Source of the DNA: Acidobacteriota bacterium
GTDB lineage: Bacteria; Acidobacteriota; Vicinamibacteria; Vicinamibacterales; UBA8438
Length of the DNA: 64,000 nucleotides
Assembly (NCBI GenBank): GCA_009838525.1
Contig: VXRJ01000004.1
Span: 36,190 to 100,189, forward strand
Direction of reading: 5' to 3'
The notes under the pieces were generated by a model that saw only the letters and a list, made by a program, of their open reading frames with translations, did not search any database and had not been told where the DNA came from. Positions 1 through 64,000 of the stretch are shown here, one piece after another (within the stretch, counting starts at the first letter, position 1; each line of letters opens with the position of its first letter). Position numbers and translations under genes: made by a program.

Positions 1-375
1 ATGCGGGGCGCCGGCGGCGAGCGGAACGCCCAACTCGCCCTCATCGCCGGTCACCGTCGTGGTTGGCGGGAAACGCTGCTCCAGGCGGGCGGTCACCACC
101 AGGCCGGGCGCCCAGACGACGCCGCTCCGGCCGAGCATGCGGAGGCGGACGACGGAGCGGTCGGCGTCGGTTGCAACGGCGCTGAAGTACTCCTTCATCG
201 CTTCGAGAGACCGGCGCTGTGTAATGCGGGTCAGCCGGCTCAGCTCCGCCTGCGACGGCGGCGGCGGGAGCGGCTCGTCGGCCACCGGCGCCGGCCGGAG
301 GAGCGCCCCCAGTACCAGGATGGCGGCTGCGGCGCCGGCCAACGTGACGATGTAGCGACGGTTCTCGGGCGGCAC
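1..375 (-). CDS. hypothetical membrane-anchored protein, N-terminal part only (gene continues past window start); weak resemblance to trypsin-like protease N-termini
   Basis: Not in the ORF track because no stop lies inside the window. Reverse-strand GTG at 375-373 opens a frame that stays open to nt 1. It reads VPPENRRYIVTLAGAAAAILVLGALL (TM anchor) ...SLEAMKEYFSAV...SVVRLRMLGRSGVVWAPGLVVTA. It lies 40 nt downstream of proC on the same strand. It displaces the + strand ORFs 1..390 and 59..355. Confidence 0.45.
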   Translation of the reverse strand, partial: MPPENRRYIVTLAGAAAAILVLGALLRPAPVADEPLPPPPSQAELSRLTRITQRRSLEAMKEYFSAVATDADRSVVRLRMLGRSGVVWAPGLVVTARLEQRFPPTTTVTGDEGELGVPLAAGAPH

Positions 376-415
376 GTGATTCGATACTAAGCGAATCCGA
401 TCCGCGCGCGCTGAG

Positions 416-1249
416 TCAGCTTCCGCCTTTGCCCAGCTCGACGCTGCGGTTGTAGGCAGCAACCACCGCCTTCGACATCACCGTCCGGAAGTTCCCCTTC
501 TCGAGCTGGTAGAGCGCCTCGGCGCTGGTTCCCCCCGGTGACGTCACGCGGTTCCGCAGCTCGGCCGGATGCACCGGCTGCTGCTGCGCATAGATGGCCG
601 ACCCCCGGATCGTCTGCAGCACCAGCTCCCGGGCCGCGTCGCGCGAGAACCCGAGGTGCACGGCCGCGTCGATCAGCGCCTCCATCATCAGGAAGACGTA
701 GGCGGGCCCGGAGCCGCTGATGGCCGTCGCCATGTCGAGGAACGCCTCGTCCTCCACGAACCATTGCCTCCCGAGCGCGCCGACGATCGCACTCGCCTGC
801 GCGCGCTGCGCCCTCGAAACCTCCGGCGTGGCGCACCAGACGGTCATTCCTTCGCCCACCTGGGCCGGCGTGTTCGGCATCGTCCGGACGATGGCGCGAT
901 GGTCCAGCCCCGTCGCCATCGTCTCGATCGTGGCGCCGGCCACGATCGACAGCACCAGCGCGTTCGGATCGATGCGCCCCCGCAACTCGCGCAGCACGCC
1001 CGGCAACACCTGCGGCTTTACGGACAGGACCACCACCTGAGCGCCGGTCGCCGCCGCGCAGTTGTCGTGGGTCGTCCCCACGCCGAACTGACCCCGCACT
1101 TCGTCGAGCCGCTCGACGTGCCGGTCGCTTGCCTTCAGTTGCCCCGGCTCGACGCCGTGTCGGGACACCAGGCCGCCAATCATCGCCGAACCCATCGCCC
1201 CGGCCCCGATGAAGCCCAAGTTCACGTCGCTCAGCACGTTGTCTGTCAC
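416..1249 (-). CDS. proC: pyrroline-5-carboxylate reductase
   Basis: 277-aa ORF. NAD(P)-binding GFIGAGAMGSAMIGGL near the N-terminus and the C-terminal RVTSPGGTSAEAL signature. Length is typical for ProC. Confidence 0.93.
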   Translation of the reverse strand: MTDNVLSDVNLGFIGAGAMGSAMIGGLVSRHGVEPGQLKASDRHVERLDEVRGQFGVGTTHDNCAAATGAQVVVLSVKPQVLPGVLRELRGRIDPNALVLSIVAGATIETMATGLDHRAIVRTMPNTPAQVGEGMTVWCATPEVSRAQRAQASAIVGALGRQWFVEDEAFLDMATAISGSGPAYVFLMMEALIDAAVHLGFSRDAARELVLQTIRGSAIYAQQQPVHPAELRNRVTSPGGTSAEALYQLEKGNFRTVMSKAVVAAYNRSVELGKGGS

Positions 1250-1306
1250 GCTACACTCCCGTTTCGTCGCACCCCTCGAACGCGGCGTTTATTCTATGGC
1301 GCTGCG

Positions 1307-2434
1307 ATGGACCCAATCGCCCACACCCTGATCGGAGCAACGCTCGCCGAGACCCGCCTCCGCCGGGTCACCGCGCTCGCCACGCCGGCGTTGCTGCTGG
1401 GCGCGAACGCTCCCGACCTCGACGCCATCACACTGTTCATGACGCGCGATGTCTCGCTCGGCTTCCGCCGCGGCTGGACCCACGGCATCCTGGCGATGGT
1501 CGTCCTGCCCCTCGCCCTGGCCGGCTTGTTGATACTGGTGGACCGCGCCCGGCGCCGGTTCGCGGGGCCGGCCCGGCAGAACAGCCCGCCGGTCCGGCCG
1601 CTCGCGCTCCTCGGGGTTTGCTCCCTCGCGGTCTGGACGCACCCGGTCCTCGATTGGCTGAACACCTACGGCGTGCGGTTCCTGATGCCGTTCTCGGGAA
1701 CCTGGTACTACGGCGATGCGCTCTTCGTGGTCGACCCCTGGGTCTGGCTGCTCGCCGGAACGTCCGTCGTCCTCGCACGCAGCACGTCGCGCGCCGGTCT
1801 CGCCGCGTGGGTCGTTCTTGGCGTGGCGACAACATCCCTCGTCACCGGCTTCGAGGGCGCGCCGTTGGCGACCCGCCTGCTCTGGTGCGCCGGCGTCGCG
1901 GGCATCGTCTGGCTTCGCGCGACCGGCCGGTGGCGGCATGCCCTGCCGCGCCTCGCCACCGTCTGCGTGTCCGCGATCGCGACCTACATCATCGTGATGG
2001 TCGCCGCCTCGCGCCTGGCGGAAGAACAGGTGGCCGCGTGGCTCGTAGAGCGGGGAGACGAGACGCCGATCGAGGTGATGGCCTCGCCCGCGCCCGGCAA
2101 TCCGTTCCGCCGCGACATCGTCGTCGCCGACGCGGAGCACTACCACTTCCTCGAGCTCGACTGGCTGCGCGGCCTGGATCCGCGCGTGGCGGCGCGGGCG
2201 ATCGACCGGCGGCCGCGCGGCCCGCAGGTCGACGCGGTCATTGCCGCGGCGCGCACGGCGCCGCACGTGCAGGGCCTGCTTACCTGGATCCGCTACCCGG
2301 CGTATGCAGTGGAAGAGACGGCGGACGGCTACCGGGTCATCATCACCGACGCGCGGTATGCTCGGCGTCTTTCTCCCCTCGGGGCATCCGTCGTCGAGCT
2401 GGATCGCGACCTCAAGGTGAAACCGCCGCAATAG
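1307..2434 (+). CDS. membrane-bound metal-dependent hydrolase (YdjM/DUF457-like) with C-terminal extension
   Basis: In-frame ATG at 1307 inside the long ORF 569..2434, whose upstream part is antisense to proC. The MDPIAHTLIGATLAE start and several TM helices are typical of DUF457. An extra ~170-aa C-terminal region is unassigned. Confidence 0.75.
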   Translation: MDPIAHTLIGATLAETRLRRVTALATPALLLGANAPDLDAITLFMTRDVSLGFRRGWTHGILAMVVLPLALAGLLILVDRARRRFAGPARQNSPPVRPLALLGVCSLAVWTHPVLDWLNTYGVRFLMPFSGTWYYGDALFVVDPWVWLLAGTSVVLARSTSRAGLAAWVVLGVATTSLVTGFEGAPLATRLLWCAGVAGIVWLRATGRWRHALPRLATVCVSAIATYIIVMVAASRLAEEQVAAWLVERGDETPIEVMASPAPGNPFRRDIVVADAEHYHFLELDWLRGLDPRVAARAIDRRPRGPQVDAVIAAARTAPHVQGLLTWIRYPAYAVEETADGYRVIITDARYARRLSPLGASVVELDRDLKVKPPQ

Positions 2435-2447
2435 CGCGTCGGGCAAA

Positions 2448-3332
2448 CTACCCGGTCGCGTCTTCCGGTCGCAGCTCGGCGCCGCAGAACTTGCAGTACC
2501 CGGCGTCCGGGTCGTGACCCTCGCGGCTGCACTCCAGGCACGCCTGCGTCGATATCGCCGGGGTCCCCCGCCGCGCAATGGCGGCGGACACGATACCGGT
2601 CGGTACGGCGATGATCGCGTAGCCGGTCAGCATCAGCAGCATTGCTGCGAACTGCCCGGGGACGGTCTGCGGCGAGATGTCGCCGTAACCGACCGTCGTC
2701 ATCGTCACGATGGCCCAGTAGACCCCGCGGGGAATCGACGTGAAGCCGTTTTCTTCCCCTTCGATCAGGTACAGCAGCGCGCCCATCACCACCGCGATCG
2801 ACGCGACCGCAGCCAGAAAGACGATGATCTTCGGCCGGCTGTCCCGAAGCGCGTCGCTCAGCTCCTCGGCCCCCACCAGGTAGTGGCCCAGCTTCAGGAC
2901 CCGGAAGACCCGGATGAGCCGCAGCGCGCGGATCACGATCAACGCCTGCCCGCCCGGCAGCACCAGACTGATCCAGGTGGGCAGGATGGCGAGCAGGTCG
3001 ACCATCCCGAAGAAACTGAAGATGTAGCGGGAGGGATGCTTCACCGCCGCAATGCGCGCGAAGTACTCGATCGTGAACAGGATCGTGAAGGCCCACTCGA
3101 CCCGCAGGAGCTGGGAGGCCAGCGCCGACTCGCCGTCCGGCAGGCTCTCGATCATCACCACCGCGACGCTGGCGACGATCGCGAGCATCAGAGCGACGTC
3201 GAAGAGCTTGCCGCCTCGCGTGTCCGCTTCGAAGATGATCTCGTGCAGGCGGAACCGCCAACCGACGTCGGCCGCACGGTCGTGGCGCTTGAAGATCCCC
3301 CGCGCCGGCCGGCGGCGTTCCGTTGTCAGCAT
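2448..3332 (-). CDS. voltage-gated-type potassium channel with C-terminal zinc ribbon
   Basis: 294 aa with six-TM ion-transport architecture. S4-like RALRLIRVFRVLK and K+ selectivity filter TTVGYGD. The C-terminus carries CLEC-x11-CKFC. Confidence 0.9.
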   Translation of the reverse strand: MLTTERRRPARGIFKRHDRAADVGWRFRLHEIIFEADTRGGKLFDVALMLAIVASVAVVMIESLPDGESALASQLLRVEWAFTILFTIEYFARIAAVKHPSRYIFSFFGMVDLLAILPTWISLVLPGGQALIVIRALRLIRVFRVLKLGHYLVGAEELSDALRDSRPKIIVFLAAVASIAVVMGALLYLIEGEENGFTSIPRGVYWAIVTMTTVGYGDISPQTVPGQFAAMLLMLTGYAIIAVPTGIVSAAIARRGTPAISTQACLECSREGHDPDAGYCKFCGAELRPEDATG

Positions 3333-3343
3333 CCGTTCGGAAA

Positions 3344-4072
3344 CTAGCCGCGGGGGGCGGTGAGGTCGATGACCGTACCCTCGTTGTCGACGACGAAGTC
3401 CCGGTGTCGGGCGGCTTCATGCACGAACTCGATCATGTCCTCAAGCTCTTCGATCCGCTGTGCCGGCGTCGCCGCGAGGCCCGCGCGGAACTGCGCGTCA
3501 CGCATGCCCTGCCACGTGCAGGCCTGCCACGGGTCGTCCAGCGCCGCGTCCCGTGCGCGGGGCGGGCGGCGTCGGTCCGCCAGGATCTGCTCCAGACGCT
3601 CGATATCCTCCCGATCACCGGAGCGCCCGGCGGCGCGCTTCATCGCCAGCAGATCCTCGATGGAGGCAATCCTGACCGGTAGCCCGTCCACATGCTTCGT
3701 TTCCGCCCGCGCCCAGAACGCCTCGAAGTCCGACCGCTCGCGAATGAACAGATCGATGGTGAGCCAGGGCCGCTCGCCATCAAACATCGAAAACGCCTTC
3801 ATTCCCTTTTCGTTGGTCCAGGCCTCCCGGATCCGCCGGTCGGCGAAGTCGTCCGGATCGACCGGCGCATGGGGCAGGAAGCCCTGGGCCTTGAGGGCAT
3901 CGATCACACGCCGGGCCGCCGCGGGTTCGAGATCGACGACGACGTCGAGGTCCTTCGTGAAGCGCAGAAAGCCATGCAGGATGGTGGCAACGCCTCCAAT
4001 GACGACGTACCGGGCGCCGCACTCGTTCAACACGCGGAAGAGTGGCTTGAAGCGGCGGAACTCGCCAGCCAT
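3344..4072 (-). CDS. nucleotidyltransferase-fold protein (minimal NTase-like), function unknown
   Basis: In-frame ATG at 4072 inside ORF 3344..4465. YVVIGGVATILHGFLRFTKDLDVVVDL fits the GG..G..R.T.D.D pattern of small NTase-fold proteins. The C-terminal ~90 aa are unassigned. The stop lies 11 nt upstream of the K+ channel start on the same strand. Confidence 0.65.
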   Translation of the reverse strand: MAGEFRRFKPLFRVLNECGARYVVIGGVATILHGFLRFTKDLDVVVDLEPAAARRVIDALKAQGFLPHAPVDPDDFADRRIREAWTNEKGMKAFSMFDGERPWLTIDLFIRERSDFEAFWARAETKHVDGLPVRIASIEDLLAMKRAAGRSGDREDIERLEQILADRRRPPRARDAALDDPWQACTWQGMRDAQFRAGLAATPAQRIEELEDMIEFVHEAARHRDFVVDNEGTVIDLTAPRG

Positions 4073-4171
4073 CTTTCCATTATAGGTTTCAGCCCCCTGG
4101 CGCTCAGGGATGGCTGTGAAGCGCGGCCTGCGACGGGCATGAGCTACCCTTGGACGGTCCGGGAGGCCACA

Positions 4172-5650
4172 ATGGCGGCGATGCAGAAACACCTGATTCT
4201 TGGGGCGGCGGCGCTCGCGCTGGCGGCGTGCGGAAGCGCGCCGGAACCAGTCGAGATCCTGATGACGAACGGGCAGGGGGAAATCGCGGGCGAGGCGACC
4301 GACACCTCGATCATCCTGCAGACCCGCCTCACCGCGAAGTCGGGCTGGGCGGACGGCGATCTTCCGGGAATGGCCGGCGTCGCGCGGTTCGAGATTGCGA
4401 CCAACCCGGAATCCCGGGCGCCGCGGGTCACGCCCTGGCTGGAGGCGCTGGCCGAGAACGATCACATCGTCAAGGTGAAGGTGGAGGGCCTATCGCCCGG
4501 GACCGAATACCTCTATCGCGTCGTGTACGGCCCGGACCGTGACAACACGGAGACGGGACCGGCCCGCTCGTTCGCCACCCACCCCGGCGCCGACGCGGCG
4601 GCAACCACCAGCTTCACCGTCGTCACCGGCATGAACTACCACCAGTTCTACAACAACCCGAACCGGATGTACACGGGGCCCGACCGGGAGCTCGGCTTCC
4701 CCGGCCTGGCGTCGATGCTGGCCCTGGAGCCCGACTTCTTCGTTGCGACCGGCGACAACGTCTACTACGACGCGCCCTACGACGGGCGGGCGGCCGACGC
4801 GCCGGCCATGCGCAGGAAGTGGCACGAGCAGCTCCGCCGGCAGCGCTTCATCGATTTCTTCGCCGAGACCCCAACCTACTGGGAAAAAGACGACCACGAC
4901 TACCGTTACAACGACTGCGACAACACGACCGACGCCGCCCCGCTGCCCGACCTCGGACGCCGCATCTTCCTGGAGCAGGTGCCGATAGCGGACCCGAACG
5001 ATCCCGACCCGGTGACCTACCGCACCCACCGGGTCAGCCGCGATCTGCAGATCTGGCTGGTCGAGGGACGTGAGTACCGAAGCCCCAACATGATGGAGCC
5101 GGGCCCGGACAAGACGCTCTGGGGCGAGGAACAGGTCGCGTGGTTCAAGGAGACGCTGCTCGCGAGCGACGCGACGTTCAAGATCCTGATCTCGCCGACG
5201 CCGATGGTCGGCCCGGACGATGCGAACCAGGCGGGGCGGGTTGCCGAGGGACACGATCCGGTGAAACGCGACAACCACTCGAACCCGTTCGGTTTCCGTC
5301 ACGAACGCGACGAGTTGTTCGACTGGCTGATCGAGAACGACTTTCTCGAAAAGCACTTCTACATCGTCACCGGCGACCGGCACTGGCAATACCACTCGCT
5401 CGACCCCACCGGTCTCGAGGAGTTCTCGACCGGCGCCCTGGTCGACGCCAACTCCCGCCTCGGGCGGCCGCCGGGCGACCCGGACTCCAACGACCCTAAC
5501 GCGCTGGTGATGCAGTACTACACGTACGACGAGCCGACCGGCGGTTTTCTGAACGTCGTCGTCACGCCGGGCGAAGCGCCGACCGCCGCGTTCCGCTTCT
5601 ACGACGAGCAGGGAGTCCTGATGTACGAGGACGTGAAGACGGCGGACTAG
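4172..5650 (+). CDS. phoD: PhoD-family alkaline phosphatase/phosphodiesterase (lipoprotein)
   Basis: ATG at 4172 preceded by GGGAGG. Lipobox LALAAC. Metallophosphatase blocks TGDNVYYD, KDDHDYRYND and GDRHW. The upstream part of ORF 3692..5650 is antisense to the previous gene. Confidence 0.85.
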   Translation: MAAMQKHLILGAAALALAACGSAPEPVEILMTNGQGEIAGEATDTSIILQTRLTAKSGWADGDLPGMAGVARFEIATNPESRAPRVTPWLEALAENDHIVKVKVEGLSPGTEYLYRVVYGPDRDNTETGPARSFATHPGADAAATTSFTVVTGMNYHQFYNNPNRMYTGPDRELGFPGLASMLALEPDFFVATGDNVYYDAPYDGRAADAPAMRRKWHEQLRRQRFIDFFAETPTYWEKDDHDYRYNDCDNTTDAAPLPDLGRRIFLEQVPIADPNDPDPVTYRTHRVSRDLQIWLVEGREYRSPNMMEPGPDKTLWGEEQVAWFKETLLASDATFKILISPTPMVGPDDANQAGRVAEGHDPVKRDNHSNPFGFRHERDELFDWLIENDFLEKHFYIVTGDRHWQYHSLDPTGLEEFSTGALVDANSRLGRPPGDPDSNDPNALVMQYYTYDEPTGGFLNVVVTPGEAPTAAFRFYDEQGVLMYEDVKTAD

Positions 5651-5674
5651 GAGTCGCCGGATGATCGGCGCTCC
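5650..5674 (+). terminator. possible stem-loop terminator after phoD (no U-tract)
   Basis: GGAGTCGCCG-GATGAT-CGGCGCTCC forms a 9-bp stem with one bulge, starting at the last base of the phoD stop codon. No T-run follows. Confidence 0.25.
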
Positions 5675-5911
5675 CGCACCTTCGCGCGGCGCGGTAATCA
5701 CCGGCCGAACGCCTAGCTCGCGCCGACCCAGACGCAGGTGACGGTCATCATCGGCTAGACTGGATTATTGTGAATTGAGCTGCGGTCGTTCGCTTCTTCC
5801 TCATCGGAGCCGCGCGACAGCTCGAGCCGCCCTTCGGAACCGCGCGCTGCGACGGTTGCGTCAGCACGACCCGGACCGTCGGTTCTTCCGAAGTCAAGGA
5901 CGGTTGAACGT

Positions 5912-7234
5912 ATGCGCATAGTTCTTGCCTATTCGATCCTGCTCTTCGTCGGTCTGGGGCTCTCACAGGTGCTGCCGGCGCTGCTGGGAGACGCGCGCGA
6001 TGCCGTCGCGACGACCGTCCGACTGCTGACGATGACGGGGCTGGCCTTCATCATGATTCGGGTCGGCTTCGAATTCCACATCGACAAGTCCAACCTGAGG
6101 CAGTACGGATGGGACTACGTGGTGGCCTTCACCGCGGCGTCGTTTCCGTGGGTGTTCGTGACCGGCTACTTCGTGTTCGCCATGCTGCCGCCCGAGTTCT
6201 GGGCGGACCTCGACGCCTGGAAGGAGACGCTGCTGGCCGGCCGTTTCGCAGCACCCACCTCCGCCGGGGTGCTGTTCAGCATGCTGGCCGCCGCGGGACT
6301 GGGAACGACCTGGCTGTTTCGCAAGGCGCGCATTCTGGCGATCTTCGATGACCTCGACACGGTGCTGTTGATGATCCCGCTGAAGATGCTGATGGTGGGA
6401 ATCGCCTGGCAGCTCGGCCTCATCGTGGTGGTTATGGTCGTGATGCTGGCGGCCGCCTACCGCTGGCTGCATCTGCGCACGATGCCGGTCACCTGGGGTT
6501 GGGTGCTGGCCTACGCCGCGGTCATCGTGGGCGCCAGCGAGCTGCTGCACGTCTGGAGCACGGTTTTCGATGCCTCGGTGCCCATTCACATCGAGGTACT
6601 GCTGCCGGCGTTCGTCCTCGGCTGCATCGCGCGCCCGCCGGCCGTGGCGGCCGATGCCGATGCAACGTCCGTCGAACACGCGTTCCACGCGGTGGTAGAG
6701 CAGCGCGGCGAGCGGCGAGCGGCGGCGATCGTGTCGGCTGCCTTCATGGTGCTGGTGGGCCTGAGCATGCCGCCCATCTTCGAGGGGCCGGACGCGCAAC
6801 ATCCGGCGCCCCCGCCGGAGGCGCTTCACGCCGCCGCGCCCGGCAGCGTCGTGGACGATCCCGCGCTGCACGGCGGCGAGCCGGACGCGAGCTACACGAC
6901 CACGGTCACGGCCAGCCAGCCGAGCATCGGCTGGGACGCCATCATCTGGCACTTGCTGGTGCTGACGCTTCTGAGCAATCTCGGCAAGATGTTCCCGGCG
7001 TTCTGCTACCGCCGAGAGGCGCACTGGCGTCACCGCCTGGCCGTCAGCATCGGCATGTGGCCCCGCGGCGAGGTCGGCGCGGGGGTGCTGGTGCTCAGCC
7101 TGAGCTACGGCATCGGCGGCCCCATCGTGACCGTGGCCATGCTGTCGCTGGCGCTCAACCTGGCGCTGACGGGCGTGTTCATCTTGATCGTGCGCAAGCT
7201 GATCGACGGAGTCCCCGAGGCGCCGACCGCGTGA
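5912..7234 (+). CDS. cation:proton antiporter family membrane protein
   Basis: 440-aa polytopic membrane ORF with about 10-12 TM helices and Na+/H+ exchanger-like composition. The family call is by eye only. Confidence 0.7.
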   Translation: MRIVLAYSILLFVGLGLSQVLPALLGDARDAVATTVRLLTMTGLAFIMIRVGFEFHIDKSNLRQYGWDYVVAFTAASFPWVFVTGYFVFAMLPPEFWADLDAWKETLLAGRFAAPTSAGVLFSMLAAAGLGTTWLFRKARILAIFDDLDTVLLMIPLKMLMVGIAWQLGLIVVVMVVMLAAAYRWLHLRTMPVTWGWVLAYAAVIVGASELLHVWSTVFDASVPIHIEVLLPAFVLGCIARPPAVAADADATSVEHAFHAVVEQRGERRAAAIVSAAFMVLVGLSMPPIFEGPDAQHPAPPPEALHAAAPGSVVDDPALHGGEPDASYTTTVTASQPSIGWDAIIWHLLVLTLLSNLGKMFPAFCYRREAHWRHRLAVSIGMWPRGEVGAGVLVLSLSYGIGGPIVTVAMLSLALNLALTGVFILIVRKLIDGVPEAPTA

Positions 7235-7276
7235 GGCGCGGTTGCGAGCCTGGTCCGGCTGTCCACCCGTAGCGCC

Positions 7277-8875
7277 ATGGATGTCGCCGTTGCCGCGCAG
7301 GACGTCGCCTGGATCGCCCTGGCGTTCGTGCTGGGCTTGTTGTCGAGAACTGTCGGGCTGCCGCCGCTGGTCGGTTTTCTCGCGGCGGGCTTCCTGATCA
7401 ACCTGTTCGGCACCGTCAGCGGCGAGATGCTCCAGACGTGGTCGGACCTGGGCATCACGCTGTTGCTGTTTCTCGTGGGCCTGAAGCTCGACGTCAGGAC
7501 CCTCGCGCGTCCGCAGGTCTGGGCCGTTGCCAGCCTGCACATGTCGATAGTCGTTCTGGTGCTCGGAACGGCCATCCCTGCGCTAGCGCTCCTCGGTGCG
7601 TCCTTCCTGACCGGCGTCGACTATCCCCAGGCCCTGCTGATCGCCTTTGCATTGAGCTTTTCCAGCACCGTCTTCGTCGTCAAGGTGCTCGAGGAACGAG
7701 GAGAAACGGCTTCGCTGCACGGCCGCATCGCGGTCGGCATCCTCATCGTGCAGGACGTGGCCGCAGTCGTCTTCATGGCGCTTGCGGCAGGTGAGTTGCC
7801 CACAGTTTGGGCCCTGCTGTTGCTGATCCTCGTTCCGCTGAGGCCAGTGCTGATCCTCGTCCTCCGGCGCGTCGGCCATGGCGAACTCCTTGTCCTCTAC
7901 GGCTTCCTGCTCGCGCTCGGTGGAGCGGGAGCGTTCGAGCTGGTGGGCCTGAAGGGTGACCTGGGCGCCCTGGTCCTCGGCGTCCTGGTGGCCGGCTACG
8001 GCAAGAGCGACGAGTTGGCAAAGACGATGCTCCGGTTCAAGGACCTGTTCCTGCTCGGCTTCTTCCTTTCCGTTGGAGTGTCCGGCCCATTGACCACGGA
8101 GGTGGTTCTCATCGGCGCGGCCGTCACCCCATTCGTGTTCTTCAAGTCGGCTCTCTTCCTGGGTCTGCTGGCCGCGTTCAAGTTGCGGGCGCGAACATCG
8201 CTGCTGGCGTCGTTGAACCTGACCAACTTCAGCGAATTTGGGCTCATCGTTGCAGCCGTCGGCGTCGCCAGCGGTTGGATCGACAGTCTCTGGCTGAGCG
8301 TTATCGCGGTCGCGCTCTCCCTGTCGTGCGGCATCGCGGCGGGAGTGAATTCTGTCGCCGATCGGACCTACAGCAGATATCGGGCGGCGTGGCACCGCCT
8401 GCAACGGAGAGAGCGTCTCGCCGACGACCGGCTGCTCGACACCGGCGGGGCGAAGATCCTCATTCTGGGTATGGGCCGCATCGGCGCCGGGGCCTACGAA
8501 GCGATGCATCGACGGCACGGCAAAACGGTCGTCGGCGTGGACATCGAACCGAAAACCGTACAGAAGCACCAGTCGGCGGGGTTCAACGTGCTGCTCGGCG
8601 ATCCGAGCGACGCAGACTTCTGGGATCGCGTTCAGGACACGAACACGGTCGAACTCGTAATGTTGGCCCTGCCAAACGTGACCGCAAGTCTCGCCGTTCT
8701 AGACCAGCTCAGGGCCGCTTCGTTCAGGGGCCGGGTTGCCGCCACCGCCAAGTTCCACGATGAGATCGAGCCGCTAGAGCGGGCTGGCGCGTCTGTCGTG
8801 TTCAACGTCTACGAGGGGGCCGGCTCGGGTTTTGCCACGCATGTGGCCACACAGGAATGGGCTGCTGGAACGTAG
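7277..8875 (+). CDS. CPA2-family monovalent cation:proton antiporter with RCK/TrkA-N domain (KefB/YbaL-like)
   Basis: 532 aa. N-terminal multi-TM transporter domain plus a C-terminal Rossmann KILILGMGRIGAGAYE. Confidence 0.85.
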   Translation: MDVAVAAQDVAWIALAFVLGLLSRTVGLPPLVGFLAAGFLINLFGTVSGEMLQTWSDLGITLLLFLVGLKLDVRTLARPQVWAVASLHMSIVVLVLGTAIPALALLGASFLTGVDYPQALLIAFALSFSSTVFVVKVLEERGETASLHGRIAVGILIVQDVAAVVFMALAAGELPTVWALLLLILVPLRPVLILVLRRVGHGELLVLYGFLLALGGAGAFELVGLKGDLGALVLGVLVAGYGKSDELAKTMLRFKDLFLLGFFLSVGVSGPLTTEVVLIGAAVTPFVFFKSALFLGLLAAFKLRARTSLLASLNLTNFSEFGLIVAAVGVASGWIDSLWLSVIAVALSLSCGIAAGVNSVADRTYSRYRAAWHRLQRRERLADDRLLDTGGAKILILGMGRIGAGAYEAMHRRHGKTVVGVDIEPKTVQKHQSAGFNVLLGDPSDADFWDRVQDTNTVELVMLALPNVTASLAVLDQLRAASFRGRVAATAKFHDEIEPLERAGASVVFNVYEGAGSGFATHVATQEWAAGT

Positions 8876-8893
8876 TTCCTCACGCTGCCCGAG

Positions 8894-10792
8894 TCACGGT
8901 GTCGGATTCGCCGAGGCGCCCGGGTTCAGCCGCGTCTCCACACGCATCCGCCCGTCGGTGGCTTCGCTGAACCAAGGCTCCCACTGTCTCCGGATCGTGT
9001 CGAGCTTGGCGAGATCGTCCGGATCCGCAGTGCTGGCTTGCCCGACAACATAGATGAACGCCTGCCGGTGGACGCGAGGAGACCGGTCGGCGCTCGGGAC
9101 CCGCGGCCCCTCGACTTCGATGACGTGCTGTATCAGTACGTCGCGCCGGGTGCCGTTGAAGGTTACGCCGACCTCCGGCGACGTCGTGCTTCGCGCGGGA
9201 GGCGACACGTTGGTCGGCGCTTCGACATAGAAGAACGGCGGCACCTCGTAGTCGTGGCGCAGACCCATCGCATACTGATCGAGGGCGCTATAGCGCTCTT
9301 CCGCCGCCACCGTCCGAAATTCTCCCCCGCCGAGGTCCTCGATGTCGTTGCCCTCCATCACCGAGGCATCGCTGTCGACAAAGAAGCTCCAGTGAGCCCG
9401 CTGCCGGCCCAGGAGGGCCTCGGAGCGCTCGCGGTTATGGTCACTGAATTCCAGGAAGGCCAGCCACCGGTGCCCGGTCTCATGCCCGAGCACGGCCATC
9501 GTCGTCGCCTCGCCGGCGACCGTCTCGGAGAGATCCTCCGAGTACTTGCCGAGCCACCCCATCACGACCAAGCTCTCCAAAGTGTCGCTCGCGAAGTCTG
9601 ACGGCGTCGCGTAGAGCGCCTGCCCGATGCCCTGGATAGCGTTCGCGATCGTGATCTCGTAGGCGAACGCGTCGAACACAACCGGCCGGTTCGCCCAGAT
9701 GACGATCTGGTCGTAGATGTCGGGATGGGACGCGGCGAACCTGGCCGCGACGGCGACCACGTCGAGCTCGTGGTCCATTGAGAACCGTTCCCCCACGGCG
9801 GCGGCGCCACCCGGCGTGGGGCCGGTGTCACTCAGGTCGACCGCCTCCAGCGTGAAAGTACGGCCCGGGGACAACCCGACAACGGCCCCGCGGGTCCTGA
9901 TCTCCGGGTCGAAGGTCATCTCGACGTTGCCGTTCGGCAGCAGGCTCACCTGGACCGTGACGGCGCTGGTTTCGTTGTCGAACTCCGGTACCGCGCACCA
10001 GGTGACGGTGACGGCGTCTGCGGCGCTGCGCGCGTATACGGCGCCACCGGCCGACGGATCGAGATCGGCCAGGAACGGCGCAACGCGCGGCCAGCCCGTC
10101 AGCAGGCGGGAGATGCCCCGCGCGGTGCTCGCGTCGTCGCCCTCCACGAAGGTGAGATTGCCGTCGGAGTTGACGAATGCGCTGGCGTGGGCGCCGTCGT
10201 AGTACGGAAACTCGAAGGGAAACGTCAGCGGGGCAGTATCGTCGTCCCCGAGCGGCACCTGCTGCCCCACCGGTGACCGGTAGGTGGCGGGGCCGACACG
10301 CCTCGTATCGTAACCACCGGCACTGTTGGGTTCGAAGCGCAAGGTGACGTCGCGCAGGTCATAGGTGTTGGATCTCAGGATCAGGTCGCCCTCGTCCTGC
10401 ATCACTGCGATATCACCCACATCCTCGGTCGCCGCGCGCGTCCCCGTGGGCAGTATCAATCCTCGCTCCAGCCCGATCCGGTGCGCCCAGACTGCGTCGA
10501 GTACCGTCGGGCGCACGTGGCCGTCGACGGACGCGGCACGCTTCTCGGCTCCGAGCCCGGTTGACGCGCCGAGGGCGCTTGCAAGGGCTGATGACGACGA
10601 CGATGGCGTCGACGGACACGGATTCGACTGCTCTGCCGTCGGTTGCGTCGGCGTCGTGGGTGTCGTGGGCGTCGCGGTGGGCGTGGGCGTGGTCTGGTCG
10701 GACGGGCCGCAGGCGTACTGGATTCCCGGCGTCGCGACGACGAGAGTTACCGCCAGAGCCCGCGCACGACCGAGAAAACGCGAGAGATTCAC
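8894..10792 (-). CDS. secreted/lipoprotein putative zinc metalloprotease (HExxH), family unknown
   Basis: 632-aa ORF with a signal-like N-terminus ending PGIQYAC. Thr/Pro-rich linker TPTPTATPTTPTTPTQPT and zinc motif HETGHRW. FEFPYYDG...VNSDGNLTF is reminiscent of a NIDO-like module. Confidence 0.75.
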   Translation of the reverse strand: MNLSRFLGRARALAVTLVVATPGIQYACGPSDQTTPTPTATPTTPTTPTQPTAEQSNPCPSTPSSSSSALASALGASTGLGAEKRAASVDGHVRPTVLDAVWAHRIGLERGLILPTGTRAATEDVGDIAVMQDEGDLILRSNTYDLRDVTLRFEPNSAGGYDTRRVGPATYRSPVGQQVPLGDDDTAPLTFPFEFPYYDGAHASAFVNSDGNLTFVEGDDASTARGISRLLTGWPRVAPFLADLDPSAGGAVYARSAADAVTVTWCAVPEFDNETSAVTVQVSLLPNGNVEMTFDPEIRTRGAVVGLSPGRTFTLEAVDLSDTGPTPGGAAAVGERFSMDHELDVVAVAARFAASHPDIYDQIVIWANRPVVFDAFAYEITIANAIQGIGQALYATPSDFASDTLESLVVMGWLGKYSEDLSETVAGEATTMAVLGHETGHRWLAFLEFSDHNRERSEALLGRQRAHWSFFVDSDASVMEGNDIEDLGGGEFRTVAAEERYSALDQYAMGLRHDYEVPPFFYVEAPTNVSPPARSTTSPEVGVTFNGTRRDVLIQHVIEVEGPRVPSADRSPRVHRQAFIYVVGQASTADPDDLAKLDTIRRQWEPWFSEATDGRMRVETRLNPGASANPTP

Positions 10793-10806
10793 CCCTTGCC
10801 GAAGCG

Positions 10807-13740
10807 TTAGAAGCGGAAGCTCAACGACAACAGGAACGACCGGGCGCTGGGATGGTGACCGGCCGAGGTCGCTTCGCCGAAATTATCCCCCTCGGTGTAC
10901 GTAGTCGGGATTCGCAACTCGTCCGTCGGTCCGCTGAAGTCGGGCCGAATGGTCGTGTTGAAGAAGACCAGCTTGTCGTTGTTGGTCACGTTGTACATCT
11001 CGAACTTCAACCATGGCCTCAGGTTTCGCCACACCGGGATGTCGTAGTGGAGCGACAGGTCGAACCGGCCGACGCCGTTGTACAACTCCGATCCGCGTCC
11101 CGCCGAGTAATAGAGCGTCCGCGATGAAGGACCATCCACGTAGCCCAACTCGTCCAGGATCGCCTGCTGCTCCGACGTCCGCCGGAAGCTGCTCGACGCC
11201 AGGCTGTAGTTCTCCGCCGAGTCGTACCGCCAGAAGCCGCCGACGTCCAGATCGCCGAAGCCGCCCATGCCAAGGGTGTAGATGCCCCAGACGCGCACGC
11301 GGTGCTTCTGGTAGTCGTCGAGGCGGCCCCACGGGTAGAACCGGTCGGCCGGCGTAATCTCCGGCCAGTCGCCGTAAGTCGACGAGACGCCCGGCTGGTT
11401 CGTGTTCTCGCCGTCGAAGTTGCCCTCGTTCCGGAGCTGGAGCGTCCAGGATCCGTTCAGCAGCAGGTCGCTGAACAACTGGTAGCGCGTCTCGAACTGC
11501 AGCCCGTCGTAGTTCCGCTTGAGAGCATCGGGATCGTCGCCCAGGTCGCCCGGATTCCGGAAGACCTTGTTCGTGAACGTGCCGTACTGGTTGCCGTCGT
11601 CATCCATCAGCGTCGTCGTTCCCGTCGTGAGGTCCTGGTAGTCCTCCACGAAACTGCCGGAGCGTCGCCGGACGTAGGTCGCCTGGAAGTACCCGCGGGT
11701 CCCGAGCGCCGTGCCGGTCGACAGCGTGAACTCCTCCGTGACGGGCGAGTTCAGCCGCTCGTCGGTGAAGACGTTCTGCGTCGGGAAGCGGCCCAGAACG
11801 GTGAAGTAGTTGTCCGGGTCGAGGCCGGGGCAATCCGCCGCGGTCGCGTTGGGCAACCCCCGGCATACATGCGGAGGACCAAGGTAGACGCCCAGCAGCA
11901 GGCTCGGGTTGCCGACGTTGGTGTTCTCTGCGAACTGCGCCTCGCTGTACTTCCCGGAGTAATGGCTGTAGGTCGCCTGTATCGAGTAGCGGCCGTCGCC
12001 CAGCGGATCGTACGACGCGGCGACGCGCGGAACGATCGCCCGGGTATCGACGGTCGTGATGTCGCCGGGCGTCGCCTCGCTCGAAACGAACTCGCCCCGC
12101 ACGCCCAGGTTGAACGAGAAGTGCTCGTTGAACGCCCAGTTGTCGTTGATGAAGAACGACGACGTGTTGATGTCGATCCGGGCGCCGCGCGACGCGCGCC
12201 AGTCCTCGATCAGTGAATCGAACGGGCTGAAGACCGGGATCAGCCGGTTGTTCTCCAGCACCGGGTCGCCGTTCGCGTCGGTCAGATAGTCCGCATCGAA
12301 GACGTAGCCGGTCGAGGTCTGCGAGTTGCCGCCGGTCCGCGTCGACCGGTAGCTCTCGTAGCCCATCTTGATGTTGTGGGAACCGAACGACTCGGTTGCC
12401 CGATACCACGTGACGTTGCCGGTCACCTGCAGGTTGTTCCGGTCCTCCGGGTCGGTGGCATCGAAGTAGGGTGCGTTGTAGTGACCCAACTGCTGCGTCA
12501 GGGTGATGAACGGCGAATAGCCGATGGCCGTCTCGGTGCCGCCGCCGCCCCGGAAGCCGAACCGCTTCTGCGACACCTGGGCCTCGGCGAAGACGTTCTG
12601 GCTCAGGCTGCCGCGGTAGGTTGTCACGTACAGGTCGTTGGGCCGCGTCGCGTCGTTCTGCGTATCGGGCGTGATGCTGAACGAGAATGTGGGATCGTCG
12701 CCCCGCGCCGTGTAGTTCCGCATGTACTGTCCGGACAGCGTGTGTCCCGGCGCGAGGGTCGCGGTCAGCTTGAGCTGGTTCCGGTCGTTGTTGTTCGTCT
12801 CGTCGAATGAGATGCCGGTCTGCGCGAAGCTGTCGCTCGTGGTAACCCGGGCGCGACGGTAGGACGTGAAGAACCAGAGCCGATCGCGGACGATCGGACC
12901 GCCGAGCGTGGCTTCGTGCGTCTGGTTCAGGATATCCGTCCGCTCCACCTCGTTCTCCACCTCGTAGGGGTTGAGCCCTTCCCAGGTCGGGTTGTCGTAG
13001 TTCGTGCGCCAGCTTCCGGAGAACGTGTTGCCCCCGCTCTTCGTTATGACGTTGACGACGCCGCCGGAGAAACGCCCGTACTCGGCCGAGATGCCGGACG
13101 TGAGGACCTGCGTCTCCTCGATCGCGTCGGCGACGTAGAGGGCGTTCGACGTGCCGAACAGGTTGTCGTTCGTGTCGACGCCATCCACCAGGTAGACGTT
13201 GTCGTAGGCGAACGCCCCGTTGATGGCGAGCTGCCCGGCGTTGGGCGTGTTGGTGTTCAGCCCGGGCTGAATCGCCGCGATGCCGAACGGCGTCCGGCCC
13301 ATCGGCAACACGTTCACTTCATCGTCCACCATGTTCGAGGCGGTCTCCGTCGTCTGGATCTCCGCCGGTACGACGCCCACCACCTGCACAATCTCCGTGA
13401 CGCCCCCGGGCGCCATGACTGCGTTGACGCCGACCTCGCCGCCGAGCGGGACCGTCGCGGTTTCCTCGACGTCTCCGAAGCCGGACAGCACGAATACGAC
13501 CGAGTATTCACCCGGTGGGAGTTGCGGCAAAGAGTAGTTGCCGTTGATGTCCGTGATAGCGGTCCGCGTGCCTTGCAGGGACGGCGAACCGACGGTGATC
13601 GTGACCCCCGGGAGGGAAAGCCCCTGGGCATCTACTGCGGTTCCGCTGATGGTGCCGGTCTGGCGGCCCTGCCCGAGGGCGTCCGCCGCGACCGTCAGGG
13701 CCAGAATCAGGCTGAACCCCGTTACTAGTGTCTTCCTCAC
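10807..13740 (-). CDS. TonB-dependent receptor with N-terminal carboxypeptidase-regulatory-like domain
   Basis: GTISGTAVDAQGLSLPGVTITV...NGNYSLPQLPPGEYSV (CarboxypepD_reg), then a plug and a large beta-barrel. C-terminal ...LSLSFRF. Start set at GTG 13740, preceded by GGAGGAGGA-N5; the track ORF extends to 13800. Confidence 0.9.
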   Translation of the reverse strand: MRKTLVTGFSLILALTVAADALGQGRQTGTISGTAVDAQGLSLPGVTITVGSPSLQGTRTAITDINGNYSLPQLPPGEYSVVFVLSGFGDVEETATVPLGGEVGVNAVMAPGGVTEIVQVVGVVPAEIQTTETASNMVDDEVNVLPMGRTPFGIAAIQPGLNTNTPNAGQLAINGAFAYDNVYLVDGVDTNDNLFGTSNALYVADAIEETQVLTSGISAEYGRFSGGVVNVITKSGGNTFSGSWRTNYDNPTWEGLNPYEVENEVERTDILNQTHEATLGGPIVRDRLWFFTSYRRARVTTSDSFAQTGISFDETNNNDRNQLKLTATLAPGHTLSGQYMRNYTARGDDPTFSFSITPDTQNDATRPNDLYVTTYRGSLSQNVFAEAQVSQKRFGFRGGGGTETAIGYSPFITLTQQLGHYNAPYFDATDPEDRNNLQVTGNVTWYRATESFGSHNIKMGYESYRSTRTGGNSQTSTGYVFDADYLTDANGDPVLENNRLIPVFSPFDSLIEDWRASRGARIDINTSSFFINDNWAFNEHFSFNLGVRGEFVSSEATPGDITTVDTRAIVPRVAASYDPLGDGRYSIQATYSHYSGKYSEAQFAENTNVGNPSLLLGVYLGPPHVCRGLPNATAADCPGLDPDNYFTVLGRFPTQNVFTDERLNSPVTEEFTLSTGTALGTRGYFQATYVRRRSGSFVEDYQDLTTGTTTLMDDDGNQYGTFTNKVFRNPGDLGDDPDALKRNYDGLQFETRYQLFSDLLLNGSWTLQLRNEGNFDGENTNQPGVSSTYGDWPEITPADRFYPWGRLDDYQKHRVRVWGIYTLGMGGFGDLDVGGFWRYDSAENYSLASSSFRRTSEQQAILDELGYVDGPSSRTLYYSAGRGSELYNGVGRFDLSLHYDIPVWRNLRPWLKFEMYNVTNNDKLVFFNTTIRPDFSGPTDELRIPTTYTEGDNFGEATSAGHHPSARSFLLSLSFRF

Positions 13741-13927
13741 GTTCGTCCTCCTCCGGGCGGCGGCCACCGCCCGCCAGCAGGCCCCTCCGGGCGCGTCCAA
13801 ACCAAGGCTGTGTAGCCGAGAATTCGCTGCGACCCACGCACTCGATGGAACCTACCGTTGAGTACCATCGTATGCCTATAGATCGGGCGGGGCAACTCCC
13901 GACCCCGCCAGCGGAGTCAGTGCGCCG

Positions 13928-14431
13928 TCAGTCGCCTTCCGGCAGGAACTCGCGGGGTCGCCAGATGTTGGCGAGACGCCCCGGGCTCCGGAGCGTCAGT
14001 TCCTTCCAGGCAGGAATGTCGAGGTGGACCTCGGCGAGCGCGGCGGTCGGCAACGGTTCACCGACGCCCCCGAACCGGGCGACGAGTTCCTCCAGGCCGG
14101 GGTTGTGGCCCACGACCATGACGCTTGCCGCCTTACCGCCGGTTTCCCGGAGGACTTCGACAATCTCGGCCGGGTTGGCAAGGTACAGCTGGCGCTCCAG
14201 TTGGACCGCGTCGCGGTAGCCGGCCTGCGCGGCCACCGCTTCCGCCGTGATCCGGGCCCGCTTGGCGGTGGAGCTGATGATCCGCTCCGGGCGGAGACCG
14301 CGTTCCGCCACGAGCCGGCCCATCCGGGGGGCGTCGCGCTTCCCCCGCTTGTTCAGCGAGCGGTCATGGTCCGATTTCTCCCGATCCTTCCAGCTCGACT
14401 TGGCGTGGCGCAGAATCAGGAGGGTCTTCAT
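13928..14431 (-). CDS. sixA: phosphohistidine phosphatase SixA
   Basis: 167 aa. Catalytic LILRHAKS and VVGHNPG of the histidine phosphatase superfamily. SixA-like size. Confidence 0.85.
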   Translation of the reverse strand: MKTLLILRHAKSSWKDREKSDHDRSLNKRGKRDAPRMGRLVAERGLRPERIISSTAKRARITAEAVAAQAGYRDAVQLERQLYLANPAEIVEVLRETGGKAASVMVVGHNPGLEELVARFGGVGEPLPTAALAEVHLDIPAWKELTLRSPGRLANIWRPREFLPEGD

Positions 14432-14571
14432 GGCGCGGCCGCTCCCATCATACCGGCAGTGTCTTCCCGGACCGCCCCTTCATGCCCGTCCCGATTACCC
14501 CAGCATCGCGAAGACGAGGCCGGGGCGGTGGTATGATGCGCGCCAGACTTGTACCCGAGTGAGGTGGCACC

Positions 14572-15369
14572 ATGCGGACTCCCATGATGGCTCTCAGCCT
14601 CCTGGCGGCCGGATTGATCGTCTTCGGCGGCATCGTTGTTGCGCCCGCCGCCGCGCAGGAAAACCCCTACGACACCACGGTTGACGCCCGGATGGGCCAG
14701 CGGCTGTTCCGGGCGCAGTGCGGCCGGTGTCACGGCCGCGACGCCAGGGGCAACGACGAGACCGGCGCGCCCGACCTGACGACCGGGCAATTCACCTACG
14801 CGAGCACCGATCAGGGCATGTTCGACGTCATCCGGGACGGCATCGACAACACCGCGATGATCGGGATCAGCAGCCGTGCGTCGGATCAGGCGGTCTGGCA
14901 GATCGTCTCGTACGTCAATTCCCTCAGCTTCGATCCGAGCGACTACGACCTGCCGGGCGACGCCGCGCGTGGCGCCCAGGTATACGAGGCGCAGAACTGC
15001 ACCCAGTGCCACATGGTGAACGGCGAGGGAGGACGCCTCGGCCCCGACCTGTCGGATGTCGGCCGGCGATTGACTCCCGATGAGATCCAGGCCGCCCTGA
15101 CGGACCCCAACGCCGAGGTCGCCCCCCGCTGGTGGACGATGCGGATCGTCCGCGAGGACGGATCGCGCGTGGACGGGCTCCGGATGAACGAAGACACGTT
15201 CTCGGTCCGGATCATGGACGAGGACGAGCGGCTCTGGCACTTCCTCAAGAGCCAGGTCCGCTCGGTCGAGCGCGTGACGGATTCGACGATGCCCGCCGCT
15301 GGGGTGTCGGGCTCGGAGCTCGATGACTTGGTCGCCCACGTCTTCTCCCTGCGCAAGGAGGACAACTAG
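14572..15369 (+). CDS. dihaem c-type cytochrome (likely electron acceptor of the adjacent PQQ dehydrogenase)
   Basis: 265 aa with a signal peptide and two CXXCH motifs (CGRCH, CTQCH). The stop lies 2 nt before the next start. Confidence 0.88.
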   Translation: MRTPMMALSLLAAGLIVFGGIVVAPAAAQENPYDTTVDARMGQRLFRAQCGRCHGRDARGNDETGAPDLTTGQFTYASTDQGMFDVIRDGIDNTAMIGISSRASDQAVWQIVSYVNSLSFDPSDYDLPGDAARGAQVYEAQNCTQCHMVNGEGGRLGPDLSDVGRRLTPDEIQAALTDPNAEVAPRWWTMRIVREDGSRVDGLRMNEDTFSVRIMDEDERLWHFLKSQVRSVERVTDSTMPAAGVSGSELDDLVAHVFSLRKEDN

Positions 15370-15371
15370 TC

Positions 15372-17027
15372 ATGAAGCGGATTGCCCTGCTCATCACCTG
15401 CCTCGCCATCGCGGCGGTGGCGTTCGTCGTTGCGGATCGGCTCGCCGTCGTGGACGTGAGCGCCCAGTCGGACGGGACGCCGGCGTTTCGGCCGGTCACG
15501 TGGGAGAGGCTGCTGAACGCGGCGGACGAGCCGGAGAACTGGCTCATGTACAACGGCACGCTCGACGCCCAGCGCTACAGCGGGCTGGAGCAGATCCACA
15601 GCCGCAACGTGCAGAACCTCGAACTGAAGTGGGCGTACCAGATCCCGGAAATCGACCGGGCCGAGACGACGCCGCTCGTCGTCGACGGCATCATGTTCGT
15701 CACCGAGGCGCCCAGCAACGTCGTCGCCCTCGACGCCGCGACGGGTCGGCAGTACTGGCGCTACGAGCAGGAACTGCCGGACGATCTGCGGATCTGCTGC
15801 GGCCGGAACAACCGCGGCGTCGCCATCCTCGGCGAGACGCTCTACTATAGCTCCCTCGACGCGAAGCTTGTGGCCCTCGACGCGCGCAGCGGCAACCAAG
15901 TCTGGGAATCCGTGGCCGCCAACTACCAGTCGGGTTACTCCAAGACCGCGGCGCCGCTCATCGTCAAGGACCAGGTGGTGACCGGCATCGCCGGCGGCGA
16001 GTTCGGCATCCGCGGCTTCCTCGATGCCTACGACGCGGACACGGGGACGCTCACCTGGCGCACTTACACCATCCCGGGGCCGGACGAGCCGGGGAACGAC
16101 ACATGGATGGGCGACTCCTGGCGGACCGGCGGATCGCCCACCTGGATCACCGGCGCCTACGACCCGGATCTCGACCTGGTGTACTGGGGCACGGGCAACC
16201 CTGGACCCGACTGGAACGGCGAAGTTCGCCTCGGCGACAACCTCTACAGCGACTCCGCCCTCGCCCTGAACGGCGAGTCCGGCGAGCTGGAGTGGTACTT
16301 CCAGTTCACGCCTCACGACATCCACGACTGGGACGCCATCCAGGTCCCGATCCTGGGAGACATCATGTACGAGGGCGAGATGCGGAAGGTGATGATGTGG
16401 GCCAACCGCAACGCCTTCTACTACACGCTCGACCGCGAAACCGGGGAGTTCCTGGTCGGCACGGAGTACGCGAAGCAGACGTGGGCCGAAGGGCTCGACG
16501 AGAACGGCCGGCCGATCCGCGTGCCGAACATGGAGCCGTCCATCGAGGGCACCCTCGTCTCGCCGTCGATCGGCGGCGGCACGAACTGGTGGTCGCCGAC
16601 GTTCAGCCCGCGCACCGGCCTGTTCTACGTCAACGCCTACGACGGCGAGCAGATTTACTTCATCCGCGAGGAGGAGTACGTCGAGGGCGAGCAGTACACG
16701 GGCGGCGGCGGCCAGAACGCGGCGCCGCAGGACACGTACCACAGCGCCGTCCGCGCGATAGACCCGGCGACGGGCGACGTGCGGTGGGAGTACCCGATCG
16801 CGCCCCGCTCCACGTCGGGGCTGACCTCGACGGCCGGCGATCTCGTCTTCGGCGGGACCGTCGACGGCTACTTCTTCGCCATCGACGCGGTCAGCGGCGA
16901 GGAGCTGTGGCACGTGGCGGTCGGCGCGCGCGTCCACGCCGCACCGATCACCTACGCGGTGGACGGCGAACAGTACGTCACCATCGCGGCTGGCAACGTC
17001 GTCTTCACGTTCGGCCTGAGCGACTAG
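15372..17027 (+). CDS. PQQ-dependent alcohol dehydrogenase (methanol/ethanol family)
   Basis: 551 aa with a signal peptide. Vicinal Cys pair RICCG and active-site block TPHDIHDWD. Propeller repeats. RBS GGAGGA upstream. Confidence 0.9.
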   Translation: MKRIALLITCLAIAAVAFVVADRLAVVDVSAQSDGTPAFRPVTWERLLNAADEPENWLMYNGTLDAQRYSGLEQIHSRNVQNLELKWAYQIPEIDRAETTPLVVDGIMFVTEAPSNVVALDAATGRQYWRYEQELPDDLRICCGRNNRGVAILGETLYYSSLDAKLVALDARSGNQVWESVAANYQSGYSKTAAPLIVKDQVVTGIAGGEFGIRGFLDAYDADTGTLTWRTYTIPGPDEPGNDTWMGDSWRTGGSPTWITGAYDPDLDLVYWGTGNPGPDWNGEVRLGDNLYSDSALALNGESGELEWYFQFTPHDIHDWDAIQVPILGDIMYEGEMRKVMMWANRNAFYYTLDRETGEFLVGTEYAKQTWAEGLDENGRPIRVPNMEPSIEGTLVSPSIGGGTNWWSPTFSPRTGLFYVNAYDGEQIYFIREEEYVEGEQYTGGGGQNAAPQDTYHSAVRAIDPATGDVRWEYPIAPRSTSGLTSTAGDLVFGGTVDGYFFAIDAVSGEELWHVAVGARVHAAPITYAVDGEQYVTIAAGNVVFTFGLSD

Positions 17028-17061
17028 AACTCAGCCGGTTGCGCCGGTGGGAGTCTGGCAG

Positions 17062-17090
17062 TTGAACGTTCGCCATATGTCCGATAAGAT
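17062..17090 (+). promoter_or_regulatory. sigma70-like promoter of the RES-Xre toxin-antitoxin operon (near-leaderless)
   Basis: TTGAAC (17062-17067), 17-nt spacer, TAAGAT (17085-17090). The antitoxin ATG lies 8 nt after the -10 element. There is a local dip in G+C. Confidence 0.4.
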
Positions 17091-17098
17091 GCTGACAT

Positions 17099-17530
17099 AT
17101 GGCGGGTAGAGCACTGCAGGCAGCCACCACCGACCCAGACCCGACGCAGATTGGCCTGAAGGCGCGTGTCTCAGCCGCCCGTCGCGGCGTCACCGTCGCA
17201 GAAGCGGCGGAGACCATGGAGAGTTGGTCGGTCCCGGTAACGCGGTTCGCCGCCATCCTCGGCTGCTCCGAGCGAACCTGGTTGCGAGCTCGTGGCGGTC
17301 CGCCGGAAGTAGTGCTTCCGGCGGCAGCCTCTGACAGGCTGCTCCGCACGCTGCGAGTCTTGACGCATGCCGGAGCCGTATTCGACGGCAAGGCTGACGC
17401 CCGCGCATGGATGTCCTCACCGAATGCCGCGCTCGGCGGCGAGTCGCCCCTTGCATTGTTGGACACCGACGAAGGTGTGCGACTTGTGGACGAGGTGCTG
17501 ACGCGCCTCGAATTCGGAGTGTACGCCTGA
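17099..17530 (+). CDS. Xre/ParS/MbcA-type antitoxin (DUF2384)
   Basis: 143 aa. The C-terminal AWMSSPNAALGGESPLALLDTDEGVRLVDEVLTRLEFGVY matches the DUF2384 antitoxin domain. It lies immediately upstream of a RES gene. Confidence 0.85.
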   Translation: MAGRALQAATTDPDPTQIGLKARVSAARRGVTVAEAAETMESWSVPVTRFAAILGCSERTWLRARGGPPEVVLPAAASDRLLRTLRVLTHAGAVFDGKADARAWMSSPNAALGGESPLALLDTDEGVRLVDEVLTRLEFGVYA

Positions 17531-17533
17531 CCC

Positions 17534-18001
17534 TTGCGCGTCTATCGCTTGACCCTGTCGAGGCATGCGCACACCGCCTTTTCCGGGGAAGGTGCGCGGC
17601 GTGTTGGCGGCCGATGGACACCGCCAGGCCGGCCAGTCGTCCATACCTCCTCCTCCGTTGCGCTCGCCGTGCTCGAAACGCTGGTACACACGCCCGTAAA
17701 CTCGATGCCGTCGCACGATGTCATTGCGGTCGACGTTCCGGACGAACTGCCTGTGGATGTCGTCTCGGCTACCACCCTCCCGGACGACTGGCGGCGCACA
17801 CCGCCACCATCGGCGTTGCAGGAACTGGGTAGAGCGTGGTTGGACACCGAACACACGGCGGTACTGCGGGTGCCCTCTGCCATCGTCCCGCTCGAGGTCA
17901 ACTACCTCCTCAATCCCCAACATGCAGACTTCAAGCGCCTGCTGATCCACGAGCCGGCGCCGTTCCGGATTGACAAGCGCCTCTACAGACTCGTGCCGTG
18001 A
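17534..18001 (+). CDS. RES-domain toxin (ParT/MbcT family)
   Basis: TTG start 3 nt after the antitoxin stop. 155 aa with RVGGRWTPPG, LAVLETLVH and LRVPSAIVP, giving the R-E-S pattern. Confidence 0.85.
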   Translation: MRVYRLTLSRHAHTAFSGEGARRVGGRWTPPGRPVVHTSSSVALAVLETLVHTPVNSMPSHDVIAVDVPDELPVDVVSATTLPDDWRRTPPPSALQELGRAWLDTEHTAVLRVPSAIVPLEVNYLLNPQHADFKRLLIHEPAPFRIDKRLYRLVP

Positions 18002-18071
18002 CCGGTGCGCCAGCGTCCACGCCGACCTGGATGCCGGCGCACCATGGCGTACGCGTATTAACATCTCGCGC

Positions 18072-20093
18072 ATGCGCGCGAGACATGCCGCCGTTGCTGC
18101 GTTCCTGCTGGGTCTGGCTGTTACCCCGGGCGGCGCGCAGGCGCCGACTTCCCCGCGCAACGCGAACTACGACATCGACGTCACCCTCGATCCGGCGGCC
18201 CGGACGCTGACCGGCCGCGAGACGCTCACCTGGCGCAACATCTCGCCCAATCCCACGTCCGAACTGCAGTTCCATCTCTACTACAACGCCTGGCGCAACA
18301 CGCGCTCCACCTGGATGCGCGAACGGCTTCTGGGTCGGGGCGCCGGTCTGCACAACCGCGCGGAAGAAGACTGGGGCTGGATCGACGTAACCAGCATGCG
18401 CCTGCGGGGTGGCGCGGCGGGCGGCGACGACCTCGACCTGTTGGGTCAAGCGGCGTTCATCGCCCCCGATGACGGCAACCCGGACGACCGGACGGTCCTG
18501 CGCGTGCCTCTCCCCGCTCCCGTCGCGCCCGGAGAGACGATCGACGTCGAGATCGAGTGGACCACCCGAATCCCGCGTCCCTTCGCACGCACCGGCGCCG
18601 TGGGCGACTACTTCTTTCTGGCCCACTGGTTCCCGAAGATCGGCGTGCTCGAGGCGGACGGCTGGAACTGCCATCAGTTCCACACGGGGACGGAGTTCTT
18701 CTCCGACTACGGCGTCTACGACGTCCGGATCACCGCGCCATCCGGCTGGGTGGTGGGCGCCACGGGCCGCGCGCAGGGAGTGACCGACAACGGCGACGGA
18801 AAGACGATCCACACCTTCCACGCGGAGGACGTGCACGAGTTTGCGTGGACCACGAGCCCCGACTTCGTGGTGGTGGAGGACCGGTTCGAACACCCGACGC
18901 TGCCGCCGGTCGACATGCGCCTGCTGCTGCAGCCGGAGCACGCGGGCCAGGAAGAGCGCCACTTCCGGCCCACGCGCGAGACCCTCCGCCTCTACGGCGA
19001 GTGGTTCGGCGCGTACCCCTGGGACCACCTCACCATCGTCGATCCGGCCTGGCGGAGCAGCTCCGGCGGGATGGAGTACCCGATGTTCATCACCGCCGGC
19101 ACGCGCTGGCTGGCCCCCGCCTCGACCGACGGCCCGGAGGAAGTGACGGTCCATGAGGCGGGGCACATGTTCTTCCAGAGCGGTGTCGGCAACAACGAGA
19201 TGGAGCACTCGTGGATCGACGAGGGGCTGGATACCTACGCCACCGCGCGCGTGATGGAACAGGAGTTCCCGTTCGTCCGCGAGCTCCGGTTCTTCGGCGG
19301 CTTCGTGCCCTGGCCGCAACCGGACGTCCCGTGGGATCGCGTCATCCACGGCGATCGCATCGCCGGCTACCGTGCCGCCGCGCGCTCCGACGTGCAGGCG
19401 ACGCCGACGTTCCGCTACTGGCCAGGAACCGGCGGCGCGATTACCTACAACAAGTCGGCCCTCTACCTGCACACGCTGGAACGGCATCTTGGCTGGGACG
19501 TGGTGCGGCGCGGCATGGCGGACTTCTACCGGCAATGGAAGTTCGGCCACCCGAAGCCGAACGACTTCTTCGACGCCATGAACGGGGCGGCCGGCGAAGA
19601 CCTCGGCTGGTTCTTCGATCAGGTGCATGGCAGCTCCGCCGTCTTCGACTACGGCATCGCCGCGCTCAGCAGCCGCAATGCGGCCGGGCGGGGATGGTTC
19701 GATGACGGCCGCTACCGGGACGAATCGGGAAGCGGCGCCGGCGCGAACCGCGAGGCCCGGTCCGGGCCCGACAACTGGTACGAATCGCTCGTGACCGTCC
19801 GCCGTTACGGCGACGGCATCTTCCCCGTCGAGGTCGTCGTCGAGTTCGCCGACGGCACGAGCGAACGCCGCCGCTGGGACGGTCAGGCCCAGTGGACCTA
19901 TTACCGGTTCGTCCGTCCGTCCCGCGCCGTGACCGCAACCGTGGACCCGGATCGTGTCTTGTTGCTGGACATCGACTTCACTAACAACAGCCGGACCACC
20001 CGGTCGCGCGCGGGCGAAGCGGCGGCCAAGTGGACGCTCGCCTGGATCGTCTGGGTCCAGGATCTCCTCCTGACGGCCGGCTTTCTCGCATGA
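18072..20093 (+). CDS. M1-family zinc metallopeptidase (secreted)
   Basis: ATG 18072 gives the signal peptide MRARHAAVAAFLLGLAVTPGGAQA. Gluzincin motif HEAGH-x18-E (HEAGHMFF...WIDEGLDTY). Confidence 0.88.
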   Translation: MRARHAAVAAFLLGLAVTPGGAQAPTSPRNANYDIDVTLDPAARTLTGRETLTWRNISPNPTSELQFHLYYNAWRNTRSTWMRERLLGRGAGLHNRAEEDWGWIDVTSMRLRGGAAGGDDLDLLGQAAFIAPDDGNPDDRTVLRVPLPAPVAPGETIDVEIEWTTRIPRPFARTGAVGDYFFLAHWFPKIGVLEADGWNCHQFHTGTEFFSDYGVYDVRITAPSGWVVGATGRAQGVTDNGDGKTIHTFHAEDVHEFAWTTSPDFVVVEDRFEHPTLPPVDMRLLLQPEHAGQEERHFRPTRETLRLYGEWFGAYPWDHLTIVDPAWRSSSGGMEYPMFITAGTRWLAPASTDGPEEVTVHEAGHMFFQSGVGNNEMEHSWIDEGLDTYATARVMEQEFPFVRELRFFGGFVPWPQPDVPWDRVIHGDRIAGYRAAARSDVQATPTFRYWPGTGGAITYNKSALYLHTLERHLGWDVVRRGMADFYRQWKFGHPKPNDFFDAMNGAAGEDLGWFFDQVHGSSAVFDYGIAALSSRNAAGRGWFDDGRYRDESGSGAGANREARSGPDNWYESLVTVRRYGDGIFPVEVVVEFADGTSERRRWDGQAQWTYYRFVRPSRAVTATVDPDRVLLLDIDFTNNSRTTRSRAGEAAAKWTLAWIVWVQDLLLTAGFLA

Positions 20094-21094
20094 TCTCCGC
20101 TTTCCTCGACGGGCTTCGCCGCGCCGCCGCCGCACCGCTGGTGGTCGTGGGCATCTGGGCGGCCACTCTCGCCACCGCGCTGCCCCTGGCGCTGATGCTG
20201 TTTCTCGGCATCGCCGGCGACCTCGGGCCGAGCGTCACCTCCGCCGCGGTGGCCGAGGGTTGGGACGAGATGTGGTGGACCGAGTTCCGCGGCGACGCGA
20301 ACGCGGTCGAGGGCACGTTCGGTCCCTGGGTGATCGGCTTCGCGGCGGCCCTGTTCAACCTGTCGAACCTCCTCGACGGGGTGCCGCCCCGGGCGGCCAC
20401 GCTGCCGGCGATCGTCTGGTTTCTCGCCTGGATCTTTCTCGCCGGCGGCGTGATCGACCGGTTGGCGCGACAGCGGCCCATCGGCAGCGCCGCCTTCTTC
20501 TCCGCGTGCGGCGGTTTCGTCGGGCGCTTCGTCCGGCTCGGCCTCATCGCGGCCGTCGCCTACGGCGTGCTGTTCCTGTGGTTCCGTCCCTGGCTGTTCG
20601 GCGACGTGTACGAATCGCTCGCGCGCGACGCCACGGTCGAGCGAACCTGGGCAGTGACCCGCTTCGGGCTCTACGTGATCTTCGGCGCGGCCCTCGCCGC
20701 CGCCGACCTGGTGTTCGACTACACGCGGGTCCGCGCCGTCGTGGAGGATCGCCGCAGCATGATCGGCGCCCTTCTCGCCACGCTTCGGTTCATGCGCCGC
20801 CATCCGGCCGGCGTCGCGGGGCTGTGGCTTCTGAACGGCCTGCTCCTCGCGCTCGTCTACGCCGCCTACGCTCTCGTCGCCCCGGGGGCCGGAGCGAGCG
20901 GCGGGGCCGTCTGGGGCGCCTTCGCCGTCGGCCAGCTCTACATCGCGGCGCGCGTGTTCGCCCGGCTCGCGGCGTACGCCTCGCAGATCTCCTACTTCCA
21001 GTCCCGGCTCGCCCACGCTACCTACGTGGCCAGCCCCGAGCCGCGCTGGCCGGACTCGCCGAGCGCCGAGGCCTTGGGCCCGCCGGCGACGTAG
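20090..21094 (+). CDS. polytopic membrane protein, unknown function
   Basis: ATG 20090 overlaps the peptidase stop (ATGA). About 8 hydrophobic helices. No family recognised. Confidence 0.7.
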   Translation: MISAFLDGLRRAAAAPLVVVGIWAATLATALPLALMLFLGIAGDLGPSVTSAAVAEGWDEMWWTEFRGDANAVEGTFGPWVIGFAAALFNLSNLLDGVPPRAATLPAIVWFLAWIFLAGGVIDRLARQRPIGSAAFFSACGGFVGRFVRLGLIAAVAYGVLFLWFRPWLFGDVYESLARDATVERTWAVTRFGLYVIFGAALAAADLVFDYTRVRAVVEDRRSMIGALLATLRFMRRHPAGVAGLWLLNGLLLALVYAAYALVAPGAGASGGAVWGAFAVGQLYIAARVFARLAAYASQISYFQSRLAHATYVASPEPRWPDSPSAEALGPPAT

Positions 21095-21154
21095 CCGCCC
21101 GTCCGGCCGGCGCCGCCACCCGCCGGGCGCCGGCTGGCGTGGCGAACATGGCTG

Positions 21155-22588
21155 CTACCGGCGCTTGAGGGCGCGGCGAATCCGATCCGCCAGCGTCTTG
21201 ACCACCTTCACGCGCGCGTAGCGTTTGTCGTTGCCTTCGACCAGCGTCCACGGCGCGCGGCGAGTGCTGGTGCGATCCACCATCTCGTTGACGGCGTCGG
21301 CGTAGGCGTTCCACTTGTCCCGGTTGCGCCAGTCCTCGTCGGTGATCTTCCACTGCTTGTGCGCGATTTCCTGCCGCTTGCGGAACCGGTCGAGCTGCTC
21401 GTCCCTGCTGACATGCAGCCAGAACTTCACCACGACGACGCCATGCTCCGTAAGCTGTTCCTCGAAGTCGTTGATCTCGTCATAGGCCCGCTGCCATTCG
21501 TCGGGGCGCGCGAACTTCTCGACCCGCTCCACGAGGACGCGGCCGTACCAGCTCCGGTCGAAGATCGTGACGTGGCCAGCCCGACCGATGTGACGCCAGA
21601 AGCGCCAGAGGTAGTGGTGCGCGAGTTCTTCGTCGGTCGGCGCCGCGATGGGGACGATCTGGAAATAGCGCGCGTCCAGCGCCGCCGTGCAGCGGCGGAC
21701 TGCGCCCCCCTTGCCGGAGGCGTCCCACCCTTCGAAGACGGCGATGGTCGAGATGCCGCGCTCGCGGGCGAGACGCTGGGCTTCGTACAGTCGGCCCTGG
21801 TGACGTTCGAGGTCGACCAGCGCGCGCCTCTTGGACACGGTCCTCGTGAGGTCGAGGGCGGACAGTCGGTCCTTTACGGGGGAGGCGACAGCCGGCGTCG
21901 CCGGCGCCCCGGGGACGGACGCCGATGCGCTCTTCAGAGCCTGGCGGATCGCGTCGCGGACGGCGGTGGCGACGCCCGTCATCGGAGATTTCGCGTCCGA
22001 GCGGTCGATGACACGCCAGGGCGCAGCCGGACTGTCCGTCAGGTCGGCGGCGCGCTTCCAGACCCGGACGACGGCGTCGTGGCGCTGGAGGCGGTGCCAT
22101 TGGTCGGCCCCGGCCCGCCAGCGGCGAAGCGGATCGGCCTCCAGAGCCTTCAACCGCTCGCGCTGCGTCTCCTGATCGACATGGAGCCAGATCTTCACGA
22201 CGACCGCCCCGTCGTCGGTCATCGCGCGCTCGAAGCGGTTGATCTCCCGCACCTGGCGTTCGAAGGCCCGTTTGCCCGACCGGCTCTCCGCGAAGTCCTG
22301 TATGACCGGGCCGTACCAGCCGCTGAGGTAGAGCGCCACCAGGCCGCGCGGTGGGAGTGCGCGCCAGTAGCGCCAGAACCAGGGACGCTCCCGTTCCTCG
22401 TCGGACGGCTCGCCCCAGGCCCACGTCTTGAGCCAGCGGGGGTCCATCCAGGCGTTCAGTTCGTTCGCAGTGTCTCCCCGATCCGCGGTCTCGGGGCCGG
22501 CGAGGACGACGAGCACCGGGCCCGCGCCCTGTTTGCGGAGTTCGTGCTGCGCGGCAAGCAGGTCGGTGCGTAGGACGGACTCGGCCAC
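21155..22588 (-). CDS. two-domain polyphosphate kinase 2 (polyphosphate:AMP phosphotransferase-like)
   Basis: Two PPK2 repeats. The C-terminal repeat has an intact Walker A, FEGWDASGKGG. The N-terminal repeat is degenerate (LAGPETADRG). Start is uncertain: GTG 22588 or TTG 22633. The rest of ORF 21155..23029 is antisense to the BON gene. Confidence 0.85.
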   Translation of the reverse strand: MAESVLRTDLLAAQHELRKQGAGPVLVVLAGPETADRGDTANELNAWMDPRWLKTWAWGEPSDEERERPWFWRYWRALPPRGLVALYLSGWYGPVIQDFAESRSGKRAFERQVREINRFERAMTDDGAVVVKIWLHVDQETQRERLKALEADPLRRWRAGADQWHRLQRHDAVVRVWKRAADLTDSPAAPWRVIDRSDAKSPMTGVATAVRDAIRQALKSASASVPGAPATPAVASPVKDRLSALDLTRTVSKRRALVDLERHQGRLYEAQRLARERGISTIAVFEGWDASGKGGAVRRCTAALDARYFQIVPIAAPTDEELAHHYLWRFWRHIGRAGHVTIFDRSWYGRVLVERVEKFARPDEWQRAYDEINDFEEQLTEHGVVVVKFWLHVSRDEQLDRFRKRQEIAHKQWKITDEDWRNRDKWNAYADAVNEMVDRTSTRRAPWTLVEGNDKRYARVKVVKTLADRIRRALKRR

Positions 22589-22663
22589 CGGCGTCAACTC
22601 TAGCAGGCGCGCGACCGCACGGGTGTGGTACAAGGGAGGGAGACCCGGCGCCGGGAGAACAGG

Positions 22664-23422
22664 ATGATTACGATGCCCCGTTCCGTTGTTCGTACCTGCG
22701 TTGCCCTGACCTTCGTTGCCGCCACGGCCGTGGCGTCGCCGACCGGCGCAGCCCTCGCCGAGGGGCAGACACCCGATCAACTGCAGAAGCGGGTCGAGGA
22801 CGCGTTGCACGATGAACGCGCGTGGCGGAACCTCGAAGTGACGGTTGCGGGCGACGAAGCGACGCTCACCGGACGACTCAACCACTTCTGGGACAAGCAC
22901 CGGGCCATTCAGCGGGCCCTCTCCGTCAACGGCATCAGCTTCGTCGCCAGCGAGATCGTCATACCGGTGGAAGAAGATCAGCAGAAACTCGCGGAGGAGG
23001 TCGGGCGCCAGGTGCAGCGGTATCCCCACTACACGATGTGGGACGTCATCGACGGCCGCCTCGACAACGGCGCCGTCACGCTTTTCGGCAGCGTGACGCC
23101 GGAGCGCGACAAGTCCGGCGAACTGTTCGAGCGGATCGCCAAGATCCGCGGGGTGCAGGACGTGCAGGTGAACTTCGACGTGCTGCCGCCTTCAACTTCC
23201 GATGACAGGCTGCGCTACGCCATCGCGCGGCAGGTATTCAGGAGCCCGCACTTCGAGCGCTTCGGGACGATGACCAACCCTCCGTTCCACATCATCGTGG
23301 ACAACGGAGTCGTCACACTGGTCGGCTACGTCCCGAGCCAGATCGAGCTGCTTGAGCTTCAGCGGATCGTGGCCCAGACGCAAGGGGTGCTGCGGGTCGA
23401 GAACCAGTTGCAGACCCAGTAG
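22664..23422 (+). CDS. periplasmic BON-domain protein (OsmY-like, three BON repeats)
   Basis: ATG 22664 after GGGAGGGA, with a signal peptide. Three repeats of the type ...VTLTGRL...A..A..V.GV..V.N.L. Confidence 0.8.
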   Translation: MITMPRSVVRTCVALTFVAATAVASPTGAALAEGQTPDQLQKRVEDALHDERAWRNLEVTVAGDEATLTGRLNHFWDKHRAIQRALSVNGISFVASEIVIPVEEDQQKLAEEVGRQVQRYPHYTMWDVIDGRLDNGAVTLFGSVTPERDKSGELFERIAKIRGVQDVQVNFDVLPPSTSDDRLRYAIARQVFRSPHFERFGTMTNPPFHIIVDNGVVTLVGYVPSQIELLELQRIVAQTQGVLRVENQLQTQ

Positions 23423-25754
23423 GCCGGGTCACCGGCACACCGGGCGCCAGCTCGAGCGCGTCCCCCTCGTGCACGATGATGGCCGGCGTATCTCCGGTCA
23501 GCGTGTAGGTAGCCTCGGCCGGAGTCATTTCGACGTCGAGCCGCTGCCCGCGGATTTGCAGCGCGAAGCGGAGCCGCCCGAGCGCCTCCGGGACCCGCGG
23601 CGAGAACTTGATGGCCCCCCGGAAGTCGCGCATCCCGGCGAAGCCGTAGATCAGCGTCATCCAGAACCCGCCCATCGAGGCGATATGGCAGCCGTCCTGC
23701 ACGTTGCCGGCCACATCCGCGAGATCCATGAGCCCGGCGTCGGTCGAATAGCGGAACGCCCGGTCCGCCTCCCCCACCTCGGAGGCGACGATGCTCTCGA
23801 TCGAGCACGAGAGTGAGGAATCGCGCGTCGTCAGCGGATCGTAGAAGTTGAAGTTGTTCCGCTTCTGTTCGAACGAAAACTCGTCGCCCAGAAGGAACAT
23901 CGCCAGCACGACGTCCGCCTGCTTGACCACCCGGTGACGGTATATGACGAGCGGATGGTAGTGCAGCAGCAGCGGGTACTTGTCCTGCGGCGTGTTCGCG
24001 AAATCCCAGTCCTCTTTTTCGTTGAAGCTGTCGTCCTGCAGGTGGACCCGTTGCGATTCGTCGTACGGGACGTACATCAGGCTCGCGGCGCGCCGCCATT
24101 CGTCCACTTCGTCCAGATCGAGCCCGGTATCCCGAACCAGTGCGGCAAACTGCGCCGGATCGGCGTCGTGCAACCGGTTGATCGTGGCGGCGGCATACCA
24201 GAGGTTCTCGCGCGCCATCAGGTTGGTATAGAGATTGTTGTTCACCACCGTGTTGTATTCGTCCGGCCCGGTGACGCCGTTGATCTTGAAACTGACGTCG
24301 TCCGGACGATCCGGCCGCTGCGCATAGAAACCCAGGTCCGCCCAGAGCCGCGCCGTCTCCACGAGGAGCTCGGCGCCCACCTTCGCCAGGAAGTCGTCGT
24401 CCCCCGTCACGTCGACGTACTTGCGCAGCGCGTAGGCGATATCCGCGTTTATGTGGTACTGCGCCGTGCCGGCCGCGTAGTAGGCGGAGGCCTCGTCGCC
24501 GTTGATTGTCCGCCAGGGGAAGAGCGCGCCCTTCTGGTTCACCTCACGCGCCCGTTGGCGCGCCTTGCCGAGGTAGCGGTGCCGCTCGCGCAGCAGGTTC
24601 TGCGCAATGCGCGGCGTCGTGTAGGTGAGAAACGGCAGGAGATAGATCTCGGTGTCCCAGAAATAGTGGCCCTCGTACCCGGGTCCGGTCAGCCCCTTCG
24701 CGGGAACGCCTACCCCCTCGGCGCGCGCCGTCGCCTGGCAGATGTGAAACAGGTTGAACCGGATCGTCCGCTGCCATTCCCGGTGACCGACGACGATGTC
24801 GGCGCGGTCCCAGAATCCGTCGAGAAAGCGGCGTTGGCTCTCGAGCAGGTCCTGAACGCCGCGCTTGACCGCCCGGTCCAGCACGCGCCGCGCCTCGCGG
24901 CAGAGCTCTTCCGCACCGCGGCGGCTCGATGAGGAGTGGTAGGCGATGTACTTGACGATCCGGATCCGCGTGTTCGCCCTGCCGTCGATCGAGAAGACGA
25001 CGCGGCCGCCCGCGGCGTCGGCCTGTGTCTCCGTGGTGACGGCGCAGTCGGTTTCAACGGTGTGATCGACCGAGCACGACAGCGTCATCCCGCTCGACCT
25101 GGCGGCGTAGCCCCGGACGATGCGGAGGCCGCGCGTCTCGCTGACGCGCGACTTGAGCACCTCGCATCCCACCTGCCTGCTGCGGGGGTCGCCGTTCTGA
25201 TGTTCGGCACGGCGCGAATCGGCAATCTCGGACTCGATCACAACCGGCGCGTCGTGGGCCAGGGTCACGTCGTAGATGATCGCCGCAAGGTGCCGGTGCT
25301 CGAGCGAGACGATGCGTCTCGACTCGAGGGTGACGCGCTGGCCCGAGCTGTGGCGCCACACCAGGCGGCGGTCGAGCGTGCCGGCCCGCATGTCGAGCGC
25401 CCGCTCGAACTCGTCGAGCGTGGCGGTCGGCAGGAAGAGCGGTTCGTCGTCGACGTAGAGCCGGAGGATCTTCGCGTCCGGCACGTCGACAATCGTCTGT
25501 CCCACCTTGGCGAAGCCGAACGCCTCCTCGGCGTACACGATCGGCCAGGTCTCGTGGAAACCGTTCACGTAGGTGCCGCTGTAGGCGACCGGCAGCCCTT
25601 CGTCGCAGGTACCGCGCATGCCGACGTAGCCGTTGGCGAGGGCAAAGATCGACTCCGACGCGGCAAGACGCCGCTCATCGAATTCCGTCTCGATGAGACG
25701 CCACTCGTCGTGCTTGTAGATGCCGTCAAGCGAGTGCGGCCTGTGGTTCGCCAT
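23313..25754 (-). CDS. glycoside hydrolase family 65 phosphorylase (trehalose/maltose/kojibiose phosphorylase-like)
   Basis: 813 aa. N-terminal FALANGYVGMRG and catalytic-domain YEGHYFWDTEIY. The 3' end overlaps the convergent BON gene by 110 nt. Confidence 0.9.
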   Translation of the reverse strand: MANHRPHSLDGIYKHDEWRLIETEFDERRLAASESIFALANGYVGMRGTCDEGLPVAYSGTYVNGFHETWPIVYAEEAFGFAKVGQTIVDVPDAKILRLYVDDEPLFLPTATLDEFERALDMRAGTLDRRLVWRHSSGQRVTLESRRIVSLEHRHLAAIIYDVTLAHDAPVVIESEIADSRRAEHQNGDPRSRQVGCEVLKSRVSETRGLRIVRGYAARSSGMTLSCSVDHTVETDCAVTTETQADAAGGRVVFSIDGRANTRIRIVKYIAYHSSSSRRGAEELCREARRVLDRAVKRGVQDLLESQRRFLDGFWDRADIVVGHREWQRTIRFNLFHICQATARAEGVGVPAKGLTGPGYEGHYFWDTEIYLLPFLTYTTPRIAQNLLRERHRYLGKARQRAREVNQKGALFPWRTINGDEASAYYAAGTAQYHINADIAYALRKYVDVTGDDDFLAKVGAELLVETARLWADLGFYAQRPDRPDDVSFKINGVTGPDEYNTVVNNNLYTNLMARENLWYAAATINRLHDADPAQFAALVRDTGLDLDEVDEWRRAASLMYVPYDESQRVHLQDDSFNEKEDWDFANTPQDKYPLLLHYHPLVIYRHRVVKQADVVLAMFLLGDEFSFEQKRNNFNFYDPLTTRDSSLSCSIESIVASEVGEADRAFRYSTDAGLMDLADVAGNVQDGCHIASMGGFWMTLIYGFAGMRDFRGAIKFSPRVPEALGRLRFALQIRGQRLDVEMTPAEATYTLTGDTPAIIVHEGDALELAPGVPVTRPTGSATGSRPAAPLASGPRSAEAQAARSGSGRSRPV

Positions 25755-26623
25755 TAGCCCAGCGTCTCGGCCAGATCGTTCACGACGACATCCGCTCCCG
25801 CCGCCGCCAGCTCCGTCGGCGCGCCGGTCCGGTCAATCGCGACGACCAGCCCGAACCCGCCGCCGCGCGCCGCCTGCACACCGGCGATCGCATCCTCGAC
25901 AACCGCCGCACGGTCCGGCGGGATGCCCATTGCCCGCGCCGCATGCACGAACATGTCGGGCGCCGGCTTCCCGGCCAGTCCCTCCGCCTCCGCCGTCAGT
26001 CCGTCGACCCGTAGTTCGAAGCGATCCGCAATTCCCGCCGCGTCCAGTATTTCCCCGCACCCGCGGCTCGACGAAACGACGGCTGTCCGCACGCCGTTCG
26101 CGCGCAGGTGCCGGACCACGGCCAGCGAGCCATCGTAGGTCTCGACGCCCTCGGTTGCCACCAGCTCGTGAAACAGCGCGTTCTTCCGGTTGCCCAGGGC
26201 GCAGACGGTTCCGTCCCCGGGAGCATCCGACGGCTCGCCGTCCGGCAAGGTGATTCCGCGCGATTCCAGAAACGCCCGCACGCCGTCATAGCGCGGCCGC
26301 CCGTCAACGTAGCGCGTGTAGTCCCGGTCCTCGAACGGGCGAAAGCACGCGCCGGCGGGCCCGCCGGCCGGTGCGCCGGTCGGTGCGCCGGTCTCCAGAC
26401 CGGCACTTCCAGCACGTCCGCCGCTTCCGGCACCTGCGGCAGCCGCCTCCCGATCCGCCAGAAACCGGTCGAACATCCGCTTCCAGCTCGCTGCATGCAA
26501 CCGCGCGGTCGCTGTCAACACACCATCCAGATCGAACAGCACCGCTTCGTAGGCAGCCCACTCGATCGGGGCAGCGCCCCGGCCCGCCGGCGCTTGCAGG
26601 GACTCGCCCTGCCGGACGGTCAA
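25754..26623 (-). CDS. pgmB: beta-phosphoglucomutase-family HAD hydrolase
   Basis: HAD motif [18 protein letters not shown] and [17 protein letters not shown] overlap with the GH65 start. Putative TTG start at 26623. Contains an Ala/Gly-rich insert that coincides with the hairpin repeat. Confidence 0.85.
26370..26405 (-). repeat. REP/RPE-like hairpin repeat (reverse orientation, one full plus one partial copy) inside pgmB
   Basis: GGTGCGCCGGTC followed by GGTGCGCCGGTCTCCAGACCGGCA. The stem GCCGGTC/GACCGGC is a compensated variant of the consensus. Confidence 0.75.
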
Positions 26624-27285
26624 CGTGCGGGGGTCTCCCTCACCACCCCGACCGGGCAGGAGACGCCGGTCCCGCCATGGCCGCAGTAACCGAACGGATT
26701 CTTGGCCAGGTACTGCTGGTGGTACTCCTCGGCGTAGTAGAACGGCGGCGCCTCGCGGATCTCGGTCGTGACCGGCCCGTAGCCCGCTCCGGCCAGGAGC
26801 GGCGCGTAGCGGTCGCGCGACGCCTCGGCGACTCGCACCCGCTCGTCGCCCGCCACGTAGACGGTGGAGCGGTACTGCGTGCCGACGTCGTTCCCCTGGC
26901 GCATCCCCTGCGTCGGGTCATGGTTCTCCCAGAAGATCGACAGGAGGCGGTCGAACGGCAGCGCTCGCGATTCGTAGACCACCAGGACCACCTCCGCGTG
27001 GCCCGTCCCGCCGCTGCACACCTCGCGGTAGGTCGCGTTCCGGGTCAGTCCGCCCGCGTAGCCCACGGCGGTCGTGTAGACCCCCTCGACGTTCCAGAAC
27101 GCCTTCTCCGCGCCCCAGAAACAACCCATCCCGAAGAGCACCTGCTCCGTCCCCTCGGGGAAAGGCGGGACGATCGGCCGGCCATGCACGAAGTGTTGCC
27201 GCGACACCGGCATCGGCTCGTCGCGGCCCGGAAGCGCCGAGTCGGCGTCCGGCATCCGAAGACTGGCCGGGTTGGCGAACAGCAT
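26620..27285 (-). CDS. msrA: peptide-methionine (S)-S-oxide reductase
   Basis: 221 aa. Catalytic GMGCFWGAE, then GHAEVV and YHQQYL. 4-nt overlap with the pgmB start. Confidence 0.93.
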
Positions 27286-27349
27286 GCGTTTCTCCTCTCG
27301 CCGCCGCTCGCGAGCGGCGTCTCAGCGATACAGCATATAGTGATCCGCC

Positions 27350-28897
27350 GTGACGACGACCACCTCCCTGATCGAGCCCGACGACTCGTTCAACCGCTTG
27401 CTGACAGCGAACGTTCATCCCGCCGATTGGCGGAATCCGACCCCCGACGGACGGTACAACCTGGTCGTGGTGGGCGCCGGCACCGCCGGACTGATCTGCG
27501 CCTCGGTGGCGGCGGGCCTCGGTGCGAGGGTCGCGCTGGTCGAACGCCACCTGATGGGAGGCGACTGCCTCAACGTCGGCTGCGTCCCGTCGAAGGGAAT
27601 GATCCGCGCAGCGCGGGTGTGGGCGTCCGCACGCGACGCGGCCGTCTTCGGACTCACATTTCCGGGCGGCGTCGAACGGGACTTCGGCGTGGCCATGGAA
27701 CGCATGCGCCGGCTGCGGTCGACAATCAGTGCCGTCGATTCCGCCGAGCGCTACCGCGGACTGGGCGTCGACGTTTATCTGGGGGACGGACAGTTCACCG
27801 GGCCGGACGCGCTGCAGGTAGGCGACGCGACGTTGCACTTTGCCCGCGCTGCCATCTGCACCGGCGGGCGCGCCACGGCGCCGCCGATCCCGGGCCTCGC
27901 CGAGGCCGGCTATCTGACCAACGAGACCATTTTCTCGCTGACCGAGCTGCCGCCGCGTCTGGCGGTGATCGGCGCCGGTCCGATCGGCTGCGAGATGGCG
28001 CAGGCCTTCGCCCGCTTCGGCAGCGACGTGACGGCGTTCGAGCAGGCCGGACACATCCTTCCGCGCGAAGACCCGGACGCCGCCGAAGTGGTGCAGGACC
28101 GCATGACGCGAGACGGCGTCCGCTTCCTCTTCAACACGACCGTCGAGTCGGTCGAGCCCGGCCCGGCGGGCGGTAGGGGCGAGAAGCGCATTCGTTACAC
28201 CGAGGGCGGCGAGACCCGTGACGTCACGGTAGACGCCATCCTCGTCAGCGTCGGGCGCGCGCCAAACGTGGAGAACCTCGGTCTCGAGGCGGCCGGCGTC
28301 GCGTTCGATCGGACCGGCGTCACGGTGGACCGCTACCTGCACACGACGAACCCGCGCATCTATGCCGCAGGCGACATCTGCTTTCCCTTCAAGTTCACCC
28401 ACACCGCGGACGCGATGGCGCAGATCGTCATCCAGAACGCGCTGTTCCCGCATCCGTTCGGACTGGGACGCCGGACGACCGACAGCCTGATCATCCCCTG
28501 GTGCACGTACACCGAGCCGGAGATCGCCCACGTCGGGATGTACGAGACGGACGCGAATGCGAAGGACATCGCGGTCGAGACGTTCACCCAGCCGCTCGCC
28601 GAGGTGGACCGGGCGATGCTCGACGGCGAGGATGCCGGCTTCGCCCGCGTCCTGGTCGAGCGCGGATCGGATCGGATCCTGGGCGCGACGATCGTCGCGG
28701 CCGACGCCGGCAACCTGATCAGCGAGGTGACCGTCGCGATGCAGGCCCGCGCCGGACTGTCGACGATCGGCGCCGCGATCCATCCCTACCCCACGCAGGC
28801 CGAGGCCTGGCGCAAGGTCGCCAACCAGCTTCGCCGGGCCCGCTTCAGCCCCCGCCAGAAAGCGTTCCTCACCCGCCTCTTCACCTGGAGTCGCTAG
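27350..28897 (+). CDS. class I pyridine nucleotide-disulfide oxidoreductase (dihydrolipoyl dehydrogenase/mercuric-reductase-like)
   Basis: GTG start, 515 aa. FAD site VVVGAGTAG and redox-active CLNVGCVPSK. No NmerA domain and no C-terminal Cys pair. Confidence 0.85.
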   Translation: MTTTTSLIEPDDSFNRLLTANVHPADWRNPTPDGRYNLVVVGAGTAGLICASVAAGLGARVALVERHLMGGDCLNVGCVPSKGMIRAARVWASARDAAVFGLTFPGGVERDFGVAMERMRRLRSTISAVDSAERYRGLGVDVYLGDGQFTGPDALQVGDATLHFARAAICTGGRATAPPIPGLAEAGYLTNETIFSLTELPPRLAVIGAGPIGCEMAQAFARFGSDVTAFEQAGHILPREDPDAAEVVQDRMTRDGVRFLFNTTVESVEPGPAGGRGEKRIRYTEGGETRDVTVDAILVSVGRAPNVENLGLEAAGVAFDRTGVTVDRYLHTTNPRIYAAGDICFPFKFTHTADAMAQIVIQNALFPHPFGLGRRTTDSLIIPWCTYTEPEIAHVGMYETDANAKDIAVETFTQPLAEVDRAMLDGEDAGFARVLVERGSDRILGATIVAADAGNLISEVTVAMQARAGLSTIGAAIHPYPTQAEAWRKVANQLRRARFSPRQKAFLTRLFTWSR

Positions 28898-28964
28898 CAG
28901 CCCGTCCCGGGCATGCCGCGAGCGGCATGGCGGAAGCCCCGGCGGGATTGCCGCAATCCGCGCG

Positions 28965-30080
28965 TCACGTCCGCGGCTGCGGGCGGGGAACCATCGGCGG
29001 GATCGGCGGGGTTCCGCGGCGCGTGCGCGGCCCGTTCAGGATGTTCCCGATCACCGTATAGCGAACGCCCGCCTGGTAGACCAGCAGCAAGCTGGCGACG
29101 ACCACGGTGCAGATCAGGACGAACTTCAGGTGCGGGCCCATCGCCAGGGGCGCGAGTACCTGCTGGAGGGCGACTACGAGCGGGAGGTGGGCCAGATACA
29201 GCCAGTAGGAAGAGTCCGACAGGTAGCGCACCCAGAAGCGTTCCCCCGACGCGATCCAGCGGAACAACCCCATCGATCCGAAGCACATCAGCCAGGCGTA
29301 GACGAGCTGCGCCGCCGCAGCAGCGCCCCATTGCCAGGGGGCATAAGACTCCCGGATGGGGTTTTCCATCAGGAGCATGCCGACCGGAAACGCCAGCAAG
29401 AGGGCCGGCATGAGTGCGACGGCCCACCACCGCCGCACCTGCATCCCGCGCTGGAAGAAGAACACCCCGAACGCGAAGAACACGGCGTAGTAACCGATCA
29501 CGCGCGCCGCCGGGATCACGCCGTCCGCCGTGTCCGTCCCGAACACGACCTCGTGCATGAAGTACTGCGGCGCGAAGGCCAGCGGGATCAGGAGCCACCA
29601 CAGGGAATGGCGGAACCGCAGGCCCAGCTTCGCGACGACGACGAGCGCTCCCGCCAGGAGCAGGATGTGCCAGAGGAACCAGAGATGGGCCAGGCCGCCC
29701 AGCCACGCGAAGGGCCAGGCCGCCAGCGAGAACTCGCTGCCGAAGGACGCCCAAGCCACCAGCGGGACTATCGTGAACATGCCTGCGAGCAGCGGCAGGC
29801 CGATGCGCTTGAGGCGGTGGCGCAGCAGCCGATCCAGCCCCCGGGCCTGCCACAGCATCGCCGTGAAGAAGCCGCTGATCAGAAAGAACAGCGGCATCCG
29901 GAAGCCGTGAATGGCCGAGGCCAGCCACGCGTAGACATTGGCTACGAGCGGCGTGTCGTTGGCGTACGCCTCGTGCACCGGCCAGAAGTCGATAGGTATG
30001 AGGAAGGCGGCGGCGTGCAGCACGATGCCCAGCAGCATGGCGACACTGCGTAGCGCGTCCAGATCATGAAACCGGGTCAT
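28965..30080 (-). CDS. acyltransferase 3 family membrane protein
   Basis: ATG 30080 preceded by GGGAGG-N7. MTRFHDLDALRSVAMLLGIVLH is typical of acyltransferase_3, with about 10 TM helices. The upstream part of ORF 28965..30500 was rejected. Confidence 0.82.
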   Translation of the reverse strand: MTRFHDLDALRSVAMLLGIVLHAAAFLIPIDFWPVHEAYANDTPLVANVYAWLASAIHGFRMPLFFLISGFFTAMLWQARGLDRLLRHRLKRIGLPLLAGMFTIVPLVAWASFGSEFSLAAWPFAWLGGLAHLWFLWHILLLAGALVVVAKLGLRFRHSLWWLLIPLAFAPQYFMHEVVFGTDTADGVIPAARVIGYYAVFFAFGVFFFQRGMQVRRWWAVALMPALLLAFPVGMLLMENPIRESYAPWQWGAAAAAQLVYAWLMCFGSMGLFRWIASGERFWVRYLSDSSYWLYLAHLPLVVALQQVLAPLAMGPHLKFVLICTVVVASLLLVYQAGVRYTVIGNILNGPRTRRGTPPIPPMVPRPQPRT

Positions 30081-30329
30081 GGCGTACCCTCCCGTTTCCG
30101 GAACCGCAGCTCCGCAGTCCATCCGTGCTCGGCAACCGTGCGGATCAGTTATCACGGCGGGTTGTGAGACGGCAACGCATGGCAAGCGAAAACTGCTGGT
30201 CGCAGGAGCTTCGTGGGGGTAGGATTCACACAACGAGCAACCCACCCATGCACGGTTGACCGCTGCGTAGAACCAACGCACGGACGTTCGGCACGACGTT
30301 CGCCCGTAGCGTCGCGAGAGGAGGAAGCG

Positions 30330-31553
30330 ATGCCACGCAACCGCGAGCGGGGGATCTCCCGCCGCCAGCTCATCACGACGGCCGCCACGGCGCTGGCCGT
30401 CACCACCCTCCCTTCCACCCGGAACGCTCTCGCCCAGTCCGCCGACACCACCAAAGCCCCAGGCGTTCCTCCCAGTGCCCTCGGCGAACGCTCGCCGCAC
30501 GCGCCGCTTTCCCGCGGCGCCCTGACCGGCGGCTCATCCCGGACGCCACTACAGGACCTGCACGGCATGATCACGCCGTCCGACGTCCACTTCGAACGTC
30601 ACCACGCCGGCGTGCCGTCGGTCGACCCGAACGACTACCAGTTGCTGATTCACGGCCTGGTCGACCGCCCGATGATCTTCACGCTCGACGAACTGAAACG
30701 CTTCCCCGCCACGTCGCGCATCTGCTTCCTCGAGTGCTCCGGCAATTACCCGCAGGCGGCCGGACCCGAGACGAAACCGGAAAACGTCGCCGGCATGACG
30801 GCGACGACCGAGTGGACCGGCGTCACGCTCGCGACCCTCTTCCGCGAGGTGGGAGCGAGCCCCGATGCCACCTGGTTCCTCGCCGAGGGTCAGGACGCCG
30901 CCGTCATGACGCGGAGCGTCCCCATGGAAAAGGCATGGGACGACGCGATGGTCGCCTACGCCCAGAACGGCGAGCCGCTCCGCCCGTCGCAGGGCTATCC
31001 GGCGCGGCTGCTGCTGCCCGGTTGGGAAGGGAACTCGAACGTCAAGTGGCTACGCCGGCTGGAGCTGGCCGACCAGCCGTTCATGACGCGTGAGGAGACC
31101 TCCAAGTACACCGACCCGATGGTCGACGGTACGGCGCGGCAATTCAGCTTCGTCTTCGACGCGCGCTCGCTGATCACGTCGCCGGCGTACCCCGAGGTCG
31201 TGGAGCCGGGCTGGATCGAAATCCGGGGCATCGCCTGGTCGGGCCGCGGCGCCATCGCACAGGTGGACATCAGCACGGACGGCGGCGGCACCTGGGAGCC
31301 GGCGCGCCTGCAGGAGCCGGTCCTCCGCCAGGCGCACGTCCGTTTCCGTCACGTCTGGCAGTGGGACGGCAGCGAAACCGCGATCATGAGCCGCGCGACC
31401 GACGACACCGGCTACGTCCAGCCGACGCGCGCGCAACTCCGGGAGCAGCGAGGCCGCCGGGCCCGGCGCTACCACCTCAACCCGATAACCGCCTGGCGCA
31501 TCCAGCCCGACGGACACGTCTTCTACCGCGAGGAGGAACCGTGGGACGCGTGA
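30330..31553 (+). CDS. sorA: sulfite dehydrogenase/oxidase molybdopterin subunit (SorA-like), Tat-exported
   Basis: ATG 30330 after GAGAGGAGGA. Twin-arginine signal SRRQLITTAA. Moco-binding Cys block FLECSGN. SUOX-family dimerisation domain. Confidence 0.85.
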   Translation: MPRNRERGISRRQLITTAATALAVTTLPSTRNALAQSADTTKAPGVPPSALGERSPHAPLSRGALTGGSSRTPLQDLHGMITPSDVHFERHHAGVPSVDPNDYQLLIHGLVDRPMIFTLDELKRFPATSRICFLECSGNYPQAAGPETKPENVAGMTATTEWTGVTLATLFREVGASPDATWFLAEGQDAAVMTRSVPMEKAWDDAMVAYAQNGEPLRPSQGYPARLLLPGWEGNSNVKWLRRLELADQPFMTREETSKYTDPMVDGTARQFSFVFDARSLITSPAYPEVVEPGWIEIRGIAWSGRGAIAQVDISTDGGGTWEPARLQEPVLRQAHVRFRHVWQWDGSETAIMSRATDDTGYVQPTRAQLREQRGRRARRYHLNPITAWRIQPDGHVFYREEEPWDA

Positions 31554-32260
31554 GACCTGGCACACTGGCTGGTGCGCCGGCCTCCAGGCCGGCTCTCACC
31601 CCGCGCCCGCCGCGAGGACGTTTCCGCCTCCCACTGCTCGCCCTGGCGATCCTCGCGGCCGGTTGCGCGGCCACGGAAGGCGAGCCTCCCGCCGCCGATG
31701 CGCCGGCGATGACCGATGCCGCGCCCGCGAACACCGGCGCCGGCACGGACGCGCCGGCCGGCCATCCCGATCGCTTCGGCTTCGGCCGCGAGGCGACGCA
31801 CGAGGAGATCGCCGCCTGGGACATCGACGTCATGCCTGACGGCACCGGCCTCCCGGAGGGCGAAGGGACCCACGCCGACGGCACGCCGCTCTACCTTCGC
31901 CACTGCGCCAGTTGCCACGGCCGGACCGGCGAGGGCGGCAGCGCCGAACCGCTCGTCGGCTACGAACCGGAGACCGCGCCTCCCTTCGGGCCGCGCTACG
32001 AGGAATGGCGCGGCGACGGCGCGGACGTCCCGTTCACGGTGGGGAACTATTGGCCCTACGCCACGACGCTCTTCGACTACATCCGGAGAGCGATGCCGTC
32101 GAACGCTCCGGGCACGCTCTCGAGCGACGAGGTCTACGCGCTGACCGCCTGGCTTCTGGCCGAGAACGGCATCATCGGGGAGGACGCGGCCATGAACGCC
32201 ACCACCCTGCCTCAGGTGGCGATGCCCGCGCGGGACGTCTTCGTACCGCAGGAACGGTAG
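31541..32260 (+). CDS. sorB: monohaem cytochrome c subunit (SorB-like), lipoprotein
   Basis: GTG at 31541 or 31550 (GTGA overlap with the sorA stop), after AGGAGGA. Lipobox LAAGC and haem motif CASCH. The hairpin repeat lies within the predicted N-terminal signal region. Confidence 0.75.
   Translation: MGRVRPGTLAGAPASRPALTPRPPRGRFRLPLLALAILAAGCAATEGEPPAADAPAMTDAAPANTGAGTDAPAGHPDRFGFGREATHEEIAAWDIDVMPDGTGLPEGEGTHADGTPLYLRHCASCHGRTGEGGSAEPLVGYEPETAPPFGPRYEEWRGDGADVPFTVGNYWPYATTLFDYIRRAMPSNAPGTLSSDEVYALTAWLLAENGIIGEDAAMNATTLPQVAMPARDVFVPQER
31571..31593 (-). repeat. REP/RPE-like hairpin repeat (reverse orientation) at the sorA-sorB junction
   Basis: GGTGCGCCGGCCTCCAGGCCGGC. In the sorB frame it reads GAPASRPA. 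Confidence 0.8.
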
Positions 32261-32335
32261 CGACGGTTCGCAGAGAGCACCGCACCAGCCATACGACAAC
32301 GGCGATGGGGTTCAGCGCGCTAAAATACTGAATAT

Positions 32336-32357
32336 TCGGAGATGAACTCCGAGTTTT
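32336..32357 (+). terminator. candidate intrinsic terminator of sorAB within an AT-rich palindromic spacer
   Basis: TCGGAG-ATGAA-CTCCGA followed by GTTTT. It sits inside a longer imperfect palindrome (32329-32360) in the only AT-rich stretch of this region. Confidence 0.35.
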
Positions 32358-32373
32358 CAAGTATTCTATTGGT

Positions 32374-33548
32374 GTGCCGGATGACCTCATCGTGCGTTCC
32401 GGTTACCTGGAACGACTTGCCACCGCGGCCCGCCGAGCGCCGATCACTTCGTTGCTGGGACCGCGGCAGTGCGGCAAGACGACACTTGCCCGTCAGTTCG
32501 CGGCAGCGCGAAGCGCCACTTTCTTCGATCTGGAATCCGAGCAGGACGTTCGACGCCTCACCAATCCCGAGCTGGTCCTCGGGGTGCTCGACGGCCTGGT
32601 CGTGATCGACGAAGTCCAGCGCATGCCGCAGCTCTTCAACGTGCTGCGCGTGCTTGTGGACCGCCCCGGCACAAGATCGCGCTTCCTGATCCTGGGTAGC
32701 GCGTCACCCGGCATCGTGCAGGGCGTTTCCGAGTCTCTCGCGGGTCGGGTCGAGTTCATCGACATGGCCGGCTTCGACCTCCGAGAGGCCGGTGCCGACG
32801 CCTGGCGAACGCTCTGGCTGCGCGGCGGACTTCCCAGGTCGTATCTCGCACCGTCCGGCGACGACAGCCATTCCTGGCGCCGGGCCTACATACGCACGTT
32901 CCTGGAACGCGACATCCCGCAACTGGGCATCACCATTCCGGCAGCGGCCCTGGAGCGGTTCTGGACCATGCTGGCGCACTGGCACGGCCAGACGTGGAAC
33001 GCTTCCAGCCTGGGACGTTCGATGAGTGCTTCCGACAAGACGGTCCGCGGTTATTTGGATCTGCTGACCGGTGCCTTCATGGTCCGCCAGCTCCAGCCTT
33101 GGTACCAGAACGTCGCCAAGCGCCAGGTCAAGGCGCCCAAGGTCTATCTGCGTGACACCGGTATTCTGCACGCGTTGCTGGGCATTCGAGACGAGAGTGG
33201 CCTCTTCAGTCATCCGCGCCTCGGACCGTCCTGGGAGGGCTTCGTAGTCGAACAGATTCTGTCTACGCTGGACGCCGATCAAGCGTGGTTCTGGGCGGCG
33301 CATGGTGGTGGCGAACTTGATCTGCTGGTAGTGCACGACGGCCGCCGAATCGGATTCGAAGTGAAGTTCAACGAGGCGCCCAAGGTCAGCGCCCAGTTGC
33401 GTAGCGTTGCCGACATCCTCGGACTCGATCACCTGTTCGTTGTCTGTCCAACGAACGACAGCTACCCGGTGGACCGAGATCTCACGATCCTGGCCGCCGC
33501 GGACGTGCCCACCCTTCCCGATCGCGTCGCGAGACTCTCGGGGAGTGC

Positions 33549-33552
<4 letters not shown>
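32374..33552 (+). CDS. AAA-family ATPase with DUF4143-like C-terminal domain
   Basis: GTG start, 392 aa. Walker A GPRQCGKTT and Walker B-like LVVIDEVQ. The architecture is typical of the AAA_14/DUF4143 family. Confidence 0.82.
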
Positions 33553-35285
<1,733 letters not shown>

Positions 35286-35350
35286 TCCTGCGCGTTTGCG
35301 GAAGTTCGACGTAATGCTACCGCAACGCCAGCGGGAGCCCGATGGCCAGC

Positions 35351-37261
35351 CTACGGTGAACCAGCCGCAACCTGCCTGCGAACGGCGGCGGCGATGCGGT
35401 TGGCGGAGATCCCGTAGCGATCGAGGAGGGCGGCGGCAGGCCCGCTTCGGGGCACTTCGCGGACGGCCAGGCGTTCGACGGCGATGCCGTGAGGAGCCAC
35501 GGCTTCGCTGACGGCGTCGCCCAGGCCACCCGCGGCGTAGTGGTCCTCGACGGTGATGAGGCGGTTGCCGGTCTGCCGCGCGGCGGCGCGCAGCGTGGCG
35601 TGATCGATGGGCTGAACCGAGTAGGCGTCGATGACGCGCAGCGCGATCCCCTCCGCGGCGAGCTGCTCGTGCGCCTTGAGCGCCTCGAACAACGTGATGC
35701 CAACGGCGACCACGGTCGCAGCGTCGTTCGGCGACTCGCGCACCACCTTGGAGCCGCCGATCGGGAACGCCTCGTCCGGGCCGTAGATCACGGGCGTCGC
35801 CGGCCGCGTAGTCCGGATGTACGCCATCCCCTCGTAGCCCGCCGCCGCCTCGACGAGGCGCGCGGCACTCACCCCGTCGCACGGATACAACACGGCGCAG
35901 CCCGGCACCGCGCGCATCATCGCGAGGTCTTCCAGCGCCATCTGCGACGGGCCGTCCTCGCCGATGGACACCCCGGCGTGGGATCCCGCGAACGTGATGT
36001 TCATCCCGCCGATGCCCGCCATCCGGACGAAGTCGGCGGCGCGCGTCAGGAACGCGGCGAACGTCGACGGAAACGGGATGGCGCCGCGGCTCGCGAAGCC
36101 CATCGCCATGCCGGCCATCACCTGCTCCGCGATGTACGTCTCGTAGAAACGGTCGGCGTGCGCCGCCTCGAAGTCTTGGCTGAAGGTGGAATTGCTGACG
36201 TCGGCGTCGAGGGCTACAACCCGCGGATCGGCGGTGCCGAGCGCGGCCAGGGCAACGCCGTACGCGGCGCGCGTCGCCACCTTGTCGCCCAGCGCGTAGG
36301 AAGGAGGGGCCGGCAGCCGCGGCGGGCCATCCGGCGGCGCGGCCGAAGCGGAGGCCGCGCGGGTGGGCGGCGGCGGGATCACGGGGGCCGCTGCTCCCGC
36401 AATGCGCTGCCTCTCGAGTTCCGCGAGCGCGGCGTCGAGCGGCTCCCCCGGCGGAATCGGCTTGCCGTGCCAGCCGTCCTTGCCCTCGATGAGGACGACG
36501 CCCTTCCCTTTCAACGTGCGCGCCAGGATCATCGTCGGCCGGCCGCGAGTGCCCGCCGCTTCATCGAGCGCGTCGACGATCTGGGGCATGTCGTGGCCAT
36601 CGATGACGATCGCGCGCCAGCCGAACGCCTCCCACCGCGCCCGGTAGGCCTCCATGTCGTGGCCCCACTGCGTCGCGCGGCTCTGGCCGTAGCCGTTGAC
36701 GTCGGTGATGGCACAGAGGTTGTCGAGCCCGTAGCGTTGCGCCACCTGCGCCGCCTCCCAGACCGATCCCTCCGCCGACTCGCCGTCGCCGATCAGCGCG
36801 TAGGTGCGGTAGTCCGAACCGATCCGCCGCGCGTTCAGGGCGATGCCGATCGCGGCGCAGATCCCTTGGCCGAGCGAGCCGGTCGCGACGTCGACGAACG
36901 GCAGCCGCGGCGTCGGGTGGCCTTCCAGGTCGGAATCGATGGCCCGCAGATTGAGCAGTTCGTCCGTCGCCACGTAACCCGCTTCCGCCCAGGCGGCATA
37001 GAGGAGCGGGGCCGCGTGGCCCTTCGACAGGACGAAGCGATCGTTGTCCTCGTGTTGCGGATTGCGCGGATCGAAGCGCAGCCGGGCGAAGAAGAGCGCG
37101 GCGACGACGTCCGCGGCGGAGCAGCAGCTTGAGGGGTGCCCGCTGCCCGCCCGGCTCGTGGCGCGAATGGACGCGATGCGGAGCCGGAGGGCGACCTGTT
37201 CGAGTGCGGTGATCGTGGGCGAGTCGGACGGCACGGCTCTTTCGGCGCGAAAGTCTAGCAC
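35351..37261 (-). CDS. tkt: transketolase
   Basis: 636 aa. GSGHPSS and SKGHAAP ThDP-binding blocks, with pyrimidine-binding and C-terminal domains fused. The GTG start overlaps the upstream gene's stop by 7 nt. Confidence 0.9.
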   Translation of the reverse strand: MLDFRAERAVPSDSPTITALEQVALRLRIASIRATSRAGSGHPSSCCSAADVVAALFFARLRFDPRNPQHEDNDRFVLSKGHAAPLLYAAWAEAGYVATDELLNLRAIDSDLEGHPTPRLPFVDVATGSLGQGICAAIGIALNARRIGSDYRTYALIGDGESAEGSVWEAAQVAQRYGLDNLCAITDVNGYGQSRATQWGHDMEAYRARWEAFGWRAIVIDGHDMPQIVDALDEAAGTRGRPTMILARTLKGKGVVLIEGKDGWHGKPIPPGEPLDAALAELERQRIAGAAAPVIPPPPTRAASASAAPPDGPPRLPAPPSYALGDKVATRAAYGVALAALGTADPRVVALDADVSNSTFSQDFEAAHADRFYETYIAEQVMAGMAMGFASRGAIPFPSTFAAFLTRAADFVRMAGIGGMNITFAGSHAGVSIGEDGPSQMALEDLAMMRAVPGCAVLYPCDGVSAARLVEAAAGYEGMAYIRTTRPATPVIYGPDEAFPIGGSKVVRESPNDAATVVAVGITLFEALKAHEQLAAEGIALRVIDAYSVQPIDHATLRAAARQTGNRLITVEDHYAAGGLGDAVSEAVAPHGIAVERLAVREVPRSGPAAALLDRYGISANRIAAAVRRQVAAGSP

Positions 37262-38757
37262 GCGGGATCCGGATCGCGCGCGGTCGCCAGATCCTGCAGG
37301 GTGAGGGCGTATGCGGCGGCGGCGGGACCGTGCGACCGGGCCGCGGCGGCCTGCCCGGCGAGCGCCGAGACGGCTCGGTCACGAAACTGCGGTTGCCCGG
37401 TCAGGCGGGCAAGGCGGAGCAGGACGCGGGCGGCGTCGCAGTTGAGGGCGAAAGGGTACGCCACTACGCGGAGCAAGCCGATATCGCCATCGGCGTGGAC
37501 GCGGTCGCGGAAGCCGCCGGCCGTGTCGTCCCAGAGGTGGTGCAGGCAGAAGTGCATCAGTTCCTGCGCCATGTCGAGATAGACGTCGCGATCCGTCACC
37601 GCGAACAGATCGAGGAGGGCGGCGCTGGCCGCCACCTGATCGCCGAGCAACCCGCGAACGACGGCGGTTCCCTCCTCCCCCTCCCCGGCCCGGTGGGCAA
37701 TGCCGCCGCCGCGTTCATAGGTGCCCGCGACCACGTGCTCCAGAGCGTCAACCGCATCCGCCAGTAGCGTCTCGTCGCCCAGCACGGCGGCGGCCCGAAC
37801 CCAAGCCCGGACCATCAGGGCGGTGCAATCCGCGTATATCGCGCGATCCACCGGCGGCGGCGAAACCGTCTCTCCCGCGTAGTAGTCGGGATCCGCCCGC
37901 TGGCTCGCGAAGAAGACCGCACGACCCTGCGGACGGCCGAGCAGCGTTCGGTGAACGTAGCGGGCCAGGTGCGCGGCGCGGTCGCGGTAGTCGTCGCCGT
38001 CGCGCTCCAGCAGCAGGCGCAATACCGCCGCATTGACGCTGAGCAGTTTCTCCGTCGCGGGCTGTGTCCAGTCGGATCGTGCGCAGTAGCGGAAGACGCC
38101 GCCGTTGGCCTGGTCGTACAACCCGCCCCACCCGATGGCGCGCAGCGTGCGATCCACGACCTCCGCGAACCGCTCGTCGCCGGAGGCGGCGCGGCGCGCC
38201 GCATACTCGAGCGCCGCCGCGTACACGCGCTTCGGCGCCGCCCCGAAACCTCCGTGCTTGGCGTCGAACTGTTCGAGCAGGTGGGAGGCCACCCAACCGT
38301 CTATGGTCTGGTCGGGCGCGGCCGCCGCCACCGGCGCATCCGGCGCCGGTGCGCGCCGTCCGGCGATCGCGCCGCGCTGTGCGGCGAAAGCATCAGCCAC
38401 CTGCGGCAGGAGGCCGCGCATCCGTTCGGGCGGGACGTACGTCTCGCCACCCAGCAGATCGCCCTCCGGGCTGAGGAAGGCGGTGGTCGGCCAGCCGCTG
38501 AGGCCGTAGCGGTCGGCAATGTCGGGGCGGGCGTCGGCGTCGACGCGGATCGGGATGAAGCGATCGGCGATGAGTCCGGCGACCGCGGGATCGGCGTACG
38601 TGTCCGACGCCATCGCGGCGGTGGCGCGGCACCAAGAGGGCCCGAGCGACAGCAGGACCGGCGCACCGGCAGCGCGCGCGTCGGCGAAGGCGGAGGCGCA
38701 CCACGGACGCCACCCGACGGGGCGAGCCGCGGGACCGTCCGGCAGGGGGCGTGTCAC
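37255..38757 (-). CDS. thioredoxin-domain protein (DUF255/YyaL-like) with six-hairpin glycosidase-like C-terminal domain
   Basis: 500 aa. PVLLSLGPSWCRATAAMASDTYADPAVAGLIADRFIPIRVD resembles the DUF255 N-terminus, but the CxxC motif is degenerate (CRAT). Confidence 0.78.
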   Translation of the reverse strand: MTRPLPDGPAARPVGWRPWCASAFADARAAGAPVLLSLGPSWCRATAAMASDTYADPAVAGLIADRFIPIRVDADARPDIADRYGLSGWPTTAFLSPEGDLLGGETYVPPERMRGLLPQVADAFAAQRGAIAGRRAPAPDAPVAAAAPDQTIDGWVASHLLEQFDAKHGGFGAAPKRVYAAALEYAARRAASGDERFAEVVDRTLRAIGWGGLYDQANGGVFRYCARSDWTQPATEKLLSVNAAVLRLLLERDGDDYRDRAAHLARYVHRTLLGRPQGRAVFFASQRADPDYYAGETVSPPPVDRAIYADCTALMVRAWVRAAAVLGDETLLADAVDALEHVVAGTYERGGGIAHRAGEGEEGTAVVRGLLGDQVAASAALLDLFAVTDRDVYLDMAQELMHFCLHHLWDDTAGGFRDRVHADGDIGLLRVVAYPFALNCDAARVLLRLARLTGQPQFRDRAVSALAGQAAAARSHGPAAAAYALTLQDLATARDPDPAC

Positions 38758-38830
38758 GGCGACAGCCTGGGTCTAGCAGCCCGTTGTGAAACGCCGAGTG
38801 ACACCGAAAGCGGCGCGGCGGCCGGCAGAC

Positions 38831-39295
38831 CTACTCCTCGGTGATGTTGGCGGCGATGTCGAGATCGATGCAGCCCGCCACGCTGTTCGCGGCGGGGCAG
38901 CCCTTGGGGTGCTTCGCGACCGCGCGCTCGGCCGCCTCACGCATCCCGCGCGGGACGGTCAGATCGTACCGAACGCGGATCCGCGTGATGCGCAGCACAT
39001 TGTCGATCGCTTCGATGTCGCCTTCCACCTGGGCCGAAATCTTGTCGCGCGGCGCCGGAACCTTGCGCACTTCCAGTGCGCGTGCCAGGGTGCCGAGCAG
39101 TCAACCGCCGACCGACCCGACGATGTAGTCGAGCGTAGCGGGAACCTCCTCGTCGGGCTCCACGCCGTAGAACTTCTTGATGCCGCCGTGGACGCCGAAG
39201 CGGATCGGCGTGTCGAAACCCTCCAGGAACGCCTCGCGGACCGGACCCTTGACCCGCTCGATCCGCATGCGGCTGGTGTGGACAACGTCTGGCAT
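38831..39295 (-). CDS. OsmC/Ohr-family peroxiredoxin-like protein with in-frame TGA at the catalytic Cys position (candidate selenoprotein; alternatively a pseudogene)
   Basis: ATG 39295 preceded by AAGGAG-N7. Track ORFs 39101..39436 and 38831..39070 are in the same frame, separated only by TGA at 39101-39103. The joined product, ...PATLDYIVGSVGG[U]LLGTLARAL...KHPKGCPAANSV (154 aa), aligns the TGA with the first conserved Cys of OsmC (AAHAACFSMAL). The second Cys is CP. Confidence 0.55.
39055..39088 (-). promoter_or_regulatory. candidate bacterial SECIS-like hairpin downstream of the in-frame UGA
   Basis: mRNA reads UGA-N19-GCGCAC-UGGAA-GUGCGC: a 6-bp upper stem with a 5-nt loop that has G at position 2. 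A lower CUGG/CCGG stem flanks an internal loop. The apical loop starts 26 nt after the UGA. Confidence 0.35.
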
Positions 39296-39311
39296 GCCGT
39301 GGCTCCTTCTC

Positions 39312-39369
39312 TCTATGCCGGCCTGGAGGCCGGCGCACCGTCTATGCCGGCCTGGAGGCCGGCGCACCG
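39312..39369 (+). repeat. two perfect tandem 29-bp copies of the REP/RPE-like hairpin repeat
   Basis: TCTATGCCGGCCTGGAGGCCGGCGCACCG occurs twice, followed by a degenerate third copy to about 39392. It lies in the divergent gap between the OsmC-like gene and the DUF442 gene. Confidence 0.9.
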
Positions 39370-39434
39370 CCGGCGGCCCGGCGCACGAGGCCGGTGCACG
39401 CCAGCCGTGGACGCCGATGGTACAATCACCCGTC

Positions 39435-39986
39435 ATGCAGCAGTCAAGAAACTCGTTGGCGTCGGTGGCGACTTTCGCTGCGCTTCTTCTTGTCGCGGCC
39501 GGGTCCGTCGTGGCCGTGCAGGCGCAGAACTTCCTCCAGGAAGAGGGCCCCGAAGGGGTGCCGAACTACACCCGCGTGGACGCCACAGTGGCGTGCGCGG
39601 GGGCGACCGGACCGGAGGCGATGCCGGAGCTCAGCGAGCGCGGCTTCAAGACCGTCATCAACTTCCGGACCGCGGGCGAGCGGAACGCGCGGGTCGAAGC
39701 GTCGCGTGAAGCGGCCGAGGCGGCGGGACTGAACTACGTTCATCTACCCTTCCGCCAGCCGACGACCGAACTCGTCGATCAGTTCCTCGACACGGTGGCC
39801 GAGCCGGCGAACCAGCCGGTCTACATCCACTGCGGATCCGCCAACCGGGTGGGCTTCATGTGGCTCATCAAGCGGGTGAAGCAGGACGGCTATTCGTTCG
39901 AGGACGCGACGGTCGAGGCGGAAGCGATCGGCCTGCGCAGCGATGCGCTGCGGGCGTTCGCGCGCGACTACCTCGGCAGCAACTGA
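39435..39986 (+). CDS. DUF442-type putative phosphatase/sulfurtransferase-like protein (secreted)
   Basis: ATG 39435 inside ORF 39177..39986, with a signal peptide. Active-site-like IHCGSANRVG (CX4R), as in the TIGR01244/DUF442 family. Confidence 0.75.
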   Translation: MQQSRNSLASVATFAALLLVAAGSVVAVQAQNFLQEEGPEGVPNYTRVDATVACAGATGPEAMPELSERGFKTVINFRTAGERNARVEASREAAEAAGLNYVHLPFRQPTTELVDQFLDTVAEPANQPVYIHCGSANRVGFMWLIKRVKQDGYSFEDATVEAEAIGLRSDALRAFARDYLGSN

Positions 39987-40056
39987 CGCGCCTCGGACGC
40001 CACAACCGCGCTGCCTGACGGGAGGCGGCTCCGGCCGCGGCCAGTGAACTGAGAGC

Positions 40057-41520
40057 GTGTCCCGCAAACGTCTCGGCGACATGGATCCGGAGGCGTTTCG
40101 GCGCGACGGCCATGCCCTCGTCGACTGGATTGCCGCCTACCTCGACGGGACGGAACACTATCCGGTGCTGTCGCGCGCCCGTCCGGGCGACATCCGCGAC
40201 GCACTGCCCGGCCGGCCGCCCCGCGAGGGCGTCGGTTTCGATGCGATCTTCCGCGACTTCGAACGCGTAGTCGTCCCCGGCCTCACCCACTGGAACCATC
40301 CCGGCTTCTTTGCCTATTTCGCCATCTCCGGCAGCGCGCCCGGCGTTCTGGCCGAGTTTCTTTCCGCCGCCCTCAACGTCCAGGCGATGCTGTGGCGGAC
40401 GTCGCCCGCCGCGACGGAACTCGAAGAGGTGACGCTCGGCTGGCTCCGGCAACTCCTGGAGCTGCCCGACGCGTTCGAGGGCGTGATCTACGACACGGCG
40501 TCGATCTCCACGCTGCACGCCCTGGCCGCCGCCCGCCACCGGGCGGCGCCGGACACACGGACGCGCGGGATGGCGGGACGCCGCGACCTGCCGCCGCTGG
40601 TCGTGTACGCCTCCCAACAGTCGCACTCCTCCGTCGACAAGGCGGTGATGACGCTCGGGCTGGGACTGGAGGCCATCCGGAAGATCCCGGTGGACGACCA
40701 GTTCCGGATGCGGCCGGACGCGCTGGGCGAGGCGCTCGCGGCGGACCGGGCGGCCGGAGCGAGACCGATGGCGGTCGTCGCGACGGTGGGGACGACCTCG
40801 ACGACCAGCGTCGATCCGGTGGCGGCGATTGCCGATTGCCTTGGACCGAACGGGAGGGACGGGAGCACGTGGCTCCATGTCGACGCCGCCTATGCGGGCG
40901 CCGCCGCGCTCGCTCCCGGCATGCGCGGCGTGATGGACGGCTGCGGGCGGGCGGACTCCGTCGTGGTGAATCCGCACAAGTGGCTGTTTACGCCCTTCGA
41001 TCTGAGCGCCTTCTATTGCCGGCGGATGGACGACGTGCGGGCGGCGTTCTCGTTGACGCCGGAATACCTGCGGACCCCGGAAGCCGGCGCCGAAGTGCGC
41101 AACCTGATGGACACCGGCGTGCAGCTCGGCCGCCGGTTCCGCGCGCTGAAGCTCTGGGCCGTGCTGCGCTACTTCGGATCCGACGGCATCGGCGAGCGCC
41201 TCGCCGAACACCTGCGCCTGGCGCAGTGCTTCGCCGGCTGGGTGGACGAGAGCCCGAACTTCGAGCGCCTCGCGCCGGTTCCTTTCAGCGTCGTCTGCTT
41301 CCGCGCGCGGCCCGCGGGCGGCGATGCGGCCGACGCCGATCTCGACGCACTGAACGAACGTCTGCTCGACGCCGTCAACGCCACCGGCGAGGTCTTCCTC
41401 TCGCACACGAAGCTCAACGGCGCGTATGCCCTCCGCCTCGCCATCGGTCACATCCGCACGGAAGAGCGGCATGTCCGGCGGGCGTGGGAAATCCTGAACG
41501 AGCAGGCCGGGCGGTTGTAG
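40057..41520 (+). CDS. PLP-dependent aromatic-L-amino-acid/group II decarboxylase
   Basis: 487 aa. HWNHPGFFAYF and the PLP-lysine block NPHKWLFTPFD. Start is GTG 40057 or ATG 40081. Confidence 0.88.
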   Translation: MSRKRLGDMDPEAFRRDGHALVDWIAAYLDGTEHYPVLSRARPGDIRDALPGRPPREGVGFDAIFRDFERVVVPGLTHWNHPGFFAYFAISGSAPGVLAEFLSAALNVQAMLWRTSPAATELEEVTLGWLRQLLELPDAFEGVIYDTASISTLHALAAARHRAAPDTRTRGMAGRRDLPPLVVYASQQSHSSVDKAVMTLGLGLEAIRKIPVDDQFRMRPDALGEALAADRAAGARPMAVVATVGTTSTTSVDPVAAIADCLGPNGRDGSTWLHVDAAYAGAAALAPGMRGVMDGCGRADSVVVNPHKWLFTPFDLSAFYCRRMDDVRAAFSLTPEYLRTPEAGAEVRNLMDTGVQLGRRFRALKLWAVLRYFGSDGIGERLAEHLRLAQCFAGWVDESPNFERLAPVPFSVVCFRARPAGGDAADADLDALNERLLDAVNATGEVFLSHTKLNGAYALRLAIGHIRTEERHVRRAWEILNEQAGRL

Positions 41521-41524
41521 CGGG

Positions 41525-41548
41525 AGCCGACCTGGAGGTCGGCGCACC
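41525..41548 (+). repeat. REP/RPE-like hairpin repeat (compensated stem variant)
   Basis: AGCCGACCTGGAGGTCGGCGCACC, 5 nt after the decarboxylase stop and between convergent genes. The G-to-A and C-to-T changes keep the stem paired. Confidence 0.8.
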
Positions 41549-41562
41549 ACGCCCGCACGTCC

Positions 41563-43029
41563 CTACCGGCGCGGCGTGATGCCCTGCCAGTGGGCGCGCA
41601 GCCAGACCTCCGGGCGGAGCAGGGCCAGGACCGTCACCACCTCCAGGCGTCCAATCCACATCGCGGCGATCAGCATCAGCTTGCTCACGGGATGCAGCCC
41701 GCCATAGTTGGCCATCGGCCCCACCTCGCCGAAGCCGGGGCCGATATTGCCCAACGCGCCGGTGGTAGCGGTCACCGCGGTCTCCAGGTCCTCGCCAAAA
41801 CCGATGACGACGGCCGTGGTGATGGCGAACATCAGCACATAGAAAAGGAAGAAGACGAGCACCCCACGGATCACTTCCTCCGGCACCGCCTTGCCACCCA
41901 GCTTCACCGGCATGACGCCGCGCAGGTGCAGCGTGCGGCGCAACTCGGTCAGCGTGAAGCGCCCGATCAGCATGTGGCGCAGCACCTTCGGTCCGCCCGC
42001 GGCGGAGCCCGCACAGCCGCCGATGAACATCATGGCGAGGAGGACGACCTTCGTCTGATCCGTCCACAACTCGAAATTGGTGCTCGCATAACCGGTGGTC
42101 GTCAGAATGGACAGCACCTGGAACAGCGCCGTCCGGATGGGCGCGCCGGCGGACTCAAGCTGCCACAGGAGGACGGCGAGGATCGCGGCCGCACCGGCGA
42201 CGATGCCGACATAGGCGCGGAACTCGTCGTCGCGAACCAGCGCGTCCGGATAGCCGAGCACGGCACGGTACTGCAGCGCGAAGTTCGCGCCGGACAGGAA
42301 CATGAACACGATGACGATCCACTCGACGGCAACGCTGTTGTAGCCGGCTATCGATTCGGGATTCGGCGAAAACCCGCCCGCCGCGACGTTCGTGAAGGCG
42401 TGGCAGACCGCATCGAAGAGCGGCATTCCCGCCGCCATCAGCGCGACCACCTCAACCGCGGTGAGTCCCGTGTAGAACTTCCACAGCGTGCCGGCGGTCT
42501 TCCGGATCTGCGGCGCCAGGTTCTCCTCGGTCGGACCCGGCACCTCCGCGAAGAAGAGCTGCCGGACGCCGATGGCGAGGCGCGGCAGCACCGCCAGCAC
42601 CAGGGCGATCACGCCCATGCCACCCAGCCACTGCGTCATCGCCCGCCAGAAGAAGAAGCCGCGCCCCGGCGTCTCGAAGTCAGTCAGGATGGTGGCGCCC
42701 GTCGCCGTGATGCCCGACATCGCTTCGAACAGCGCGTCGATCGGGTCCAGCCCCACCCACAGGTGCGGCACCGCGCAGAGCAGGGCGAGCATCAGCCAGA
42801 CGCTGGCAACGACCGCGAGCGCCTCGATGCGGCGCAGGTCCTGCCCCGCACCCCGCGATCCGCGGATCATCGCTTCGCCGATGGCGGCGGAGAGCACGCC
42901 GCCGATCAGGAACCCGGGGACGTCGGCCCACTCGCCATAGCCGGCGGCGACGGCAGCGGGTGCGAGGAATGCAGCCCCGAAAACCCGCAGGATGCGACCG
43001 GCGATCGCGGCGACGATGATGAACCGCAT
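41563..43029 (-). CDS. trkH: TrkH-family potassium uptake protein
   Basis: 488-aa polytopic ORF with repeated M1-P-M2 units (TATGATIL, TTTGYAS, GALGNIGPGFG). Confidence 0.9.
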   Translation of the reverse strand: MRFIIVAAIAGRILRVFGAAFLAPAAVAAGYGEWADVPGFLIGGVLSAAIGEAMIRGSRGAGQDLRRIEALAVVASVWLMLALLCAVPHLWVGLDPIDALFEAMSGITATGATILTDFETPGRGFFFWRAMTQWLGGMGVIALVLAVLPRLAIGVRQLFFAEVPGPTEENLAPQIRKTAGTLWKFYTGLTAVEVVALMAAGMPLFDAVCHAFTNVAAGGFSPNPESIAGYNSVAVEWIVIVFMFLSGANFALQYRAVLGYPDALVRDDEFRAYVGIVAGAAAILAVLLWQLESAGAPIRTALFQVLSILTTTGYASTNFELWTDQTKVVLLAMMFIGGCAGSAAGGPKVLRHMLIGRFTLTELRRTLHLRGVMPVKLGGKAVPEEVIRGVLVFFLFYVLMFAITTAVVIGFGEDLETAVTATTGALGNIGPGFGEVGPMANYGGLHPVSKLMLIAAMWIGRLEVVTVLALLRPEVWLRAHWQGITPRR

Positions 43030-43081
43030 CGAGTGGCTGCCGGGCTACCCGCTAAACCGCCATCTCCTGTGTGCTGACGCG

Positions 43082-44425
43082 CTAGGAGGCCGCGAACAGA
43101 TCGCGCACGCCGGGCACCGCCGGTTCGGTGCAACAGACCAGCAGGCGATCCCCTCCCTGAACGCGATCGTCCCCGTGCGGCACGACGACCGACCCTTGCC
43201 GCAGGACGGACCCGATGATCGAATCGGGGGGCAGGTTGAGGTCGCGCACGGCGGTCGGCGAGAACCCGCCCGGCACGGCGAGTTCGAGAACGCGCGCCTG
43301 GCCCTCTTCCAGAACGGCCAGCAGGCTGGAGCGGCCGCCGTCGATCCCGTGAACAACGGACGCGACCGCCGCGCCGCGCGCGGACAGGGCCACGTCTATA
43401 CCGACCCGCTCGAAGAGGTGATGGTTCGAGGGCTTGCTGACGCGCGTAATCACCTTGCGCACGCCGAGCTGGTGGCCGAGCAGGGAAGCAAGCAGGTTCC
43501 GCTCGTCGTTGTCGATCACCGAGACCAGGACGTCGCTCCGGCCGATCTCCTCCGATTCGAGCAACTCCAGATCCGTGCCGTCACCCCGCAGGATCAGCGC
43601 CCTGCGGAGTGTAGCGGCCAGCAGCTCGCCCCGCTCGCGCTCCCGCTCGATGACGATGAGCCGGATGCCGTCCGCTTCGTCGAGTTTCTGGGCCAGCCGG
43701 AAGCCGACATCGCCGCCGCCGATGATGGTCACCATCTGGCTGTCGGCGTTGCTGCTCGCCGGAGCGATGACGGGACGCAGGCGATTCATCCCGTCACGCG
43801 TCCCCATGAGAACCACCTTGTCACCCGTCTCCAGCACCGTCTGACCGCGGGGAATCAAGGTGGCGTGCTCGTGCTTCAGGGCGATGATGACGACACCGGC
43901 CGGCAGCGCAAGCGACGCCACCTCGCGGCCGACGACCGGCGAGTCGGCCTCGAGGCGGAACTCGAGCAGCTCGACGCGTCCGCCCGCGAAGAGCTCGGCG
44001 TCCACCGCCCCCGGCGCCATGATGATCCGCTCGATTTCGGCCGCAAGCCGCGCTTCCGGCCAGATGATCTCGTCGATGCCGAAGTTCCGGTGGAGGCTGT
44101 CGTCGCCGCTCCGCTGCTCCAGCAGGTCTTCCTTGGTGACGAAGCAAATCGTCCGCTTCGCGCCGAGGCCGCTGCCTATGGAGCACGCGACGATGTTCAG
44201 TTCGTCGAGGCGGGTGGCGGCTATCAGCAGGTCGCACCGCTCGACGCCCGCGTTCCGCAGCACGTCCGGGCTCGTGCCGCTGCCCGCGACGAACTCCACG
44301 TCGAGGTGCGAAAAACGGTGGGCGCGAAGCGGGTCGCGATCGACCAGGAAGACATCGTGGTCCGTGCAGAGGGCGCTGGCCAGCGGATACCCGATGTCAC
44401 CGCCCCCGATGATGATGATGTGCAC
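43082..44425 (-). CDS. trkA: Trk system potassium uptake protein TrkA
   Basis: GTG 44425 inside the long ORF 43082..45703. Two RCK repeats with Rossmann motifs IIIIGGGDIG and VTIIGGGDVG. 447 aa. Confidence 0.88.
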   Translation of the reverse strand: MHIIIIGGGDIGYPLASALCTDHDVFLVDRDPLRAHRFSHLDVEFVAGSGTSPDVLRNAGVERCDLLIAATRLDELNIVACSIGSGLGAKRTICFVTKEDLLEQRSGDDSLHRNFGIDEIIWPEARLAAEIERIIMAPGAVDAELFAGGRVELLEFRLEADSPVVGREVASLALPAGVVIIALKHEHATLIPRGQTVLETGDKVVLMGTRDGMNRLRPVIAPASSNADSQMVTIIGGGDVGFRLAQKLDEADGIRLIVIERERERGELLAATLRRALILRGDGTDLELLESEEIGRSDVLVSVIDNDERNLLASLLGHQLGVRKVITRVSKPSNHHLFERVGIDVALSARGAAVASVVHGIDGGRSSLLAVLEEGQARVLELAVPGGFSPTAVRDLNLPPDSIIGSVLRQGSVVVPHGDDRVQGGDRLLVCCTEPAVPGVRDLFAAS

Positions 44426-44479
44426 TACAGCCGCCGCCCGATCACACCATTCTAGCCCGCCGACATATACTCCCGCCCC

Positions 44480-45817
44480 ATGGATGTCGCCACCCTTTCG
44501 CTCGGTGCGCTCGCCATCGCCATCATCGTCAGTTGCACCATCCGGCTCCACGTCGGCTTCCTCGCCATCGCGCTCGCCTGGGTGGTCGGCGTCTACATCG
44601 CCGGCATGAGCGCCAACGACGTGATGGCGGGCTTCCCGACCCGGCTCTTTCTGACCCTGGCCGGCGTCACGCTCCTCTTCTCGCAGGCGCAGGCGAACGG
44701 CACCCTCGACCTGATCGCCCACCGGGCGGTCCGCCTCTGCCGCGGGAACGTCGGCGTGATGCCGATGATGTTCTTCCTGCTGTCGTTCGTCCTGGCATCC
44801 ATCGGTCCGGGCAACATCTCGTCCACCGCGCTCATGGCGCCCATGGGGATGGCGGTCGCCGGCCAGGTGGGCATCCCGGCGTTCCTGATGGCGATCATGA
44901 TCGGCAACGGCGCCAACGCCGGCTCGCTCTCTCCCATCGCGCCGACCGGCGTCATCGTCAACGGCGTCATGGCCGACATCGGCCTCGGCGGGAACGAGCT
45001 GCAGACCTACCTGAACAACATGATGGCGCACATCGTCATCGCCTTCGCCGCCTACTTCCTGCTCGGCGGCTGGCGCCTGCTCGGCCGGCGCCACCACGGC
45101 GAGCTGGTCGTCCCAGGCGGAAGTTCCACGGACGCCGGAGCGTCCGCAGACGCCGAAGGGTCCGGGAGCGACGGCAGCGAAGCGGCGGATGACGACGGCG
45201 ACACCTTCCAGCGACGCCACTGGATCACCATCGGCGTCATCGGCGCCCTCCTCGTCGGCGTCATCTTCTTCAACCTCCACGTCGGCCTCGGCGCCTTCGC
45301 GGGAGCCATCCTTCTCGCACTGTTTAAGGCGGGGGACGAGAACGAAGCGGTCAAGCTGATGCCGTGGCGGGTCATCATGATGGTCTGCGGCGTCACCGTC
45401 CTCATCTCCGTCCTGGACGAGACGGGCGGCCTCGAGCTGTTCACCCGCGTGCTGGCCGGGGTCTCCTCCGCCAACACCGTCACCGGGATCATGGCGTTCA
45501 CCACCGGGTTCATTTCGATCTACAGCAGCACGTCGGGCGTCGTGCTCCCGGCGTTCCTGCCGACCGTGCCCGGCCTTGCGGAACAGGTGGGTGGCGTTAC
45601 TCCACTCGCCATCGCCTCGGCCATGAACGTCGGCGCGCACCTGGTGGACGTCTCCGCACTCTCCACCCTCGGCGCCCTCTGCATGGCCGCCGCGCCGTCT
45701 CACGAAGACAGCCGCAAGCTGTTCAACAAGCTGATGGCGTGGGGGCTTTCGATGACAATTGTCGGCGGCTTCACGTGCTGGTTGCTGTTCACCGTCCTCA
45801 GGATCGGCATCAACTAG
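44480..45817 (+). CDS. anion/dicarboxylate permease (ArsB/NhaD-SLC13 superfamily)
   Basis: 445-aa polytopic membrane protein. Two halves are separated by an acidic Ser/Asp-rich loop. GPGNISSTALMAPMG and SSTSGVVLPAFLP hairpin-like motifs. Confidence 0.75.
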   Translation: MDVATLSLGALAIAIIVSCTIRLHVGFLAIALAWVVGVYIAGMSANDVMAGFPTRLFLTLAGVTLLFSQAQANGTLDLIAHRAVRLCRGNVGVMPMMFFLLSFVLASIGPGNISSTALMAPMGMAVAGQVGIPAFLMAIMIGNGANAGSLSPIAPTGVIVNGVMADIGLGGNELQTYLNNMMAHIVIAFAAYFLLGGWRLLGRRHHGELVVPGGSSTDAGASADAEGSGSDGSEAADDDGDTFQRRHWITIGVIGALLVGVIFFNLHVGLGAFAGAILLALFKAGDENEAVKLMPWRVIMMVCGVTVLISVLDETGGLELFTRVLAGVSSANTVTGIMAFTTGFISIYSSTSGVVLPAFLPTVPGLAEQVGGVTPLAIASAMNVGAHLVDVSALSTLGALCMAAAPSHEDSRKLFNKLMAWGLSMTIVGGFTCWLLFTVLRIGIN

Positions 45818-45818
45818 C

Positions 45819-45843
45819 GGTGCGCCGGCCTCCAGGCCGGCAT
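45819..45843 (-). repeat. REP/RPE-like hairpin repeat (reverse orientation)
   Basis: GGTGCGCCGGCCTCCAGGCCGGCAT starts 2 nt after the permease stop, between convergent genes. Confidence 0.85.
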
Positions 45844-45850
45844 CAACCGA

Positions 45851-47221
45851 TCACTCGATGGCTTCGTACACGAGGGTCTGAAACTCCCGCTCGAGTCCAT
45901 AGGCCGAGAACGGATTGAACTGCGTCCAGACCATGCCGATCAGCTCGTCCTCCGGATCGATCCAGAAGAAGGTGTTGGCGGCGCCGGCCCAGCGGAACAC
46001 GCCGTTGTTGTCCGGCTCCGGAGTGCCTTCGGCGTCCACTGCGACCGCGAAACCGAGCCCGAAGCCGTAGCCGGGGCTCAGGTACGTCCCGAGCTGGATC
46101 GGCACCATCGCGTCCGGCAGCCGGTTCGAGCGCATCATCGCCACCGTCTCGGGGGCCAGGATCCGCACGTCGCCGAGCGCGCCGTCCTCGAGGAGCATCT
46201 GGGCGAAACGGATGTAGTCCGATGCGGTGGACGCGAGCCCGCCGCCGCCAGACACCCACGCCGGCGGGCGCGTGTACTGGCCGTCGTCCGGCGAATCGAT
46301 CATCTGAAGCGCACCGTCCGGACTCGCGTAGTTGGCCGTGAAACGCCTGCGGTCTTCGGCCGGCACCATGAACCCGGTGTCTTCCATCCCGAGCGGATCG
46401 AAGATGCGTTCCTGCAGGAAGGTGTCGAACGACTGTCCGGAGGCCACCTCGATGACCCGGCCCAGGATGTCGGTCGACACGCTGTAGTTCCACCGCTCGC
46501 CCGGACTGGCCAGCAGCGGGAGCGCCGCCACGCGCTGCCCGAAGTCCTCCAGGCCCACCGATTGCGTGAAGAAGCCCGACTCGTTGTAGAGGCGGTCGAC
46601 CGGGGAGTCGCCGAAGAAGCCGTAGGTCAGACCTGACGTGTGGGTCAGGAGGTGCTCGACAGTCATCGGGCCGCCGGGCGCCACGCGCTCGCCGGCGTCA
46701 TCCAGAACCTCCACGTCCGCGAACTCGGGAATGAACTTCGAGACCGGATCGTCGAGCGCAACCGCGCCCTCCTCGACGAGGATCATGACCCCCGTGCTCG
46801 TGATCGGCTTCGTCATCGAGTAGATGCGGAAGATGTCGTCCCGTTCGAGGGGATCGCCGGCATCGAGATCGCGCATGCCGGCGGCGGCCCAGTGCACCAC
46901 CTGCCCGCGCCGCGCCACCATCGTCATCACGCCGGCCAGCCGGCCGTCATCGACGTAGGCCTGCACGGCGGGCTCGATGCGGGCGAGCCCGTCGGCCGAC
47001 ATTCCGACCGTGTCGGGGCTCGCGGTGGGCAGCCCGGAGGCCGGCGCGGCGCCGGCCGGTGTGGAGTCAACCGCCGCTTCGGATTCCGGGGGCGGCGCTT
47101 CCGCGACCTCCGCCGGTGCGCATGCCGCAAAGGCGACGAACACCGCCGCCAGCGCGCAGGCCACGGGCAGACGTGTCACGAGCCACCGGTCCCGAATCTT
47201 CTCGTCAGGTGTGTGAGTCAT
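45851..47221 (-). CDS. beta-lactamase-family serine hydrolase (lipoprotein), paralog 1
   Basis: 456 aa. Lipobox AFAAC and SxxK nucleophile block IYSMTKPITS. Clearly paralogous to 51207..52553 (shared FLQERIFDPLGM and IPEFAD). Confidence 0.88.
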   Translation of the reverse strand: MTHTPDEKIRDRWLVTRLPVACALAAVFVAFAACAPAEVAEAPPPESEAAVDSTPAGAAPASGLPTASPDTVGMSADGLARIEPAVQAYVDDGRLAGVMTMVARRGQVVHWAAAGMRDLDAGDPLERDDIFRIYSMTKPITSTGVMILVEEGAVALDDPVSKFIPEFADVEVLDDAGERVAPGGPMTVEHLLTHTSGLTYGFFGDSPVDRLYNESGFFTQSVGLEDFGQRVAALPLLASPGERWNYSVSTDILGRVIEVASGQSFDTFLQERIFDPLGMEDTGFMVPAEDRRRFTANYASPDGALQMIDSPDDGQYTRPPAWVSGGGGLASTASDYIRFAQMLLEDGALGDVRILAPETVAMMRSNRLPDAMVPIQLGTYLSPGYGFGLGFAVAVDAEGTPEPDNNGVFRWAGAANTFFWIDPEDELIGMVWTQFNPFSAYGLEREFQTLVYEAIE

Positions 47222-47286
47222 GCGCCGATGGTAGGTATTCCCGCCAGCGCTTGCAACACCGCCCCGCCATACAATGCGGGCACGCG

Positions 47287-49026
47287 ATGACCGACGCCAT
47301 AGCCTGGTACGACGCCAACGCCGAAGTTGCGTCCGACCGCTACGAATCCGTGACTTTCGAGCGCGTCCACGGCTGGCTGGCCGACCTGCTTCCGAAGCCG
47401 CCCGCCGCCGTCCTCGATGTCGGCGCCGGCAGCGGCCGCGACGCCGCGCATCTCTCCCGCCTCGGCTACGACGTCGTCGCCGTCGAGCCCTCCGCCCGCA
47501 TGCGCGAACTGGCCCAGGCCCGTCACGACGCCCCCCGCATCACTTGGCGCGACGACCGCCTTCCGGCCCTCAAGGACACCTTCTCCACCGGGCTTTCCTT
47601 CGACGTCATCCTCGTCAGCGCCGTCTGGATGCATCTCGCCCCGACGGATCGCGCCCGCGCCTTCCGCAAGCTGATCACGCTCCTCAAGCCGGGCGGCCTG
47701 CTGGCCATTACCCTGCGCGAAGGCCCCGACGACGACGACCGGGGCTTCCACCCCGTCACCGTCGATGAACTCCGCCGCCTCGCGACCGACCACGGCGCGT
47801 ATGTGGAGCGCGAGTCGTCGAACGACGATCACATGGGGCGCGGTGATGTCCGCTGGAAACAGATCGCCGTTCGCCTCCCCGACGACGGGACGGACGCGCT
47901 GCCGCTGCTGCGCAACGTCATCCTCAACGACTCGAAGAGTTCGACTTACAAACTGGGTCTGCTCCGCGTCCTCTGCCGCATCGCCGACGGCGCGTTCGGC
48001 CTCGCGGAGGAACAGGGCGAGGACCATGTCGCGATCCCCATGGGGCTTGTTGCCCTCACCTGGATCCGGCTCTACAAGCCGCTGCTCGACGCCAGCATTC
48101 CGCAGAGCCCAGTCAACGAACATGGCGGCCACAAGCTCGGATTCGTCAGGTCGGCCGGCATCGAGCGGCTGGGTGTCTCGCACCACGATCTTCGCGTGGG
48201 TTCGCGTTTCTCCGGCGACGACCTTGCCGCCCTCCACCGGTCCCTGCTCGATGTCACGTCCAGCATCATCAGGATGCCGGTCCGCTACATGACCTATCCG
48301 AATAGCGACGACCCAGTCCTTCCCTTCCGCCACAAGGGCACCGCGAAGAGGCCTCCGCGTCCTGCCGACGGCAAACTGACCGCCGGCTACCTCGCGAGCT
48401 TCGGCGCCCTGCGGGTTCCGATGCACCTCTGGATGGCAATCCGGCGCCTGAGCGTCTGGATCGAACCGGCGATCATCGCCGAGTGGAAGTTGTTGATGCG
48501 AGCGTACGCCGCCCGCCAGGGACGCCAACTCGATGAGCAGAGGCTTGCCCAGGCCATGGCCTGGCTGGAACCGGAGCGAGACGTCCGGCTGGCCCGCGAA
48601 CAAGCGGACCGCCTGCTGAAGGCGGGGCCGCTCCATTGCGTCTGGACGGGCCGCCGGCTGACTCGCCGCAACCTCGACATCGACCACTGCTTCCCTTGGG
48701 CCATCTGGCCCTGCGGCGATCTGTGGAACTTGATGCCGGCGCACCGAAAGGTCAACCAGCGCGAGAAACGCAACCTCCTGCCCGGGGACCGAATCCTGCG
48801 GCAGGCCGAGGAACGCATCCTCACGTGGTGGAACGATGCCTACCGCGCACCGAACTCGGTCCTTGGCGACCGCTTCACCGTCGAAGCCGCCACGAGCCTC
48901 CCCGGCGTGTCGTCCAGCAGCGACCGCCTGGATGACTACTACGCCGGACTGGCCCTGCAGCGCGTGCGCCTCAAGCACGATCAGCAGGCGCCGGAATGGA
49001 CCGGCGAACGGTATCTCCGGAAGTAG
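47287..49026 (+). CDS. fusion protein: class I SAM-dependent methyltransferase + unknown (winged-helix-like?) middle region + C-terminal HNH endonuclease
   Basis: ATG 47287 inside ORF 47059..49026, 579 aa. MTase motif I VLDVGAGSGRD, then VVAVEPS. Middle region LLRNVILNDSKSSTYKLGLLRVLCRIAD. C-terminal DIDHCFPWAIWPCGDLWNLMPAHRKVNQREK is HNH/His-Me finger-like. Confidence 0.8.
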   Translation: MTDAIAWYDANAEVASDRYESVTFERVHGWLADLLPKPPAAVLDVGAGSGRDAAHLSRLGYDVVAVEPSARMRELAQARHDAPRITWRDDRLPALKDTFSTGLSFDVILVSAVWMHLAPTDRARAFRKLITLLKPGGLLAITLREGPDDDDRGFHPVTVDELRRLATDHGAYVERESSNDDHMGRGDVRWKQIAVRLPDDGTDALPLLRNVILNDSKSSTYKLGLLRVLCRIADGAFGLAEEQGEDHVAIPMGLVALTWIRLYKPLLDASIPQSPVNEHGGHKLGFVRSAGIERLGVSHHDLRVGSRFSGDDLAALHRSLLDVTSSIIRMPVRYMTYPNSDDPVLPFRHKGTAKRPPRPADGKLTAGYLASFGALRVPMHLWMAIRRLSVWIEPAIIAEWKLLMRAYAARQGRQLDEQRLAQAMAWLEPERDVRLAREQADRLLKAGPLHCVWTGRRLTRRNLDIDHCFPWAIWPCGDLWNLMPAHRKVNQREKRNLLPGDRILRQAEERILTWWNDAYRAPNSVLGDRFTVEAATSLPGVSSSSDRLDDYYAGLALQRVRLKHDQQAPEWTGERYLRK

Positions 49027-49047
49027 CGGGCGGCCGCGGAGCCGTCG

Positions 49048-49353
49048 CTACGCCGACGCGCTCGGACGCCGGTCGGCAAGCAAAGCGTCGTCGAGGAGGA
49101 TCGGAACCGCGGCGCCTGACTCCATCAGCCGCCGGCGCTCGTTCTCGTCGGTTGCCCGCTCGAGGACGGCCGAGAGGGCCTCTGCCGCCTGGTCGAGTGA
49201 GTTGATTGCTTCCTGCGCCTGGTCGGCGCTCTCATTCGCGTCGCTCGCGACGGAATCAGCGTAGTGCTTTGCTTCCTTGGCAAGATTGCGAGCCTCCGTG
49301 ATCGCCTCGTGCCAACGATCGAGCAACCTGGTGTTGATGATGACGTATGCCAT
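49048..49353 (-). CDS. small hypothetical protein (predicted helical/coiled-coil)
   Basis: ATG 49353 preceded by GGGAGG-N6, 101 aa: MAYVIINTRLLDRWHEAITEARNLAKEAKHYADSVASD... No family recognised. Convergent with the MTase-HNH gene. Confidence 0.55.
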   Translation of the reverse strand: MAYVIINTRLLDRWHEAITEARNLAKEAKHYADSVASDANESADQAQEAINSLDQAAEALSAVLERATDENERRRLMESGAAVPILLDDALLADRRPSASA

Positions 49354-49821
49354 GTCGTCGCCTCCCGGGTGATGAACCGCGGGCATCGCGGTTCCTAACC
49401 ACGTCATCTCCATATCGTCGTGCTCCCCTGGGCGGACGGCGGCGGAGGCGTCCCGCCGTCAACTGGCGGCGATGCTAGCAGGTTTGGAGAATCGACCAGT
49501 TCGTGGGGAAACAAGCGAAGTTGTTCGGGTTCCCTACGTTAGGCACCGGCGCCGCCACGGCGACACCGGTTCCAACCCTGAGAACATGGATCCATGCGTA
49601 TTAAGTGCGACCCGCCGTACCTTTAACATGCAGGCTCGGGCATCTGGCACCATGTTAATGCTATGGGTCCAATTATTGATATACACATACTGCCGGCTGG
49701 AAACGCCTCACTGAAATGGATTCAGAAGGAACCAACGACCGGGGAACTGGCAAACGTAGGCGCCAATGCCCGGCGCCGTGATGGCCTGATCGAAGTGGGA
49801 CTCGCGCTACAGTCGTCTCCG

Positions 49822-50421
49822 ATGAGTGTCGCCGAAGTCGTCATCGGAGCCGCCGACCACTACGCCCGGGCCGAACTGGTCACGCTCGCGCTGGAAGACG
49901 GCGCGCCCGTTTTCCTGGATCGGCGGCGCGTCGCCCTAGTCGGCAAGGACTTCCCTATCGCGCCCTACCACCACGAGGCGCTGGAGATGGACCTCGAAGC
50001 GGCCGCGGACCTTGTGAACCGGGTGAGACGATCCGTGGCGGAACACGCGAGAGCGGCGATCTCGACCATGCTCGCGGCCTATCGCGCCCAGGTGCTGATC
50101 CTGCCCGCGAGCCCGTATGACCGCCTGCCCGACTCGCTGGAGGAGGTGCTCAGCTCGCGTCCCCTGACCCTTGCCGCGGACGGGATGCTCTACCGCGAGT
50201 TTCTCGCCGAAGCTGCGGCGGGACTCGGCATGGAGGTCCGCAGGTTCCCGCGCAGGAGCGATCCGATCGTACTGGCCGCCGAGGCAATCGGCGTCGACGT
50301 AGCGTCGGTCACCTCACTGATCGCCCGGTTCGGCCGGGAGGCGGGAGCGCCCTGGCGCAAAGACCACAAGCTGGCGGCCGCCGCGGCCCTCAGCGTCCTC
50401 GGGCGTCGGATTCACCACTGA
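49822..50421 (+). CDS. hypothetical protein
   Basis: Third-position GC becomes high only from about 49800, so ATG 49822 is preferred over the track start 49663. 199 aa: MSVAEVVIGAADHYARAELV... No family recognised. Confidence 0.55.
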   Translation: MSVAEVVIGAADHYARAELVTLALEDGAPVFLDRRRVALVGKDFPIAPYHHEALEMDLEAAADLVNRVRRSVAEHARAAISTMLAAYRAQVLILPASPYDRLPDSLEEVLSSRPLTLAADGMLYREFLAEAAAGLGMEVRRFPRRSDPIVLAAEAIGVDVASVTSLIARFGREAGAPWRKDHKLAAAAALSVLGRRIHH

Positions 50422-50549
50422 GGCTGGTCGCGCGACGCGGCTCGTCGAATAGCGTCGAAAAGCGTTCCTTTGCGTCGAAAACGGGCTTGATCTTGCACTC
50501 GTTCGTCGAAAAAGCGCCACACCTCGGACGTCGGAGACCCAAGCCATAC

Positions 50550-51158
50550 TCACACTGGAGCTGATCGAGAACGACCGGCCGACTGGACCCAACCTTGTTC
50601 CGACAGCACACGGAGAGCAAGCTCGATCTGCCGCCGTGAGAACTGCTTCTTCCTCTCGTTCCACCCGTACGTGAGCCTGACGATTTCGTCCGGTCTCGCG
50701 GCGGACGCCTCGCTTGCTGCCACCCAGTGGACCGAAGTCAGCAACTCCAGACCGAACGAAGACTCGAATCCGTCAACGAGATCGAACACCCGGTCAAGGC
50801 GAGCCTGCGTCGCGGTGTTGTTGGCGAGAAACGCGCGAGCCTCCTCCAGGGCACCCGGTACAAGCTGCAATTGCCTGTCGGGTGCATCGCCACCCGCCGC
50901 GTAGCCGGACACGAAGTGGCCCTCAATGGCGTTCAGAACGGGCCGGAGATTCTCAGCGTACGGTCCGTCAGGCCCCTTCCGGAAGTTCAGCCTCAATGGC
51001 TCGCCCGCGACCTGCATGAAGTACAGGAGCTTGCGGGCTTCTCGGAAGGTGACGAACGGGTCCAGCAAGGCAAAGAGGAAACGATCCAGCAGGCAGACCA
51101 AAGCTGCTCGGCCGGCTGTCATCGGCGGGGCATCGTGCGACTCGTGAATCCGCACCAC
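50550..51158 (-). CDS. stand-alone antitoxin-like protein (DarG C-terminal/Panacea-DUF4065-like), no toxin partner seen
   Basis: 202 aa. ARKLLYFMQVAGEPLRLNFRKGPDGPYAENLRPVLNAIEGHFVSG...GFESSFGLELLTSVHWVA resembles, from memory, the non-macro C-terminal half of DarG-type antitoxins. Start is GTG 51158 or ATG 51122. Confidence 0.6.
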   Translation of the reverse strand: MVRIHESHDAPPMTAGRAALVCLLDRFLFALLDPFVTFREARKLLYFMQVAGEPLRLNFRKGPDGPYAENLRPVLNAIEGHFVSGYAAGGDAPDRQLQLVPGALEEARAFLANNTATQARLDRVFDLVDGFESSFGLELLTSVHWVAASEASAARPDEIVRLTYGWNERKKQFSRRQIELALRVLSEQGWVQSAGRSRSAPV

Positions 51159-51206
51159 GGTCAGAGGATCTAAGCCCCCGCCTTGACCCGCAGCTCCCCC
51201 AATTCG

Positions 51207-52553
51207 TCAGTTCACGATCGCCTGGTAGACCCAGTTGCGGCTGAGCCCATGCGTTAGCTGCTGGTTCGGACCCTGGTGCTGCAGCATGCCGACGAAGACG
51301 AGGTCGTGGGCGGGGTCGATCCAGAACCAGGTGCCGTCGATGCCGAGCCAGTAGTAGGTGCCGGCGCCATGCGGCTCCCCGGCTGCGGCGGGGTCCTCGT
51401 AGATCATGACGTCCATGCCGAAGCCCATGCCGGCGCGCATGTTCTCGGTCGCCTCGGCCGACATGTGGTTGGTGCGGATCATCTCCACCGTGCGCGGCGC
51501 GAGCAGGCGCTGGCCGTCGAACTCGCCGCCGTTCAGCAGCATCTGCGCGAAGCGGATGTAGTCGTCGGCGGTGCCGAAGAGTCCGCCGCCGCCCGACGGG
51601 CCGGGCGGGTTGGACGTGAACGGATCGCCGCGTGAATCGAGCACTAGGTCGCCGCCGTCGTCGATCGTGTGGCGCAACGCGATGCGATCGACATTCGCGG
51701 CCGGGACGTAGAACTTCGTGTCGACCATGCCGAGCGGGTCGAAGATGCGTTCCTGCAGGAACTCCTCGAAGGGCTGGCCCGACAGCTTCTCGACGATGTA
51801 GCCGCGCACGTCGACGGCGACGCTGTAGATCCAGCGCTGGCCCGGCTGCGCCAGCAGCGGGATGCCGGCCAGCTTGTCGATCATCACCTGGAGCTCTTCC
51901 GTCGGGTTGAGGACGCGCTGCTCCAGAAACAGTTGGTTGACCGGGTGTCGCGGGTTGAGCACGTAGCCGAGGCCGGCGGTGTGCGTCATCAGCTCGCGCA
52001 TGGTGATCGGGTGGTCCGGATCCTCCAGCCGCATGGAGCCGTCCGGGTTGTCGCCGGCGTACACCTTCAGGTCGGCGAACTCCGGGATGTACCGCTCGAC
52101 CGGGTCGTTCAGCCGCCACTTCCCTTCCTCGTAGAGCATCATCATCGCCACGCCGGTAATCGGCTTGGTCATGGAGAAGATGCGGAAGATGGAGTCGCGC
52201 GTCATCGGGCCGCCGGTGTCGACGTTCCTGACGCCGGCGACGTCCGCGAAGGCGATCTTGCCGTGACGGGCGACCAGGGCGACGACGCCGGCGATCCGGC
52301 CATCGTCCACCAGTCCCTGCAGGCCGGCGTCGAGACGTTCGAGGCGCTCGGCGGAGAGGCCGACGTCCGCCGGATCGACGGTGTCGAGATCGGCCTCCGC
52401 GAACGCGACTGCCTCGCCCGGCGCCGCAATCGCGCCGGGCGTGGTCGCCTCGTACGCCTCGCCAAGGAAGAGGGCGCCGATGCCGAGCGTGGCGGCGAGC
52501 GCGCCGACGATGAAGAACGACGCCAGGAACGAGCGCGGCTGATCGGACTGCAT
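51207..52553 (-). CDS. beta-lactamase-family serine hydrolase, paralog 2
   Basis: ATG 52553 preceded by GGAGGG, inside ORF 51207..53030. TM/signal anchor and SxxK block IFSMTKPITG. 448 aa. Confidence 0.88.
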   Translation of the reverse strand: MQSDQPRSFLASFFIVGALAATLGIGALFLGEAYEATTPGAIAAPGEAVAFAEADLDTVDPADVGLSAERLERLDAGLQGLVDDGRIAGVVALVARHGKIAFADVAGVRNVDTGGPMTRDSIFRIFSMTKPITGVAMMMLYEEGKWRLNDPVERYIPEFADLKVYAGDNPDGSMRLEDPDHPITMRELMTHTAGLGYVLNPRHPVNQLFLEQRVLNPTEELQVMIDKLAGIPLLAQPGQRWIYSVAVDVRGYIVEKLSGQPFEEFLQERIFDPLGMVDTKFYVPAANVDRIALRHTIDDGGDLVLDSRGDPFTSNPPGPSGGGGLFGTADDYIRFAQMLLNGGEFDGQRLLAPRTVEMIRTNHMSAEATENMRAGMGFGMDVMIYEDPAAAGEPHGAGTYYWLGIDGTWFWIDPAHDLVFVGMLQHQGPNQQLTHGLSRNWVYQAIVN

Positions 52554-52635
52554 GAGGCCCTCCTGTGTGCGCCCGCGCGCCTCCCCGGGGCCGTCGCAGG
52601 CAGCGGCTAGCGTACTACGCCCAGTCTGCTTCTTC

Positions 52636-54342
<1,707 letters not shown>

Positions 54343-54366
54343 GATGTTGGTCCTGGCGCGGCCGGG

Positions 54367-56100
54367 CTAAGGCGAGCCCGGATTGGTCGCGGCCGGGCGT
54401 GTCGCCGCCAGGTTGGCTGCCGTGGCGGCGGTCAGAGCGCGATCAATTCTAGCGAGACAGACGTCGCGGCCGAGGATCGCCATCGCGTCGAAGAGGCCGA
54501 AGCCGACCGGCTTGCCGGTGACGCCGACCCGGACGGCGTGGATGATGGCGCCGATCCGGACGCCTTCCGATTCGACGAAACGGTGCAGGGCGGCTTCGAC
54601 GGTGGCGGCGTCGAAGGGGTCGACGTCAGCCAGCGCGGACCGGAAGCGGCCGAGCCGGCCGGCGGCGCCGGGCGCGCCGACGCGCTTGCCGAACGCCTTG
54701 GCGTCGTAGGGGAAGGCGTCGTCAGCAACGAAGAATTCGGTGTAGTTGACGATGTCGCCGGCCACCTTGAGGCGGTCGGCGGCAGCGGTGACGACGGCGC
54801 CGAGCTTGCCGGGGTCTGCGGGTGCCGGCGTGGACGCCGGCGGACCGGGTGCCGGCCTGGAGGCCGGCGGATCACCCGGCGGACCATGTGCCGGCGTGGA
54901 CGCCGGCGGACCGGCAGACGCACCGGCCTGCGCACCAAGGGCGGCGGCGAGGTAGGGGCGCACCAGCTCGACCTTCTCGTCCAGGGGCAGTCGCGCCATG
55001 CGGCGCTCCTGGAACGCCAGCAGCTTCTGCGGATCGAAGCTGGCCGCCGACTTGTTGACGCGCTCGAGCGAGAAGTTCGCAATCATCGCGTCGCGCGAGA
55101 AGTCCTCGGTGTGGTCGTCGAGCGACCAGCCGACGAGCAGCAGGTAGTTGAGGAGCGCGTCCGGGAGATAGCCGACCGACCGGTAAAACCGGACCATCAC
55201 CGGGTTGAAGGCGTCGTCGTCCGTCGTCTCGCCCAACGCCGCCATGATGCCCGCCGCGTGCTCGTACGCCTTCCGGAAGTCATCCTGCTTCAGGTACTTG
55301 CCCAGCTTCCGCTTGCTGAGCTTCTCGCTGCCGCCCGGCGCCGCCACGTACGGCACGTGCGCATAGCGCGGCAGGTCGTAGCCGAGCGACTGCATGATGA
55401 AGATCTGCCGCGGCGTGTTCGACAGGTGCTCCTCGGCCCGGATGACGTGCGTGATGTCGAAGTCGTGGTCGTCCACCGCGCTCGCCAGGTGATAGAGGGG
55501 CGTGCCGTCGGCCCGCTGAATCACGTGGTCCTGCTCCAGCGCCCAGTCGAACGCGACGGGGCCGCGCACCAGGTCGTCGAACGCGCAGGCGCCCTCGCGC
55601 GGCATCTTCAGGCGGACGACGGCCGTGCGGCCTTCCGACTCGAAGCGCGCCGCGTCGGCGTCCGTCTCCGCCATCCACCGGCGGCTGTAGATGAAGCGCT
55701 GCTTGGCCCGCTGCGCCGCCTCGCGCTCCGCCGCCGTCTCGTCCGCCGTCGCGTAGTCCCGGTAGGCGCAGCCGCACGCGAGCAGCGCGTCGACTGCGGC
55801 ACGGTGGCGATCGCCCCGCTCCGACTGGAAGTACGGCGCGCACCGACCGCCCACCTCCGGCCCCTCGTCCCAGTCGATGCCGAGCCACCGGAAACCGTCC
55901 AGGATCGGCTCCAGCGCCTCGGCGACGTTGCGCTCGCGGTCGGTGTCGTCGATCCGGAGGATGAACTGCCCGCCGTGGCGTCGCGCGAAGAGCCAGTTGA
56001 ACAGCGCCGTCCGCACCCCGCCGATGTGCAGGTAGCCGGTCGGGCTCGGTGCAAACCGCGTTCGGATCTCTACTGTGCGCCCTTCGCCTCCGCTATCCAA
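54367..56100 (-). CDS. gltX: glutamate--tRNA ligase (with Pro/Ala-rich insert)
   Basis: [14 protein letters not shown] (HIGH) and KLSKRK. 577 aa if TTG 56100 is the start; this overlaps the upstream gene by 31 nt. Contains a ~35-aa insert encoded by three hairpin-repeat copies. Confidence 0.9.
54821..54936 (+). repeat. three tandem REP/RPE-like hairpin repeat copies lying in frame inside gltX
   Basis: GTGCCGGCGTGGACGCCGGCGGACC, then GTGCCGGCCTGGAGGCCGGCGGATC, then GTGCCGGCGTGGACGCCGGCGGACC, plus a degenerate tail. Translated on the minus strand this gives [31 protein letters not shown]. Confidence 0.8.
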
Positions 56101-56609
56101 TCTTTGACCTTCCTAACCGCCTCCGTTGCGGCAACATCGGCAATGTGCGGCTTATATAGCGTCAGTCTTCCCACTTGGTCTCGTTCGGCTACCGTTGGCT
56201 CACTCTTAACCACGTGAAGAGCCGTAGCATATCGTTCCAAATCTGCCGCGCCCTTGTTGTCGACCCTCTCAGCGACGAACTCCAGGCTGGCTTCGTGCGC
56301 TTCCAAAGTCCTGGAAAATCGGCTGTGAAAGCACTGCGTCCGGTCCGTGGTTTCAAACCTCGAACCCAAGCGGGCGCCGGAAGCCAACTGGACAAGCCCG
56401 TCGGCCCGCAGGCTCGTCAGCTCATCCCTGAGGTCGAACGAGTATGGGCCGTACTTGTAAAGTACAAAGTCGAAACCCAGATGCACACTCTTCAACTCCT
56501 GGAGAAAATATACTGCCTTCTGAATATGGGTCTCTCCGCACCGACTTCCCCGAGTCTGCAGCGCATCCATCAGCTTCGTGAGTACAGCCGCCCTCGCCAG
56601 TCTATTCAT
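56070..56609 (-). CDS. YwgA/Panacea-like small protein partnered with the HD phosphohydrolase
   Basis: ATG 56609 overlaps the HD gene stop (ATGAATAG), 179 aa. [38 protein letters not shown]. Low G+C like the HD gene. The last ~10 codons run into GC-rich gltX sequence. Confidence 0.7.
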
Positions 56610-57921
56610 CGTCCTCCTCCTCCGGAAGCCGAATGATCTCCTCCCGGTTCTCCTGAACCCACTTCTTCGCTTCCTCCGCAACCGAATCGTGGGCAAATAC
56701 ATTGTCCACTGACCATACGGGCACTTCCTTCAGCAGCGTCGACACGTCGACAGACGAAACCACCCCGTCGGCGAGCTCGACGGGAAAGTCCTGCGACACG
56801 CTTCTCGGCCCCGAGCGGTCACGCCTGACCATGTCCGGCCCGTACTTGCTGCACAGCGCTTCGTAAACATCCGCTCCCGCCTCCGGATTGATCTCCACGT
56901 CCGCCGGGTTGCGCTGGTAAACGACTTTGAAGTGCCTACGGTGAACAATGCGGTTCGCGTGGACATGCCCCACACGGCTAGGATCGTCGGCCGCCTGCCG
57001 CAACATCACGGTCATCTCGTCGTCGGTACAGCGGAGATGTTCCTGGACCTCGATAGAGAAAACGCCGTCACTGAGGGTTTCTCGCAGGAAGTCCAACAGA
57101 TGTATGTCATAGATCCGCCTGACGGGATGAAAACAGACCTGCGAGTACATGAAGTACCGCGCAAGCATAAGCGCTTCCGCGGAGTGCCTCCCACCTTCCT
57201 CCAGGCCAAGTGCGAGTTCTCCAGCCGTTTCCGCCTCCGGGTCGTCAGGAACACGGAGAATGCGAAGGGTGTCGATGAGCCGATAGTGATCAAACTTTCC
57301 GTAGGCGACGCCAGTGTGGTGCGAATCACGAAGCAGATAGTCCATCCGGTCAACGCCAAACGCGTCGCCAACGATGATGTCAGCAAGAATAGATTCCCAG
57401 GACGAGAATGTCAGATCCCTCGCTTCGCCCGGCCCGAGCGCCAGCTTCACAATGTCGCCACATCTGAGAGGCGGCGTCATCGCATGCCAAACGGACCGCA
57501 GTGGCTCACTTTCGATGAGCGCGCGCGTGAGACGCTCGTGATTCCATCCATCCGGCAAGAGTTCCTCGGCTGCGTGGGAGAAGGGAAGGTGCCCAATGTC
57601 ATGACACAGCGCCGCCATGCGAAGGACGCGTCGCCAGTAGTCGAATTGCTCGCGCGGTGCTCCGAGGCGTTCCCGAATCTCATCGGTCAAGTGTGCGCGA
57701 GCGGTGACGACGTCGAACACCCGGGTCGCGAGTTCCATGACGCCGAGCGAGTGCTCGAATCGACGATGCGTGGCGCCAGGATAGACGAGGTAGGTGAGCG
57801 CCAGTTGATGGATGTGCCGCAGACGCTGGAACGGAGCGGAGTCGAGGACCTCTCGCTCGGTGCTATCCAGGCGCACGAAGACGTGAATCGGATCCCTGAT
57901 CTCGTGTACGTGCTTCGGCAC
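56602..57921 (-). CDS. SAMHD1-like HD-domain phosphohydrolase (COG1078-type putative dNTP triphosphohydrolase)
   Basis: 439 aa. IRDPIHVFVRL, FQRLRHIHQL, HRRFEHSLGV, CHDIGHLPFSH and VDRMDYLLRDS give the H...HD...D pattern. G+C is visibly lower (about 53% in sampled lines) than in flanking genes. Confidence 0.85.
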   Translation of the reverse strand: MPKHVHEIRDPIHVFVRLDSTEREVLDSAPFQRLRHIHQLALTYLVYPGATHRRFEHSLGVMELATRVFDVVTARAHLTDEIRERLGAPREQFDYWRRVLRMAALCHDIGHLPFSHAAEELLPDGWNHERLTRALIESEPLRSVWHAMTPPLRCGDIVKLALGPGEARDLTFSSWESILADIIVGDAFGVDRMDYLLRDSHHTGVAYGKFDHYRLIDTLRILRVPDDPEAETAGELALGLEEGGRHSAEALMLARYFMYSQVCFHPVRRIYDIHLLDFLRETLSDGVFSIEVQEHLRCTDDEMTVMLRQAADDPSRVGHVHANRIVHRRHFKVVYQRNPADVEINPEAGADVYEALCSKYGPDMVRRDRSGPRSVSQDFPVELADGVVSSVDVSTLLKEVPVWSVDNVFAHDSVAEEAKKWVQENREEIIRLPEEEDDE

Positions 57922-58114
57922 GGTCCAGCCAACAACGAGAGGTGAGCCCGCAGTGCAACGGCACGGTGCCCCAGTTACCCCGAGGGGATCTGGAACGCCG
58001 TACGCGCGTGAAGTGAGTATAGCGCGTTCTCCGCAGTGCCTCGCCGGTCAGTCGTCCGGGCGCCGAGAATGCGGTCGCAGACGCTGCAGTATCATTCCGC
58101 CGAGGAGCGAAATC

Positions 58115-58855
58115 ATGCGGAACACGCCAAGTGCATTCGGCGCGACTCTGGTTGCGACAGCGCTGTTGCTGGCTGGTGTGACTGCCATAGCAGCACAGGG
58201 AAGCCCCACCATGGAGCACCTGGTCTTCAACATAGACGGGCACGGCAACATGCCCTACGCCGTCTCCGTGCCGGACGGCTACGACCCGGACGGCGAACCG
58301 CGCCCGCTCGTTCTCGCCCTCCATCCGGGCGGCATCACCGGCGCCTACTACGGCAGCCGGAACCTGCGCGGCATCTTCGAGCCCGGGCTCCGCGGCCTCG
58401 GTGCGGTGATGGTCGCGCCGGACGTCCCGACGCGGCGCTGGAATTCCGACGTCGCCAACCGGGGCGTGATGGCCCTGCTGCAGCAGGTCGTCGACACCTA
58501 CAACATCGACCGCTCACGCATCCTGGTGACCGGCTTCAGCCTGGGCGGCGCCGGCACGTGGTTCTTCGCGGGGCAGCACCCCGACTTCTTCACGGGGGCC
58601 ATACCCATCGCGGGGCGGGCGAGCGACCTCGATCCCGAGGCGTTCGGCGACATGCCGATCCACATCATCCACAGCCGGGCCGACGAGGTCGTCCCGTTCG
58701 AACCCGCCGAGGCGGCATTCGATCAACTGGAGGCGGCGGGGCACCCGGTGGCCTTCACCCCGCTGGAGGGCGTCGGCCATTTCAACATGGGCAGCTACGT
58801 GCCGTCGCTCCAGGCCGCCGGCGACTGGATGGTCGCCCGGTGGGACGGCCGCTGA
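58115..58855 (+). CDS. secreted alpha/beta hydrolase (esterase/depolymerase-like)
   Basis: ATG 58115 after GAGGAG, with a signal peptide. Nucleophile elbow GFSLGG, plus a late Asp and His (HSRADEVV, GVGHF). Confidence 0.82.
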   Translation: MRNTPSAFGATLVATALLLAGVTAIAAQGSPTMEHLVFNIDGHGNMPYAVSVPDGYDPDGEPRPLVLALHPGGITGAYYGSRNLRGIFEPGLRGLGAVMVAPDVPTRRWNSDVANRGVMALLQQVVDTYNIDRSRILVTGFSLGGAGTWFFAGQHPDFFTGAIPIAGRASDLDPEAFGDMPIHIIHSRADEVVPFEPAEAAFDQLEAAGHPVAFTPLEGVGHFNMGSYVPSLQAAGDWMVARWDGR

Positions 58856-58876
58856 AGCCTTTGAGAGCAGTCTGAG

Positions 58877-58901
58877 TTTGCCGGCCTGGAGGCCGGCGCA
58901 C
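58877..58901 (+). repeat. REP/RPE-like hairpin repeat
   Basis: TTGCCGGCCTGGAGGCCGGCGCACC between the esterase stop and the vapC stop. Confidence 0.85.
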
Positions 58902-58941
58902 CGGGCAGCCTCGACCGCGGCGCACCGAGTGGACTCGACCG

Positions 58942-59355
58942 CTATCCATCCCTACCCGACGGACGGACGTCAGCCATCGCAAGATCCGTGCGCGGAAAGT
59001 CGTCGCCCTTGGACAAGAGCGGCTCTCCGAATCGCCGCGCAAGTGCGTAGGTGAAGCAGTCCCCGAAGTTGAGTCCGGCCCGATGCCGCCCTTGCCCGTA
59101 GTCGCTGAACGCCTGCCGGGCGATCTTCGCCTGAGCCGCATCGACCGCGATGACCTCGATCCCGGCATCGTCCAGCCACCGGTCGAGCAGGAGAATGCCC
59201 TCAGCCCCGTGGCGGGACTCCAGAATCATCGAAGTCTCAACGAAGGTCGCAGCAGACATCCGCACCACCTCAGCCCCTACGATCGCGTCGACAAACGACT
59301 CGCGTTCCCGCTCTCCCAGCAGAATCGCCACGATGGCAGACGAGTCGATCACCAT
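58942..59355 (-). CDS. vapC: PIN-domain toxin VapC
   Basis: ATG 59355 inside ORF 58942..59433, 137 aa. MVIDSSAIVAIL, with conserved acidic residues and NFGDCFTYALA typical of VapC. TGATG overlap with vapB. Confidence 0.88.
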   Translation of the reverse strand: MVIDSSAIVAILLGERERESFVDAIVGAEVVRMSAATFVETSMILESRHGAEGILLLDRWLDDAGIEVIAVDAAQAKIARQAFSDYGQGRHRAGLNFGDCFTYALARRFGEPLLSKGDDFPRTDLAMADVRPSGRDG

Positions 59356-59609
59356 CAGGTCGGCAGGCCGTCTTCGTCGTAGCCGATGATCTCGTCGGCG
59401 GACCGGGAATCCAGTACCGGTAGCTGCGCGCACCGTCGGGCAATGTCCAGTAGACGTTCTCGACGCGAACGCCCCGACCGATCGTCACGCAGGCGATCGA
59501 GCCTCTCCCGTATGGCGTCGGTTACCGCTTGCGTCTTCGACTGCCCAGTGAGCCGCGCCAATTCCGCCGCCAACCGCTCCGTCTCGGCATTCCTGAGGTT
59601 GAGTGCCAT
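59355..59609 (-). CDS. vapB: VapB-family antitoxin
   Basis: 84 aa: MALNLRNAETERLAAELARLTGQSKTQAVTDAIRERL. It lies immediately upstream of and overlaps vapC. Confidence 0.85.
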   Translation of the reverse strand: MALNLRNAETERLAAELARLTGQSKTQAVTDAIRERLDRLRDDRSGRSRRERLLDIARRCAQLPVLDSRSADEIIGYDEDGLPT

Positions 59610-59666
59610 ATGTCACTTATGTAGCAACGTGTCTACATTGTATCATCCGGCCGTCAGCCATTGTGG

Positions 59667-59703
59667 AGCCGGCCTGGAGGCCGGCGCACCAGGCCGGCGC
59701 ACC
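59667..59703 (+). repeat. REP/RPE-like hairpin repeat plus partial duplicate
   Basis: AGCCGGCCTGGAGGCCGGCGCACC followed by AGGCCGGCGCACC, in the divergent gap between vapB and the aldo/keto reductase gene. Confidence 0.85.
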
Positions 59704-59739
59704 GGTCGGCTCACCTGCGCAACGGCTAGAATCTCCGCC

Positions 59740-60786
59740 ATGAAATACCGACAGTTGGGCCGGACAGGCGTCTACGTCTCCGAGCTTTGCCTCGGCGCGA
59801 TGACGTTCGGAACGGAGTGGGAAGTCATCGGCGCCCTCGGCCAGAGGGATGCCGACGCGCTGGTGGGGGCGTCGATCGACGCCGGGATCAACTTCTTTGA
59901 TACGGCGGACGTCTACTCCACCGGTGACTCCGAGGAGATCCTGGGCAAGGCGCTCGCTTCGAAGCGCCAGGAGGTCGTCATCGCCACCAAGGTGCGCGGG
60001 CGCATGGGGCGCGGCGCGAACGAGGTGGGGCTGTCGCGGCTCCACATCATCCAGGCGTGCGAGGCGAGCCTGCGCCGGCTCGGCACCGACTACATCGACC
60101 TCTACCAGATCCACCGCGGCGATCCCGACACCGACATCGAGGAGACGCTGAGCGCGCTCTCCGATCTCGTGCGGGCCGGCAAGGTGCGCTACGTCGGTTG
60201 CTCCAACCTCCCGGCGTGGGAACTGATGAAGGCGCTTGGCGTCTCCGAGCGGCGCGGGATCGAGCGCTTCTGCGCGACGCAGTCCTACTATTCGCTCTCG
60301 GGGCGCGACCTGGAGCACGACACGATCCCGCTGATCGAGGATCAGGGGCTCGCGCTGCTCGTCTGGAGTCCGCTCGCGGGAGGCTTCCTGACCGGCAAGT
60401 TCACGCGCGAGGGCGCCCGCGACCGCGAGGCGAGGCGCGCCTCGTTCGACTTCCCGCCAATCGATCGAGAACAGACATACGACATTCTGGCCGTCATGGC
60501 GGCGGTCGCCGAGGCGCACGGCGTGTCGGTGGCGCAGGTCGCGATCGCGTGGCTGCTGGCGAAGTCCGCGGTGACGAGCGTCATCATCGGGGCGAAGCGG
60601 ATGGATCAGTTGCGTGACAACCTCGGAGCGGTCGACGTCGAGTTGTCGGCCGAAGAGGTGACGTCGCTCGACGAGGTCAGCGCGCGGCCACGCCCCTACC
60701 CGATGTGGATGCTGGCCCTCGGGGACGACCGGCGGCCGGGGCAGAAACGCGATTTGGCCGATATTCTGAAGAGAGAGGCAAAGTAG
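59740..60786 (+). CDS. aldo/keto reductase
   Basis: ATG 59740 inside ORF 59386..60786, 348 aa. MKYRQLGRTGVYVSELCLGAMTFG, FFDTADVY and DLYQIH blocks. Confidence 0.9.
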   Translation: MKYRQLGRTGVYVSELCLGAMTFGTEWEVIGALGQRDADALVGASIDAGINFFDTADVYSTGDSEEILGKALASKRQEVVIATKVRGRMGRGANEVGLSRLHIIQACEASLRRLGTDYIDLYQIHRGDPDTDIEETLSALSDLVRAGKVRYVGCSNLPAWELMKALGVSERRGIERFCATQSYYSLSGRDLEHDTIPLIEDQGLALLVWSPLAGGFLTGKFTREGARDREARRASFDFPPIDREQTYDILAVMAAVAEAHGVSVAQVAIAWLLAKSAVTSVIIGAKRMDQLRDNLGAVDVELSAEEVTSLDEVSARPRPYPMWMLALGDDRRPGQKRDLADILKREAK

Positions 60787-60842
60787 CCCGCCGTGAAGCC
60801 CTGCCAGATCCCGGCGACCGCACATTCCGCCAGAGGGCAACC

Positions 60843-62207
60843 ATGCACATACACCACCGGCCGAGACCGCTCACTCTCGAGAGCTTTATGGAAGGGCTGG
60901 TTCGCCGCAATCCGGCGGAGCCGGAGTTCCACCAGGCGGTCGAGGAGGTAGCCGAGTCGGTCATCCCGTTCATCAAGCAGCACCATCCGGAGTACGAGCG
61001 CCTCAAGATCCTGGAACGGTTGACCGAGCCGGACCGGATCATCACGTTCCGCGTCACCTGGCAGAGCGACGACGGCTACATCCACGCCGATCGCGCCTGG
61101 CGCGTGCAGTTCTCCAACGCCATCGGCCCCTACAAAGGGGGACTCCGATTCCACCCGACAGTGACCCGTAGCGTGCTCAAGTTCCTCGGTTTCGAGCAGA
61201 TCCTGAAGAACAGCCTGACCGGGTTGCCGATGGGGGGCGCGAAGGGAGGCGCCAACTTCGACCCGCGCGGGAAGAGCGACAGCGAAGTGATGCGTTTCTG
61301 CCAGTCGATGATGCGCGAACTCCACCGCCACATCGGCGAGGATACCGACGTGCCGGCTGGCGACATCGGCGTCGGCGCCCGCGAGATCGGCTACCTGTTC
61401 GGCCAGTACATGCGGCTGTCGAACCGCTTCACCGGCGTCCTTACCGGCAAGGGCCTCGCGTTCGGGGGGAGCAGGGTGCGGACCGAGGCGACCGGCTACG
61501 GCGCGGTCTACTTCCTCCAGAACATGCTGGCGACGCGGGGTGACGACGTCCGCGGGAAGACCGCCGTCGTCTCGGGATCCGGCAACGTCGCGCTCTACGC
61601 CATCGAGAAGCTGGTGGAACTGGGAGCCAGGGTCGTGGCGGCGTCGGACTCGGGCGGTTTCATCCACGATCCGGACGGCATCAACGCCGAGAAGCTCCTT
61701 TGGCTGAAGGACCTGAAAGAGAAGCGGCGCGGGCGGATCCACGAGTACGCCGAGCACTTCGGCTGCGACTACCATTCCGGCAAGCGGCCCTGGCACGCCC
61801 CCTGCGACCTGGCGCTGCCGTGCGCGACGCAGAACGAGCTCGACGGCGACGACGCCCGAACCCTGCTCGACAACGGCTGCATCGCGGTGTCGGAGGGCGC
61901 GAACATGCCCTCCACGCGGGACGCGGTCCACGTCTTCCGGGAGCGGAAGATCCTGTTCGGTCCCGGAAAGGCGGCGAACGCGGGAGGCGTCGCGGTGTCG
62001 GGCCTTGAGCAGAGCCAGAATGCGCTCCGGATCTCCTGGGACCACCACGAGGTGGATACGCAGTTGCGGAAGATCATGAAGGGCATCCACCAGAAGTGCT
62101 GCGCCGACGGGGCCGGGGACGACGGTTACATCGACTACGTCCGCGGCGCGAACATCGGGGGGTTCCGCAAGGTGGCCGAAGCGCTGGTCGCCTACGGCGC
62201 GGTGTAG
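60843..62207 (+). CDS. gdhA: NADP-specific glutamate dehydrogenase
   Basis: ATG 60843 inside ORF 60705..62207, 454 aa. GPYKGGLRFHP, LPMGGAKGG and GSGNVA Rossmann motif. Confidence 0.92.
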   Translation: MHIHHRPRPLTLESFMEGLVRRNPAEPEFHQAVEEVAESVIPFIKQHHPEYERLKILERLTEPDRIITFRVTWQSDDGYIHADRAWRVQFSNAIGPYKGGLRFHPTVTRSVLKFLGFEQILKNSLTGLPMGGAKGGANFDPRGKSDSEVMRFCQSMMRELHRHIGEDTDVPAGDIGVGAREIGYLFGQYMRLSNRFTGVLTGKGLAFGGSRVRTEATGYGAVYFLQNMLATRGDDVRGKTAVVSGSGNVALYAIEKLVELGARVVAASDSGGFIHDPDGINAEKLLWLKDLKEKRRGRIHEYAEHFGCDYHSGKRPWHAPCDLALPCATQNELDGDDARTLLDNGCIAVSEGANMPSTRDAVHVFRERKILFGPGKAANAGGVAVSGLEQSQNALRISWDHHEVDTQLRKIMKGIHQKCCADGAGDDGYIDYVRGANIGGFRKVAEALVAYGAV

Positions 62208-62220
62208 CCGCTCTTGCGGT

Positions 62221-62243
62221 CCGCCGGCCTGGTGCGCCGGCCT
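62221..62243. repeat. truncated/rearranged REP/RPE-like repeat abutting the poly-G tract
   Basis: CCGCCGGCCTGGTGCGCCGGCCT: repeat halves without a complete hairpin, immediately followed by the G run. Confidence 0.6.
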
Positions 62244-62474
<231 letters not shown>

Positions 62475-62476
62475 GC

Positions 62477-63814
62477 TTACTGCGTTACTTGCGTGAAGTA
62501 GTCCGGCAGCCCGGGCTTCGTGTCGCGAAGAATCTCCACGATCGCCTGCCGGTCGGCGAGCGTGAGCCGGTCGTAGGGCGATTCGCTCACCTCGCCGGAC
62601 AGCACGGCCCACATCCTGCGGTAGATCGCCTCCAGCGCGAACTCGGGCAGCCCGTCGAACGCCGCCGTGTAGATCATGTAGCTGCACGGATACCGGAACA
62701 GCCGGCCGTCCAGACTGACCTCCCGGAGCGTCCGGCCCTGGGCGTCGTGCGGGCCGCGCGCCGCGAACGCCTCCGCGAAGCCCGACGCGCCCGCGATGCC
62801 GGCGGGAAGCGGCGCCTCGTCGACGAACAGCAGGTAGTCGACCAGCTCGACCGCCGCCTCGTCGACGATCTCCCGGAAGCGGCCGTCGTCAGTGGACCGG
62901 CCACGGTCCTCCGGGGCGACCTGGGCCTCCCGGTGCGCGATCCGCCGCGCCTCCCAACCAATACGCGTGATCAGGTTCGTCATGTGGACCTGGTGGTCGA
63001 GCACCATGAGCGCCACAACGTCGCTGTACGGGGTCGGGTAGCCATCGAGGTCGAAGCGCCCCTCCATCGACTCGATCACCGGCGGAACGACGCCGAACGT
63101 CGCGGTCGGATCGTCGACATTCTCCACCTCGACGTTCCCCATATGCGCGGTGTCGCCGTGCGTGCCGGTGACGTACCAGCCACCCCACCGGTCCTCGAGG
63201 CGGCTCCGGTGGTCGACGAAGTGGCCGCTCGCGTAGGCGTTGGGGTCTTTCGAGAGGGGGAACATGCTCATCGTCTGCAGCCCCGGGACGCCGAGGGTGT
63301 CCCACGAGAGGTGGCAGGCGAGGCAGGTCTCGCGCCGCTCGAAGCGAGGCGCCTCGTCAGGCGTCTGCGCCAGGGTATAGAAGACGCTCCCCTGCCGCCG
63401 GTCGAAAGCGGCGATCTCGAGCACGTCCGCTCCCCGCACCCAGGCCAGCGACACCTCGTCGGCGAAATAGACCGCTCGGGGGTTGTCGAACTCGATGTAC
63501 TCCGCCTGGAAGCTGGTGGGCGAGAAGACCAGCATCTGAGATTCGACCGGCAGATCGAAGGCCTCCAGCACGGAGCGCAGATAGCCGCTCCGCCCCTCCC
63601 AGCGCAGGTCGATCTCGCCTGCCTCGAGGCGCTCGTTCAGATCGGCCACGACGTTGTCCACGGGCCCGTCGGTGTACTGGATCGCGGGATGGTCGCGCGG
63701 CCCACGAAAGGCCCCGCCCCGCTGGCTGAAAACGTCACTGGCGGCCATCGCCGCGAGGAGGACCGCGGCGGCGGCGGCCAGCACGAAACGTGGCGTGCAA
63801 CGTCTGCGCGACAT
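62477..63814 (-). CDS. secreted hypothetical protein with a single CXXCH motif
   Basis: ATG 63814 inside ORF 62477..63976 gives the signal anchor MSRRRCTPRFVLAAAAAVLLAAMA. One CLACH motif. 445 aa. No family recognised. Confidence 0.7.
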   Translation of the reverse strand: MSRRRCTPRFVLAAAAAVLLAAMAASDVFSQRGGAFRGPRDHPAIQYTDGPVDNVVADLNERLEAGEIDLRWEGRSGYLRSVLEAFDLPVESQMLVFSPTSFQAEYIEFDNPRAVYFADEVSLAWVRGADVLEIAAFDRRQGSVFYTLAQTPDEAPRFERRETCLACHLSWDTLGVPGLQTMSMFPLSKDPNAYASGHFVDHRSRLEDRWGGWYVTGTHGDTAHMGNVEVENVDDPTATFGVVPPVIESMEGRFDLDGYPTPYSDVVALMVLDHQVHMTNLITRIGWEARRIAHREAQVAPEDRGRSTDDGRFREIVDEAAVELVDYLLFVDEAPLPAGIAGASGFAEAFAARGPHDAQGRTLREVSLDGRLFRYPCSYMIYTAAFDGLPEFALEAIYRRMWAVLSGEVSESPYDRLTLADRQAIVEILRDTKPGLPDYFTQVTQ

Positions 63815-63872
63815 CAGTCGTCTGGGATTATAATTTCCGCTCGACGTGTGTAGTTCTGAAGAGGACAAGCCA

Positions 63873-64000
63873 ATGCTGAATCGAACGCTGCCGGCCGCCG
63901 CGGTGGCCGTCGTCGCCGCCCTCGCGTGGATGCCCGCGACCGCAACGGCCGCCCAGGACGGCGCGCCCACGTTCACGAAGGACGTAGCGCCGATCTTCCA
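63873..64000 (+). CDS. secreted protein, N-terminal fragment (PSCyt1-like start; gene runs off window end)
   Basis: ATG 63873 after GAGGA. MLNRTLPAAAVAVVAALAWMPATATAAQDGAPTFTKDVAPIF is a signal peptide followed by the F.KDV.PI. motif that precedes CXXCH in Planctomycete-type cytochrome domains. Not in the ORF track (no stop). Confidence 0.5.
   Translation, partial: MLNRTLPAAAVAVVAALAWMPATATAAQDGAPTFTKDVAPIF

Follow-up and report, generated by a model that had tools for sequence, protein, structure and literature searches.

The window analysed here, a 64,000-nucleotide stretch of acidobacterial DNA, carries on its minus strand a complete coding sequence for a protein of the OsmC fold (38831..39295). 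The frame opens with an ATG at 39295-39293, seven nucleotides downstream of a Shine-Dalgarno sequence that can be read directly from the DNA (GAAGGAG, 39303..39309, minus strand), and runs for 154 codons up to a terminal TAG at 38833-38831. Its GC3 of 0.87 is usual for real genes in this DNA. A single TGA interrupts the frame, at codon 65 (39101..39103, minus strand) and in the peroxidatic position; conservation among orthologues and the existence of Cys-containing homologues argue for its reading as selenocysteine (Sec). The codon of the predicted resolving cysteine, Cys133, lies in a C-P motif at 38897..38899 (minus strand), as identified by alignment to OsmC/Ohr structures. A preliminary description of this DNA, made from its letters alone, had noticed two ORFs in the same frame that are parted only by the TGA, a joined length of 154 residues, the context ...DYIVGSVGG-U-LLGTLARAL around codon 65, and a second cysteine left intact in KGCPAANSV. 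All of these are present on the minus strand, which the description had not named, and the second cysteine is Cys133.

Directly downstream follows a gene for a thioredoxin-domain protein, Thioredox_DsbH/DUF255 with a GlcNAc-2-epimerase-like part (37255..38757, minus strand; Pfam PF03190, E 2.5e-25). Of 19 family loci, 16 have the same neighbour in this place, with identities of 46-100%; it is not conserved beside the distant Cys form P0036. The upstream genes are divergent, i.e. on the plus strand, and encode a DSP-phosphatase-like protein and a PLP-dependent decarboxylase. Two minus-strand ORFs at 39444-40082 and 39868-41550 were considered as neighbours and rejected; they have no Pfam matches and show the GC pattern of antisense frames. 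A promoter scan around the OsmC-fold gene found none, and the terminator scan of the same surroundings gave just two terminator-like sites, which overlap each other on the plus strand at 39463-39481.

Conservation of the in-frame UGA

The window's own genome and 60 relatives (61 genomes) were searched in six frames. The gene, with one in-frame TGA, occurs in 41 of them, the window's own genome included, at identities of 38-99%; for the 40 copies in relatives the range is 38-96%. The TGA occupies the position of codon 65 in all 39 parsed orthologues, down to 62% identity, and each of the 19 orthologues examined for its start region has a purine-rich Shine-Dalgarno sequence at the same distance, with the start codon placed 64 codons ahead of the TGA. 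The glycine codon preceding the UGA is GGT in 33 out of 33 sequences, and the base on its 3' side is C or A in every sequence. The recurrence of the TGA across dozens of independent genomes excludes a sequencing error.

The distribution was followed further in 401 genomes sampled evenly across the phylum; 66 of them possess the OsmC-fold family, at 71 places. One TGA is present at 67 of these places, which corresponds to 67 out of 68 intact copies, down to 36% identity; the sole full-length copy with Cys belongs to genome G358. The other three places comprise one copy cut by a contig end and two that are truncated or frameshifted. A match in G292 and the second match in G112 were considered as stop-free Cys forms, and were rejected as truncated or frameshifted copies. 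Furthermore, one orthologue (G007) has an additional TAG, which, together with the two frameshifted or truncated copies of the phylum sample, indicates that individual copies are able to decay.

Such copies could be taken to suggest that the TGA is a true stop, and that the locus is a pseudogene or consists of two small genes. The public gene models seem to agree with this reading: gene callers split the sequence into an N-terminal piece and a C-terminal piece of 85-89 aa, as the preliminary description had expected of standard annotation. The conservation of the TGA at codon 65 in the orthologues and in nearly all intact copies of the phylum speaks against it, as does purifying selection, which is equally strong on both halves: pairwise pN/pS among the parsed orthologues is 0.17 upstream of the TGA and 0.23 downstream, and the variable columns are chiefly third positions in the upstream and downstream halves alike. 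The low pN/pS and the third-position variation downstream imply that the part after the TGA is translated in frame. A separate second gene would also lack a conserved start codon; the gene callers begin the second half at the leucine codon +5, which varies between CTT, CTG and TTG. Finally, the confident single-domain fold described below requires both halves. The comparison of orthologues, which the preliminary description had proposed, thus reveals no separate or decayed halves; it shows a single frame in which the TGA is kept and the parts before and after it are both under purifying selection. The reading as a pseudogene or as two genes is effectively refuted.

Homologues without the TGA are informative about the residue at this site. 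They carry Cys at residue 65, and never Trp or Gly. In an alignment of the kind suggested at the outset, the cysteine falls exactly in the UGA column in L060 (AAAACLTGTL), P0005 (AITSCLLGTL) and P0036 (SVGGCLIGTL), the last of which translates by table 11; P0005 and P0036 are the true Cys forms of the public protein database. In a maximum-likelihood tree, these three Cys forms appear as isolated tips amid Sec forms; the topology needs three changes between the Sec and the Cys state, and at least two of them are forced by well-supported branches.

Probable decoding of the UGA as selenocysteine

The genome that contains the window (an assembly of 4.29 Mb in 38 contigs, 96.9% complete) was searched for the four components of Sec insertion that the preliminary description had named, and all of them are present above curated cutoffs: selA with 540 bits, selB with 304 bits (summed), selD with 308 bits, and a tRNA-Sec, which Rfam scores at 60.6 bits (cutoff 47). 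ARAGORN likewise predicts a tRNA-SeC with the anticodon UCA. In the 41 genomes with the TGA-bearing gene, selA is present without exception, and the gene is absent from all four relatives that have no real selA (hypergeometric p ~0.009).

We also searched the genome for other genes with an in-frame TGA. A scan with a strict GC3 filter did not recover the OsmC-fold gene itself; a looser scan with a hairpin filter returned 185 candidates, mostly spurious, of which three were confirmed by Pfam, and this list is not exhaustive. Two members of the 185 were rejected as antisense junk. The three confirmed candidates are an FdhA-type molybdopterin enzyme with a Tat signal, whose TGA lies within the classic motif DHQARI-U-HSPTVA, and a pair of secreted AhpC/TSA-DsbD_N fusions that carry W-U-P-Y-C; each of the three has a hairpin 11-14 nt 3' of its TGA. 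Together with the machinery, these candidates indicate that the Sec system appears to be in use.

Downstream of the UGA, the mRNA can form the hairpin GCGCAC-UGGAA-GUGCGC (39065..39081, minus strand), in which a stem of 39081-39076 with 39070-39065 encloses the loop UGGAA at 39075-39071. The stem begins 19 nt and the loop 26 nt after the UGA, and the free energy is -9.7 to -11.2 kcal/mol. This is the hairpin that had been pointed out in the preliminary description, at the same distance. A lower stem, CUGG/CCGG, had been placed beneath it; it exists in the window, but it is not conserved: in 21 of 39 orthologues the bases of pair 18-47 do not match, and pairing over the helix amounts to 80.8%. 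The bacterial SECIS (bSECIS) model of PMC13188914 (Fig. 2) allows a loop of 3-9 nt, an upper stem of 4-16 bp with G in the first two loop positions, a distance of 16-37 nt from UGA to loop, and a minimum free energy of at most -7.5 kcal/mol. The hairpin lies within all four constraints, in accordance with the preliminary description, which had placed it in the range used for bacterial SECIS models: the stem has 6-7 bp, the spacing is 25-26 nt, G-G occupies the first loop positions, and the loop, read as UGGAA or as GGA closed by U-A, fits N1-G-G-N-N2.

More telling than the single structure is its conservation. In 39 orthologues, pairing reaches 97.4% over a helix of seven base pairs (alignment columns 22-28 with 34-40, numbered from the first base of the UGA); it is still 91.5% in a set of 37 sequences that includes distant subclades. 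In the latter set, four of the seven pairs show compensation (C-G/G-C; G-C/G-U/A-U; C-G/U-A; A-U/G-U/G-C), and all slid pairing registers collapse. Double-change cells number 25, against 9.7 +/- 2.0 after shuffling (reached in 0 of 500 shuffles), although this control ignores the relatedness of the sequences. Certain compensations even change the amino acid, e.g. Val to Ala in L049. The loop bases U-G-G are invariant. In the DNA of two Cys forms, which serve as controls (n=2), the loops are UGACC and UGCAA: the UGG is lost and the stems are weakened.

The codons of this region are constrained as well. At four- and sixfold degenerate sites, the synonymous-codon entropy of codons +6 to +12 is 0.35 bits, compared with 1.36 elsewhere, which makes them the window of lowest synonymous entropy in the gene (permutation p 5e-6). 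CTG encodes Leu +9 in all 39 sequences, and GTG encodes Val +11 in 38 out of 38; for Ala +8, 37 out of 39 use GCA, which is infrequent at the other alanine sites of the gene. The peptide encoded here, A-R-A-L-E-V-R, is itself conserved and partly forces the conservation of the hairpin.

When the region after the UGA is folded as a single sequence, the result is no better than that of shuffled sequences (z = -0.18). At this GC content the z-score is uninformative; hence the hairpin is supported by the comparison of sequences and not by thermodynamics. A scan of the entire window against Rfam at gathering thresholds gave no match.

A different possibility is that the UGA is read through without Sec, either by near-cognate insertion of Trp or Cys or because TGA is a sense codon. 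Termination is weak at a UGA with a C on its 3' side, and four 'full-length' entries of the public protein database (P0003, P0004, P0006, P0007), all from JGI gene calls, give Trp at the site; in P0003, the W is the TGA translated as Trp by the gene caller. Several observations oppose this possibility. TGA is not reassigned in this genome: as the commonest stop, it closes 890 of 1749 long, well-framed ORFs. Three orthologues of the OsmC-fold gene itself use it as their terminal stop. The tRNA-Sec is the only one among 53 tRNAs with a UCA anticodon. Neither the restriction of the site to Cys in homologues without TGA nor the absence of the gene from relatives without selA would be expected, and leaky decoding needs no conserved, covarying hairpin of the SECIS type. 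We consider read-through without Sec very improbable.

We therefore estimate at about 0.9 the probability that the locus is one intact gene for an OsmC-fold selenoprotein with an in-frame bacterial SECIS; the insertion of Sec at codon 65, judged from the anatomy of the gene, is by itself very probable indeed. During translation of the mRNA, UGA codon 65 would be decoded as selenocysteine: the hairpin within the coding sequence would recruit SelB with Sec-tRNA(Sec), and by this recruitment Sec would be inserted in place of termination.

Fold, active site and predicted activity

If the U is replaced by C, the sequence matches the Pfam OsmC family (PF02566) over residues 52-147, with E 1.7e-10 and 41.6 bits against a cutoff of 27.5. 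An AlphaFold model computed on the family alignment reaches a pLDDT of 95.8 and a pTM of 0.88, and the top 50 Foldseek matches of this model in the PDB all belong to the OsmC/Ohr family. The preliminary description had placed the TGA at the catalytic cysteine. HMMER alignments to solved structures, i.e. OsmC of T. thermophilus (1ukk), an OsmC-like protein of Burkholderia (4mh4) and Ohr of P. aeruginosa (1n2f), agree with this placement: U65 is aligned to the peroxidatic and C133 to the resolving cysteine of all three. Among 48 family sequences, the invariant columns are D56, U/C65, G68, T69, L74, R77, G92, C133 and P134, and R20, the FGVHG motif and E95 are near-invariant; Cys142 is not conserved. 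The N-terminal part of about 50 residues (HTSRxRxERxxGPxR ... FGVHGG) is specific to the family and has no counterpart in the Pfam domain.

The best structural match is Ta0195 of Thermoplasma acidophilum (2onf; TM 0.79/0.86), and together with AQ1549 (2egt; TM 0.73/0.84) it represents the closest solved folds, with an rmsd of 2.3-2.4 A. Sequence identity to these two is, however, only 13-14%; both are Cys proteins, and their PDB titles assign no function. The two-cysteine peroxidases OsmC (1ukk; E. coli 1nye/1qwi) and Ohr (1n2f; X. fastidiosa 1zb9) share the fold at TM 0.6-0.72 as well as the aligned pair of redox residues; they differ from the clade in their identity of 12-21%, in having Cys where the clade has Sec, and in their N-terminal strands, which are longer and of a different kind in the clade. 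The subfamily models give no match for the window protein: for OsmC (TIGR03562, cutoff 85.8), Ohr (TIGR03561, cutoff 88.85) and SACOL1771 (TIGR03563, cutoff 166), clade members score 17-27 bits, below all cutoffs.

The alignment of the active site and the OsmC/Ohr fold make a peroxidase with a selenenylsulfide intermediate the most economical mechanism. Sec65 would stand where the two-cysteine peroxidases have their peroxidatic residue, at the N-terminal end of the long central helix, with Cys133 as the resolving residue. The selenolate of Sec65 would attack the hydroperoxide, the selenenic acid formed would react with Cys133 to give a selenenylsulfide, and a thiol reductant would regenerate the enzyme. 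The DUF255 thioredoxin-domain neighbour is a possible reductant, though this assignment is speculative. Because the nearest structure, Ta0195, carries no activity in its PDB title, the function is assigned by analogy, and on this basis we regard peroxidase activity as probable, with less confidence than the insertion of Sec.

The alternative is an OsmC-fold selenoprotein that is no hydroperoxide reductase, in which Sec65 and Cys133 would take part in some other redox or transfer reaction between thiol and selenol, comparable to the functionally uncharacterised YhfA or Ta0195-like branches of the superfamily. The uncharacterised Ta0195 and AQ1549 do outrank OsmC and Ohr as structural matches, the scores in the subfamily models stay far below the cutoffs, the N-terminal extension stands outside the Pfam domain, and the conserved thioredoxin-domain neighbour has no known function. 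What favours the peroxidase are the two catalytic cysteine positions of OsmC/Ohr, both conserved and aligned, and the candidates for the catalytic Arg and Glu, namely near-invariant R20, invariant D56 and R77, and near-invariant E95. Moreover, Sec at the peroxidatic position is typical of peroxidases such as GPx and Prx. On balance, we think that a function other than that of a peroxidase is unlikely, without dismissing it as we do read-through.

Relation to known OsmC-like selenoproteins

OsmC-like selenoproteins as a kind have been known since 2005. An 'OsmC-like protein' family was then predicted in the Sargasso Sea data, with assignment to COG1765, the motif UxxT and three Sec sequences (Zhang, Fomenko, Gladyshev; PMC1088965); in the later GOS survey (Zhang and Gladyshev 2008, PMC2398784) it comprises 161 Cys homologues and five sequences with Sec. 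The preliminary description was right that such proteins are on record from marine metagenomes. The family is also included in reviews of 2022 and 2026 (PMC9312934 and PMC13188914), and its published representatives are AACY01145085, MBR72571.1 and MCS5647933.1.

The marine family and the clade described here have in common the domain PF02566, an in-frame Sec-UGA at the position of the N-terminal redox cysteine, a hairpin on its 3' side with G in a small apical loop, and the existence of Cys homologues. They differ in three respects. According to the published descriptions, the marine family is of the COG1765/YhfA type with the motif UxxT, whereas the clade has U-L-L-G-T, with the threonine at +4; distant members have U-L-T-G-T or U-M-L-G-T, where the threonine is again at +4 and never at +3. 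The marine family is dominated by Cys, in contrast to 67 Sec forms and one Cys form among the intact copies of our phylum sample. And the clade possesses its own N-terminal part of about 50 residues. The clade may be separate from the published marine family.

Among curated models, the best NCBIfam match is NF041052 ('OsmC-related (seleno)protein'), which belongs to the same superfamily and has Sec members. The window protein reaches only 23.8 bits of its curated cutoff of 95, however, and six diverse clade members score between 0 and 24 bits. In a scan of the 401 phylum genomes with this model, no protein reached the cutoff, and the OsmC-fold gene gave no match at E <= 1e-8.

The clade is widespread in soil bacteria, uncurated, dominated by Sec and systematically mis-annotated. 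It is stored in the public protein database mainly as fragments of 85-100 aa, or with TGA translated as Trp, and there is no curated model for it; as a consequence, counts of the selenoproteome of soil Acidobacteriota are too low. This mis-annotation spans the order and many other lineages of the phylum, and the practical value of the present findings lies in annotation, while the known principles of Sec decoding are unchanged by them. Cys forms dominate most bacterial selenoprotein families, and against this background a clade that consists almost entirely of Sec forms is a good natural case for comparing Sec with Cys at a peroxidatic site. Furthermore, the compact, covarying SECIS within the frame constrains the peptide A-R-A-L-E-V-R and thereby shows, in a clean case, how demands on the RNA and on the protein overlap.

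A more far-reaching proposal would combine these observations: the clade would be an uncatalogued OsmC-fold lineage apart from NF041052, and probably from the marine COG1765 type, in which Sec is ancestral and nearly fixed, as 67 Sec forms to one Cys form among intact copies and the isolated tips of the Cys forms would suggest, and the DUF255 protein would be its dedicated reductant, forming a conserved two-gene module in one family of the order. In its entirety we hold this proposal to be doubtful. If true, it would describe a selenium-dependent system of peroxide detoxification typical of aerobic soil Acidobacteriota.

The same phylum contains a second Sec lineage of this superfamily, which is YhfA-like (L085-L088). 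Its in-frame TGA corresponds in position to that of the clade and precedes a hairpin, and it has the signature ...PYEYLLAALG-x-U-T-S-M-T-L...; it differs from the clade in sharing only 26% identity over 65 residues, in having no HTSR...FGVHGG part, and in its NF041052 scores of 45-58 bits, which are higher than those of the clade and still below the cutoff. Judged by this signature, the published COG1765 family is more likely to correspond to the YhfA-like lineage than to the clade. Both lineages co-occur in one genome (G097).

Sequence context and neighbours of the selenoprotein gene

The codon directly 5' of the in-frame UGA (39104-39106, minus strand) is GGT in all 33 orthologues that have Gly at this position, unlike the genome-wide usage of Gly codons, in which GGC prevails; among the sequences examined, the first base 3' of the UGA (codon 39098-39100, minus strand) is always C or A. 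Together, these preferences suggest context selection around the Sec codon in addition to the hairpin.

Downstream, the selenoprotein gene is adjoined on the same strand by a gene for a thioredoxin-domain DUF255 (Thioredox_DsbH) and GlcNAc-2-epimerase-like protein (37255-38757, minus strand). Because this gene keeps its downstream place in 16 of the 19 family loci, gene order suggests the DUF255 protein as a possible functional partner of the selenoprotein. On the other side, long minus-strand ORFs in 39444-41550 (99, 112 and 560 aa) were rejected as genes: they have no Pfam matches, and their composition is that of antisense sequence (GC1 0.83-0.86, GC3 about 0.70). The real genes lie opposite, on the plus strand, and encode a DSP-PTPase/BLH-phosphatase-like protein (39177-39986) and a PLP-dependent decarboxylase (40057-41520).

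A dispersed REP-like hairpin repeat (GCCGGCC-TGGA-GGCCGGC-GCACC) also occurs here: the selenoprotein gene has two perfect 29-nt copies in tandem in its 5' region, at 39312-39372. Further sites in the window are 18021, 26382, 31571, 41526, 45819, 54824-54912, 58880 and 59668, and the 4.29-Mb genome contains 172 copies when up to 3 mismatches are allowed. Some copies show stem compensation, e.g. GCCGACC...GGTCGGC.

Decayed and misread family members

Decay of family copies is occasional. In the orthologue L091 (G007:C9:469159-469614), codon 21 is an additional in-frame TAG, and two distant copies, L089 (genome G292) and L090 (the second copy of G112), are truncated or frameshifted close to the Sec position; pseudogenization or faulty MAG assembly may account for all three. 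For the database proteins P0003, P0004, P0006 and P0007, from metagenome contigs below 1 kb, gene calls rendered the Sec TGA as Trp, resulting in full-length "OsmC-like" proteins with a spurious active-site W; for P0003 (locus L082), the record bears this out ("with_TGA=W").

Other selenoprotein candidates

A crude, non-exhaustive scan of the window's own genome (G000) yielded three candidates besides the window's gene: a Tat-signal FdhA-type molybdopterin oxidoreductase (C38:24216-27230, plus strand; TGA within DHQARI-U-HSPTVA) and two paralogous secreted AhpC/TSA-DsbD_N fusions with W-U-P-Y-C (C9:16363-17565 and C24:88707-89900, both plus strand). All three have a hairpin 11-14 nt past the TGA.

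The same phylum also possesses a second, YhfA-like lineage of OsmC-fold selenoproteins with the signature ...PYEYLLAALG-x-U-T-S-M-T-L... (L085-L088: G097:C2:2781684-2782088, G426:C6:894535-894921, G324:C46:22700-23068 and G340:C136:24586-24960). Its members score 45-58 bits against the NCBIfam model NF041052, below the cutoff, and genome G097 holds both this lineage and the window's family.

Follow-up and report, generated by a model that had tools for sequence, protein, structure and literature searches.

The gltX gene and its insert

The window analysed here, a stretch of 64,000 nucleotides, carries on its minus strand the gltX gene (54367..56100), encoding a glutamate--tRNA ligase (GluRS) of 577 amino acids. 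The product has a HIGH-type motif (HIGG) and a KMSKS-type motif (KLSKR), a tRNA-synt_1c domain (PF00749, residues 11-276) and an Anticodon_2 domain (PF19269, residues 428-556). It scores 417 bits against the bacterial GluRS equivalog model TIGR00464, for which the cutoff is 290, and matches solved GluRS structures with E = 1e-86.

Inside the gene lies an in-frame, repeat-derived insert of 132 nt (54808..54939, minus strand), that is 44 codons or residues 388-431, in which a dispersed 24-nt element is represented by three complete copies, a half copy and two remnants of its head. All parts are on the minus strand. The 5' edge is formed by two decayed GGTGCG head remnants (54931-54936 and 54919-24). 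These are followed by copy A (GGTCCGCCGGCGTCCACGCCGGCA, 54889..54912), whose head is GGTCC, whose stem is a compensated variant and whose peptide is GPPASTPA (residues 397-404), by the half copy GGTCCGCCGG (54876..54885), consisting of a head and a 5' stem arm, by copy B (GATCCGCCGGCCTCCAGGCCGGCA, 54850..54873), with the canonical stem and encoding DPPASRPA (residues 410-417), and by copy C (54823..54846), which has the same sequence as copy A and encodes GPPASTPA once more (residues 419-426). The double-headed layout of the insert edge recurs beside the gene for a REP-associated tyrosine transposase (RAYT) in one relative (L111) and in gltX of two others (L004 and L127). The full copies start 39 nt and 27 nt apart, both distances being divisible by 3, and the stems of all three are unbroken; copy A, with a 7-bp stem and a 4-nt loop, has a folding energy of -9.8 kcal/mol as DNA, and the hairpin mRNA reaches -95 kcal/mol over 151 nt. 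To judge from the sequence, the hairpin repeats would be translated as part of the protein.

The original prediction had described three hairpin-repeat copies in frame within gltX, in units that are multiples of 3 nt, and had quoted a coding-strand peptide of 36 residues; copies and unit lengths are as described and the peptide is exact. The span of 54821-54936 was slightly too narrow for a repeat-derived block which includes the half copy and both heads. The protein had also been thought to be about 80-100 amino acids longer than typical bacterial GluRS, which is too much: the excess over the nearest repeat-free homologues (526 aa) is 51 residues, of which only 31 fall in the insert loop.

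Codon usage and third-position composition of the insert point to a non-coding origin. GC3 is 0.68 in the insert and 0.92 in the rest of gltX. Glycine is encoded by GGT at six of seven positions (8% of glycine codons in this genome), alanine by GCA at four of eleven (4.4%), and the only arginine codon is AGG; each of these three codons has a usage below 10% in this genome.

In the AlphaFold2 model of the gltX product, residues 397-425 have pLDDT values below 50 and no secondary structure, and this low-confidence loop sits between the helices 373-395 and 430-443. The structure prediction, proposed earlier as a check, thus makes the insert a putative disordered loop that connects two helices of the anticodon-binding domain. 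The helix after the insert leads to what we take, from the Thermus thermophilus GluRS-tRNA structure, to be the conserved arginine of the anticodon-binding domain (R443 here).

The dispersed repeat family and RAYT genes

The element is 24 nt long (GGTGC-GCCGGCC-TCCA-GGCCGGC-A) and folds as DNA into a hairpin with 7 stem pairs and a loop of 4 nt (-9.4 to -9.8 kcal/mol). The 18-nt palindrome has 22 strand-hits in the window with up to 2 mismatches, against 0.29 expected, and the 23-mer has 12 copies when up to 3 mismatches are allowed, where 0.00 are expected; neither number was attained in any shuffle. Eight of the 12 copies are outside genes. An exact intergenic 23-mer (31571..31593, plus strand) lies 18 nt past the stop of the ORF 30213-31553, and two exact intergenic copies (39317..39368, minus strand) form a direct tandem with a period of 29 nt. 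Three sites are located between convergent genes, these being a member with the compensated stem GCCGACC/GGTCGGC (41526..41548, minus strand), an exact copy 2 nt past a stop codon (45819..45841, plus strand) and an exact copy followed by GGCGCACC half copies (58880..58902, minus strand). A further exact intergenic copy, again followed by half copies, is found upstream of an aldo/keto-reductase gene (59668..59690, minus strand), and two overlapping degenerate copies are present at 18009..18043.

The loci retrieved for the analysis, 1.09 Mb in total, contain 318 copies, and about 65% of the copies in these loci are within 200 nt 3' of a stop codon. The consensus, built from 288 copies aligned at no more than 2 mismatches, is cT-GGTGC-GCCGGCC-TCCA-GGCCGGC-A. 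A genome scan returned at least 120 stretches with the element, mainly from three metagenome-assembled genomes (MAGs) of Vicinamibacterales. Four of the seven stem pairs are changed on both sides, a covariation whose observed values were reached by none of 500 shuffles; the compensated stem variant also forms a sub-family between genes (10 of the 288 aligned copies). Of the neighbouring copies no more than 150 nt apart, 102 are direct and 17 inverted, which is not the inverted-doublet arrangement of REPINs. For the direct neighbours, 49 of the 102 distances are divisible by 3, above one third. Periodic arrays occur in relatives (L038, 87 nt; L070, 66 nt; L049, 51 nt); GC-rich repeats of this kind are open in several frames by default. 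Neither the GTAG (GT[AG]G) nor the CGTC tag that marks the known REP super-families (PMC3733652) is conserved at either end of the 288-copy consensus. The hairpin is not a described RNA, since comparison of the whole window with Rfam at gathering thresholds returned no family. A full-text literature search with the repeat sequence found no paper, and one on palindromic repeats in Vicinamibacter gave no title or abstract about such repeats. Being a short GC-rich palindrome in high copy number, mostly extragenic and near gene 3' ends, the element family belongs to the REPs (repetitive extragenic palindromes).

A second in-frame insert derived from the repeat (26348..26449, minus strand) is present in a beta-phosphoglucomutase-like HAD gene (25754-26623, minus strand). 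There the element at 26382-26404 points the other way, is read as AGLETGAP and has half copies after it, and the protein has about 32 residues where the closest solved homologue (8h5s) has about 4. In relatives, in-frame copies are found in purH, cysG, the gene of a DNA polymerase III alpha (dnaE-family; L053), lhr, ppk2 and a DUF59 gene. In the host proteins for which domains were mapped, the copies are in linkers, in an N-terminal region or in a gap within the domain match, and unrelated proteins carry the element in three different reading frames.

Two relatives within the Vicinamibacterales carry RAYT genes, L111:284-907 and L067:1173-1793, which score 85.1 and 81.3 bits against NCBIfam NF047646 (cutoff 80); the Pfam Y1_Tnp score is 44.9 bits. 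In L111 (OZ253543.1) the copies 151+ and 210+ lie to the left of the gene and 935-, 991- and 1043- to its right; in L067 (CAZWUJ01) the left-hand copies are 1042+, 1077+ and 1112+ and the right-hand ones 1803-, 1837-, 1897- and 1957-. Both genes are therefore bracketed by inverted copies of the family, which is the layout of a REPtron. The copies flanking the L067 gene have the GGTCC head variant that is also seen in the gltX copies of the window. The link to a transposase rests on these two related genomes. A tblastn search with the L111 RAYT found none within the 64-kb window.

Variation of the loop among GluRS homologues

Alignment of GltX orthologues, also proposed at the outset, defined the bounds of the insert and revealed presence/absence and copy-number polymorphism, the number of modules going from 0 to 3 or more. 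In nearly all of the about 80 repeat-free GluRS homologues in which the loop could be delimited (about 94 in all) it measures 26 aa, is of unrelated sequence and is not Pro/Ala-rich. Among the 26 closest homologues its length ranges from 19 to 64 aa, and 25 of them keep some insert. The module GAPASRPA in gltX of four relatives (L003, L004, L005 and L128) is encoded by GGT GCG CCG GCC TCC AGG CCG GCA, which is the exact intergenic 24-mer, and gltX of L127 has the same 24-nt module except for the last codon (GTT). A Pro/Ala module built from unrelated nucleotides in orthologues from genomes that lack the repeat family, named by the original prediction as the finding that would speak against it, is thus not what we observed, since the orthologues encode the module by the intergenic repeat's own 24-mer.

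The loop varies between proteins that are otherwise almost identical. P0007 and P0014 share 98.8% identity outside the loop and differ by 25 aa in loop length, and for P0010 and P0015 the values are 98.2% and 28 aa. P0011 (533 aa) has no module and a loop of 19 aa, which is 7 aa below the ancestral 26 aa. It was considered as an ancestral empty site and rejected; its shorter loop and its position beside the repeat-bearing P0009 identify it as a secondary deletion. The one repeat-free homologue examined as DNA (L126) has no repeat copy in 21.6 kb. Comparison of the repeat-free P0028 with P0023, which has one copy (90.6% identity), indicates that the ancestral loop was replaced and not merely interrupted, and neither a clean empty site nor a target duplication was seen in this pair. 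The ancestral loop DNA of P0028, GGCGCGCGGCT, has a loose resemblance to a REP head. In a neighbour-joining tree the repeat-free P0027 and P0028 fall within the repeat-bearing clade, and there has therefore been more than one insertion, or recombination, or the tree is in error.

Origin of the insert and relation to known elements

We read the gltX segment as an array of REPs belonging to a family that multiplied in one lineage of Vicinamibacterales together with its RAYT, and give this reading a probability of about 0.85. One unit, probably a double-headed one of about 40-45 nt, would have entered the loop that joins the first and second helices of the GluRS anticodon-binding domain, or replaced the DNA of this loop, and a RAYT may have moved it there. 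The 24-nt unit is free of stop codons in all six frames and in the gltX frame reads Gly-Ala/Pro-Pro-Ala-Ser-Arg/Thr-Pro-Ala. Because it amounts to eight stop-free codons for flexible residues, such an insertion could extend a surface loop and leave the enzyme unbroken. The gltX array would later have grown, shrunk and decayed, and in one lineage it would have disappeared by deletion; its copy number probably changes by slippage or recombination between direct copies, as in the intergenic tandem arrays. The insert is most likely a tolerated passenger without a required function.

Repeat reads that were collapsed or mis-joined within gltX are a concern in a window taken from a metagenome-type assembly and containing a suspicious poly-G/poly-C tract (62244-62468). 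Against this, seven contigs carry the identical 577-aa GluRS, the independent assembly of SRR9841443 by Logan has 100% nucleotide identity across gltX, the reading frame is unbroken, and the same kind of in-frame array is present at the same gltX site on megabase-scale contigs of relatives with 18-69x coverage, which their names suggest to be long-read assemblies. The misassembly check thus makes an artefact very improbable. A low-complexity linker under protein-level selection, whose likeness to the repeat were a by-product of high G+C, would fit the position in a loop and the frequency of Pro/Ala-rich linkers in high-GC bacteria. This explanation is effectively refuted by the exact 24-nt identity of the module in relatives with the dispersed element, by a chance expectation of zero matches, by the use of the rare GGT, GCA and AGG where GGC, GCG/GCC and CGC encode the same residues, by a palindrome kept through a compensated double change, and by about 90 homologues in which the loop is fixed at 26 aa and not Pro/Ala-rich. 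The reading of the original prediction, selfish palindromic DNA in frame within a coding gene, is supported by the family identity and the polymorphism among orthologues, and the structure prediction that it had called for also came out in its favour.

The loop could have been co-opted to alter tRNA(Glu) recognition or to contact a partner, or the mRNA hairpins could pause ribosomes between domains or set mRNA half-life; all three hairpins are intact, one with a compensated change, 25 of the 26 closest homologues still have some insert, and the next helix presumably leads to R443. We nevertheless hold co-option to be improbable, given the great variation in length and sequence between proteins 98-99% identical, the complete loss of the insert in P0011 and the presence of the same element in unrelated proteins in three reading frames. 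The compensated stem need not reflect selection in gltX, since an intergenic sub-family carries the variant. The element could also have reached gltX without a transposase, copied from nearby members of the family through gene conversion or template switching or introduced by hairpin-primed repair, in which case the RAYT would be unrelated or inactive. The replaced ancestral loop, the lack of a target-site duplication or clean empty site in the pair compared, the direct arrays with half copies, which resemble the products of slippage or template switching, and the loose likeness of the P0028 loop DNA to a REP head all agree with such a route. As exactly this element stands, in inverted copies, on both sides of two RAYT genes in the classical REPtron layout, and the head variant beside the RAYT is the variant in gltX of the same genome, we think it a possible but rather unlikely course of events.

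Classical REPs are extragenic by definition. REPIN-RAYT systems and the REP-BIME of Escherichia coli with TnpA(REP) were reportedly described by Nunvar in 2010, Bertels and Rainey in 2011 and Ton-Hoang in 2012. These systems share with the present family a head at the 5' end that precedes an imperfect, GC-rich palindrome, a mainly extragenic position at gene 3' ends and a single-copy Y1 HUH transposase gene bracketed by inverted copies. They differ in that classical REPINs are inverted doublets with a GT[AG]G head, whereas here the head is another one and neighbours are mostly direct. Since clusters are mostly direct (102 vs 17), the mobilised unit and the mechanism may differ from those of classical REPINs.

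Intragenic REPs with GTAG or CGTC tags have been catalogued in many species, including copies in glyS and ileS (glycyl- and isoleucyl-tRNA synthetase) and dnaE2 (Di Nocera et al. 2013, BMC Genomics 14:522, PMC3733652). In that survey a minority lies wholly within ORFs and in frame, as single, paired or clustered copies encoding about 7 to 80 aa. The element described here resembles them in being a short palindromic repeat (20-40 bp) with many copies, most of which lie 3' of genes, in its association with REP-flanked RAYT genes, and, dnaE2 being one of their targets, in having copies in a DnaE-family polymerase. It differs by its GGTGC (or GGTCC) head in place of GTAG or CGTC, by clusters that are mostly direct tandem arrays, by the change in gltX copy number between 98-99% identical proteins, by a host (Vicinamibacterales, Acidobacteriota) for which the survey reports no REP family, and by its target, gltX being absent from the list given there (PMC3733652). 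The Rickettsia palindromic elements (RPE; Ogata et al. 2000, as summarised in PMC10969869 and PMC3733652) are likewise selfish palindromes in frame in housekeeping genes, whose peptide is tolerated at the protein surface; for gltX a surface position is suggested by the predicted disordered loop. According to these summaries RPE are about 100-150 bp long (PMC10969869), encode about 30-50 aa per element and reside in AT-rich obligate intracellular Rickettsia. The unit here is of another size and in another host, having 24 nt (8 aa), occurring in arrays in a 68% G+C genome and being associated with a RAYT, which RPE are not known to be. Intragenic MITEs and ERIC/BOX elements can form translational fusions with host genes (reviewed in PMC10969869) and are similar in that a small non-autonomous repeat gives an open frame to its host, but they have 70-300 bp, terminal inverted repeats, target-site duplications and DDE transposases, none of which is found here.

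The gltX array is thus a known type of event, as intragenic REPs, including those in tRNA-synthetase genes and dnaE2, are already described (Di Nocera et al. 2013), and it opens no new category, the phenomenon having been known from Rickettsia since 2000 and from REPs as a whole since 2013. For the same reason the earlier view that in-frame palindromic insertion is otherwise rare outside Rickettsia was overstated (PMC3733652). What gltX offers is a clean case of a mobile hairpin repeat that would be read through inside an essential aminoacyl-tRNA synthetase, with the exact 24-mer identity as proof at the nucleotide level, a cognate transposase in relatives and an orthologue series of gain, expansion, decay and loss.

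A more far-reaching idea, which we consider a long shot, is that the REP/RAYT system of Vicinamibacterales is a recurrent generator of disordered linkers of variable length, rich in Pro/Ala (or Ala/Gly/Leu/Glu), in housekeeping enzymes (GluRS, beta-PGM, PurH, CysG, a DnaE-family polymerase, Lhr and PPK2), with array slippage tuning the length at near-strain time scales and the hairpin kept by selection inside coding sequence. If true, this would be protein loop evolution driven by a mobile element, not passive tolerance.

The findings extend intragenic REPs to the Acidobacteriota (soil-type Vicinamibacterales) and to a REP family without the GTAG/CGTC tag. For annotation they mean that Pro/Ala-rich "linkers" in high-GC genomes can be repeat insertions, which inflate protein length and disturb alignments and domain boundaries. 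REP inserts in coding genes can serve as very fast strain markers, and the insert in gltX could provide an experimental system for testing the neutrality of such inserts.

Repeat copies within gltX

The gltX gene (54367-56100, minus strand) encodes a bacterial glutamate–tRNA ligase (GluRS) of 577 aa, with Pfam domains tRNA-synt_1c at residues 11-276 and Anticodon_2 at 428-556 and a TIGR00464 score of 417 bits (cutoff 290); directly downstream is a glutamine–tRNA ligase gene (52636-54342). As originally predicted, gltX contains three full in-frame copies of a dispersed 24-nt hairpin element (REP), whose coordinates were confirmed. On the coding strand these are GGTCCGCCGGCGTCCACGCCGGCA (54889-54912), GATCCGCCGGCCTCCAGGCCGGCA (54850-54873) and a second GGTCCGCCGGCGTCCACGCCGGCA (54823-54846), spaced 39 nt and 27 nt, accompanied by a half copy GGTCCGCCGG (54876-54885) and two GGTGCG head remnants (54919-54936). 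The Pro/Ala peptide quoted in the prediction matches the gltX translation exactly. The window holds nine further occurrences of the element: the 23-mer GGTGCGCCGGCCTCCAGGCCGGC has 12 matches at up to three mismatches, where shuffles predict 0.00, and the 18-nt palindrome has 22 strand-hits at up to two mismatches, where 0.29 would be expected.

The gltX insert shares its origin with the intergenic REP family. In the gltX genes of four relatives (loci L003, L004, L005 and L128) the codons of the module GAPASRPA are GGT GCG CCG GCC TCC AGG CCG GCA, which is the exact intergenic 24-mer and not an unrelated nucleotide sequence, while L127 carries the unit with its last codon altered to GTT. The gltX copies of the window differ from the 24-mer consensus solely by a GGTCC or GATCC head, and two of them also by a stem pair with a compensated change (C-G to G-C). 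Both variants are sub-families also present elsewhere, the GGTCC head in 18 and the GCCGGCG...CGCCGGC stem in 10 of the 288 REP copies aligned at up to two mismatches. GC3 is 0.68 in the insert (54808-54939) and 0.92 in the remainder of gltX. Six of the seven Gly codons of the insert are GGT (8% of the Gly codons of the genome, 2/42 in the remainder of gltX), GCA (4.4% genome-wide) accounts for 4 of its 11 Ala codons, and the sole Arg codon is AGG (3.9%); protein-level selection in this genome would have been expected to yield a linker with GGC, GCG/GCC and CGC.

Many REP copies are double-headed, with a head-only unit GGTGCGCCGCCCCGTACT followed by a full head and hairpin (L111 100-260 and 930-1100), a layout that recurs within the gltX loop in several relatives (L004, L127), so that the moving unit may measure about 40-45 nt instead of 24 nt. 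Two genes directly upstream of gltX (56070-57921) encode a 439-aa HD/HD_assoc_2 protein and, as its partner, a product of about 180-210 aa. This pair, present in the window, L001 and L127 and missing from the otherwise syntenic L002, L003, L005 and L128, looks like a small variable island.

The REP family and an associated transposase

When one genome per species was scanned, the exact 23-mer occurred in at least 120 stretches, and among the matches listed nearly all were in three Vicinamibacterales/Vicinamibacteraceae MAGs (OZ253543.1, OZ253581.1 and CAZWUJ01). Across 1.09 Mb of analysed sequence there are 318 REP copies, with the consensus cT-GGTGC-GCCGGCC-TCCA-GGCCGGC-A, flanks that decay at once, and a fold of a 7 bp stem and a 4 nt loop. 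The hairpin is under constraint across the family: in four of the seven stem pairs both partners have changed, the observed covariation was reached by none of 500 shuffles, and copies with stem changes were compensated in 31 cases and broken in 20. About 65% of copies have a stop codon within the preceding 200 nt; those in the window are 2-25 nt past stops, often between convergent genes.

Two ORFs for REP-associated tyrosine transposases (RAYTs), 78% identical to each other, are present at L111:284-907 (OZ253543.1; NCBIfam NF047646, 85.1 bits) and L067:1173-1793 (CAZWUJ01; 81.3 bits; cutoff 80 for both). Both match Pfam Y1_Tnp and carry the HUH motif PNHVHVL, and each gene is bracketed by two to four REP copies in inverted orientation, which is the REPtron layout. 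The REPs flanking the L067 RAYT have the GGTCC head, a variant shared with gltX of that genome (L123) and with gltX of the window. In distinction to the textbook REPtron, the consensus of 288 aligned copies has no GTAG or CGTC tag (as defined in PMC3733652), and clustered copies are mostly direct (102, vs 17 inverted). Unlike classical inverted REPIN doublets, relatives have long, regular direct arrays of fixed period at L038 1008-1359 (period 87 nt; ending beside a tRNA-like sequence), L070 3134-3354 (66 nt), L049 1246-1370 (51 nt) and L075 2587-2705 (32 nt).

An identical 23-nt core is found outside the phylum in OZ241745.1, labelled as an Alphaproteobacteria MAG (L012, L025, L094, L098, L101), always with its own flanks (ATCCG-core-ATCCC). 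These constant flanks suggest a separate sub-family, with horizontal transfer of the REP/RAYT system or a mislabelled bin as possible explanations. A Terriglobia MAG (L080) and Arthrobacter sp. YAF34 (L106) each have a single exact core match. In the window, REPs at 58880 and 59668 lie either side of a toxin-antitoxin pair of VapC (PIN-like)/VapB type (58942-59609), assigned by eye from the translations alone. REP head fragments (62218-62245) also stand just before a tract at 62244-62468, between two convergent genes, where a GC-only spacer has a run of about 64 G on one side and of about 68 C on the other. This tract could be a giant hairpin. Alternatively, poly-G sequencing artefacts could have produced a join in the assembly, and the final 1.5 kb of the window might then be wrongly attached.

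Tolerance of in-frame copies

The 24-mer is a whole number of codons and has no stop codon in any of its six frames (GAPASRPA, VRRPPGRQ, CAGLQAGR, AGLEAGAP, PAWRPAHL, CRPGGRRT); in a small sample, in-frame copies used only the three frames with small or neutral residues. Another host in the window is a beta-phosphoglucomutase-family HAD gene (25754-26623, minus strand), located downstream of a GH65-like phosphorylase gene. Its in-frame REP-derived insert (about 26348-26449) has a copy in opposite orientation (26382-26404), read as AGLETGAP and followed by half copies; the site spans about 32 residues here and about 4 in 8h5s, the closest solved homologue. In relatives, in-frame copies are found in the linkers of PurH (L046, AGLEAGAP twice) and siroheme synthase (L069, PAWRPAH), in a gap within the PHP-domain match of a DnaE-family polymerase (L053), in an Lhr helicase (L109), in the inter-domain linker of a two-domain PPK2 (L089), and in the N-terminal region of a DUF59 Fe-S assembly protein (one copy each in L010 and L056, three in L014).

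For GluRS, the idea of a surface loop agrees with an AlphaFold2 model (41-sequence alignment, mean pLDDT 72.9), which shows the insert in a predicted disordered loop: residues 397-425 have no secondary structure and pLDDT <50, with helices 373-395 and 430-443 on either side, where the anticodon-binding domain begins. The site has about 24-25 residues in the solved E. coli and M. tuberculosis enzymes vs 60 here. The protein had been put at some 80-100 aa above the typical bacterial length; its excess over the nearest repeat-free homologues is 51 aa, 31 of them in the loop. The predicted mRNA fold across the array is very stable, at -95.4 kcal/mol over 151 nt (z = -4.2).

Among 120 homologues listed, about 94 are repeat-free; the loop could be delimited in about 80 of these and has 26 aa in nearly all of them, e.g. 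PYLARLGLLGAEPTGADRARVGAVVA. The 26 closest homologues, with identities of at least 73%, have loops of 19 to 64 aa, with none to three recognisable modules plus decayed ones. Loop length changes fast: P0007 and P0014, 98.8% identical outside the loop, differ by 25 aa within it, and P0010 and P0015, 98.2% identical outside, by 28 aa. The module-free P0011 was rejected as the ancestral state and represents a secondary deletion, since it has a loop of 19 aa, below the ancestral length, and nests beside the repeat-bearing P0009; this loss shows that the loop is dispensable.

Route of insertion and relation to earlier work

Our main reading, a REP-derived in-frame insert tolerated by the enzyme, has a probability of about 0.9. 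The RAYT is probably, though less securely, the agent of insertion. Either this transposase or hairpin-dependent template switching would have placed the element in gltX, slippage between direct copies would then have altered the copy number, and the insert would be translated and neutral. A template-switch or gene-conversion route is the less likely alternative, favoured by direct arrays with half copies and by the lack of a clean empty site. P0028, with a repeat-free 26-aa loop and no REP copy anywhere in its 21.6-kb locus, was compared with the one-copy P0023, to which it is 90.6% identical. At the nucleotide level about 10 ancestral codons were replaced by the repeat, not merely interrupted, and no target duplication is visible in this pair. 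In a neighbour-joining tree the repeat-free P0027 and P0028 fall within the repeat-bearing clade, which implies more than one insertion at the loop, recombination or tree error. The P0028 loop (gltX at L126 10001-11629) has AT-rich codons striking for the lineage (CTA, TTC, ATG, CTT, GAT, AAT, AAA) and contains GGCGCGCGGCT, with a loose likeness to the REP head.

The first description of palindromic repeats lying in frame within housekeeping genes was that of the Rickettsia RPEs (Ogata 2000, per PMC10969869), and the view that such repeats are rare outside Rickettsia was overstated. Di Nocera et al. 2013 (PMC3733652) catalogued REPs wholly inside ORFs of many species, with dimers or clusters encoding 20-82 aa and targets including the glycyl- and isoleucyl-tRNA synthetase genes and dnaE2, so that the phenomenon in gltX is of a known type. 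The repeat sequence did not turn up in any paper of the literature library searched. What is new is the host phylum (Acidobacteriota), a REP family without the canonical tag, the direct REP arrays, gltX as an intragenic REP target, and a well-resolved series of gltX orthologues with gain, expansion, decay and loss.
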